Origin: Candidatus Velthaea sp. | GTDB lineage: Bacteria > Vulcanimicrobiota > Vulcanimicrobiia > Vulcanimicrobiales > Vulcanimicrobiaceae | Reading direction: 5' to 3' | Assembly: GCA_050012475.1 (NCBI GenBank) | Contig: JBEKHC010000033.1 | Span: 1 to 46,974 of the forward strand | Length of the DNA: 46,974 nucleotides | Part shown: piece after piece, positions 1-46,974 of the stretch | Position numbering within the stretch: position 1 is the first letter of the stretch | How the letters are laid out: every line of letters begins with the position of its first letter | Program-made: the position numbers and the translations under genes | The notes under the pieces: model-generated | The model's input: the letters and a program-made list of their open reading frames with translations, nothing else | Told to the model about the DNA's origin: nothing | The model's database searches: none

Positions 1-927
1 CGCTGGGGCCGCAAGATGTTCGTGACGCCGGGCGTGGTGGTCGACGGGAAGCTCGTGACTAACGACTTGGTCGAGATCAACCTGGGGATTCGCATTTTGC
101 TCGGCAGTTCGTTCTACGATGATTGGGCCAATGAAGAGACGTTCGTCAGCAAAGATCCGCTGGGGAATCCGGTCGACCGGCGTCATCCGTGGAACATGCA
201 CACGCTGCCAACGCCCAAGAAGCGCAACTTCGCCGAACAATACAGCTGGGTCATGTCGCCGCGCTGGTTCGACGGAAAGGATCACCTCGCGCTCGATACC
301 GGCGGCGGTCCGCTCGCGCGCCTGTGGTCGACGGCGCTCTCGGGACTGGTCGACATCGGCTACCTGAAAGCGACCGGCACTAGCGTGATCATTAATCTGC
401 CCAAGAGCGCGCTGCGCGGACCGGTAAGCTTCGAGTGGAAGACGCCCAAATACTCGAATACGATCGAGCGCCACCGCGCACGCACGTACTTTCAAGCCTA
501 CGCGGCCGCCGCGGCACTCCATTTTCTTGACAAAGCCTTCGAGGAAATGCACGCCGGGCGGACGCGCACGTGGGAACCGTTCACGGTTCCCAGCGATGCG
601 ATCGGCTGCGGCTTCACCGAAGCGGTGCGGGGCGTGCTCTCGCACCACATGGTCATCCGCGACGGCAAGATCGCAAACTATCATCCGTGGCCGCCGACAC
701 CCTGGAATGCCAATCCTCGCGACACCTATGGAACGCCCGGACCGTACGAGGACGCCGTGCAGAACACGCCGATCTTCGAGGAGAACGGTCCCGAGAATTT
801 CAAGGGCATCGACATCATGCGCAGCGTGCGCAGCTTCGACCCGTGCCTGCCGTGCGGCGTCCACATGTACGTTGGCGGCGGTAAGACGATCGAGACCGTG
901 CACTCGCCCCTCGCCCCGTTCGGCTGA
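1..927 (+). CDS. hhyL: [NiFe]-hydrogenase large subunit, group 1h/5 (actinobacterial-type, high-affinity); 5'-truncated by the window edge
   Basis: C-terminal L2 motif RSFDPCLPCGVH plus a short extension; EAVRGVLSHH and PTPWN motifs; downstream gene order typical of group 1h operons; frame open from position 1. Confidence 0.93.
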   Translation, partial: RWGRKMFVTPGVVVDGKLVTNDLVEINLGIRILLGSSFYDDWANEETFVSKDPLGNPVDRRHPWNMHTLPTPKKRNFAEQYSWVMSPRWFDGKDHLALDTGGGPLARLWSTALSGLVDIGYLKATGTSVIINLPKSALRGPVSFEWKTPKYSNTIERHRARTYFQAYAAAAALHFLDKAFEEMHAGRTRTWEPFTVPSDAIGCGFTEAVRGVLSHHMVIRDGKIANYHPWPPTPWNANPRDTYGTPGPYEDAVQNTPIFEENGPENFKGIDIMRSVRSFDPCLPCGVHMYVGGGKTIETVHSPLAPFG

Positions 928-932
928 TCCGG

Positions 933-1778
933 ATGGCCGAACGCACGCCGGGGGCGAGCATGGACCGCGTGACGGAGCTGCTGCGGGAAGTCGCAATCGC
1001 GCCGACGGTTGAGCGCGCGCGCGAACGCTCGGAAGAGCTGGTTCGCGCGCTCGTCGCGTTCTACGGGGAAGGGCTTGAGCGCGTTCTCGAGATCGTCGAC
1101 GAAGCGGCCGGCGAGCGTGCCGAGCCGATCTTCACAGCGCTCTGCGGCGACCCGTTCGTCGCCAGCCTGTTGGAATTGCACGGTCTGCATCCGCTGTCGA
1201 TCGAAGAGCGCATCGAAGCGGCGCTCGACGCGATTCGGCCCTATCTCGCGTCGCACGAGGGCAACGTTGAACTCGTGCGGGTCGAAGACGGCGTCGCGTA
1301 CGTGCGGCTTGCCGGGAGCTGCGACGGCTGTCAATCCTCGGCGGCGACGCTCAAACATGCGGTCGAAACCGCAATCTTCGAGCGCGTCGGCGAGATTGCC
1401 GAAGTTCGCGCCGAAGGTGTGGAGGTTACGCGGGCGGACGAGCATTCGCTGCGACTGCACAGCGATTGGGTTGCGCTCGAATCATTGTCCGCGCTGGCCA
1501 CCAGCGGCTTGGCCCACGTTCGTTGTTCGGACACCGCGGTGCTGCTCGTCCGCCGGGAGAACAGCGTGTTCGCTTATCGCGACCGCTGCCCGTCGTGTAC
1601 CCGCGCGCTCGACGACGCGAGCTTGGAATGGCCGTTCGTGCGCTGCGCGGCGTGCGCGGAGCGCTTCGACGTCGTGCATGCCGGCCGCGTCGTCGACAAC
1701 CCAAAGCGGTCGGCCGAACCGTTCCCGCTCGTTCGTGACGGCGAACGGGTGCGGATCGCGATTCCGCTGGGCGTCTGA
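933..1778 (+). CDS. NifU-like / Rieske-like Fe-S protein associated with group 1h hydrogenase (HhyE-like)
   Basis: NifU domain IRPYLASHEGNVE...GSCDGC; C-terminal Rieske-like segment AYRDRCPSC...VRCAAC..RFDVVHAG; directly after the large subunit. Confidence 0.85.
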   Translation: MAERTPGASMDRVTELLREVAIAPTVERARERSEELVRALVAFYGEGLERVLEIVDEAAGERAEPIFTALCGDPFVASLLELHGLHPLSIEERIEAALDAIRPYLASHEGNVELVRVEDGVAYVRLAGSCDGCQSSAATLKHAVETAIFERVGEIAEVRAEGVEVTRADEHSLRLHSDWVALESLSALATSGLAHVRCSDTAVLLVRRENSVFAYRDRCPSCTRALDDASLEWPFVRCAACAERFDVVHAGRVVDNPKRSAEPFPLVRDGERVRIAIPLGV

Positions 1779-1779
1779 A

Positions 1780-2400
1780 GTGTCGCTCGAGGCTCGTCCC
1801 GACTTTTCAGCGCTGGCGGGATTGCTGCGCAAACCCAGTGCCGCGGCGGCCGGCGAACGCTGCGATTTTTGTGCGCTGGAAATCGGACCCGAGCACGCGC
1901 ATCTCATCGACACGAAGGCCCGGCGGATCATGTGCGGCTGCCGTCCCTGCGCGCTGACCTTCGAGCCCAACGGCGCGGCGATGGGCCGATTCAAGCTGGT
2001 GCCCCGGCGTTACGCGCGCATCGCCGATCTCGCGTTCGGCGAAGCGGCCTGGGATGCGCTGCAGATCCCGATCGGCCTGGCGTTTTTCTTTCAAAACTCG
2101 GTCGATGGCAAATTCGCTGCGTTCTACCCCGGCCCGGCCGGCGCCACCGAGTCGCAGCTGCCGCTCGATGACTGGCAAACAATCGTGCAGAACCAACCCC
2201 TCCTCGCGACCCTGCAGACGGATGTCGAAGCGATCCTGCTGCGGCGACGCGGCGCTGCGACGGACTGCTTTCTGATTCCCATCGACGCGGCCTACGAACT
2301 CGTGGGGGTCATTCGCGTGAAATGGCGCGGGTTCGACGGCGGCGAGGAAGTCAAGCGCGCCATCGACGCGTTTTTCGAGACGATCGAACGGCGAATGTGA
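1780..2400 (+). CDS. Conserved group 1h hydrogenase accessory protein (DUF5947-like)
   Basis: GTG start 1 nt after the upstream stop; ERCDFC...H.H...CGCRPC and IPIGLAFF...FYPGPAGATES motifs. Confidence 0.8.
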   Translation: MSLEARPDFSALAGLLRKPSAAAAGERCDFCALEIGPEHAHLIDTKARRIMCGCRPCALTFEPNGAAMGRFKLVPRRYARIADLAFGEAAWDALQIPIGLAFFFQNSVDGKFAAFYPGPAGATESQLPLDDWQTIVQNQPLLATLQTDVEAILLRRRGAATDCFLIPIDAAYELVGVIRVKWRGFDGGEEVKRAIDAFFETIERRM

Positions 2401-3038
2401 GCGCGTTCGCGTTTTCGGTATCGGGCGCCGCCGCTCAACCATATGCTGCTTCGCCGATGCTCGCGCTGCGTTTACGCATCGTGGAGTCGACCGGCGTGCG
2501 GGTGCACATGATTGCCTTGCGCACGCAGGTGCAGATCCAAGCGCAGAAGCGGCGCTACGAAGCAAGCGAAAGCGAGCACTTGCGCGATTTGTTCGGAACG
2601 GTCGACCGTTATCGCGATACGCTCAAACCGCTGCTGTGGACGCATGTTTCGACGACGGTCTTACCGTTTACCGGCCAAACGGAAGTCGACCTCACGATCC
2701 CGTGCAGCTACGATTTCGATGTCGCCGCGGACAAATACCTCAGCGCGCTCGCCGGCGGCGAGATCCCGCTGGCGCTGTATTTCAGCGGTGCGGTGTTCGT
2801 CGAAGGCGCCCAAGGTCTGGCCGCGGAGCTCGTCCCCTGGTCAGCTGAAGCGACGTACCGTCTGCCGGTCGCGGTTTGGCGGGCGTCGATGGACGCGCAT
2901 TTCCCCAACACCGCGTGGCTGCGCGTGAGTAGCGAGGTGTTTGACGAACTCGACCGGTTCCGGATCGCCCGCGGACTGCGTTCGTGGGACGCAACCCTGG
3001 CTGCCCTGTTCGAACGAGCGCAGACGGAGCACCGATGA
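2397..3038 (+). CDS. Conserved group 1h hydrogenase accessory protein (DUF6084-like)
   Basis: GTGA overlap with the previous stop; motifs YAASP.L, RRY...E.L.DLFG, PCSYDF..A..KY, VPW..EA.Y. Confidence 0.8.
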   Translation: MSAFAFSVSGAAAQPYAASPMLALRLRIVESTGVRVHMIALRTQVQIQAQKRRYEASESEHLRDLFGTVDRYRDTLKPLLWTHVSTTVLPFTGQTEVDLTIPCSYDFDVAADKYLSALAGGEIPLALYFSGAVFVEGAQGLAAELVPWSAEATYRLPVAVWRASMDAHFPNTAWLRVSSEVFDELDRFRIARGLRSWDATLAALFERAQTEHR

Positions 3039-4330
3039 ATCCGAGCGACTTCGCGGCTGCGCGCGGCATCGCCGACGCGGTCTTCTACGAAGGGTATCTG
3101 CTCTATCCGTACACGGCGACCGCGCCGAAGAACAAGCTGCGTTGGCAGTTCGGCGTGATCGTCCCGGTTGCGCACGAGGCTGCGGGGACGGGCGAACACG
3201 GTCATCAGCAAACCGACGTGCTCTTCGAGTCGGCCGGCGATCCGCGCATCGAGGTGTTGTTCCGCTTTCTCCAAGTCGAGTCGCGGACCGTCGAAGCGCG
3301 CACCGGCGAGACGTTCGCGCCGGTCGCGACGCTCACGGTCGACGGCGTCCACTATTTCACCTTCGATGAAAGCATCGAACGTGAGGTCGGGGCGTCCTTT
3401 GTGCCCGGGGGCGCGCCGCAGGCCGAATTTCCCATTTGCTTTGAGGGAGACCGGCAGATCGAACTGCTGCGCGATGCCGCCGGAAGGCTCGCCGGCCGGA
3501 TCGTTCGGCAGCGCTGGCCGCTCGCGGGCCGCCTGTGCATCGCGGTGCGGCCGCTCGAGCGCGCTGGGATGTCCGAAGGTGTGCGCGTCTCGCGCTTGCG
3601 GGTGCGCGTCGAGAACACGTCCGAGGTCGTTCCCCCACCCGAACGCGGCGTCGTGATGCGCACGGCGTTCGTTTCCGCGCACACGCTCATCGGCATCGGC
3701 CCGGGCGCCTTCTGGTCGCCGATCGATCCGCCCGATCCGTTGCTCGCGGCGGCGGCGAAGAGCGTGAACGAACACACGTGGCCCGTTCTGGTCGGCGACC
3801 CCAAGGCCGACGATCAACGCGCGGCGCTCGTCCTTTCGTCACCGATCGTGCTGGCCGATTTTCCGCAAATCGCGCAGAACACCCGGGCCGACGCTTTCGA
3901 CGGAACCGAGATCGACGAACTGCTCAACCTCAGCGTCCTATCGCTTTCCGACGCCGAACGGGCCGAAGCACGTGCCACCGACCCGCGCGCGCGGGCGATC
4001 GTGGATCGGGCCGAAGCGTTCGGCGCTGCCGACGTTGCGCGAACGCACGCCGAGTTCACGCCGTCGGCGCCCCGCTCGATCGAGATCGGCGGCATCCCGG
4101 TTGCCAAAGGCAGCAGCGTGCGTCTTGTTCCCAAGCGGCGGGCCGATGCGTGGGACATGTTTTTGGCGGGCAAGCTCGCGACGGTGCAAGCGATTCACCA
4201 GGACCTCGAAGCGAAGCTCTATGTCGCCGTAACCGTTGACGACGATCCGGCAACGGAATACCACCAGTGGTACGGCCGCTCGTTCTTTTTCGAGCCCGAC
4301 GAAGTCGAACCGGTCGGAGCGCCCGGGTGA
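3035..4330 (+). CDS. Conserved group 1h hydrogenase accessory protein (hypothetical)
   Basis: ATGA overlap; ADAVFYEGYLLYPY, LSSPI.L.DFPQIA, FDGTEIDELL and C-terminal VTVDDDP...GRSFFF.PDEVE motifs. Confidence 0.78.
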   Translation: MNPSDFAAARGIADAVFYEGYLLYPYTATAPKNKLRWQFGVIVPVAHEAAGTGEHGHQQTDVLFESAGDPRIEVLFRFLQVESRTVEARTGETFAPVATLTVDGVHYFTFDESIEREVGASFVPGGAPQAEFPICFEGDRQIELLRDAAGRLAGRIVRQRWPLAGRLCIAVRPLERAGMSEGVRVSRLRVRVENTSEVVPPPERGVVMRTAFVSAHTLIGIGPGAFWSPIDPPDPLLAAAAKSVNEHTWPVLVGDPKADDQRAALVLSSPIVLADFPQIAQNTRADAFDGTEIDELLNLSVLSLSDAERAEARATDPRARAIVDRAEAFGAADVARTHAEFTPSAPRSIEIGGIPVAKGSSVRLVPKRRADAWDMFLAGKLATVQAIHQDLEAKLYVAVTVDDDPATEYHQWYGRSFFFEPDEVEPVGAPG

Positions 4331-4815
4331 AGCCGCGCATCCTCGTGGCCGGGATCGGCAACATCTTTTTCGCCGATGACGCGTTCGGACCGGCGGTTCT
4401 CGCGCGGATGGCCTGCGAACCGCTCGCCGGCGCGCGCTGCGAAGATTTCGGCATTCGCGGATTGCACCTCGCGTTCGAGTTGCTCGACGGCTATGCAGCG
4501 GCCGTCATCGTCGACGCCGTGTCGCGCGGCGGCGCACCCGGCACGCTGTACGTCATCGAACCCAGCGCGCCGATCGAACCGGCGGAACCCGATGCGCACC
4601 GGATGGACTTGGGCAGCGTGTTGGGCTTCGTGCGCCGTTTGGGCGGGGCGCCGCCGCCGATCACCATCGTCGGCTGCGAACCCGAATCGCTTGAAGAGGG
4701 CGGCGAGATGACGGCGACGGCGACGCGTGCCGTCGAAGCTGCGGTGCCGTTGGTGCGGCGGGTCGTCAATGCGCTCCGGGAACAAGGGGAGGAACGGCTA
4801 TGTACCGAGGTTTGA
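4327..4815 (+). CDS. Hydrogenase maturation protease (HybD/HycI family)
   Basis: GTGA overlap; ILVAGIGNIFFADDAFG, VIVDA, DAH and IVGCEP motifs. Confidence 0.9.
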   Translation: MKPRILVAGIGNIFFADDAFGPAVLARMACEPLAGARCEDFGIRGLHLAFELLDGYAAAVIVDAVSRGGAPGTLYVIEPSAPIEPAEPDAHRMDLGSVLGFVRRLGGAPPPITIVGCEPESLEEGGEMTATATRAVEAAVPLVRRVVNALREQGEERLCTEV

Positions 4816-5063
4816 TGTTCGGCGGGATCGCGTTTCTGGCGGCGGTGTTCGCCGAACGGCAGCTTGGTGTTGTGACCGCCGACATCGAGAGATACGATCG
4901 GATCCGCGCGATGTCGGGCGATCCGCCGATGTTCAAGCAAGGTTTGATCTTGCTGCGCGACGCACTCGGTTCGTTCGGCGGTTCGGCGCGCGGTGAGGCA
5001 ACGGGCATCATCCAAGCGATCCAAGCCGACGTGGTGCGCTATGCCCGCATCTCGACAATGTAG
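4800..5063 (+). CDS. Small membrane-associated hydrogenase-operon protein (DUF6893-like motif present twice)
   Basis: GGAGG RBS upstream; N-terminal hydrophobic helix; DIERYDRIRAM and DVVRYARISTM motifs. Confidence 0.65.
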   Translation: MYRGLMFGGIAFLAAVFAERQLGVVTADIERYDRIRAMSGDPPMFKQGLILLRDALGSFGGSARGEATGIIQAIQADVVRYARISTM

Positions 5064-5562
5064 CCATTACGTGGTGCAGACGGCTGCATCCACGCTCGAT
5101 TTCGACGCCAAGAGCACGCTTCACGGCGTGCACGGAAAAGGGTCTGCGCTCACGGGCTTTGTCGAAGCGCTGTGCGAGGACGGCACGCTCGCGCTCGATC
5201 CGCCGCCCAAGATGCACGTCGAATTTCCCATCGAGCGGCTGGTCTCCGGCAACGGCATGCAGGACAAAGAGATGTGGAAGCTGCTCGACAGCAAACGCAA
5301 TCCGCTCATTCGCGCGGATCTGCGCGACCTGCGCGCCGGCAGCGGAACGAACTACGCGGCGAGCGGCGACATCACGATGTGCGGCCGGGTCCGCAAATAC
5401 GACGGAACGCTCACGGTCGTTTGCGGCGGCGACGAAATCACCGTGAGCGGCGCTCTCAAGGTTGACATTCGCGATTTCGGGATCACGCCGCCGCGATTTT
5501 TGATGTTCACGGTGCAGCCCGAAGTCAACGTTCGCCTCCATCTCATCGCGCGACTGAGTTAG
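5041..5562 (+). CDS. YceI-like (lipid/polyisoprenoid-binding) protein; start uncertain (5041 or 5071)
   Basis: S.L.F.AKSTLH.V.G, L.SGN..QD..M...L, GDITM.G and DFGITPP..LM..V...V.V patterns of the YceI beta-barrel; no signal peptide. Confidence 0.75.
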   Translation: MPASRQCSHYVVQTAASTLDFDAKSTLHGVHGKGSALTGFVEALCEDGTLALDPPPKMHVEFPIERLVSGNGMQDKEMWKLLDSKRNPLIRADLRDLRAGSGTNYAASGDITMCGRVRKYDGTLTVVCGGDEITVSGALKVDIRDFGITPPRFLMFTVQPEVNVRLHLIARLS

Positions 5563-5572
5563 GAAAACGTCG

Positions 5573-5863
5573 ATGTGTCTGGCAATTCCCGGTCAAATCG
5601 TCGAGCTGCTCGCGGAACAGCCGATGTTGGCGAAAGTCGACGTCTCGGGCGTGCGCCGCAACGTCAACATCGGGCTATTGGAAGAGAGCGCCGTCGGGCC
5701 GGGCGACTGGGTGCTCATCCACGTCGGTTTTGCGCTGAGCAAAATCGGCGCAACCGAGGCTCACGAGCAGCTCCGGATGCTCCGCGCGATGGGTGAGGAT
5801 CAGCTCGCCATCGACGAAGTTCGCGGGTACAGCTTCGCTGAGGAGCGCGGCGCTGCGCCATGA
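5573..5863 (+). CDS. hypC: Hydrogenase maturation chaperone HypC/HupF
   Basis: MCLAIPGQI start and GDWVLIHVGFA motif. Confidence 0.95.
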   Translation: MCLAIPGQIVELLAEQPMLAKVDVSGVRRNVNIGLLEESAVGPGDWVLIHVGFALSKIGATEAHEQLRMLRAMGEDQLAIDEVRGYSFAEERGAAP

Positions 5864-5925
5864 ACGACGTTCGCGTTCATCCCGGCTAGGAGTATCGCGG
5901 CGAAGTTTGCTCGAGCAAATGAGGC

Positions 5926-8661
5926 CTAACGCCCGGTGCGCGCTTGCGTAGCCGTTATGAGCGGGTCCATGCGCAACGGCTGCTCCGGCAGCGTCGCACC
6001 CCGCAAGGGCTCGACTTCCTCGCCGCAATACTCCGCGCATTGCTGCAGCAGTTTGGCGACGAGGGCGGTCCAGCCGGTTTGATGGCTGGCTCCGATCCCC
6101 GCCCCGTTGTCGCCGTGAAAGTACTCGTAGAACAGGATGTGATCGCGCCAATGCGGATCGTGTTGCAGCCGCTCGTTGCCGCCGAACACGGGGCGCAGGC
6201 CGCGCTCGTCGCGGGCGAAGATGTCGATGAGCCGATGCGCGATTGCGTTGGCGGCCTCCCAGAGCGGCATGCCGTTCCCCGAGCCGGATGGGACCTCGAT
6301 CGTCAACGCCTCGCCGGCGTAATGATGGTACTTCTGCAAGGCTTCGATCAGCAGATAGTTGATCGGAAACCAAACCGGCCCGCGCCAATTGGAGTTTCCG
6401 CCGAATAAACCGCTCGACGACTCCGCCGGCTCGTACGCGACGGCATACTCGCTTGTCCCGACCCGCAGAGTATACGGCTGGTCGCGATGGCTGCGCGAAA
6501 CGGCACGAATACCGTAGTCGCCGAAAAACTCCGTTTCATCGAAGAGGCGCTGCAGCACGCGCTTGAGCCGGCTGGGCCAGACCACGGCGAGCAGCCGGCG
6601 CTCGCCCAATCCCGGCGTTTCCATGCAGGCCACCGAAGCCTTCAACTCCGGGCGGTTCTCGATGAACCACGCCATCCGTTTAGCGAATTCGGGATTCGCC
6701 GCAAGGTCCGCCGGTTCAAGCGTTTCGACGGCGAGCAGCGGCAGCAGCCCGACCAGCGAGCGAATGCGCATATGCGTCTTGGATCCGTCGTCGCGGTGCA
6801 GAACGTCGTAGTAGAAGCCGTCCTCTTCATGCCACAGCCCCATCCCGTCGAGCTCGTTGATCGCGTGCGCGATGCGCAAGAAATGCTCGAAGAACTTCGA
6901 GGCGATGTCCTCATACGAACGGCTGTATTTCGTGAGCTCCAGTGCGATGCGCATCATCAGCAGCGCGAAGAACGCCATCCAGCTCGTGGCGTCGGATTGA
7001 TCGATGTGGCCGCCGGTGGGCAGCGGCGCGCTGCGGTCGAAAATCCCGATGTTGTCCAAGCCTAAGAAGCCGCCCTGAAAGACATTGCGCCCCGAATGGT
7101 CCTTACGGTTGATCCACCAGGTGAAGTTCAGCAGTAGTTTTTGGAAGACCCGTTCGAGAAAGACGAAGTCGGCCTTGCCGCTCATCTTTTCGTCGATCTT
7201 GAAGACGCGATACGCGGCCCAGGCGTGGACGGGCGGGTTCACGTCGCCGAACGCCCACTCGTACGCGGGCAACTGACCGCTGGGGTGCATGAACCATTCG
7301 CGCGTCAGGTTGAGCAATTGGCGTTTGGCGAAGTCGGGATCGATGAGCGCAAAGGGAACGACGTGGAAGGCAAGATCCCAGGCGGCGAACCACGGGTACT
7401 CCCACTTGTCGGGCATCGAAAGGATCTCATCGCTGTAGAGATGCTCCCATTCGGTGTTGCGGCCGCCGCGGCGCGCGCCGGAAGGCTCTGGCATCGCCGG
7501 ATCGCCGTTCAGCCAGTCGCGGATGACGAAGTGGTACCACTGCTTGCTCCACAAGAGTCCGGCGAAGGCTTGGCGCTGAATGCTGCGCCCGTCGTCGCTG
7601 ATCCGAAACGGATTGACGTCGTGATAGAATTCGTCCGCCTCGCGCTGCCGTTGCACGAACGTCGCCTCGAATGATGAGCCGAAAGGCTCTTCGTGGGCTC
7701 GCTCGCACAGCCGCAGCCGGAACGTTGCGCTTGCGCCGGCCGGGATGTCGCGTTGCCAACGAACGGCCGCTTTCGTCCCGCGCTGCGCCGGATTGACGGC
7801 TCCGTCGTCGCCGTTTACCACGTACGCATGGAAGGCGTCTTTCACGTACGGCACCGCGTTGGGCGAGCCGAAGAGGCGTTCGTTATTGGTCTCGTTTTCG
7901 GTGAAGAGCAGTTCGTCGGGTTCCTGCGCGTACAGCCACGCCGCGCCCAGGCCCGGCACGTCGGCGCCGATCACCGCCGCGCCGGCGATGTCGGCGCGGC
8001 GTTCGAGCAGCGGACGTTCGCTTCGGGGCTGCCAGGCCCAGGTGTTGCGGCACCAGAGGGTGGGCAACACGTCGATGCGCGCGGCTTGCGGTCCGCGGTT
8101 GGTCACCGTGACCCGCATGAGGATGTCGTCCGGGGCGGCCTTCGCGTACTCGACGGTTACGTCGAAGTAGCGATCGCCGTCGAACGCGCCGGTCGCGTCG
8201 AGCTCGAATTCGGGCTCGGTGCGCGAACGCTGCGCGTTTTCGGCGACGAGCCGGGCATACGGGAACGCCGTTTGCGGATACTTGTACAGCATGCGCATGT
8301 AGGCGTGCGTTGGCGTGTTGTCGAGGTAGTAGTAATACTCCTTGACGTCTTCACCGTGATTGCCTTCTGGTCCGGACAAACCGAAGAGCCGTTCTTTGAG
8401 AATCGGGTCGTTCCCATTCCACAGTGCCACCGCCAAGCACAAGCGCTGGTGGTTGTCGCTGATCCCGCCGATGCCGTCCTCGCCCCAGCGGTACGCGCGC
8501 GAACGCGCGTGATCGTGCGGTAGATACGCCCAAGCCCCGCCGTCCGGGCTGTAATCTTCGCGCACCGTTCCCCACTGGCGTTCGGCCAGATAGGGGCCCC
8601 AACGATACCAATGCTCGCGATGCATGCGCGCACGCGCGAGCCGCTCGCGTTCGGCGTTCAT
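5926..8661 (-). CDS. Glycoside hydrolase family 63 (MGH1-like glucosidase)
   Basis: [47 protein letters not shown] and GASHQTGWT motifs; ATG at 8661 overlaps the upstream stop. Confidence 0.9.
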
Positions 8662-9764
8662 CCGGGAGCTCCGATTTCGCACACGGCTTTGATGACGCCG
8701 CGGCCGTGTGCGAGCAGATCGAGCAGCTCGTCGAACCGTTCGAGTCCGGCGACGCGGTGCGTGATGAGCTGCTGCGCCCAGCCGGGCCACGTCGCTTGCG
8801 CGCGCGCCAGATCGCTTACCGCCGTCTCGAAATACTCGCGGTTGGCGTTCACCGTCCCGACCATCACTTTGTTGCCGAGCACGAAGTCGAGCGCGATCCG
8901 ATCGGCGGGGATCTCGATGCGCCGGTCTCCGCCGGAGACCCCCGACACGACGAGCACGCCGTTCTTTCCCAGCACCTCGAGCGCTTCGAAGGTCAGCGGT
9001 GACGAGCCGCTCGCCTCGAAGATCAGATCGGCGTTCGGCAGCGCATGCGCCGTTTCGATGAGTCCCCGCGTTGCGGTGTGGTGGTAGTGTGCGCCGATCG
9101 CCTCGACGAGTTCGGAGTTACGCGTGGGCTGCGGTTCGCGTGCGAAGGTGTGGACGTCGAGGCCGCGCAGCCGCAACGCCATGGTCGCCAGCAGCCCGAT
9201 CGTGCCGGCTCCCAGCACGAGCGCCGTCGCCGGCCGCCAAACGCGCAACCGGCGTTGGATCTCGTATGCTTGCGCGATGCCTTTTTCGATCACGCTGGCC
9301 GGCTCGAGCAGGACGCCGACCTCGCGCAATTCGGGCGGCACCGTGACGATGAACTGCGGGTCGTCGACATAGAACTCGGCGAGAAAGCCGTGGCGCAAAT
9401 TGATGCCGCGCTCGAAATAGTCGGCGTCGGTCGTCATGTCGTAGGTTCCGATGGTATCGTAGAGACTCGATCCCGGACGCCGAACCGTCGCCACGACGTA
9501 GTCGCCGCGCCGGATGCCGGCAACGTTCGGGCCGATATCTTCGACGACGCCGAAACTTTCATGACCCGTGATCAAATACGGATCGCCCGGCGGCGGAGCG
9601 CCGTACTCGCCCGAGAGAATTTCTTTGTCGGTGCCGTCGACGCCCACGCGCAGCACGCGGACGAGGACACCCCGGCCATCATCAACGTCGTCCAGCCGCG
9701 GCGCTGGGATGTCGATCAGACGCGCTCCCTGCTCGCCGCTGCGAAAAACTGCCACTGCTTTCAC
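8658..9764 (-). CDS. Glucose 1-dehydrogenase-like Zn-dependent MDR
   Basis: VGVDGTD, GHES, ERGI...HG, GAGTIG and VLGNK...GTVNA motifs; GTG start with GAGG upstream. Confidence 0.85.
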
Positions 9765-9873
9765 GGGACCTCGCAAACATCAGTTGGATTGTACCCAGGA
9801 TAGCGCAGATCGCCGGCACCGAGTGTTAAGCGGCGTTACAGCGGCAGAACACGATGTGTGTCATGCTGCCGCC

Positions 9874-10935
9874 ATGATGAATGCACTCCTTCGCGCGCTG
9901 ACGGCCGCAACGTTCACGCTGTCTGCCGCGCTTTCCATCCTGCCGGCGGCAAGTGCCGCGCCGCTTGCTCGAACGAACATCCTGCTCCCCAGTGCGATCT
10001 CCGTCGATCCCGCGGCCGGGATCGTAACGCTGCCGCTGCATCGCGGTACCGCACACGGGGCGACGGTCTGGTATATCGTTACTGATTCATCCGACAAGGC
10101 CGATGCGCAGCGGCGCGGAGCCGTTTTCGCCCCGTTGCTCGCCGGCGTCGGCAGCGGCTGCGGCAACTGCGTCGGCACGGCCACGGAGTCAGGAGGTGCG
10201 ATCGCCTATCCCGGTGCTCCGGCCTTCGGACCCAAGCGCTCGTACGTTGCGAGCGCGACTGGATTCCCGCCCACGTCGGCAATGCCGGGAGCCACCGCCG
10301 GCAGCGGATATACGCCGTTCTTGAAGATCGGTTCGGCGATCGTCAATGCGCCGATCGTCGCGACCGGCAACGGACCGTTCGACGTCCGGACGCACGCCGA
10401 TACCGAAGACCGGGTCGTCGCGATCGACACCGTCAAGAAAACCGTGACGCTGGCCCTGGTCAAGGGCTTTTTTGACGGGAAACGCGTCGTTTACCTGAGT
10501 ACCGAAGCGTCGGATCCCGGCGCCGCGACGGTCGAACGCGCGACGTACGTTCCGGCACTCAAAGCGCGAGCCGGCATCGTGCCGATCGACGTCGTCGCGA
10601 ACGGTTCGCGTCAAGGTTTGGCGTTCGTCGCGCTGCACGGAAATCTGAGCCTGCCGGCGACGGCCGCGAATGTCGCCCGGTTGGGCTCCGCGCTCAACGT
10701 GCTTTCGACGTTCCCGGCCGGTCCGACGGCCGCGGCCTACTCGCCGCTGTGGAACGTGCAAGTGGTGGTGTGGAAGAGCAGCGCGCTCGCCGCCCATCGC
10801 GATCGCGTCCTTACCAGCCTAGCCGAGGTCGGCAGCGTTGCGAGCGAAACGAGCGGACCCGGCGGGAAACCGATCGGCCCGGTGGGCTTCGTGGTGAATT
10901 GTCCGGTGATCGCCGTCATCGATGGGGCGCGGTAA
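9874..10935 (+). CDS. Secreted hypothetical protein
   Basis: Sec-type signal peptide ending ASA; VWYIVTDSSD, YLSTEASD, YSPLW and VVNCP motifs; long ORF with typical codon usage. Confidence 0.75.
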   Translation: MMNALLRALTAATFTLSAALSILPAASAAPLARTNILLPSAISVDPAAGIVTLPLHRGTAHGATVWYIVTDSSDKADAQRRGAVFAPLLAGVGSGCGNCVGTATESGGAIAYPGAPAFGPKRSYVASATGFPPTSAMPGATAGSGYTPFLKIGSAIVNAPIVATGNGPFDVRTHADTEDRVVAIDTVKKTVTLALVKGFFDGKRVVYLSTEASDPGAATVERATYVPALKARAGIVPIDVVANGSRQGLAFVALHGNLSLPATAANVARLGSALNVLSTFPAGPTAAAYSPLWNVQVVVWKSSALAAHRDRVLTSLAEVGSVASETSGPGGKPIGPVGFVVNCPVIAVIDGAR

Positions 10936-10936
10936 C

Positions 10937-11656
10937 TCAGTTCATGGGCGGCCGGCGCACGACGATCGAACGGCCGTCGAGCCGGATCCGCCCGTCGAGC
11001 GCGAGCTGCGCGAGCTGGACCGAGATCGTCTCGCGCGTGCTGCCGATCAGCGAGGCCAAATCGGCGTGAGTCAAGCGGATGTCGAGCAGAACGCCGTCGC
11101 TCACGGGCTTCCCGTATTCGTGCGCGAGCCGGTCGAACAGCCGCACCAGGCGCTCGGGAACCTTCAAGTAGGCCAGGTCCTCGGCGACCGCCAGCGCGTT
11201 ATCGCGCTGCTCGTGAAGGTACTTGGCCACGTTGACGGCCAGCTGCGGAAAGCGCGTGAGCAGGCCGTACACGTGCTCGGCGCGCGCCATGCACAGCAGC
11301 GATTCGGTCATGCAGATCGCCAACGTCGTCCGTTCGACCTTCGAAAAGACGACTTCCTCACCGAAGATACAGCCCGCCCCGAGGATAGCGATCAGGATGT
11401 CTTTGTCGTCGGAGGTGCGGCGCACGATGCGCACCGTTCCGCGCTTCACCAAATACACGAAGTGGGCTGCGTCACCGGGTTGAAAAAGCGTGTAGCCTTT
11501 CGTGCAGACGTGCTGGACGAAAAGATGTTCGCAGAATGCGATGGTTTCATCGCTCGCGCGCTCGAAGAGGCGCGAATGTTTCAGATACCACACTTTATTT
11601 TCCGGCGTTGCCAGGCCGGTTGCGGTGCCGCTCGATGATTGGGGTGGCGTTTGCAT
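10937..11656 (-). CDS. Crp/Fnr-family transcriptional regulator
   Basis: cNMP-binding domain (LFQPGD..VYLVKRG.V, IFGE) and HTH LTHADLASLIGSTRETIS. Confidence 0.92.
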   Translation of the reverse strand: MQTPPQSSSGTATGLATPENKVWYLKHSRLFERASDETIAFCEHLFVQHVCTKGYTLFQPGDAAHFVYLVKRGTVRIVRRTSDDKDILIAILGAGCIFGEEVVFSKVERTTLAICMTESLLCMARAEHVYGLLTRFPQLAVNVAKYLHEQRDNALAVAEDLAYLKVPERLVRLFDRLAHEYGKPVSDGVLLDIRLTHADLASLIGSTRETISVQLAQLALDGRIRLDGRSIVVRRPPMN

Positions 11657-12420
11657 TGCACGAAACCTTCGGGATTGCGCCCGGAATCGAAGCGCTGGTG
11701 TTCGAGCGCGTCGTGCATGAATTCGCGGCGCAGCGCCGGCTCGGCTTCGATGCAGCGGCGGTCGAGCGAATGGCACGTGCCGACGGCGCCTCTTTCGGCA
11801 GTCCGGTTGCGCTGAGCGAGGCATTTGCCGCCGCGTTTGCACCCTCCCTGTTGAGCGCTGAGGATGTCTGTTGGCTCGAGGCGCTCTTCCGGATGTCGGC
11901 CGCGAGCGCCGTCGCAGAACGTTTCGTTCCGTTCGAAGACGTCACGCCGGCATTGCGCGGCCTGGCCGAACTGCGGGTTCCGCGCATCGCGCTGGGCGGC
12001 GGCTGGGCACCCATCGACCAGCGCAAGGCCGATCTCGCCGGTTTCGACGGATCGATCATCTTCGCAGAAGATCTGGGCGTTGCGGCGAGCTCACCGGCTG
12101 CCTTTGCCCGCGTCGCCGAGGTCTTGCTGCTTCCGGCGGATCGGATTTGGTTCGTTGCCAGCAATGCGCAGAGCGAAATCGTGCCGGCCGCGGCGGCCGG
12201 CTTGCGCACCATTTGGGTGAATCGTGGAGCGTCGGTTTTTCCGCCGGGGCTTGTTCAGCCGGACGCGACGATCGCCTCGCTGCTCGAGCTGTTCGATGTG
12301 CTGCGCGAACCGTATACGCGCGGTTTGCTGGCGTTGCGCCATATCTTGCGCAGTGCGCTGGAATGGCGGCCGGGGCATTTCATCCCGGCCGACGACGATC
12401 CGGCGACCGGCGAGCGCTAA
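11635..12420 (+). CDS. HAD-fold protein with degenerate catalytic motifs
   Basis: PFEDV..AL..L, A..AGLRTIWVNR and PDATIASL are HAD signatures; motif I reads AFALHET instead of FDxDxT. Confidence 0.65.
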   Translation: MIGVAFALHETFGIAPGIEALVFERVVHEFAAQRRLGFDAAAVERMARADGASFGSPVALSEAFAAAFAPSLLSAEDVCWLEALFRMSAASAVAERFVPFEDVTPALRGLAELRVPRIALGGGWAPIDQRKADLAGFDGSIIFAEDLGVAASSPAAFARVAEVLLLPADRIWFVASNAQSEIVPAAAAGLRTIWVNRGASVFPPGLVQPDATIASLLELFDVLREPYTRGLLALRHILRSALEWRPGHFIPADDDPATGER

Positions 12421-12429
12421 CGGAAAGCG

Positions 12430-13233
12430 ATGACGGTGCTGCGCGCGCACTGGCCGCACTATCTCATCGAAGCGTGGGGTTTGGGGACGATCGTCTTCGC
12501 CGCCGGCGCGGTCGCGGTCGGTTTGGCCTACCTGCCGGCAGCGATGGAAGCCATGCTTGCCACCCATCCGCTGCTGCGCCGGACCGTTGCGGGAACGCTC
12601 GCCGGTTTGACGGCGATGGCCGTCGTCTATTCCCCCTGGGGTGCGCGGTCGGGCGCGCACTGCAATCCGGCGCTGACGATCACCTACATGTGGCTGGGCA
12701 AAGTCGCGCCGCATGACGCCATCGGCTACGTCATCGCGCAATTTGCCGGCGCGGCGGCCGGCCTAGCGCTGCTGACCGCACTGGCGCGGACGGCACTCAC
12801 CGGTCCGCCGGTCAACGGCATCGTCACGTTGCCCGGTCCGCGCGGCCCGGTCGTCGCCTTCGCCGCCGAAGCGGTACTCGCATTCGTGCTGATGACCGTG
12901 GTATTGAACGTCTCGAACGCCCGCCAGCCCTATCCGCGCTTTACCGGCCTGGCGGCGGCCGTCTGCATCGCCACCTTCGTCACGCTTGCGGCGCCGTTGT
13001 CGGGAGTCAGCCTCAATCCCGCCCGAACGACCGCGTCGGCGCTCGTCGCGCATCGCTGGGAGTTCGTTTGGATCTATTACACCGCGCCGCTGGCAGGCAT
13101 GTTGTCCGCCGCGGCGCTCTTCGTTCGTCTGCACGGAGCCGCAGCGGTCCGCTGCGCCCGGCTCAATCATACCGGTCCGTTTCCGTGCATCTTTCACTGC
13201 GGTTACCGCTCGCCGGCGCCGCAAGCACCGTAG
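12430..13233 (+). CDS. MIP/aquaporin-family channel with Cys/His-rich C-terminal tail
   Basis: Two NPA boxes (SGAHCNPALT, SLNPART); about six TM helices. Confidence 0.92.
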   Translation: MTVLRAHWPHYLIEAWGLGTIVFAAGAVAVGLAYLPAAMEAMLATHPLLRRTVAGTLAGLTAMAVVYSPWGARSGAHCNPALTITYMWLGKVAPHDAIGYVIAQFAGAAAGLALLTALARTALTGPPVNGIVTLPGPRGPVVAFAAEAVLAFVLMTVVLNVSNARQPYPRFTGLAAAVCIATFVTLAAPLSGVSLNPARTTASALVAHRWEFVWIYYTAPLAGMLSAAALFVRLHGAAAVRCARLNHTGPFPCIFHCGYRSPAPQAP

Positions 13234-13257
13234 CGGGGTTGCGCGCACCGCAACCCG

Positions 13258-14520
13258 CTATCCCAGGATGATCGGCAACACGACGCTGGTGCCGATGAAA
13301 AAGAGCCAGACGGCCGGCGCCGATGTCCCGGCCGGGCGGCGACGCCGCTCCCAGCGGCGATGCAAGCGTTCGTCGACGAAGAGCTCTTGCAAATGGCGCC
13401 GTTCGAGCGCGCGAAACGCGAGCGCCAGCGCGATGCCGTACATCAGGTGTCCGAGCAGCGAGGGAAGCTGCGCGCTTGCCGCTGCGGTAGTCCAAGTAAA
13501 CGTTCCGCCGAGCAGAATCGGGAAGAGCGTCAGCGGGCCGAGAAACCACCAGCACAGACCGTAAAGCGAACCCCAAGCAACGGCGGCACGGCCATCGGTC
13601 GCTTCGTGATGAAAGAGCAGCCCGTAGGTCGCCCCGATGAGCGCGCCGATGATGAGATGCACGGCGAATCCAAGCACCGGTGATGTTCCGCCGACGAGCC
13701 GAGCGACGCGCGGGAGCGTTCCCGTCGCCAGCATCACTAGGCTGAACAGCAACCCGCCGAGCAGACTCGCCGCCGCGCCGCGCAGGAGCGCCGACAGCGC
13801 CGACACGCCCGATCCTTCGATCTCCCGATTGAGCGGGTCGGAGCGCTCGAAGAGCCATGTCCATGCTCCGTCGACGGCAGCATAGAACAGGCCGACGATG
13901 AGGCCGTAGACGATGTGACCGACGAGCGAACCGAACAGCACCGCCGCGTGCGCATACGTCCAGTCCGGCCGATGACCCGTCAGGAGCGGCAGCAGCGTGA
14001 GGGCTCCGACGAACCACCAGACGATGCCGTAGGCGGCACCCCAGGCAAGACTCGAGCCCAAGCCGCGAATCTCGCGCTGAAAGAGCAGGCCGAACGTTGC
14101 GCCGATGATCCCGGCGATGAGGAAATGCAATGTCGCGCCCACCATCGCGGAGTCCGACCGGATGAGTCCGGCGACGAGCGGAAAGAAGCCGGCCTGCTCC
14201 ATCCATTTGCCGAACGCCCAGCCGCCGGCGAGGCCAGCGAATCCGCCCGCGCAAAGAGCGCGCGCGAGGCTGAACCGTCCGGCCGCGGGGCCGCCGATCC
14301 GACCGACCGCGCCCGCGGTAAGTCCGAGCGGGGCAGCAGCCACGACGAGGGCGACCAGCAGCGGGAAACGCTCCCGGATGACGTCCATCATCGCGGATGG
14401 ATCGCTTTGGGCGCGCAACGCGACGATCGTGAAGCCGCTCGCGGCGATCCAGATCAGAAAGGCGCCGGCAGCGGCCCACATCAGGCCGGCACCGCTCCCC
14501 GGGAGTCCACGCACTTTCAC
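13258..14520 (-). CDS. Polytopic membrane protein with internal His-containing repeats
   Basis: GTG at 14520 overlaps the upstream TGA; two repeats of H..I...IGAT(F/Y)GLLF...YG..WWF.G.LTL.P...W...SL.GH..YG. Confidence 0.75.
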   Translation of the reverse strand: MKVRGLPGSGAGLMWAAAGAFLIWIAASGFTIVALRAQSDPSAMMDVIRERFPLLVALVVAAAPLGLTAGAVGRIGGPAAGRFSLARALCAGGFAGLAGGWAFGKWMEQAGFFPLVAGLIRSDSAMVGATLHFLIAGIIGATFGLLFQREIRGLGSSLAWGAAYGIVWWFVGALTLLPLLTGHRPDWTYAHAAVLFGSLVGHIVYGLIVGLFYAAVDGAWTWLFERSDPLNREIEGSGVSALSALLRGAAASLLGGLLFSLVMLATGTLPRVARLVGGTSPVLGFAVHLIIGALIGATYGLLFHHEATDGRAAVAWGSLYGLCWWFLGPLTLFPILLGGTFTWTTAAASAQLPSLLGHLMYGIALALAFRALERRHLQELFVDERLHRRWERRRRPAGTSAPAVWLFFIGTSVVLPIILG

Positions 14521-16202
14521 GCGACGTCGATCGTTTGCACGGTGTCGCGCGGGAACAGCAATTCGGTGACCCAATCAACGAGGACACGTGCTTTGCGATC
14601 GAAGCCCGGCAATTTGCTCAGGTAAATCGCGCGCCAAAGCAGCCACGCAAACACGCCGGAGAACAGCAGTTTGCGTCCGCCGAACGGAACACGAATCTCG
14701 GCGCACGCGAGCTGGTGTCCGATGACGCACAACGAGCCCAGCGACTCGAACGCGAAGCGCTCGAGCGGCTCGCCGCGCAGCGTCGCGCGGATGTTGCTTG
14801 CGAGGCAAGCCGCTTGACGCAGCGCGTGCTGTGCCGTCGGCGGATACGTGCCGTTTCGGCCGTTCGGTACCGCAGCGCAGTCGCCCAAAGCCCAGACGTT
14901 CGTGCGTTCGGCGACGGCCAGGTTCGCGTTGACGAAGGCGGCGCCGCGTCCGTCGCGAGGGACATCGAGCGTCGTCAGGAGCGGATTCGGTGCCGTGCCC
15001 GCCGTCCAAATGAGCGTATAGCTCGCAATCGTCTCCGCGCAGGCCCGGCTCATTGAGGCGAGGCTCACTGAAGTGGATGACGCATCGGTGACGCGCGTCT
15101 CGAGGACGAAGCGCACGCCGCGTTCGGTCATGCGCGACTGCGCGTATTTCGCCAACGTCGGACTCAATTCGGGCAAGATGCGCTCGCGGGCGTGGACGAG
15201 CACGACGCTGACGTCGCTCGCGCTCAGGCTGCCATAGTCGGCGACGACACCCCTTGCAAAGTCGTTGAGCGCGCCGGCCAATTCGACGCCGGCAAACCCG
15301 CCGCCGGCGATGACGAACGTCAGCAGGGCACGGCGAAGCGCTGTGTCGGGTTCGAGATCGGCGCGTTCGATCAGCGCGATGATCCAATTGCGGATGCGAA
15401 TCGCGTCGGTGAGCGATTTGAAATCGAGCGCGACGCGCGCGATCCGCTCCTCGCCGAAGAAATTGGAGACGGCGCCGAGTGCCAGCACGAGATGATCGTA
15501 CGATATTTGACGGCATAGTCCGGTGCCGTCCCGCGATTCGATGTCGATCATTCGAGCATCCAGGTCGATCCGGTTGACGGTTGCGCGGACAACTTTCGTT
15601 CGGCGTAGGCTCGTGCGTAACGGACTGCTGATGTGCGTGGGCTCGATGCTGCCGCCGGCAACTTCGGCCAACATCGGCGTGAAGAGCAGCGCATTGGTAT
15701 CGCTCACCAACGTTATTTCAACCGAGCGATCCGCGCCCAGTGCACGCTCGAGTTTTGCTGCGGTCGTCATGCCTGCGAAGCCGCCGCCGAGAATCACGAT
15801 GCGCGCCGGGGCGCGATTGGCCGCCGCGTTCGGCGAGCCGGCGGCGAGCGGGGCAAATTTGCGAACGGCATGCAGCATCAAACCGAGCGCGCAGCCGAAG
15901 CCGATCCATCCGATCAACGATGGAAAGAGGGCGCGCATGCCCACGTTCGTCCACGCCGGCGGTTGCCCGCCGGCCAACGGGACGACGATTACTTCGAGCA
16001 TCGCCCACAGCGGGATCGCGAGCGCTGCGGCGCTTACGACTTCTTCGAGCATCGCGCTCGAAGACGGCGCGGCCGCGGCATACGCGGCACCGGCCGCTCC
16101 GCCGGCGAGCAGCACCCACCATGCAAACGGATGCGCAAAGATCCATACCACCGCCGCGCACGCGATTCCGCAGGCAAAACCGATTGCGATCGTCGTGCGC
16201 AT
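14517..16202 (-). CDS. Type II NADH dehydrogenase-like FAD oxidoreductase with an N-terminal membrane domain
   Basis: GGGFAG FAD motif, LFTPML.EVA, YDHLVLALG, second GGGFAGVE motif, WTAG, GDCA, PPTAQHA; about 125 aa hydrophobic N-terminal extension. Confidence 0.88.
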   Translation of the reverse strand: MRTTIAIGFACGIACAAVVWIFAHPFAWWVLLAGGAAGAAYAAAAPSSSAMLEEVVSAAALAIPLWAMLEVIVVPLAGGQPPAWTNVGMRALFPSLIGWIGFGCALGLMLHAVRKFAPLAAGSPNAAANRAPARIVILGGGFAGMTTAAKLERALGADRSVEITLVSDTNALLFTPMLAEVAGGSIEPTHISSPLRTSLRRTKVVRATVNRIDLDARMIDIESRDGTGLCRQISYDHLVLALGAVSNFFGEERIARVALDFKSLTDAIRIRNWIIALIERADLEPDTALRRALLTFVIAGGGFAGVELAGALNDFARGVVADYGSLSASDVSVVLVHARERILPELSPTLAKYAQSRMTERGVRFVLETRVTDASSTSVSLASMSRACAETIASYTLIWTAGTAPNPLLTTLDVPRDGRGAAFVNANLAVAERTNVWALGDCAAVPNGRNGTYPPTAQHALRQAACLASNIRATLRGEPLERFAFESLGSLCVIGHQLACAEIRVPFGGRKLLFSGVFAWLLWRAIYLSKLPGFDRKARVLVDWVTELLFPRDTVQTIDVA

Positions 16203-16208
16203 GCCGCC

Positions 16209-16252
16209 ATTATGGACTGCTCGGGTTCGCCCGCGTGTATTGGGGCTTACAC
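16209..16252 (-). promoter_or_regulatory. CRP/NtcA-type palindromic site with a class II-like promoter for the ndh-like operon
   Basis: Perfect GTGTA-N8-TACAC at 16235-16252; 22 nt from the TAC to a CATAAT -10 hexamer; 6 nt from the hexamer to the ATG. Confidence 0.6.
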
Positions 16253-16306
16253 CGCATCGATTTTCGTTCGCGCTACGGAGAGATCATCGGTGTCGCCTGC
16301 GACCGG

Positions 16307-17071
16307 CTAGTCTGCGACGATGACTTCGACGCCGGCTTCCTGCAGTTGACGGCGGAGCTCAGGCGGCGGCAGCGCGTCGGTCACCAATCGATTGATTTGT
16401 CCCAGCGCGCAAACCTGAGTGAGAACGACGCGCTCGAATTTGGTTTGATCGACGAGCAAGAATCGTTCCTTGGCTTGCGCGAGCATGCATTTCTTGACCA
16501 GCGCTTCCTCGATGTTGAAATCGGTCACGCCTTCGCGGGCCGCGACTCCGGCGGCGCCCAAGAACAGCTGGTCCACGAAAAACTCGGTGTAGACGCGCTC
16601 CGCCAGATGCCCCACCACCGATAACTCCCCGTAGCGCAGCAGTCCGCCGGTCACCAAGACGCGGTGCGACGGCTCCTCCGCAAGTTCGACCGCCGCGCGC
16701 AGATTGTTGGTCACGACGGTCAAGTGCCGGTGTGCCTTGAGCTCGAAGGCGAGCTGCAAGGCAGTCGAGCCGACGTCGAGGGCGATGCTGGCGCCTTCCG
16801 AGACGAACGACGCCGCTTTGCGCGCAATTGCGCGTTTTCCATCGATATTGCTTACGGATCGTGTCGGATACGGCGATTCATAGCCGCGGCCGCGCAGGCT
16901 CACCGCTCCCCCGTGGACGCGCCGCAGCAGCCCCTCCCCCTCGAGGACCTCCAGGTCGCGGCGGACCGTCGAGAGCGTGACGCCGAAGGATTCGCTCAGT
17001 TCGAAGGTGCGGACAAGGCCGTGACGCTCGACCAAGGCGACGATTTCTTTCAGGCGTTCCGTACCGATCAT
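16307..17071 (-). CDS. DeoR/GlpR-family transcriptional regulator
   Basis: GVTLSTVRRDL..L...G...RVHGGA HTH; LDVGST and VVTNN sensor motifs. Confidence 0.95.
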   Translation of the reverse strand: MIGTERLKEIVALVERHGLVRTFELSESFGVTLSTVRRDLEVLEGEGLLRRVHGGAVSLRGRGYESPYPTRSVSNIDGKRAIARKAASFVSEGASIALDVGSTALQLAFELKAHRHLTVVTNNLRAAVELAEEPSHRVLVTGGLLRYGELSVVGHLAERVYTEFFVDQLFLGAAGVAAREGVTDFNIEEALVKKCMLAQAKERFLLVDQTKFERVVLTQVCALGQINRLVTDALPPPELRRQLQEAGVEVIVAD

Positions 17072-17099
17072 GAAAGGAAGTTTTCCAGTTCAGTTAAAA

Positions 17100-17160
17100 T
17101 TCATGCAGTATGAAGCAAAATCGTGCAAAAAAAGCAGGAAGTTCTGCCCGGATTTGCACG
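17100..17160. promoter_or_regulatory. AT-rich divergent promoter region with inverted repeats (candidate DeoR operator)
   Basis: TTCAT-N5-ATGAA (17100-17114); CGTGCAAA...TTTGCACG (17122-17129 and 17153-17160). Confidence 0.4.
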
Positions 17161-17213
17161 GTCATCGCTTGTCGGGGTACACTTCGCCGCTCGGCGGGAG
17201 CGCTCTTGGCCGA

Positions 17214-17951
17214 ATGATGAACAGAAACCCGCGCCCGCGCTACTTCGGGACAAACCTCAAGATGCACCAGACGGCCGGCGAAACCGCCGAGTTCGTTGCG
17301 CGTCTCGCGCCCATCGCCCGAGGCGACGTGCAACTCTTCGTGATTCCACCCTTCACGTCGTTGGCGTCGACGGCCGGCGTCGCACACGCGGCGAACATCT
17401 GGCTGGGCGCCCAGAATCTCCATTGGGCGCCCTCGGGTGAGTATACGGGGGAGATCTCGGCCCGCATGCTCCGCGCTCTCGAAGTCGACCTGGTCCTCGT
17501 CGGCCACGCCGAGCGCCGCCGGGCTTTCGGCGAGGACGATGCGCTGATCCGGCGCAAGCTCGAGGCCGCCGAGCTGAACGGACTGCGCGCGATTCTGTGC
17601 GTCGGCGAAACCGCCGAAGAACGGCGTTGCGGAGCCGCCGCCGAGACCGTGCTCCGCCAGGCCAGGCTCGCTTTGGACGGCATTGCCGACCGCTCGCGGG
17701 TGATCGTCGCGTACGAGCCGATCTGGGCAATCGGCGCCGGAAGCCAAGCCGCGGACCCCGGCGCGGTAGCCGAAGTGACGGCGGCTCTGCGCGAGCTGCT
17801 GGGACCGACGCCGCTCCTCTATGGCGGCAGCGTCAATGCCGATTCGGCGCAGCGTTACGCGCGGCTACCGGGAATTGATGGATTGTTTGTCGGACGCGCG
17901 GCCTGGACGCCCGACGGGTTCGAACGCGTGCTCAAAGCGGCCGCGACGTAG
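17214..17951 (+). CDS. TIM-family isomerase, probably L-erythrulose-1-phosphate isomerase (LerI/TpiA2-like)
   Basis: NLKM, GHAERR, AYEPIWAIG, LYGGSV and GLFVGRAAW motifs; tetritol locus context. Confidence 0.8.
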   Translation: MMNRNPRPRYFGTNLKMHQTAGETAEFVARLAPIARGDVQLFVIPPFTSLASTAGVAHAANIWLGAQNLHWAPSGEYTGEISARMLRALEVDLVLVGHAERRRAFGEDDALIRRKLEAAELNGLRAILCVGETAEERRCGAAAETVLRQARLALDGIADRSRVIVAYEPIWAIGAGSQAADPGAVAEVTAALRELLGPTPLLYGGSVNADSAQRYARLPGIDGLFVGRAAWTPDGFERVLKAAAT

Positions 17952-17973
17952 CGGCGGATCAAAGGAGTACAAC

Positions 17974-19044
17974 ATGGCCGACACGATGCAAGCCGTGGTC
18001 AATCACGGCATCAATGATTTCCGGCTCGAGGAAGTCGCCAAACCGCGGATCTCGCACGGCGAGGTGATCATCAAGGTCGACGCCTGCGGCGTATGCACCT
18101 CGGACGTCAAAACGCTGCACGGCGCCGAGCGCTATTGGGGCCGCCCGGGCGGTAAGCCGTTCGTGAAAACGCCGGTCATTCCGGGCCACGAGTTCTTCGG
18201 CACGATCGTCGACATCAGCGACGAGCGGGCCGCGAGCGGCCTCAATGTCGGCGACCGCGTCGTGGCCGAACAAATCGTGCCGTGCGGCAAATGCCGGTTC
18301 TGTCAGAAGGGCTCGTACTGGATGTGCGAGGTGCACAACATCTTCGGCTTTCAGCCCGAGGTGAATGGCGGGATGGCGGAGTTCATGAAGTTGACCGTCG
18401 CCTCGGTCGTGCACAAACTGCCGCCCGATTTACCGCTCGAGCTGGCCGTACTGGTCGAACCGCTTTCGTGCGCGTTTCATGCCGTGGAGCGCGCCCGTAT
18501 CGAAGCGGGCGACGTCGTCGTGATCGCCGGCGCGGGGACGCTTGGTCTTGGGATGATTGGTCCGGCGCTTGCACGTAAGCCGGCGACGGTGGTCGTGCTC
18601 GATTTGGATCCCAAACGCTTGGCGCTCGCAAAGTCGCTCGGTGCACCAATCGTGATGAATCCACGCGAGTCTGACGTGGCAGCTGAGATCGGCCGGCTAA
18701 CCGACGGCTACGGGTGCGACGTCTATATCGAGGCGACCGGGACGCCCAAAGGCGTGGAGCAGGGTTTGATGCTGCTGCGCAAGCTCGGCCGGTTTCTCGA
18801 ATACAGCGTCTTCGGCGCTCCGGTGACCGTCGATTGGAGCATTATCGGCGAGGAGAAAGAACTCGACGTCCTCGGAGCGCATTTAGGTGCACGCATGTGG
18901 CCCGCCGCGATCGCCGGTCTGGCTGACGGCAGCGCGAAAATGGACGGCGTGGTCACCGATCGGTTTCCGCTCTCGCAGTACGCCGAAGCGTTCGCGAAGA
19001 TGGAAGGCGGCAGCGGTTCCATCAAAGCGATCTTAACGCCCTAG
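17974..19044 (+). CDS. Zn-dependent polyol dehydrogenase, erythritol/L-threitol dehydrogenase (EltD)-like
   Basis: AAGGAG RBS; CGVCTSD, PGHEF, CGKCRFC...C; VTVDWSIIG..KELDVLGAHL segment recalled from EltD-type enzymes. Confidence 0.8.
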   Translation: MADTMQAVVNHGINDFRLEEVAKPRISHGEVIIKVDACGVCTSDVKTLHGAERYWGRPGGKPFVKTPVIPGHEFFGTIVDISDERAASGLNVGDRVVAEQIVPCGKCRFCQKGSYWMCEVHNIFGFQPEVNGGMAEFMKLTVASVVHKLPPDLPLELAVLVEPLSCAFHAVERARIEAGDVVVIAGAGTLGLGMIGPALARKPATVVVLDLDPKRLALAKSLGAPIVMNPRESDVAAEIGRLTDGYGCDVYIEATGTPKGVEQGLMLLRKLGRFLEYSVFGAPVTVDWSIIGEEKELDVLGAHLGARMWPAAIAGLADGSAKMDGVVTDRFPLSQYAEAFAKMEGGSGSIKAILTP

Positions 19045-19154
19045 ATTTCGTAACGGGAGGCAAGCGGCATGCACGACACGCGAAACTCGCTTCACCTCGT
19101 TGGGTGCGCTCGATTCCTCGGCGCACCCGCGAACGCCGACGGCGCGACCGCATC

Positions 19155-19811
19155 ATGAACGCGACGGCGGGCGCCGTTGCGCTCAAGCGCAGCCGGTCGA
19201 ATGTGCGTCGGGCGATCTTCGCGGCTGGCGTGCTGGTGTTGCTGGTGGCGATGGCGCTCAACACCAAGGTCGTCAAAATCGGATCCGAGCTGAGCGTTGC
19301 CCCGGGCACGTTCTCGGCCGAAGCATACGGTCCGGCGAATTTTCCGAAGGTGCAGGCCGAGATTATCAAACGCGCGGTGGATGCACCCAAGCTCGCCGCG
19401 GCGATCGCGAAAAACCGCGCGGCGGCGGAGAAGCAGTACGGCGTGCCGGCGACCGCCGGCGCCGAGATGTGCGTGAAGTTCACCGGGGTCGTCGGAAAGG
19501 GTGATTCCGGCAATTATAACGTGCGCATCGACGGCATGCCCAAGAACGTCACGGTGCAGGTGCAAACCGGCCCGTTCATCAGCGGCATGGATTTGCGCGA
19601 CGCGACCGGCACGATCGCGTTCGCGCAATTCCACAATCAGATGGAGTATCAGAACGCCGGCGGTGCGCTGATCGCCGAACTCAAAAAGGAAGTGCTGTCG
19701 AAGGTCGACACCGGTACGTTGAGCGGAAAGCGCATCTCGGTCGTCGGATCTTTCCAGCTGACGGACCCCACGACGTGGCTCGTTACGCCGGCGAAGCTGG
19801 ACGTGCTATGA
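19155..19811 (+). CDS. DUF2291-family protein accompanying polyol ABC transporters
   Basis: N-terminal TM; VQTGP.I.G.DLRDATG.I.F.QF.NQ.EYQ motif. Confidence 0.85.
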   Translation: MNATAGAVALKRSRSNVRRAIFAAGVLVLLVAMALNTKVVKIGSELSVAPGTFSAEAYGPANFPKVQAEIIKRAVDAPKLAAAIAKNRAAAEKQYGVPATAGAEMCVKFTGVVGKGDSGNYNVRIDGMPKNVTVQVQTGPFISGMDLRDATGTIAFAQFHNQMEYQNAGGALIAELKKEVLSKVDTGTLSGKRISVVGSFQLTDPTTWLVTPAKLDVL

Positions 19812-21355
19812 ACAACGGCGCGGCTCGCAACGGTTCCACCGGCGATGTCGTGCTTGCCGCGCACAACATCGTGAAGATCTATGGCAGCACGCACGCACTC
19901 AAGGGCGTTGCGTTCGAGGTGCATCGCGGCCGCGTCACCTCGCTATTCGGCGAAAACGGGGCGGGCAAATCGACCCTGATGAAAATTCTGTCCGGAGTCG
20001 AGGCGCCGACTTCCGGATCGATCGAACTCGACGGTAACGTCGTCAGCTTCACTTCGGCGTCCGACGCGCGGCTGCGCGGTATCTCGATCATCCACCAAGA
20101 GCTCAGCCTCGCGCCGAACCTCAGCGTGAGCGACAACATCTTCATGGGGCGCGAGCTCGAGACTCCGACCGGCGTCAATTTCGCCGAGCAGGAACGTCAA
20201 ACGCGAGCGCTCATGGCCGACCTGGAGGCCGAGGAGATCGACCCGACGACCTTGGTCGAGGATCTGCGCTTAGGACAACAGCAGCTCGTTGAGATTGCGC
20301 GCGCGCTGCAGATCAACTCGCGCATTCTCATCATGGACGAGCCGACCTCGGCGCTGAGCGCGACCGAGGTCGAGGTCTTGTTCAAGGTCATTCGCGATTT
20401 GACCGAGCGCGGCGTTTCGATCGTCTATATCTCGCATCACCTCGAAGAGGCATTGCTGATCACCGACTTCGCCGTCGTGCTTCGCGACGGGACGATGACC
20501 GCGATGGCTGAGGCGAAAGACATCGACCTCAACTGGATCGTGCGGCACATGGTCGGTGAGAATTTCTTTTTAGGCACGCCGCCCACGGGCTACGCGTTCG
20601 GCGAGGTCGCGCTTTCGATTCGCGAAGTCACGGTGGCCGATCCGGCCAATCCCAGCACGCTGCTCGTCGACCATCTCTCACTGGACGTACGCCGCGGCGA
20701 AATCGTCTGCATCTACGGGCTCATGGGCGCCGGACGCACCGAGTTGCTCGAGTCGGTCGCCGGACGCATGCCGATGGAAAGCGGACACGTGCTGCTCGAG
20801 GGCAACGACGTTTCGCGCTTGAGCATTGCCGAGCGCATCTTGAACGGCCTCGCGCTGGTGCCCGAAGATCGTCAGCGCGACGGGCTTGTGCAAACGATGT
20901 CGGTCGGGCGGAACCTATCGCTCTCGAGCATCGGCGCGTTCGCCAAATTCGGGTGGCTGTCCGGCCACACGGAGCGGTCGTTGGTCGAGACGTCGATTAG
21001 CAACGTGCATGTGAAGACCAGCGGTGAAGACGCTCCGATCGGATCGCTGTCGGGCGGCAATCAGCAGAAAGTCGTCATCGGCAAGGCGCTCATGACGAAT
21101 CCCCGCGTGATCTTGCTCGACGAACCCAGTCGCGGTATCGACGTCGGCGCAAAGGCCGAGGTCTTCAAACTGCTCGCAGATGGAGCGACGCGCGGACTTG
21201 CGGTCGTGTACTCGACGTCCGAGGTGGGCGAGTGCCTGAGTATTCCGCACCGCATCATTGTTATGCACCGCGGCCGGATCACGGCGCAGTTCGGATCATC
21301 CGATGTCACCAAAGAGATGATCATGGCCGCCTCGGGCGAAGCCGTGCTCTCGTGA
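19808..21355 (+). CDS. Sugar/polyol ABC transporter ATP-binding protein (CUT2, two ABC domains)
   Basis: GENGAGKST, MDEPT, LSGGNQQKV and LDEPSRGIDVGAK. Confidence 0.95.
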   Translation: MNNGAARNGSTGDVVLAAHNIVKIYGSTHALKGVAFEVHRGRVTSLFGENGAGKSTLMKILSGVEAPTSGSIELDGNVVSFTSASDARLRGISIIHQELSLAPNLSVSDNIFMGRELETPTGVNFAEQERQTRALMADLEAEEIDPTTLVEDLRLGQQQLVEIARALQINSRILIMDEPTSALSATEVEVLFKVIRDLTERGVSIVYISHHLEEALLITDFAVVLRDGTMTAMAEAKDIDLNWIVRHMVGENFFLGTPPTGYAFGEVALSIREVTVADPANPSTLLVDHLSLDVRRGEIVCIYGLMGAGRTELLESVAGRMPMESGHVLLEGNDVSRLSIAERILNGLALVPEDRQRDGLVQTMSVGRNLSLSSIGAFAKFGWLSGHTERSLVETSISNVHVKTSGEDAPIGSLSGGNQQKVVIGKALMTNPRVILLDEPSRGIDVGAKAEVFKLLADGATRGLAVVYSTSEVGECLSIPHRIIVMHRGRITAQFGSSDVTKEMIMAASGEAVLS

Positions 21356-21378
21356 AGTTCTATGTTCATTAACGAAGG

Positions 21379-22530
21379 ATGGAGCGGCCAACGATGATCG
21401 ACGCCAAAGGAAATAGCGCGAGCCCGAAGGCCGCCGCCGGTAAGAGTTTCGATCTCGGGGCGCTCTTGCTCGAAGGACGCGCGTTCTTCGCCCTGATCGT
21501 CATCATCATCGTTTTCTCATTCCTTTCACCGAACTATTTCACGGCCGCCAATCTGCTCGTGATGTCGTCGCACGTCGCTTTGTTCGCGATTCTCGCGATC
21601 GGGATGCTGCTCGTCATTCTCAACGGCGGCATCGACTTATCCGTCGGGTCCACGCTGGGGCTTACCGGCGTCGTCGCGGGTTTCCTCATGCAGGGCGTCA
21701 CGATCAACGGTCTCGGTTTCGTGCTCTACCCGAAGGTCTGGGTGGTCGCCGTGCTGTCGATCGCGCTGGGCGCACTCGTCGGGGCCGTCAACGGTGTCTT
21801 GATCGCACGTCTGAAAGTGCCGGCCTTCGTCGCCACCCTCGGTGTGATGTATATGGTGCGCGGTATCGCGCTCTTGATGACCAACGGCCTCACTTACAAC
21901 AACCTCGGCGGCAGCCCCGATTTAGGCAACACCGGATTCGACTGGCTCGGCTTCAACCACATCCTCGGTGTTCCGATCGGCGTGATCGTCATGGCGATCA
22001 TCGCGATCATCGGCGTGTTGGCCTTGCGGCGCTCGGCGTTCGGGCGCTGGCTGTATGCCTCCGGCGGCAACGAACGCGCCGCCGAGCTTTCCGGCGTGCC
22101 GGTCAAAATGGTCAAGGTCATGGTGTACGTGTTGTCCGGCGTTTGCGCGGCCGTCGCGGGTCTGATTCTCTCGTCACAATTGACGTCGGCAGGTCCAACC
22201 GCCGGTACGACCTACGAGCTCACCGCCATCGCTGCCGTCGTCATCGGCGGGGCAGCGCTGACCGGCGGCCGCGGCACGATTCGCGGAACGCTGTTGGGCG
22301 CATTCGTCATCGGGTTTCTTTCCGACGGTCTGGTCATCATCGGCATTTCATCGTATTGGCAGACCGTTTTCACCGGCGCGGTCATCGTCCTCGCCGTTTT
22401 GCTCAACGCCATTCAATACCGCCGGCGGGCTAAGCCGGCGGTCGCGACCGGCGGTCCATCATCGACTCTTCCAAAGGGGGGAGGCAACGCGACAGCGGCC
22501 AATGCCGCTCGCGAGAAAATCAGCGGTTAA
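21379..22530 (+). CDS. Sugar/polyol ABC transporter permease (RbsC-like)
   Basis: GGIDLSVGS, GGNERAAELSGV and YELTAIAAVVIGG motifs. Confidence 0.95.
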   Translation: MERPTMIDAKGNSASPKAAAGKSFDLGALLLEGRAFFALIVIIIVFSFLSPNYFTAANLLVMSSHVALFAILAIGMLLVILNGGIDLSVGSTLGLTGVVAGFLMQGVTINGLGFVLYPKVWVVAVLSIALGALVGAVNGVLIARLKVPAFVATLGVMYMVRGIALLMTNGLTYNNLGGSPDLGNTGFDWLGFNHILGVPIGVIVMAIIAIIGVLALRRSAFGRWLYASGGNERAAELSGVPVKMVKVMVYVLSGVCAAVAGLILSSQLTSAGPTAGTTYELTAIAAVVIGGAALTGGRGTIRGTLLGAFVIGFLSDGLVIIGISSYWQTVFTGAVIVLAVLLNAIQYRRRAKPAVATGGPSSTLPKGGGNATAANAAREKISG

Positions 22531-22567
22531 TTCTCGAAACCACTAAAAATATTAGGGAGATACTTGA

Positions 22568-23539
22568 ATGTCTAAAAAGGCAGCTATTTTTGCGTGCGCA
22601 GCGCTCGCGTTGACGGTGCCGATGTTCTCCGGGTCCGCGATGCCCGCGGCGCAAGCCGCCGCCAAGGGCGGTCTCATCACGATCATCGTCAACGATCCCT
22701 CGAATCCGTACTGGCTCACGGAAGGCAAAGTGGCGTCAGCCGAGGCGAAACGGCTTGGATATACCGCCATCGTCGGCGCCTCCAAAGGTGACACGAATAC
22801 CGAGAGCAACCTGATCGACACGGCGATCACCAACAAGTCGGTAGCGATCATTCTCGATCCGGCCGACGCGAGCGGTTCGATCGGCGCAGTGAAGAAGGCC
22901 ATCGCCGCCAAGATCCCTGTCTTGTGCGTCAATGCGGAGATCAATCAAGAAGGACTTGCAACGGCGCAACTCGTGTCGAACAATGCCCAGGGCGCGGCGC
23001 TTGGCGCGCAGCAGTGGGTCAAAGACGTCGGACAGAAGGGCAACTACGTCGAGTTGGTCGGCGCGCCGTCCGACAACAACGCCGCCACTCGTTCGAACGG
23101 GTACACGTCGGTTCTCAGCCAGATCCCCGATCTCAAGAAGGTCGACTCGCAGGTCGCGAACTGGAATCGTACCCAAGGCCACGATAAGATGCAAAGCATG
23201 CTGCAGGCGCATCCCGACATCATCGGTGTGATCAGCGGCAACGATGAGATGGCGCTCGGCGCGATCGCGGCGCTGAAGACGGCCGGGAAACTCTCCAGCG
23301 TCAAAGTGGGCGGTTTCGACGGATCGCCCGACGCCGTCGCGGCGATCAAAGCCGGCGACCTGCAGTACACGGTGCTTCAGCCGGTCGCTACGTTCTCCAA
23401 GAAGGCCGTCGACGAAGCGGACTCGTTCCTGAAAACCGGCAAGACGGGCGCAGCGCAAGAGAAGCAGCTGCTGGACTGCATCTTGATCACCAAAGCCAAC
23501 GTCGGAAAATTCACCGCGCCGTTCTCGCTCGGCCAGTAG
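22568..23539 (+). CDS. ABC substrate-binding protein (RbsB-like, probably erythritol-binding EryG type)
   Basis: Signal peptide; NPYW, ANWNR, NDEMALGA and GFDG motifs; AGGGAG RBS. Confidence 0.9.
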   Translation: MSKKAAIFACAALALTVPMFSGSAMPAAQAAAKGGLITIIVNDPSNPYWLTEGKVASAEAKRLGYTAIVGASKGDTNTESNLIDTAITNKSVAIILDPADASGSIGAVKKAIAAKIPVLCVNAEINQEGLATAQLVSNNAQGAALGAQQWVKDVGQKGNYVELVGAPSDNNAATRSNGYTSVLSQIPDLKKVDSQVANWNRTQGHDKMQSMLQAHPDIIGVISGNDEMALGAIAALKTAGKLSSVKVGGFDGSPDAVAAIKAGDLQYTVLQPVATFSKKAVDEADSFLKTGKTGAAQEKQLLDCILITKANVGKFTAPFSLGQ

Positions 23540-23560
23540 TCTCCGGAAGGTAACGGTAAT

Positions 23561-23592
23561 CGGAGAGCGCCCTGCGGGCGCTCTCCGTATTT
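23561..23592 (+). terminator. Intrinsic terminator-like hairpin
   Basis: Perfect 12-bp stem CGGAGAGCGCCC-tgc-GGGCGCTCTCCG followed by TATTT, about 20 nt after the SBP stop. Confidence 0.75.
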
Positions 23593-24018
23593 ACATCCGG
23601 TCGAATCGCCGCGTTTCAACCGCAGGACGAGATTGCCCCTTGCTTCGACCGCGTAGGCATTGCGCCTCATCGAGCAAACGCGTTTGCCCCGTACGTCGTG
23701 ACCTCGATTATCCAAGCGTTCCCTCGCTTCATCGAACGCCGCTCGTGTTGGCGGCACGGCGAGCCCGCTGCTGGTCACGCTGCATCGGGGATCGATGCGT
23801 AAGGGAACTTGGTCCTGGCCTGCTAGGTCGTCCGTCAACTCTGAAAAGTACGGCGCTGAACGATAATGTCGACACGCTCGGCATTCGCTCGACACGAAGA
23901 TCGGCGTTCCGGCAGCTCGCTTGAATGAAGACAACACCATTCGGCTTCGGTCGCTCGAAGGGCAGCGATGCCGGTATGAACGTCGGGTTCGTTCGCGGGC
24001 GGCTTTTCGGGAGGCAGC

Positions 24019-27000
24019 ATGCCGCTTCAAACACTCGCCGGTTCTAATTTGCACTACTATCTACTGTTGTTTGACGAGCTCGGCGTCGAACGACCGGAAC
24101 GCGACGGAACGCTGCCAAGCAAAGCCGTGACCGATCTCCTATTGCGGCGCGACAATCCTGTCACTGATGTATTCATCCTCAGCCACGGATGGATGGGCGA
24201 CGTTCCGGCTGCGATCGCGCAATACGACAGCTGGGTCGGTACGATGGCGAAGGTATCGGCCGATCTCGACCGCGCGCAACGCGAGCGGCCCGGATTCACG
24301 CCGCTCGTCGTCGGACTTCACTGGCCCAGTTTGCCGTGGGGCGACGAGGCGTTTGAGCCGGCAAGCGCCGTGCCAAAGGCGGGTTTACTGTCAGCCGCCG
24401 ATTCGCTGGAGCCGCACGTTGATGCGTATGCAAAGCGTATCTCGACAAGTGCAAATGCGCGTGCCGCAATTCAGCTTATTTTGGAAGCCGCGCGGAGCAA
24501 CCCGGATGTTACCGTTCTCCCCGCCGGCGTCACGGTAGCCTATCAAACGCTGTTTGCCGAAGCAGGCCTGAGTACCGGTGACGCCACCGGGCGTCCCGGC
24601 GCGGATCAAGATGGCTTCGATCCGCAAGCCATCGTCGCCGACGCCCTTCGCGACAGCCCGGAGGCCGGGACCGGCGGCAACGCGGGGTTATTAGGCTTGG
24701 GCAGCGTCCTCGAGGGCGCAATTCTCATGCCGCTGCGCCAGCTGTCGTTTTGGAAGATGAAAGACCGCGCGCGCGCGTTTGGCGAGACCGGCGGTCATGC
24801 GCTGCTCGGCGGGTGGCAGATCGCCGCTCCCGGCGTCCGTTTCCATCTCATGGGGCATAGCTTCGGCAGCATCGTCGTTTCGGCCGCGGTTGCCGGAGCG
24901 CCCGGCGGCCTCGCTCTGCCGCGAAAGGTCGATTCGCTTTTCCTCGTGCAAGGCGCGCTTTCGTTGTGGTCGTATGCGAGCGACATTCCGTACGCTGCGC
25001 AAAAGCCGGCGGCCGGATACTTCGAGCGGATCATTCGTTCCAAGCTCGTGAGCGGGCCGATCGTCACCACGCGGTCGGCGTTCGATAAGGCGGTTGGGCG
25101 CTTCTATCCGTTGGGTGCGCTGCTGCGTGACCAGTATCTGCTGGATGCTCGAGAGTTTCCGCTCTACGGCGGGATCGGCGCTTACGGCATTCAAGGCCGC
25201 GCAGACGTCATCGACATTCCGATCCAATCCGCGACGTTCAATTACGGTTTGGCCGCCGGCCACATCTACAACGTTGATGCGACGACCGTGATCAAACACG
25301 GCGACAGCCCGGCGGGCGCACATAGCGATATCGCGCATCCGGAAGTCGCGCACCTCTTCTGGTCCGCCGCGCTGACGCGTGCCGCCGGTGCGAAGCCTGA
25401 CCTCCTTTCGCCGCTCGACAACGGCGAACGCGGCGAGCGTTCCGGCGGATCCGGTGATGAGCTCTTTTTTGAGGCTGGGCCGATGCGCGGTCTCCTCGGC
25501 CCTGGCATCGATGCACTTCTTGAACGCGGCCCGGCCGGTCGCGACCTCGACGCGTCCAGTGCGCATTTGGTGCCCGAATCTGCATCGCCGCCTGCCGCTG
25601 CGGCACCCCCGCCGGCGCCCGTCGCCGGTGCGCCGGCCCCCGCTGCCGCAGCATCTTCGGAGAGCGAAGATGATACGCGGTTTCTCACCGCCGAGATCGA
25701 AGGCCGCAGCCCGAACGAACCGCTCGTCGCGCGTGAATCGTACAAACTGGTCTTCGACATTGACTGCAAGACGCGTCCCCGGACACTTGGAATCGGCGAG
25801 ATTCGCGCCAAAACGCTCTTCCCACCGGGCGCCGACGCGGTGACGCTCACCCTGCAACTCGACAGTGACGACTTCGAGATCGACGTGCCGACACGCATGC
25901 TCGTTTTGCCCCGTGAGCGCGTGTGTTCCGCGCCGGCTGAGTTCACGATCACCCCCAAGGCAAACGGGTCGTCGATGATCAAGGCCACGCTGCACAAAGA
26001 CGGTAACTTCGTAACGCGCCTATACCTCGTGTTCGATGTCGGCGCGAGTAAGCCGTCGATGCCGACATTGACGACCGTCGGGCGCGAACCGTCGGCGGCT
26101 CCGCTCCTGCACGGTCGTGACCTCAGCATTTCGCTCGAGCCCGCGCGGCACGGAATCGGCTATGACTGCACGATCTGGGGTCTGGTTCACGGGCATGCGC
26201 AGCTCAGCGTCTCTCCGGAGCTCCTGACGAGCGCCATCGGCACCGTCCGCGCCGCACTCATGCAAGTCATCATGACGCAGGATGCTGCGCTCAACCTCGT
26301 TTTTCAAAGCGGCTTCGAGATACCGCCGATGTACTGTGACGCCGCTCTGCGCCCGCTCGCAAAAGCCGGGCGGCGTTTGTTCCAACAGCTCTTCTACGGG
26401 CCTGGGGCAACCGCCGACTCGCTGACGGTCGGACAGTTCATCGAGGCGCTCTCAAAGGATCGCGACGCCCAGCTCAAGGTGCAGATCGTCGCCAAAGAGA
26501 CGCCGATTCCGTGGGGGCTGATGTATCTCGGTGACGCGAGCGACGGAGCGCAGTTGGATTGGTACAACTTCTTGGGCATGCGCCACATTATCGAACAGAT
26601 TCCATTTCAAAGCGGTTTGAAGGTCTATGACCCGCGCATCCGTAGCGATAACCCGACCCTGGGGGTCAGCCTCAATTTGAACGAGACAATCGATACGCAG
26701 ATGCGTTCCAACTTTGTCGGCGAGCAAAAGACGTTCTGGTCGGCCGTGGCATCATCGCGTGAACCGATCAACGTGATACGCCGGACGACAGCGAGCGATG
26801 TCCTCAACGCCCTCAGAGATCCGAAGGTTGCCGACAAGATTATGTATTTTTATTGTCACGCGCAGACCACCGGGCTTACGGCTGCAGGCGGCGCCGATAG
26901 CTCGGCGCTCGTCCTTTCAGACAAGGCGCTCATGCTCGGCGACCTCTACCTCGAGGCACCGACAGCGACCACGATGGGCGGCCAACCGCTGGTTTTCATC

Positions 27001-27339
27001 AACGCCTGCGAATCCGCCGCCCTCTCGGGAACTTTTTACGATGGCTTCGTTCCGTACTTCATGGCCAAGGGCGCCCGCGGCGTGGTGGGAACGGAGTGTC
27101 GCACTCCGGCCGCGTTTGCTACCGCGTGGGCTCGGCGTTTCTTCGAGAAATTTATCGACGGTGAGCCTTTAGGGCAGACGTTCCTGGACTTGCGGCGCGA
27201 GTTTCTCGACCAGCATCACAACCCGCTCGGTCTGTGCTACGCGGTCTACTGCGCCGGCGATACCCAGGTCGAACCGGCACTCGGGACGGTGTTGCAGCAG
27301 CGGGCGCCGACCGTCGCCTCAGCGCCGACGGTGCCCTAA
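24019..27339 (+). CDS. Alpha/beta-hydrolase - Pro/Ala linker - beta-rich domain - CHAT (caspase-like) protease fusion
   Basis: GGGAGG RBS; HGW oxyanion motif, GHSFG nucleophile (S281), GAHSDI (H435); CHAT motifs IPWGLMY, YFYCH (H947), FINACES (C997), GARGVVGTE, NPLGL.Y. Confidence 0.85.
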   Translation: MPLQTLAGSNLHYYLLLFDELGVERPERDGTLPSKAVTDLLLRRDNPVTDVFILSHGWMGDVPAAIAQYDSWVGTMAKVSADLDRAQRERPGFTPLVVGLHWPSLPWGDEAFEPASAVPKAGLLSAADSLEPHVDAYAKRISTSANARAAIQLILEAARSNPDVTVLPAGVTVAYQTLFAEAGLSTGDATGRPGADQDGFDPQAIVADALRDSPEAGTGGNAGLLGLGSVLEGAILMPLRQLSFWKMKDRARAFGETGGHALLGGWQIAAPGVRFHLMGHSFGSIVVSAAVAGAPGGLALPRKVDSLFLVQGALSLWSYASDIPYAAQKPAAGYFERIIRSKLVSGPIVTTRSAFDKAVGRFYPLGALLRDQYLLDAREFPLYGGIGAYGIQGRADVIDIPIQSATFNYGLAAGHIYNVDATTVIKHGDSPAGAHSDIAHPEVAHLFWSAALTRAAGAKPDLLSPLDNGERGERSGGSGDELFFEAGPMRGLLGPGIDALLERGPAGRDLDASSAHLVPESASPPAAAAPPPAPVAGAPAPAAAASSESEDDTRFLTAEIEGRSPNEPLVARESYKLVFDIDCKTRPRTLGIGEIRAKTLFPPGADAVTLTLQLDSDDFEIDVPTRMLVLPRERVCSAPAEFTITPKANGSSMIKATLHKDGNFVTRLYLVFDVGASKPSMPTLTTVGREPSAAPLLHGRDLSISLEPARHGIGYDCTIWGLVHGHAQLSVSPELLTSAIGTVRAALMQVIMTQDAALNLVFQSGFEIPPMYCDAALRPLAKAGRRLFQQLFYGPGATADSLTVGQFIEALSKDRDAQLKVQIVAKETPIPWGLMYLGDASDGAQLDWYNFLGMRHIIEQIPFQSGLKVYDPRIRSDNPTLGVSLNLNETIDTQMRSNFVGEQKTFWSAVASSREPINVIRRTTASDVLNALRDPKVADKIMYFYCHAQTTGLTAAGGADSSALVLSDKALMLGDLYLEAPTATTMGGQPLVFINACESAALSGTFYDGFVPYFMAKGARGVVGTECRTPAAFATAWARRFFEKFIDGEPLGQTFLDLRREFLDQHHNPLGLCYAVYCAGDTQVEPALGTVLQQRAPTVASAPTVP

Positions 27340-27638
27340 GCCGGTGCGGTTACCCGAGAAAAGCAGGCCGACGTCGCGAAGTGAATCGCACGCACCTCTG
27401 CGAAAACACGGCCCGACAAGCTGAATCGAAGTCTTGTGAACGGCTAAGACCGTTGGGGGTTCGGTCATCGCGAGCCTTCATTCGACGGGAGGCGATATGC
27501 TGAAAATACACGTTGCATCGCCAAGTTTCGGTGACGTTGCGGGGCAGCATTGCAATTTCGAGCGGGCGCGAGCGAGCGACACAGGGATTCGAAACGCGAT
27601 CGACCTGGAAAATGACGCGGTGCCGGGAACTTGCAGCG

Positions 27639-30470
27639 ATGCCTGATACCCCGATTTGGGTTGTTTGGGCGCGCAACTTCATCGCATGTGTCGAGCAGGG
27701 ACCAGGGGATGCTGCGAAGGCGCTGGACCGAGCGATCCAAACATGCGCTGATGCCGACGTGCAGGCGATCTTGCGCGATCCCAGACATTGGATGCCCGTT
27801 GGTCAGCGCTTGTTTAGCGCGGCGCGAACCTTGGAAGCAGGCACGGTGGAACTGCTGGGGTTGCGACCGGTGGCGAATCAAGTGGTTGCAGGGTGCTTCG
27901 AGCGCCTTGGTGCGCAGCAGCGGGTGCGCGCAGTCGAAGAGTGCAAACGCGCCATGGCGCTCAGCGCTGCGCTGCGGTTTCCCGAATGCGAAGCGTACTT
28001 CGCCGCCCTGCTCGGGTCGCGCGCAATAGGGGACAAGGACTACGTCTTGGCGACCTCTTTGCTTCAGCATGCTTTAACGCTCCGAAAGGATTTGACGCGT
28101 TCGAATCCGGCCGCTTACGAGTATCGGGTTGCCCAAACGCTCCGGGACCTTTCGACATGCCTGTCCGAACAAAAAGAGTTTCGAGCGGCCGCAGGATGTC
28201 TTGAGGATGCGCTCGCGATCTATCGCCGGCTGGCGGCGAAACAGCCGCACTACTACACTGCCTTGATTGCCGGGATATTGGTCAATCTAGGGATCGTTCG
28301 AAATGAAGGCTGGGAACTTACGGCTTCCCAGGAGGCTCTTGAAGAGGCCCTCGCATTGTACGCGAAACTGCCGCAACCGCAGGCTCTCGCGCATCGCGCG
28401 GATTTCGCGCAAGGGCTGGCCGAGATGTCGTCCACGCTGCGTGCTCTTCGCGATCTGCCGGCGGCGCGCGATTTCATCGAACGCGCGCTGGCTATCTATC
28501 GCGACCTTGCGCGCGCGGAGCCGTGGATGTACGCACCCGCCGTAGCGAGATGTTGCATGAGTTTCGGGGCCGTCCTCCGGGAACAGGGTGATCTCCGCGG
28601 CGCCGAAGCGGCGACGGTCGAGGCGCGGCAGACCTTCGAGTTGCTCGCTGCCCAACAGCCCGGTTTTGAAACGGAGCTGGCCTTCGTGCTTCGTCAATAT
28701 GGCGGGATTCTCGTGAACCAAAAGCGGGCGGCGGAGGCGCGAGAACCGCTCGAGCGTGCGGTGCTTTCGTTTCGGCGCCTCGCCGCGCTCCAACCGGCAG
28801 TCTTTCACTCCGAAGTCGCTGCTGCGCTTGATTGGCTGGGGCTGGCTCTCGAGGCTCTCTCCGATCTCCACGGCGCCGAACGAGCCCTGCAAGAAGCCGT
28901 CGACATCGGCCGCGAGTTCGCGTCGCGCGACGGTAGTCACAAACCAGCTCTCGGCCAGTATCTCAACAACTTAGCGGGTCTTTTGTGGACGCAAGGTAAC
29001 CAAACCGGTTGTGATGCGCTCACACGCGAAGCCGTTGAACTCGTTGAAAGCGATCCGGATCCGAGATCGCTCTGGTTATCCAAGGCCCATTCGCCGGGCG
29101 CGCATATCAATTGGCTCGCGCTCGTCAGTAAGTCCGCCGACGCCGATCGGGTTTTTCGCGCCTTGGCAGCGTTGCGCGAAGGCAGTGTACGCGCCCTCGG
29201 TCAAACGCGCCAGGAGAGCCTCGCATCAGCATGCGAATCGCTCGGGTGCGTCGATCAGCGTGCCGGCCGGCGGGTGTGCATTGTGGCCGCGCAGCAGCTC
29301 TGCAGCGCGCCAAACCAGGAGGAGAGCGTGTTGCTCGCCACCTTGGATGCGTCATCATTTCATTACCAAAATTCGTGGTCGTTCACGGCTGCGGCCGGCG
29401 CGCTCTTTGAGGAACTAGAGTCGGTTTTTCGCGAATCTCGCCCGAGTGGTACGCATTGGAAGGCGCGGATGGCGGAACTCGGCTCCGCCGCATGGGAGGC
29501 TCTACCGCAGACCGTTCGCGACATTCTTCATCCACACTCCAATATCGATGTCTTGATCAGTGGCGACTCGTACTGGACGGCGTTTCCGTGGGAGGCGCTG
29601 CGCTTCGGCCCAGGCGAAGACGACTATCTCGGGTGGTCACGACCTCTCACGCGCTGGAGCGCATTAACCGCTGCCGGAACGTCGGTCCTCGCGGCTACGC
29701 CATCGCGGGGCCCGGAGCGGAGCGTCGCCATTGTCTGTCCATGGGATGCGGACCCGCGTCAACTGCTCAAAGGATCTCGTGACGAAGCTCTCGCGCTTGC
29801 CCGCGATCTGCCGTTACGGGATTTTTCGCTCACGACCGGGGGGCCGATCCTTGGTGCCGGTGCAACGCAAGCTTCAATTAAAACCGCACTGAGCGCGCGA
29901 CCTGCATTCTTTCACTTTACTGGACACGGCGGTTTCGTCCGAGAAGAAGAGACGTTGCTTCTGCATGGCGGAACGTTTGGAAGCTCCCAGATCCGCGCCT
30001 TGCAGCAAGAGAAGGGTTGGGCAGACGGCGTGTTTGCTGGTGGCGCGCTCATTGTCTTGAACTGCTGTTTCACCGGCCGCACTCGAATGCACGGCGGCCA
30101 CCGGGAAGATCTGACCGGAGTGTTTCTCGAACAAGGTGCGCGCGGGGTGATAGCAAGTGCACTCCCCGTCTACGATCCCGTTGGTCAAGTGTTGGGCATG
30201 GCGATTTACGCCGTACCGGGCTCGACCGGCATCGGAGCGGTCGTGACCACAATAAGGAAGATGATCGGCACGCTTTCGGCAGCGGCCGAATCCCCGTTTT
30301 ACCCGACGTGGTCCATGATCCAGTACCACGGCGATCCGTGGCTCGCGATGCCTTCCGCACCGGCTTCGCTCGTCGGCGTCCCGATGCCCGGACTTATCGA
30401 AGCGGTAGCATCGTGGCTTAAAATTTCGCCCGAGCGCGCCGCAACAGCGATCGCAGAATTCATGCATTAG
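27639..30470 (+). CDS. TPR-repeat CHAT (caspase-like) protease; start uncertain (ORF open from 27513)
   Basis: About 7-8 long TPR-like repeats (ALAIYR.LA...P); FPWEAL, FHFTGHG, LNCC, GARGVIAS..PV.D and YHGDP CHAT motifs. Confidence 0.85.
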   Translation: MPDTPIWVVWARNFIACVEQGPGDAAKALDRAIQTCADADVQAILRDPRHWMPVGQRLFSAARTLEAGTVELLGLRPVANQVVAGCFERLGAQQRVRAVEECKRAMALSAALRFPECEAYFAALLGSRAIGDKDYVLATSLLQHALTLRKDLTRSNPAAYEYRVAQTLRDLSTCLSEQKEFRAAAGCLEDALAIYRRLAAKQPHYYTALIAGILVNLGIVRNEGWELTASQEALEEALALYAKLPQPQALAHRADFAQGLAEMSSTLRALRDLPAARDFIERALAIYRDLARAEPWMYAPAVARCCMSFGAVLREQGDLRGAEAATVEARQTFELLAAQQPGFETELAFVLRQYGGILVNQKRAAEAREPLERAVLSFRRLAALQPAVFHSEVAAALDWLGLALEALSDLHGAERALQEAVDIGREFASRDGSHKPALGQYLNNLAGLLWTQGNQTGCDALTREAVELVESDPDPRSLWLSKAHSPGAHINWLALVSKSADADRVFRALAALREGSVRALGQTRQESLASACESLGCVDQRAGRRVCIVAAQQLCSAPNQEESVLLATLDASSFHYQNSWSFTAAAGALFEELESVFRESRPSGTHWKARMAELGSAAWEALPQTVRDILHPHSNIDVLISGDSYWTAFPWEALRFGPGEDDYLGWSRPLTRWSALTAAGTSVLAATPSRGPERSVAIVCPWDADPRQLLKGSRDEALALARDLPLRDFSLTTGGPILGAGATQASIKTALSARPAFFHFTGHGGFVREEETLLLHGGTFGSSQIRALQQEKGWADGVFAGGALIVLNCCFTGRTRMHGGHREDLTGVFLEQGARGVIASALPVYDPVGQVLGMAIYAVPGSTGIGAVVTTIRKMIGTLSAAAESPFYPTWSMIQYHGDPWLAMPSAPASLVGVPMPGLIEAVASWLKISPERAATAIAEFMH

Positions 30471-30610
30471 CCAATCTTCGCGATTCGGATGTTCCCTGCG
30501 CTTGTGGGCGTCTTCAGTTTTCGGCGGAAATCGGCATTCGGGACCGTTCGAGAGGCTGGGCAGCTACAGCCAAAGGAGGCCGCCCGAAGCGTGCGAACGC
30601 CTTTTTTGCA

Positions 30611-32704
30611 ATGGCAAGCGCGGTGCGCCGAGTGAGCTTGTCTCGGCGCGAACACCAGATCGCCAAGCTTGTTGCTGCGGGCAAGAGAACCGCCGACATT
30701 GCCGAGCGGCTGCAGATCAGTGAACGAACGGTGGAAGCGCACTTGGCCGCTGCTTTCAATAAGCTCGGCATCAACTCGCGCGTCGAGCTGACGGCGCACG
30801 TTCTGCGCTCCGGCAAGGGGAAGGACGAAGGACGCTCTCGTCCCGGTAATCTCCCCGCTTTTCTCACGACGCTTTTTGGCCGCGGACGGGAGATCCAAGA
30901 GATTCTCGCGCTGGTCCAGTCGCGCCGGCTCGTGACGCTCGTGGGCGCGGGGGGTGTCGGAAAGACGCGCTGCGCGCTGCAGGTCGGTGCGAATGTGCTG
31001 GATGATTTCGCCGACGGCGTCTGGTACGCCGAACTCGCCACCGCGAGCGATCCGTCAGCGGTGCCGAATATCCTGGTTGCTGTCTTCGAGATCCAAGAAT
31101 CGTTGCAGCGCCCGATGCTCGACACCCTTGTCGCGCACCTCGAGAACAAGAATTTGCTGATCGTTCTCGACAACTGCGAGCACGTCGTCGCGGAGGCCTC
31201 GAAGGCCACGGCCGCGATTTTGCGGGCTGCGCCAAAGGTGAACATCCTCGCGACGAGCCGCGAGCCTCTCGGCGTGCGCGGCGAGGCCGTCTACCGGCTC
31301 CCGTCACTGTCGGTGCCGGCGACGCCCGACTTTAGCGCAGAAGATGCGCTTGCCCACGGTGCAATCGCCCTCTTTGACGCTCGGGCTCGCGCCGTCAACT
31401 CGCACTTTGCGATCACCGATGAGAACGCCCCAGTCGTCGCCGAAGTGTGCCGGCGGCTGGACGGCATACCGCTCGCCATCGAGCTTGCGGCGGCTCGCGT
31501 CAAGGTGATCACGCCAAAGCAACTTGCGCAGAAGCTCGGCGAACGCTTCCGGCTGCTCATTGGCGGCGACCGCAGCGTCGCCAACAGACCATGCGCGCCG
31601 CGATCGATTGGAGCTACAGTGACTACGAAAACATACCGCACCGCCCGTGGTTGGCGCTGGCGGAATCGGAGCAGGAGAATGTACGCGCCGCGCTCAGCTG
31701 GGCGTTTGCAACGGGCGGCGAGACCGCTACCGGTCAGCGGCTGGCCGCGACGCTCGGTCGCATCATGGTGCCTTTCGCGGCGGTCGAAGCTCGTCGTTGG
31801 ATCCAAGCCGCACAAGCGAAGGTCGATGCCGGAACACCACCCTCCGTGGTCGCGAATCTCTTTTTCGCCGAAGCTCGTGTGGCCGCAACCGTCATGCAAC
31901 CGAACCTGGCCCTCTTGGCTGCACAACGGGCCCTTGCCATATTCACGCAGCTGAACGACGATGCAGGGGCCGCTCGCGCGAAACGCTGGATCGGCCGCTC
32001 TTTGGTCTACTTGGGCCGACCCGCCGAAGCCATAGCATTCTTGGAAGAGGCATTGGCGACGCAGCGAGCGTTGGGCTCGCGCTTCTTGGGCGGACTGTTG
32101 CGGGACCTCGGCGCCGCCCGAGCCGCCGACGGCGACGTGGATAGCGCCCGCCTGCTCTTCGCCCAGGCGCTGGCGTCATTCAAGGACAGCGCCGACGATG
32201 ACAACGTCGTGGTCACCGCCAGTGCTCTCGCTGAGTCGGAATTTCAGCACGGCGCCGCTGCGGAGGCGTTGCGCTTCGCGGAGGAAGCGTTGACCTCAGC
32301 TCGTGAGCAGCATCATCATCGTCAGATGGTCGCCGGTTTACTGAGCAATACGGCCATGTACTGCGTGGCGCTTGGCCGCTACGAAGCTGCACGCGCGACC
32401 TGCAGACCGAAGTGATCGGCGCCGTCGCTATACAGCACCTAGCGGCGGTGGCCGCGTTGCGGCCGGGAAACGGCGCGCAGACGGAGTTCGCCGATCGCCT
32501 ACGTTCAGCGATGCTCATGGGTTTCGTCGACGCCCGGCTGGCCCAACTCGAATGCGCGTTCGCGATCACGGTGAGCAGAGGGAGTACGATATGGTGTTGC
32601 GCACGTTGCGCGAAACGCTCGGCGCCGAACGGCTCGAAACGTCGGTGGCCGAAGGTCTGCCGTGGACCCTCGATCAGGCGGTCCGCACAGCCCTCTCGAT
32701 CTGA
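30611..32704 (+). pseudogene. LuxR-HTH + STAND/NB-ARC ATPase + TPR regulator, disrupted
   Basis: LSRRE...ISERTVEAHL...KLG HTH; GAGGVGKT, LDNCEH, PLAIELAA; frameshift near 31578, missing winged-helix segment after IDWSY, further frame changes near 32410 and 32565. Confidence 0.8.
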
Positions 32705-32786
32705 CAGCGAGAACTCTTCGGACGTCCGCGCTCTGCGATGGCTGTGCGGCCGAGTACGCTATCGGTCTCACGTTCCAGCGGATCCG

Positions 32787-33119
32787 TCATGCCGACTTCG
32801 CTTGACGTGGCACAACAGCTTCCTGTGTGGCGCCTCGGTGCTTTCGTGCAAACACCACCAGTCCTAGTGCTACTGCTACGGTACTTAACGCCCCAGAGAT
32901 TTCAACCTGATCACGAAGATCAACTTTCCCTCCAGTACGCGCTGAACTCCCGTCATGCTGCGTCATGCCTGGAGCCATCGCTGACCCACCTTCTCCTGTG
33001 GAAATAGGATACTGGAGCGTGGCGCCGGCCGTAACCTGTGGCTGATCCGCTGCGGCGGGACCGATGGTCATCGCGAGATAGAGCATCATCGTGGCAGCTT
33101 TCATCTTCATATTACGCAC
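32787..33119 (-). CDS. Small exported protein with a C-terminal TM anchor
   Basis: AAGGAG RBS; signal peptide ending AAA; C-terminal hydrophobic helix followed by RKHR. Confidence 0.55.
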   Translation of the reverse strand: MRNMKMKAATMMLYLAMTIGPAAADQPQVTAGATLQYPISTGEGGSAMAPGMTQHDGSSARTGGKVDLRDQVEISGALSTVAVALGLVVFARKHRGATQEAVVPRQAKSA

Positions 33120-33404
33120 GCTCTCCTTCGGCAGGGTTCAGGTGGTGTCGACGTGTTCCGCGGCGCCGCATCGGCCGCGGCGGGTAAGGACAAAGCGAGT
33201 TTATCCTGCCGCGCTCGCCGACACATCCGGGTCACTACGTACGTACAAAATCGCTGGTAGTCGGAGATAGGGGGCATACACCGGCTTCTTCGCTAGGAAG
33301 CGGCAAGAAGCGGGGTTCCGGGTATCCGATCTCGATGTTGTTCGCGTCCGTTTCGCGCCGGTACCAGCCGCCGATGGCTCGCGACCGTCGTGCGTTTTAT
33401 AGCC

Positions 33405-33432
33405 GTTTGCGGTCAGATGTTTGCGGTCAGAT
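33405..33432. repeat. 14-bp tandem duplication abutting TTGACA
   Basis: GTTTGCGGTCAGAT twice, then TTGACA at 33434-33439. Confidence 0.8.
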
Positions 33433-33633
33433 GTTGACATTTCCCGGCTGCACTTTAGGTTGTTCTCGGCGCTCTTCGCGGCGCACCCAACTGGCACACC
33501 GGCCGGTAGTACTCTGAAGAAATGCGGCCGTACCATGCTCGGCGCTCATCGATTCGGTCAGGGCACGTAAGACAGTCTGCCAGCGCCGCTATCAACGCCA
33601 CCGACCTCCAGTGCTCGGTTTTCAGCGGCAATC

Positions 33634-33867
33634 TTGCACGTACTTTCGCCGCAAGACTCCGTGCGCGATCGACTGGCTCACTTCATCCACTGGAACGATC
33701 GAACCGCCCTGCGCGCGGCCGTGGGCGTCGCAGCAGGCCATCGAGATCGCATAGCGATGCCAGACATTGAGCGGTGGGCGCGGCGCGAAGAACCGCAGCT
33801 TGAGCACTTTCACGAGTTCGTCCTTGGATTCAACCAATTGAGGAGAGCGCGCGGGCCGCGGCGATGA
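33634..33867 (+). pseudogene. 3' remnant of a conserved hypothetical (putative nucleotidyltransferase-like) gene
   Basis: LSPQDSVRDRLAHFIHWND..AL..AV.VA...I....IERW motif recalled from that family; no 5' part or convincing start. Confidence 0.45.
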
Positions 33868-34880
33868 CCTTGCGAAGCTCTTCGGAACGTAAAGCACGAT
33901 CCTGACAACTCTCCGGTGTCCGACTAATCGCAGAAGCGTAGAACGGCGCTCTCCGTGCGCGGCGGCTTCTTTAATGCTCCTTGGCAAACTCGCCGCGCGC
34001 AAGCAACGGCCGAGCCCGCTAACGAGAAGGATGGGTTCAAGGAAATAATTCCGCGCCGGAGGCGCGTAACTCGCATCGGTCTACGACCGAAGCGAGTCAC
34101 GCACCGGAGCAAATATCAGCGGCATTTATGCAGTCCACTATGCGAACTTCTTCGTGTCGGTCGAAACGCGGAAGCGACATGTAAGGTATCGAGAGACAGA
34201 GTCTGTTGCAGCATGCAAAGCTCCAAGGAAACTCAAGCCTGGCAACCCTTGGTTCGCTCATTACCGCACCCAACTCAGACCTCGCAAGGCATGATCAGCG
34301 CTCAGAGATAGTACATGCGCCGGCTACAAATCGGTAACGTGGTGTCGCGATCATGGGCTCCATGGTTGGGACCCACCTTGGCCCGACGATCGGGCCCAAG
34401 AGACGCAGTTGCGCGGCCTGATCCGGCTCGGGCTAGCCGAAGCCTTGAACATTGCCGGCAAGCGGCGATATCGCGTCCTCCTAACGCCGGGCGGTTCCTA
34501 TTGGTCCGGTGGAATACTCGAGAGCCTTTTGGGCTCTGACGATGAAGATGGCTCGTGATACTTCGAAGATCGGTTGCGCGCTCATTGCGCTCGGCATCGC
34601 CGGAGCGACCGTCGCGCGAGCGGACATCCTTGATGAAGAAGACTTCCCTAGCCTCGCGTGACCCTGCCTATAAGGGGCGAGCTTTCGAGTACGTTGGACG
34701 AAGGGGCGTAGCTAAGCAAATTTGAGAGATCCAGGGATTCCCGAAGAGCCTCGCGCGTTCGTCGCTCAATCTTTTCAAGGCGCAGTTCCGCCACAACTTC
34801 GTCGAACAGGCGCCCAAATCGCGCTTCCATCGATTTGTGGTCGATCTTGAGGTTTGCTCCACCCTCCAGGCCCGTTTGGA

Positions 34881-35579
34881 TCACGGCCGAGCGTACGTCA
34901 TGGTCCACACGCCTCGGTCGCCTGGACGGTACTCATAGCCGTCCCACGGGGAACCGCAAATATGCGTCCCGGCGAACATCACCAACGTTCCCGCGTCCCG
35001 CATAACGGTCGGTAGGCCGGCCTCTTTCGCATCGAACGGCCACAGGAGCATCCAGTGCGGCCCGATCGGTATCGGCGGACTCGTCCGATCGAACGGATCG
35101 GTGTAGCTGTGCTGAACTGCGCCATTGAGCATGTAGATCAGCCCGGGCACGGTGTTCGACGGCTTCGGCTTCCTGGCCATAACGTCCATCATCCACTGCA
35201 AGCCGGCGGGATCCGCGCACATGTCCGCCGCTCCGATGATGTTCTCGTTGCCCGGGATGCACACCCAACGGTTTGTACCGGGGCGCAGTACCGTCAATTG
35301 TCCCTGACTATCTATGTCCGCGACGGTCGCGTCCTTCGTTACGCTGTCGGGACCCGAGAGTAGAGCACGCCGGATCTTCGCTTGTATCACCATGCTGTTT
35401 TCGTCCACAATCCTATCCTCCATAAGACCGTCGTTTGATGCGTCCGCAGCGTCGTTTGGAGAAGCGCTGGCCAATGCCCGCGCCACGGACATTTTCGCGG
35501 TTACGCTGACGCCTGCAAGCGCGATCGCGTTGACGAACACTCGGCGCGATATCGACGGTCGGCCGTTCGCGTCAGTCAT
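34881..35579 (-). CDS. Tat-exported hypothetical protein
   Basis: SRRVF twin-arginine motif and hydrophobic region; LRPGTN.WVC.PG, MC.D, GLIYML.G and PHWM motifs. Confidence 0.7.
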   Translation of the reverse strand: MTDANGRPSISRRVFVNAIALAGVSVTAKMSVARALASASPNDAADASNDGLMEDRIVDENSMVIQAKIRRALLSGPDSVTKDATVADIDSQGQLTVLRPGTNRWVCIPGNENIIGAADMCADPAGLQWMMDVMARKPKPSNTVPGLIYMLNGAVQHSYTDPFDRTSPPIPIGPHWMLLWPFDAKEAGLPTVMRDAGTLVMFAGTHICGSPWDGYEYRPGDRGVWTMTYARP

Positions 35580-36026
35580 CTGGTTCGCTGCTCGAGGTGT
35601 CTTCCAGGATTTGTGCCTCGATGCTCTGGAGATCGAGCACGCGCGTGAACCGTCGCTGCACCGTGTTTATCGATCTTGCCTGCGCGGCGGAGCTCATCGA
35701 GGCAGCATCGCTGCGCTTCGACGGAGAGCGTCGATAATATGGTGGAAGCCGATACCGACTTCGACGAATACGAACGCATTGACCAAGAAGATGACGACCA
35801 CCCAGAATCCGAACAGCAGTTGGCGCGAGTTGGGTGCGAGAACGATGGGCGTGTAGCGGCTGAGCACGACGCCGGCCGTCACCGTTGCGAGCACGCCAGA
35901 GAATCCGAAGCGGTACGCGGGCAGGTAGGCGAGAAACGGAATGCATACGGAAATCACCGCTTGCGATGCATCGTCGCGGATGTACTTGAACGCCGCGACC
36001 GCGACCGCTGCGACGACGAGCACGCC
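35572..36026 (-). pseudogene. Fragments of a CPA1 Na+/H+ antiporter
   Basis: PFLAYLPA...G.SGVLATV.AG...W....F..N...F...G membrane segment; tail EAQR..L..LRRAG.I....RR....LDL split across frames. Confidence 0.65.
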
Positions 36027-36592
36027 GTCGGGCCTCCCTGCGATTACGCGTGCGCCTTCACCGAGCCGCGCTGATGTCGCGAAGGGCGGCCGAGGATCCA
36101 CGACGACGATGCGAAGGTCGAGAACATCGCCAATTGCCGTGACCTCGCGGGTGACCGACGTTGCGCCGATCACGATGACGGGCGCTTCCGCGGAATGGTC
36201 AGATGAGTGAGAGGATTCGTCGGGATCTGCAGATCGACGTCCTCGTCGCCGGCTGCGATCATCGCCGCGGCCGGCCCGAACGATGATCTCGGGACCCAAA
36301 CTGCGACACGGAGGTTCACCCGGCAGCCGGTGCCGCCTTCGATCGCGTCATCCGAACCAGTGACGACGACCTCGCGGCCGACGCCGTTGCCGATCGTTCG
36401 CTGGCATGATTCGACGATTTCGGCTTCATAGCAGCCCGCACCGATATCGCCGGAGACGGTCCCGTCGCGGTCCACGATAAGAGACGTCCCGAGGGGCGCG
36501 AAGCCAGGCCGGGAGCACTCGATCAGCGTGGCGGCGGCGAACATCCGGTTCTCCCACAGCCACTCCTTGATGGTGTCGAATTCCGCGCGCAT
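36027..36592 (-). pseudogene. XdhC/CoxF molybdoenzyme maturation factor, frameshifted and truncated
   Basis: ATLI...G.AP.G, G.IGAGC.E, G.GC; after a frameshift near 36185 VIG....VVVDPRP.FAT; C-terminus absent. Confidence 0.75.
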
Positions 36593-36726
36593 ATACTGCA
36601 GGTCGAGGCTAGCACGGGCGCCGCGCCGTCGGATTCACCCGAATATATGAGAGACTCCGCCCGCCGAGGGGTGGCCTCGTCAATTCGTGTGATTCGGAGG
36701 CCCGCGCCGAGTGCTTTGATGGACGC

Positions 36727-37182
36727 ATGGTCGCGATCACCGTCAACGGGGTCCACCGCGAGCTGGACGTGCCCGACGATATGCCGCTTCTCTGGGTCCT
36801 TCGAGACGAGCTGGAGATGACCGGCACCAAGTTCGGGTGCGGGGTCGCGCAGTGCGGCTGCTGCACCGTACACGTGGACGGCGAAGCCGCCCGTTCGTGC
36901 ATTCTCCCGGTATCGCAGGTCGTCGGCAAGCAGGTCCATACGATCGAGAGCCTTTCCACGGACAACTCGCATCCGATCCAGGAAGCGTGGATCGCGGAGC
37001 AGGTGCCACAATGCGGCTACTGCCAGTCCGGGCAGATCATGGCCGCCGTCGCGCTGCTCCGCAAGACGCCGAAACCGAGCGACGCCGACATTACGCAGGC
37101 GATGACGAACATCTGCCGCTGCGGGACGTACGACCGAATACGCAGCGCGATCCACCGCGTGGCGTCGAACCATGGCAAGTAA
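36727..37182 (+). CDS. (2Fe-2S)-binding small subunit, isoquinoline 1-oxidoreductase alpha (IorA-like)
   Basis: [24 protein letters not shown] and NICRCGTY. Confidence 0.93.
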
Positions 37183-39283
37183 CGCCTATTCGCGACGCGC
37201 CTTCATCCGAACGGCCGGGGCGGTCGGCGTCGGGCTGGTGCTCGCCACCGAATTGCCAGGATGCGGCCCGAAGCCGCCGCCCGCTCTGTTCGCGCCGAAC
37301 GCGTGGCTGCGCATCGCTCCGGACGACGCAATCACCGTCATCCTCAACAAATCCGAGATGGGACAGGGCGTGATCCTCGGATTGCCGACGATCATCGCCG
37401 AGGAACTCGACGCGTCGTTTGATCGCATATCGGTCGAATTCGCTCCCGTCGGCGAGGCGTACATCGATCCGGCCTTCGGCATGATGATCACCGGCGGCAG
37501 CACGAGCGTCGCCGATATGTGGGTGCCGCTTCGCAACGCCGGCGCGACCGCGCGCGGGATGCTCGTCGCCGCAGCGGCGAAGCAATGGTCGGTGGATCCG
37601 CAGTCGTGCACGACGCGCGACGGCGTCGTCTATCACGATGCGTCGCAGCGCAAAGCGACGTACGGTAGCTTGACGGATGCCGCGGCGTCGATGCCCGTCC
37701 CGAAGGACGTTCCGCTGAAGTCGGCTAGCGCGTTCAAGCTTATCGGGAAGCATCGATCGCGGCCGGACATTCCGTCGAAGGTGAACGGATCGGCGCAGTA
37801 CGGCATCGATGTGCGCGTGCCGAACATGATGTACGCGGCGATCGCACGTTCTCCGGTTTTCGGCGGCCGCGTGAAATCGTTCGACGCGACGAAAGCCAAG
37901 GCGGTTCCGGGCGTCACACAGGTCGTGCAGATCTCGAACGGTGTCGCCGTCGTGGCGAAGAACACGTGGGCGGCGTTCCAGGGCAAGAGCCAATTAGACA
38001 TCGCCTGGGACGAGGGACCGAACGCGAACCTTACCTCGGCCGCGCTGTTCGCCGAAGCCGATGGGCTCGCGGCATCTCATCGCGGCGAGCACGTCGCCGT
38101 CACGCGGGGCACGCCCAACATGAGCGCCGGCACCGTCGTCGAAGCGATCTACCGTGGGCCGTTCCTTGCGCACGCGACGATGGAACCGCAGACTGCGACG
38201 GCCGACGTGCGCGACGACCGCTGCGAAGTGTGGGCTCCGAATCAGGTGCAGCAGCGCTGCCAGGCCGATGCGATGGCGGTCACCGGTCTGCCTGCGGACA
38301 AGGTGATCATCAACACGACCCTGCTCGGCGGCGGATTCGGACGCCGTTTGGAATCCGACTACGTTCGCGAAGCCGTCGAGGTATCGAAGGCCGCTAAAGT
38401 CCCGGTCAAGGTGACATGGACGCGCGAGGACGACATTCAGAACGAGTTCTACCGTCCCATGAGCCTGAACGTCGTGCGCGGCGTCGTGGAAGGCGGCGAT
38501 TTGAAGGCACTGTCGCACCGTGTTGTCAGCGCGTCATGGTTCCTTCGCTGGAACCCGAAGTTCCTCAAGAACGGCATCGATGAGACGTCCATCGCCGAAG
38601 CGATCGATGCACCGTATCGGCTTCCGAACTTCGAAGTGACGTTCACCGATCACGAGCATGGGATTCCCGTGGGATCGTGGCGCTCGCCCGATGCGAGTTG
38701 GAACTGCTTCGTCACGGAGTCGTTCATCGATGAACTCGCGCACGCGGCCGGGAAGGATCCGGTGCAGTTCCGGCTCGGGATCCTCGTGCCGCGCGCGGCG
38801 AACGTGCTGAAACTCGCGGTCGAAAAAGCGAAGTGGGGTCAGTCGCAGAAAGGAGTTGCCCAAGGCGTTGCCATCGTCTACTGGAACGGCAGCTACGGCG
38901 CGATGATCGCGGACGTATCGATGGTGGGGGGGCAGCCCAAGGTCCATCGTGTCGTTGCGGCCATCGATTGCGGCACCGTCGTCAATCCCGACATCATCAC
39001 GCAGCAGGGCGTCGGCGCGACGTACTTCGGTCTCTCGGCGGCCCTGACCGGAAAGATCACGATCGGGAAGGGGCGCGTCGAGCAGCACAATTTCTACGAT
39101 TACACGGTGCTGCGGATGGCGGACGCTCCGCCCGTCGATGTTTACACGGTCGAGAGCAGTGAGAAGCCGACGGGGATCGGCGAGGTCTGCACGCCGCCAA
39201 TCGCGCCTGCCGTCGCGAACGCGGTGTTCGCGCTCACCGCCAAGCGCGTTCGCATGCTGCCGTTCAGCGATGCCCTCGGGTAG
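37172..39283 (+). CDS. Molybdopterin-binding large subunit, IorB/aldehyde dehydrogenase-like, Tat-exported
   Basis: SRRAF Tat motif; [27 protein letters not shown] and GIGE motifs. Confidence 0.92.
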
Positions 39284-39298
39284 ATAGCTGAGTTCGGC

Positions 39299-39709
39299 TT
39301 GAAAGTGCGACCGCTGTTCGAAATGCGACTAGCGGTGCAAGGACCATCCGAAGTCGGCATCGATGCGTCAGTCGGCCGTCGCATCGGGGTCGTCACCAGC
39401 GGAACGTTCAGCCGCGGACGCCTCTCCGGGACCGTGATGCCCGGTGCGATCGACTGGGGCGAACGACGCGCTGACGGCACCGCGGTCCTCAGCGTTCAAT
39501 TGCTGCTGACGACGGAGGCCGGCGAGCCGATCGCCATGACCTATCGCGGGCTTCGCGCGCAGGTGGCAACCGAGTCCGTGTACTTCAGGATCGCCGCATT
39601 CTTCGAAACGACCGCCGAGAAGTACGCGTGGCTCACGCGCCTTCTTGCGGTCGGCGAAGGCGTGCGCGGCGAGGACGGTCCCATCTACAGCATCGTCGAG
39701 GTGCTATGA
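39299..39709 (+). CDS. DUF3237-family protein
   Basis: RR...V..GTF...RL.G.V.PG..DW...R.DG and YFR....FET...KY.WL motifs. Confidence 0.8.
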   Translation: MKVRPLFEMRLAVQGPSEVGIDASVGRRIGVVTSGTFSRGRLSGTVMPGAIDWGERRADGTAVLSVQLLLTTEAGEPIAMTYRGLRAQVATESVYFRIAAFFETTAEKYAWLTRLLAVGEGVRGEDGPIYSIVEVL

Positions 39710-39731
39710 CACTGCTTCCGAGGAGATGAAC

Positions 39732-39794
39732 ATGCAGTTTCTCACCATCGGGATGCTTGTCGCATTCGTGCTCGTCGCCGCGGCGACGTCCTGA
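39732..39794 (+). CDS. Putative 20-aa hydrophobic small protein
   Basis: GAGGAG RBS 6 nt upstream; MQFLTIGMLVAFVLVAAATS. Confidence 0.35.
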   Translation: MQFLTIGMLVAFVLVAAATS

Positions 39795-39982
39795 CAGAAA
39801 GGGTGTCCGCGGCTAGATAGTATGCGCCGTTTCCGCGTTTCGGATTACCTCACCTAAACAGGTGACTCATTCGGACTTCAAGAGGCCCCTCGGAATTCTT
39901 TGACGCCCGAAGACGCCCGAAGTGTCGTCTATTTCCTTGATGGTCAAGAAGCCGCCGTTTCGGCACCCTTTAAGGAGCTGCG

Positions 39983-41014
39983 ATGGAATTGACTCGTAAC
40001 CATAATGATCGAATGAGCCGACCGGTCCTCTTAGCGCGACAGAAACCGGAGAAGCGGCTTAACGAACAGTCCACCCGCGATCCGAAGTGCGGCACGCTGA
40101 TGTTCGGATCGTCGCTGGCAGACGTTTTCAGCACGCCGGCCTATGATTGCAGAGTAGTTGGCTCAGATCAAAAGCCAGAATTCGCCGTGACGCGACTTCG
40201 CTCTGGCCCAAGAGCTATGGAGAAGGCCCCGGAATATCCGCCGGATCAGGCAATCTTGATCTGCGTGGCACTGACACCCGCCGCGATCGGCCAGTGGCAA
40301 GCCCTTTACAACGGACGAAGCGTGGGCGTTTCGAGAGCGATACCTTTCGCCACGACGTTTATCGATCTGACCTGCCGGATGGAAATGTGGGCACGCGGCC
40401 CGTTCGACTACTTACACTATTACCTTTCTCAAAGACTGCTTGAGAGGATCGCGTTAGACAACGGCGTTTCGCCGCCGTTCCGTCTTCGGGAAGCGTTTTT
40501 CATCGAAGATCTGGTTGTCGCTGAATTGACGAAGACGATTCTCATGCCTGTCAACCACGGCGAGCCACTTGATAGGCTAGCGCTCGATCAGATTGCGATG
40601 GTGATAGGCGCTCACACCTTGCAGTCGCGTTTCGCCGCACCAACGATCGCTGCGGGACCCACGCGCGGACTGGAAGCGTGGCAGAAACTCCGGACCGAAG
40701 AGATGCTGCGAGCGCATCTCGCAGGAAATATCACCGTCATGGAACTTGCAAGCGCGTGCGCACTTTCGGGAAGTAATTTCGCGCGGCGCTTCCGGCTTAG
40801 TTTTGGCACCTCCGTCCACCAACGATTAATTCAGCTACGGATCGAGTGTGCCAAGCAACTGCTTTTGCACACCAACAACTCTTTCGTAGAAATCGCATTG
40901 CTATCCGGATTCTGTGATCAAGCCGCCTTCAGCCGCACCTTCAGCCGTATCGAACGGATAACCCCGTCACGATGGCGACGCCTAAATGACGACGGAGTCG
41001 TGTCCCCCCAATGA
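39983..41014 (+). CDS. AraC-family transcriptional regulator
   Basis: AAGGAG RBS; C-terminal double HTH (ELA..C.LS...F.R.F; EIALLSGFCDQAAFSRTF....TPSRWR). Confidence 0.9.
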   Translation: MELTRNHNDRMSRPVLLARQKPEKRLNEQSTRDPKCGTLMFGSSLADVFSTPAYDCRVVGSDQKPEFAVTRLRSGPRAMEKAPEYPPDQAILICVALTPAAIGQWQALYNGRSVGVSRAIPFATTFIDLTCRMEMWARGPFDYLHYYLSQRLLERIALDNGVSPPFRLREAFFIEDLVVAELTKTILMPVNHGEPLDRLALDQIAMVIGAHTLQSRFAAPTIAAGPTRGLEAWQKLRTEEMLRAHLAGNITVMELASACALSGSNFARRFRLSFGTSVHQRLIQLRIECAKQLLLHTNNSFVEIALLSGFCDQAAFSRTFSRIERITPSRWRRLNDDGVVSPQ

Positions 41015-41017
41015 CGG

Positions 41018-41490
41018 CCGTTTCAAATCGACAAAGCGGCGCGATTCTCAAAGACCTTTTGGGCCTGCGGTGTACCATCGGCGCGAAAGACAGCTCCTAC
41101 TCAGCCGCTCCTGCTAGGGTGCAGCGGATCGAGAACGGCTAGAGCTCCGCTGCCCGTCGACTCTTGAGCGACGTTCGGCGGTCCCTTGTCGTGCGTTTCC
41201 AGACAAAGGTGAAGTGGCTTTGTCGCTTCGCCCGCTAGCCCTCGTTCGGTCGTAGCTCACCTAATGAGGTGAACACGGACCGGTGCTTGTGATTAGCCGC
41301 TCACCGCAACCGCGCCCCTCGGACAGGTCTTGTGCGGTGCCGGCGACACGGCGATGGGACCCTCACGGCGGATTGAAAAACCATGCGTATTGTACGTTTT
41401 TTGGCCCCGCCCTCGACGCCCGTTCAAATTGACAAAACCGGCGCGATTTTCCAAGACACATTCTGGGCGTTCGGTGTACCGTCGGCGCGA
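41018..41490 (+). repeat. Imperfect ~70-bp direct repeat (copies at 41018-41086 and 41420-41490), promoter-like
   Basis: TTCAAAT(C/T)GACAAA..CGGCGCGATT...AAGAC...TGGGC...CGGTGTACC(A/G)TCGGCGCGA in both copies. Confidence 0.75.
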
Positions 41491-41751
41491 GGGTCAGTCT
41501 TAAACATCGTTGACGAGGAGATCGAGAATGAACTCCGATGAGCACGTTGCCAGGCCTGTGTACATTGCGACGCTCGCGCCAGACGCCGACGAAACGTCGC
41601 ACGGCCAGCGGAAAGGTTCCCTGTAACCGACGTCTGCAACGTGAAGATGCGGCACGTCGCGCATTGTACGCAGAATAGTATCCGACCGATCGGCAAAGCG
41701 CGCCGAGACTGCGACGCACGCCTGTCGGCGGAGCGCTAACGGTTCCCAAGC

Positions 41752-44100
41752 GTGGCCATACCGGCGGAATCCGCGTTTTCCGAACTGCTGAGGAAGCATC
41801 GACGCGCCGCCGGATACTCCCAGGAGGCCTTGGCTGAGCGCAGTCGTCTGAGCGCTCGCGCCATCGCGTCACTGGAGCAAGGCAGTCGGCGCGCTCCGTA
41901 TAGCGACACAGTAACGGCCCTCGGCGAGGCGCTTGGTCTCTCTCAGAACGAACGCGCTCAGCTGGAGGAGGCAGCAGCAAGCGCACGTGGCCGCTCACGT
42001 CCGGAAGCGTCTGGCCTCCCGGCTCCCTTGACGTCATTCATCGAGCGCACCGAGGTCGGCGAAATTGCAGGGCTGCTTCTCAAGTATCGCTTGCTGACGA
42101 TCACTGGAAGCGGTGGCGTCGGGAAAACGCGCATTGCCCTTGAGGTTGCTCGGCGCCTCGATCAGCCGTACCACAACATCTGGTTCGTCGATCTGCTTCC
42201 GGTGCGCGACGGAAAGCAGATCGCTCCGCACGTCGCCGGCCTGCTCGACGTGCGCGCAGATGCCGGCAGGAATCTCTTCGTCGCGATCGCTCGTCACCTT
42301 CGCCCGTACCGCACGCTTCTCGTGCTTGACAACAGCGAGCATATCGTCGCCGACGCGGCAGCACTCGTCGGGTCCTTGCTACGGGATTGCCCCCTACTCA
42401 CCGTGCTCGTAACTAGCCGTGAACTCCTCGGACACTCAGGCGAGTTTACCTTTCGGCTTCCGCCGATGAACGAACCGACCGCCTTGGATCTGTTCCTTGC
42501 TCGAGCAAAAGCTACCGATCGCTCCTTGTACTTCGATTCGGAACGGCTTACCGTTGTCGCGGACATCTGCAGGGAATTGGACTACATTCCGCTCGCTATC
42601 GAGCTTGCTGCATCGCGTGTCTCGGTACTCGGGTTTGACGAACTCCGGAAGCGTCTAAAGCGCGGCATAAGCTTTACAGGTAGCCGTGACCTGCCGGCAC
42701 GGCACCAGACGATGGGAGCGACCATTTCGTGGAGCTCTGATCTGTTGACGGATATGGACCGTTTGCTCTTCGAGCGATTGAGCGTCTTCATTGGTGGGTT
42801 CACGTTAGCGGCCGCGGAAGCGGTCTGCGCCGACGCGTCATTGCCTGTCGGCAGCATTGCGGACGGTGTGCTGCGCCTGGTGCAGAAGTCATTGATCGAG
42901 GGTGAACTCGTCGAAACGTCGACGCGCTACCGGTATCTCGAGTCGATTCGATCCTTTGCGTGGGAGCGCTTGTCGACGAACTGCGAGGTGAACGGCATGA
43001 TGTTGCGCCTCATTGGCTGGCTTGTGCAAGAAACGCGCCCACTCGCGCTACAGACGTCACCAGAGCTGTTCATCAAGCTTCGCTCAGAATTGGACAACCT
43101 CGCGGCAAGCGTGAATTGGGCTATCGCGACGGGACACGCTGCGACGATCATTGCCGCGGGTCGGGCGCTGATCGGCTTTCGGCGGGTCTACTACGGGACT
43201 AGTCGTCACGGAGAGATGCGGATTCTAGGGTTCGCGCTCCTGGAGAAACTTCAGGACGGCGATAGCCCAGAAGTCGTTGGACTCCTCAAAAGCGCGATGG
43301 CCGCGTACGTGACGGGCGAAGAACAAGCGGGACTAAAAGCTCGTGCGATCCCACTTCTGATCGCGACCGGGCATGCTTCTCTGACGGCCGATATCCACGC
43401 ACGGCTCGCTCGACTCGAGTTGCTCGCGGAAACGAACGCGCTAGAAGAGCATATTGTGGCGGTCTTGGCCCTCCTTACGCGGGAAGAACGCACGGATTCA
43501 CGAGCCGGCTTTTCACTCACCAGCACACAGTGCGTGCGCTGAATGTTCAAGGATGTTGCCCATGCGCTAGCGGCACTTGGACGACCTGATTGAACCTCCG
43601 GGCAAATCGCACTACCTCGAGGTTCGAATTCTGCGCGCTGAATTCGAGTTCCGACGGTAGCACCTCAAAAGGGGCTTGCGGATTTTGAGGAAGCCCAAGC
43701 CCCGCTTTGCGAGCTACCCGACGGCAAAGTCGCTCGCCGGTATGGTGTTTGGAACGCCGCGTACGCTCCACGTCGGTGACGGCGCAGCCACGGAAGCGGA
43801 TCTCCGTGAAGGTGCTCGCTCTCGTCATGGATGCGAACAATGTCGCCCTATTCTACGTTTTTGTCGATCTCGCTCGCTGTGCCGCCGTCATTGCCGCTAA
43901 AGCGTGTCACGCGGAACCGCGGCCCGCCTTCTTAGCACATGCGGGACGTCAACAATCCTCTCCGCTTGATTTTGACGGGAGCGCTATATATCTCGCCGCA
44001 TTGTTACCGGTCGGTCTTTCGCGCCGAGCGGCCCAAGGCGTTGCGCCCTATTGGTGCTGGCGAAGATCTCTTTGATCTGATCGAAGAGTTTTGGGCGACT
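41752..44100 (+). pseudogene. XRE-HTH + STAND/NB-ARC ATPase + TPR-like regulator; ORF 41752-43542, tail broken by frameshifts and stops
   Basis: FSELLRKHR..AG.SQE.LAE HTH; GSGGVGKT, LDNSEH, PLAIELAA, RLSVF.GGF; helical tail continues in changing frames after 43540. Confidence 0.75.
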
Positions 44101-44282
44101 GACACAGATACGAACACAAAAGGGACCGTGCGTGGCATGCGGCTCGGCTTGGGGCGTAGACTTGGCGCACGATGAACACGCACACCAGCCTCAAACGCTC
44201 GAGTTTCTTGTCCACGTGCGCGGTACGGGTCGGCGCGTCGGCTGTGGGCCTCCAGGCGGCAGGGGCACAGGAGATTTCATAA

Positions 44283-44993
44283 GTGGCAAGCTCTGCAAAT
44301 GGCAAACCCAGCATCGTCTTCTGCCATGGAATTTGGGCAGACGGCTCCTGCTTCAGCAAAGTAATCGGACTTCTTCAAGCCGCCGGCTATGAATGTATCT
44401 CGGCGCAGTATCCGCTCAACACAACTGCCGACGATATCGCCATCGTCAAGAAGACACTGAGCCGCGTCAGCAGTCCCGCAATCCTCGTCGGGCATTCCTA
44501 CGGGGGCCAGGTCATCACCGGGGCCGGGACCGACGACCGCGTTCGCGGGCTCGTGTACATCTGCGCACTCGGCCCCGACGAAGGCGAGACCGCGCAAGGG
44601 CAGCTAGCTAAGTTTCCGACGACGCCCGTCTTCCAGCAAATTGAGGTGGCCGACGATCGCATATGGATGAAGCCCGCGGGCATCGCGGACTTCTGTGGCG
44701 ATCTTCCCGAAGCGGAGCAGAAAGTTGTCTGGGCGACGAATTATCCGCCAGCGGCCGACCTCTTCAGCGCCCCTATGGGTACCCCGGCATGGAAGACGAA
44801 GCCGAGTTGGTACATCGTCGGCAAAGACGACAAGGCCGTGCCTCCCGACCTCGAACGGTTTGTTTCCAAACGCATGGGCGCGCACACGATCGAGCTGGAC
44901 TCGAGCCACTGCCCGATGCTCTCGCAACCGCAAGCCGTCGTCGACATGATCGAAAAGGCTGCGAACGCAGTCCACGACAAGGCTGCAGTCTAG
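44283..44993 (+). CDS. Alpha/beta hydrolase (AB hydrolase-6/esterase-like)
   Basis: CAGGAG RBS; HGIWADGS, GHSYGG, D..V.P and SSH motifs. Confidence 0.9.
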   Translation: MASSANGKPSIVFCHGIWADGSCFSKVIGLLQAAGYECISAQYPLNTTADDIAIVKKTLSRVSSPAILVGHSYGGQVITGAGTDDRVRGLVYICALGPDEGETAQGQLAKFPTTPVFQQIEVADDRIWMKPAGIADFCGDLPEAEQKVVWATNYPPAADLFSAPMGTPAWKTKPSWYIVGKDDKAVPPDLERFVSKRMGAHTIELDSSHCPMLSQPQAVVDMIEKAANAVHDKAAV

Positions 44994-45098
44994 CCGGCCA
45001 TCGGCAGCACTGATTGTAGTGTGCGTGTGCAAGCACGCACACTACACAACGCTCGTTTTCTCGATCTTTACGGCCGAATAGACCCGGCGGAGGACAGT

Positions 45099-45587
45099 AT
45101 GTCAGTCCGAACAGTCCGACACACGGTTGAGGTGGTGCACGTGGTCATTGAGACGAGCAAACCGTCCACTCTCGTCCGGACCGCGCTCGAGAAGCTGGTA
45201 CCCGCGATCGACGCGGAAATTCCAGTGCTGCTTGATGACGGGCTCACCGACCGCCTCAAGCAGCGGCTGGAGGCTGCACCGGAGCTCTCCATCTTTCTCA
45301 AGCGCGATCACGGGATGCTGCTCGGAATCTATGGTGCTGTGCGGAACGCAATACAATACGAGATCGGTAACCCGCTAACCGCGTCGAAGATGACGCGCCA
45401 CCAGTTAGGAGCCGCGAATTACGCCCCTCTCCGTGTCATCGTTTTCGAGGCCGATGCCGGCGGCACTCGTATCGAGTACGACTTGCCGTCGTCGCTGTTC
45501 GGCCAGTTCGGTGACGAACGCGTTACCGAGGTGGGACGCGGCCTCGATATCGCACTTGGACGCAGCCTTTGCTCCGCAGCAGAGTGA
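45099..45587 (+). CDS. DUF302-family protein
   Basis: GGAGGA RBS; DHG.LL, IGNPL.A..M, APLR...E and YDLPSS motifs. Confidence 0.8.
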   Translation: MSVRTVRHTVEVVHVVIETSKPSTLVRTALEKLVPAIDAEIPVLLDDGLTDRLKQRLEAAPELSIFLKRDHGMLLGIYGAVRNAIQYEIGNPLTASKMTRHQLGAANYAPLRVIVFEADAGGTRIEYDLPSSLFGQFGDERVTEVGRGLDIALGRSLCSAAE

Positions 45588-45623
45588 ATTACGTCCGTTC
45601 CATTGACAAAGGAACGTCTGAGG

Positions 45624-46329
45624 ATGAACACATTGAAAGATCGCATCACTGTACAAGGCCGCGACGGCGTGTTTGGGGGCTATATCGCGCGGCCGAAGGC
45701 CTTGCCGGCTCCCGCCGTCGTCGTTCTGCACGAAGTGTTCGGCGTGAACACCGACATCCGCCAGACTTGCGACGAGTTGGCAGAACAAGGCTTCGTTGCA
45801 GTCGCGCCGGACCTATTCTGGCGTCAGGAGCCAGGAGTTGACCTCAGCGTCACCTCCGAACCCGACTGGCAACACGGCCTTCGCCTCAATCACGCCTATG
45901 ACCGAGACGCCGGCGCCAGGGACGTTAAAGACACGGCCAACATCGTGGCCAAGCTCGCCGAATGTAGCGGTAAGGTGGCTGTGCTTGGGTATTGCCTGGG
46001 CGGGCTGATGACTTTCCTAACGGCCGTGCGTTACGGCGTCGATGCAGCGGTCGCCTATCACGGTGGTGACACCGAGAAGTATCTGGGCGAGGTCAACGGG
46101 CTTGATGCACCGCTGCTGATGCATCTTGGCGAGGAGGACGAGTTCATCTCGAAGGCTGCGCAAGCGGAGATCAAAGCGGCACTTGGCAGCAAACCAAACG
46201 CGACCGTCTACAGCTATCCGGGTCAGCGGCACGCCTTCGCTCGGCACAATGGGACGCACTACAGTGCCGCGGCGGCAGCGCTCGCAAATGGGCGGGACAA
46301 ACGAATTTCTCCATCAACAACTGCGGTGA
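45624..46329 (+). CDS. Dienelactone hydrolase family protein with an apparent +1 frameshift near the 3' end
   Basis: HEVFGVN, GYCLGG and YPGQRHAF; natural-looking terminus TNEFLHQQLR* lies in another frame after GGG at 46294-46296 (as read, the ORF runs to 46376). Confidence 0.85.
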
Positions 46330-46433
46330 CCCTCGGACGTCCTGCCGTCCAAGCCGACTTTAGCAGTGCCACTTAGTGCGGCTGCAATCTGGCGTCGACC
46401 ACATCCTTACGACACGCGAAAGAATAAGTGCCG

Positions 46434-46974
46434 TTAAAAATGTTGATTCTTTTGCTTGTTGCCGTTGTCACAACAACTTCGGCGATATGTCGATGCGCTC
46501 CGTCGCCGAACGTGTGCGGGAGCGCGCGTAAACGGCTCCGGCCCGGCGCGACGCAGCAGCGGATTCGAACACGCGCTCGTGTTGATTATGCCAATGGAGA
46601 GCGCCGTAAACAATCCAGCAAACATTCCGGGACAGTGGACGCGCTTTCGCGAGGCGGCATCTGTGACGTTTTCAAGCGTCCGAGAACGATTGGTGCAGTA
46701 GCTCGGCCCAGAAACGTATCCGAGCAGAAATGCCACTTCCGTGATATCCAAATCCGGCCGGTTGAGGTACTCGTGCGCAAGCTCCTGGCGAGCCTCAAGA
46801 AGCAGTTGCCGGAAAGTTGCGCCGTCATCGATTATTCGCCGCTGCAACGTCTGATCGCTCAACCCCAGTTCGCGTGCCACGGCCGATATCTCCGGCCGGC
46901 TTCCCGCGAGCAGACGCTTGAGAATCCATTTCACCTGCTCACTGATCGAACTTTGCGCACGGCGCTCTTCAAGC
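46434..46974 (-). CDS. AraC-family regulator C-terminal part (5' end outside the window); second HTH replaced by unrelated sequence after 46716
   Basis: VARELGLS..TLQRR, EARQELA..YL, ITEVAFLLGY, then loss of the expected SF.RAF...G..P motif. Confidence 0.75.
   Translation of the reverse strand, partial: LEERRAQSSISEQVKWILKRLLAGSRPEISAVARELGLSDQTLQRRIIDDGATFRQLLLEARQELAHEYLNRPDLDITEVAFLLGYVSGPSYCTNRSRTLENVTDAASRKRVHCPGMFAGLFTALSIGIINTSACSNPLLRRAGPEPFTRAPAHVRRRSASTYRRSCCDNGNKQKNQHF

Follow-up and report, generated by a model that had tools for sequence, protein, structure and literature searches.

A hydrolase-CHAT protease fusion from Candidatus Velthaea: widespread, apparently undescribed and probably related to the protease-triggered suicide enzymes of bacteria

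Two genes for caspase-like CHAT proteases stand next to each other in a Candidatus Velthaea genome, and the question they raise is whether they work as a pair, with one protease sensing a trigger and the other carrying a hydrolase to be activated, or whether one of them is a unit in its own right. The window, by which we mean the whole 46,974-nucleotide stretch of DNA that was analyzed, holds both on its forward strand: P1 (24019..27339) encodes an alpha/beta-hydrolase joined to a CHAT protease (1106 aa), and P2 (27513..30470) encodes a TPR solenoid joined to a CHAT protease (985 aa as called). The preliminary description of this DNA had reported two intact, co-oriented reading frames, and both are open over these coordinates. 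They give the only two CHAT matches in the 5.36-Mb genome.

P1 begins with the alpha/beta-hydrolase domain (aa 1-453, 24019..25377), predicted to be made as a zymogen, and continues with a hypervariable Pro/Ala linker (25378..25674), an all-beta sandwich domain without a named family (aa 553-690, 25675..26088) and a separase/Csx29-like CHAT protease (26089..27282). The same order is seen in a structure model of mean pLDDT 80, in which residues 456-548 are disordered (pLDDT<50) and the strands of the sandwich are evident; the look-alikes of the sandwich in the Atlas are unnamed. The protease was assigned by Foldseek and by Pfam CHAT, which exceeds its cut-off (E 1.6e-8), and structure comparison matches it to separase (Z 22.9, rmsd 4.5, 317 aligned) and to Csx29 (Z 22.1, rmsd 3.8, 302 aligned). 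The hydrolase carries HGW at 56-58, GHSFG at 279 with the nucleophile S281, the probable acid D356, inferred as such, and GAHSD at 433 with H435, while the protease carries YCH at 945 (H947, 26857-26859) and NAC at 995 (C997, 27007-27009). When P1 was aligned with 67 of 120 listed matches, H56-G57-W58, S281, D356, H435, H947 and C997 were invariant in 68/68 rows; the hydrolase catalytic residues were also invariant in 20/20 rows of a hydrolase-profile alignment.

The hydrolase family is unnamed by any curated family in PADLOC, NCBIfam or Pfam. Abhydrolase and DUF900 Pfam matches to the P1 domain are weak and under the cut-off, and across the 20 profile rows the curated cut-off for DUF900 or Abhydrolase_8 was not reached: 2 and 6 rows gave partial matches, with E 0.0024-0.0027 at best. 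A sequence search of the PDB with the hydrolase profile gave a single match at E 0.31, and by structure the N-terminal domain resembles many Ser hydrolases (Z 11-13.5), none standing out. Atlas look-alike clusters of the family are labelled 'serine-threonine protein kinase' or hypothetical, and one has DUF900 on 14% of its members. A complex prediction of the P1 CHAT (690-1090) with the P1 hydrolase (1-455) scored 0.00, which counts neither way.

In P2 the TPR solenoid (27912-29177) precedes a CHAT domain (29271-30347), in which TGH at 803 supplies H805 (29925-29927) and LNCC at 849 supplies the conserved cysteine, C852 (30066-30068). Both residues are invariant in 12/12 rows of the P2 family, so that the catalytic motifs first named for the two proteins are all present and conserved. 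Pfam CHAT exceeds its cut-off here as well (E 1.8e-13), and TPR matches together with some 8-9 helical hairpins ahead of the CHAT domain in the model bear out the earlier count of about eight repeats. Translation of P2 probably starts at M43 (27639) and not at 27513, because residues 1-43 have pLDDT <50 and most relatives begin at that methionine; about 300 bp would therefore separate the two genes. P2 is like Csx29, the TPR-CHAT protein of type III-E systems, in its TPR and CHAT domains, its His-Cys dyad and a fold shared with Csx29 and separase. It is unlike the type III-E Craspase in that structural identity to Csx29 is 10-13% and that the scanned parts of the window show no Cas7-11, Csx30 or array: the 38 window ORFs scanned have no match to cas, Csx30, SAVED or gasdermin, and there are no array-like repeats in 23400-35000, in agreement with the earlier statement that gasdermin and CRISPR components are missing here. 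PADLOC and NCBIfam give neither protein a name; no PADLOC model matches P1, and P2 has a weak match of its TPR stretch to PDC-S39 and a sub-threshold caspase match.

Whether the pair is the conserved unit was answered from other genomes. At least 300 proteins of similar length are related to P1; confirmed genome stretches number 567, and the best 80 of them yield 64 loci, spread over Pseudomonadota, Gemmatimonadota, Actinomycetota and Acidobacteriota. P2 belongs to a small family of 11 relatives and 10 metagenome loci, several of them short and two sets (L079/L080 and L073/L074) near-duplicates. Searched with the P2 profile, these 64 P1 loci have no P2-family gene (0/64), just weak CHAT-domain matches. 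Searched with the P1 profile, the P2-family loci have no P1 (0/10, with the upstream gene visible in 6) and no second CHAT of any kind (0/10). A fixed P1-P2 pair is thus rejected. The preliminary description had cast P2 as the dedicated sensor and activator of P1, and had named co-occurrence in other genomes as a test of that idea; no co-occurrence was found, and the idea is probably wrong. The conserved unit is the alpha/beta-hydrolase with its own P1-type CHAT, as one fused gene or as adjacent genes, in several phyla. In 36 of the 64 loci the two form one fused gene, and in a further 5 the fusion carries a frameshift; 19 loci have two separate genes, and the remaining 4 are truncated or of another type, a tally that was made partly by reading the rows of L020 and L066. 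The 19 split loci have the CHAT gene first, the reverse of the order in the fusion. The distribution of the locus is patchy among close kin. Viral contigs gave 34 pattern matches to P1 relatives, of which none was confirmed.

The surroundings in Candidatus Velthaea bear on the origin of the block. Three congeners keep the upstream sugar-ABC genes (72-94% identical where the stretches match) but carry other genes at the place of P1 and P2, and among 41 related genomes a full-length P1 or P2 occurs in this one only, G036 being counted for P2 as a TPR-only match. Because of these two observations we infer that the P1-P2 block is a recent acquisition at the level of strain or species. The junction between the genes is bridged by a single contig (26398-28046) of run X1, perhaps the source sample. 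Downstream lies a gene for a regulator with LuxR-type HTH, STAND-like ATPase and TPR parts (30611..32415, forward strand), a neighbour only, whose reading frame is interrupted near 31580 and so falls into two; contigs from both run X1 and run X2 cross this point with no gap. The xdhC gene downstream is also split, and the upstream sugar-ABC genes are whole, so that the neighbours, first described as broken, are broken on the downstream side and not on the upstream side. Promoter/terminator and repeat scans stayed at chance level.

P1 contains a recurring motif, small-[LV]-L-[G/S/D], in segments that otherwise vary, and we consider its four occurrences to be candidate cut sites of the form x[LV]L|[G/S/D]. 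These are G-L-L124|S (site 1, 24382..24393), G-L-L225|G (site 2, 24685..24696), Y-L-L375|D with consensus V-L|G (site 3, 25135..25146) and G-L-L493|G (site 4, 25489-25500, in the hypervariable linker). They fall in the four internal segments of the model with pLDDT <50, at residues 108-127, 214-228, 369-378 and 456-548 respectively. L124, L225 and L375 are present in 68/68 rows and L493 in 63/68. The pattern [LV]L[GS] occurs at the four sites in 54, 64, 46 and 56 of the 68 rows, against shuffle means of 4.5, 4.8, 4.8 and 6.4 and shuffle maxima of 10-13; two control regions gave 3/68 and 4/68. Between sites 1 and 2 lies a 101-aa helical insert (aa 125-225, 24391..24693; helices 131-216 in the model), predicted by analogy with LcHydrolase (PMC12642450) to be a gating or inhibitory fragment. 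One relative, L011, has neither site 1 nor site 2 and is linked to a CHAT, which counts against the module proposed below.

P2 was also considered as a substrate of P1 and looks an unlikely one, because its four [LV]L[GSD] matches are each kept in at most 6/12 rows and none lies within a segment of pLDDT <50.

The motif changes with the class of the partner protease. A 20-row hydrolase profile, run against 351, 401, 301 and 251 genomes from four phyla, matched in 17, 2, 12 and 18, where the hydrolases adjoin subtilase (S8) or C25-type proteases or, at some loci, none. The comparison of partner classes took in 96 full-length hydrolases. The 57 CHAT-clade hydrolases, so labelled by origin (all of the P1-locus set except L069, plus the window P1, some contigs being truncated), have the Leu motif at sites 1/2/3 in 54/56/51 cases. 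The four C25-linked hydrolases have it in 0/0/0 and a Phe motif in 3/4/3, although a loose Phe pattern also matches 16/57 CHAT-clade rows at site 1. Among 26 subtilase-linked rows, 9 of which could not be parsed, the Leu motif occurs in 2/1/0 of the other 17, and there are Gly/Ala runs instead, a low-complexity and weak motif. A separate profile search of the hydrolase family gave 3,895 clusters at E<=1e-3 and 1,231 (50% identity) at 1e-30. CHAT-fused hydrolases found in this way, with a P1-type CHAT region (n=7), have Leu in 7/7, 6/7 and 7/7 at the three sites, and C25-fused proteins (9 parsable of 11) have Phe in 7/9, 9/9 and 7/7. The covariation of motif and partner amounts to about 2-3 independent switches, because each partner class is approximately one clade (5 label changes). 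Several fusions of hydrolase relatives with C25 or trypsin parts also bear a non-specific endonuclease or PLD.

A five-member actinobacterial clade retains the insert and has no protease within 1.5 kb; L107 and L114 have none in the 12-13 kb stretches scanned, and L125 has none in its scanned stretch. These hydrolases count against the module proposed next.

The domains, the intact catalytic residues, the kept link of hydrolase and CHAT, the motifs in disordered loops and their change with partner class lead us to read P1 as a self-contained module of protease and effector, at a probability of roughly 55%, with P2 as an incidental or exchangeable neighbour. The hydrolase would be produced as a zymogen, and the P1 CHAT would cleave after Leu in x[LV]L|[G/S/D], acting on its own chain or on another P1 molecule. 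Cleavage at L124 and L225 would excise the 101-aa insert, cleavage at L375 would open a second loop, and cleavage at L493 would free the hydrolase from the protease. The freed Ser-Asp-His hydrolase may then attack an ester substrate, probably a lipid, and the attack would arrest or kill the cell, making the hydrolase an effector in conflict or against phage. The earlier idea that a protease activates the hydrolase, in a setting of conflict or defence, is supported as a prediction by the kept hydrolase-CHAT link and the conserved candidate cut sites. P1 has no recognisable sensor, which leaves the trigger unexplained and counts against this reading, as do the many P1 loci, in Bradyrhizobium and Caldimonas for example, that lie amid housekeeping-like genes without a second CHAT.

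The missing sensor speaks in favour of a two-step cascade, in which the P2 TPR would sense the trigger and a cut by the P2 CHAT would activate the P1 CHAT and so the processing of the hydrolase, the P2 slot being exchangeable with unrelated CHATs. For this there are the adjacent and co-oriented positions of the only two CHAT genes in the genome, the precedent of SAVED-CHAT acting on PCaspase in the accessible part of 10.1101/2023.06.23.546230, and the frequency of second CHATs. Non-P1 CHATs from about 8 lineages, none of them in the P2 clade, lie within the fetched flanks of 29/63 P1-family loci, and near 22/38 of those whose flanks reach 5 kb or more on each side, where chance would give about 0.4-2.3% (calculated from genomes of 5-10 Mb having 2-7 CHAT matches each; the loci in this count are not independent). 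Most of them retain His/Cys. In L015, L019 and L028 the gene next to the P1 relative is a helical-repeat CHAT of the same orientation, and L009 and L012 have truncated L019-like genes there. Because second CHATs lie near these 29 loci, an exchangeable initiator slot may be filled here by P2. The cascade is nevertheless doubtful, given that the two families do not meet in each other's loci, that 16/38 well-flanked P1 loci have no second CHAT, and that clustering of CHATs would also arise from defence islands. The intergenic distance noted above and the difference in GC3 (0.73 for P1, 0.66 for P2) tell against it too, as does, weakly, another single X1 contig with different sequence upstream of 27457. 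An extension of the idea, to which we give a similarly low standing, makes the P1 CHAT a Leu-specific executioner for several zymogens encoded alongside it, namely its own hydrolase and the lysozyme-like and Pepco partners, and has it activated by exchangeable upstream sensor-CHATs including P2 in a CRISPR-independent cascade, with the cut code of the hydrolase rewritten (Leu, Phe, Gly/Ala) at each change of protease class.

The neighbours of P1 relatives bear on what the module might be for. TPGLL stands near the N-terminus in 8/9 lysozyme-like neighbour proteins (weak Pfam matches under the cut-off) and xLL/VL[D/E/G] near that of 10/10 members of a second, unnamed family, all but one of the motif-bearing neighbours being in Burkholderiaceae. 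The lysozyme-like gene lies upstream of the P1 relatives there, four loci adjoin tail sheath/tube-like genes, and others have astacin-like neighbours; the same zymogen-protease chemistry could on these grounds serve interbacterial antagonism, regulated lysis or the release of contractile particles or wall-degrading enzymes. We regard such a non-phage role as rather improbable, since contexts with TIR, SEFIR-STAND, SIR2, nSTAND1, WD40 and Pepco are found repeatedly, close relatives have the locus in a patchy pattern, and the hydrolase fold, judged by the P1 model, starts directly at the N-terminus with no extension. The contexts come in part from split P1-type CHATs with N-terminal Trypco2/Pepco (L022) or SEFIR-STAND (L024) and in part from 66 hand-picked neighbours, a selection and no census, which include TIR, SIR2, nSTAND1, WD40, transposase and tail-sheath genes. 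Least probable of all is that the Leu motifs stay uncut and serve in structure or docking, for instance as lid or membrane anchors, and that P1 is an ordinary esterase with a CHAT acting on other substrates. Hydrophobic pairs in flexible loops may be kept for binding, and the relatives with an insert and no nearby protease fit such a role. Against it stand the appearance of one motif at four unrelated positions, including the hypervariable linker, and in unrelated neighbour proteins, and the fact that three sites turn from Leu to Phe in concert with a change of partner protease.

Set beside known systems, the self-contained P1 module is best read as working like the LcHydrolase/LcCaspase death module, presumably with a different hydrolase family, protease class and cut code. 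Kaur et al. 2020 (PMC7159879) were the first to note the pairing; in their accessible text caspase domains of VMAP systems always have an alpha/beta-hydrolase neighbour; MoxR ATPase, vWA and VMAP have no Pfam match in the 38 window ORFs or the 66 selected neighbours. In the available text of the preprint by Evans et al. 2025 (PMC12642450), LcCaspase cleaves LcHydrolase at two places, after R73 and after R117, and E. coli is killed by the resulting fragments; LcHydrolase has 296 aa and a 4.7-kDa middle piece, its 594-aa caspase is a separate protein, and 161 homologues are given. As far as that text goes, both systems tie an alpha/beta-hydrolase with an intact triad genetically to a caspase-superfamily cysteine protease, and in both two conserved sites (candidates in P1) flank an internal fragment before the lid region and Gly is preferred at P1', the position being equated by the motif order of Table S1 and not by alignment. 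P1 differs in its 453-aa hydrolase, its 101-aa insert, two further sites and a fused PF12770 CHAT, and the residues flanking its insert are L124 and L225 (68/68), so that it lacks the R|G motif. By eye, the motifs HGR, HSLG and TLGSP of LcHydrolase differ from HGW, HSFG and QGA in P1. Cleavage and toxicity are demonstrated for LcHydrolase in the text available and predicted for P1. A degenerate LcHydrolase-like pattern has no match in the collected loci or the genome.

Gating by a protease is known from other effectors. Tuck et al. 2025 (PMC12799240) describe, in the part accessible, MBL nuclease proenzymes with inhibitory insertions that were re-paired with trypsin-, caspase- and other protease classes. 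In these gated pairs and Canu, the site residue varies with the partner as in the P1 family; the effector there is an MBL-fold DNase encoded by a separate gene, whereas that of P1 is a fused Ser hydrolase. In the Runella gasdermin-CHAT pair, so far as its report is available (10.1101/2021.06.07.447441), the CHAT cuts after L247, with Gly at P1', in a flexible loop, much like the Leu|Gly cut in a flexible loop predicted for P1; the Runella effector is a pore former. SAVED-CHAT/PCaspase, in the portion cited above, resembles P1-P2 in having two adjacent caspase-like proteases and differs in that the P1-P2 pair is unconserved and the window has no SAVED.

The published literature searched, most subscription papers being outside the search, gave no description of a P1-type fusion or of a Leu/Phe-gated hydrolase family. 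The accessible portions of 10.64898/2026.10.19.760177, PMC13069673 and PMC8195603 have nothing on the P1 hydrolase family, and for PMC7159879 and PMC12642450 six P1-family accessions each were looked for in the readable supplements, where none occurs. The L024 locus matches a PADLOC model described as STAND linked to type I-E systems. The text of PMC12642450, as far as available, mentions STAND linked to type I-E systems, and its Fig. 4A or supplementary figures could show P1-type loci.

The P1 hydrolase-CHAT is thus apparently a widespread and undescribed relative of the known protease-triggered bacterial suicide enzymes, and its hydrolase family is large, the 1,231 clusters having no curated name. 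If the module works as proposed, protease-gated hydrolase effectors would extend past the single Arg-cut example, and the substrate on which such hydrolases act could be sought with P1, a system of one gene. The Candidatus Velthaea genome also has a subtilase-paired member of the hydrolase family, so two protease classes can be compared inside one organism. If the motifs are cut sites, they would give residue-level predictions of specificity for orphan CHAT, C25-type and subtilase proteases.

The genome that encodes P1, the protein combining an alpha/beta-hydrolase with a CHAT protease, carries another member of the same hydrolase family on contig C125 (locus L099, 6580-9203, minus strand). 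This gene immediately follows one for a subtilase S8 and encodes a protein with GGAA-type motifs in place of the Leu motifs; pairing of the hydrolase with a subtilase S8 is the usual form of the family in the host's phylum. Five polyproteins found with the hydrolase profile (P0162, P0179, P0186, P0189 and P0243) join a C25-type protease and a gated hydrolase to a third domain (non-specific endonuclease, trypsin or PLD), and are candidate self-processing multi-effector toxins. An actinobacterial clade (L107, L110 and L113-L115; L160-L163) retains the helical insert of the hydrolase. These genes lie in a housekeeping region, adjoining a penicillin amidase or an erythromycin-esterase-like gene, and no protease was detected within 1.5 kb, or within the 12-13 kb stretches scanned for L107 and L114.

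Among relatives of P1 itself, the commonest second CHAT protein is one of about 1000 amino acids in which CHAT and TPR-S accompany an N-terminal domain of no named family; it is encoded directly downstream at 11 loci in Gemmatimonadota and Burkholderiaceae (L016:9991-12840, L023:11621-14743 and nine further loci). Upstream of one relative lies a gene for a DUF7379-DUF7363-CHAT protein (L044:175-3798), similar to P1 in overall layout and alignable to it in the CHAT part only. Phage tail sheath and tube-like genes, resembling those of contractile systems, were seen 2-6 kb from P1 relatives at L008, L039, L062 and L064.

Downstream of the P1 and P2 genes in the window, a LuxR-HTH/STAND/TPR regulator gene (30611-32415) shifts frame near 31580 and is broken in two there, apparently with some internal sequence lost; contigs of two sequencing runs, X1 and X2, carry the break as well. 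A two-piece xdhC-like sequence at 35694-36592 overlaps a Na+/H+ exchanger fragment, and the contig start (16-2400) holds NiFe hydrogenase large-subunit, NifU/Rieske and DUF5947 genes.

A single contig from X1, possibly the source sample, matches the window from 27457 on, just upstream of the gene for P2, the TPR-CHAT protein, and at least 255 unrelated bases precede the match, as if the region upstream of P2 were also present in another context. No further copy of the intergenic DNA around 27457 was found elsewhere in the genome. Other P2-family genes neighbour a BrxL gene and an Avs4-like match (L076:1-6528), a TIR gene and a recombinase (L078:1-4329), or a trypsin-TPR gene (L077:5731-8991). 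The surroundings of these genes are variable yet defence-island-like.
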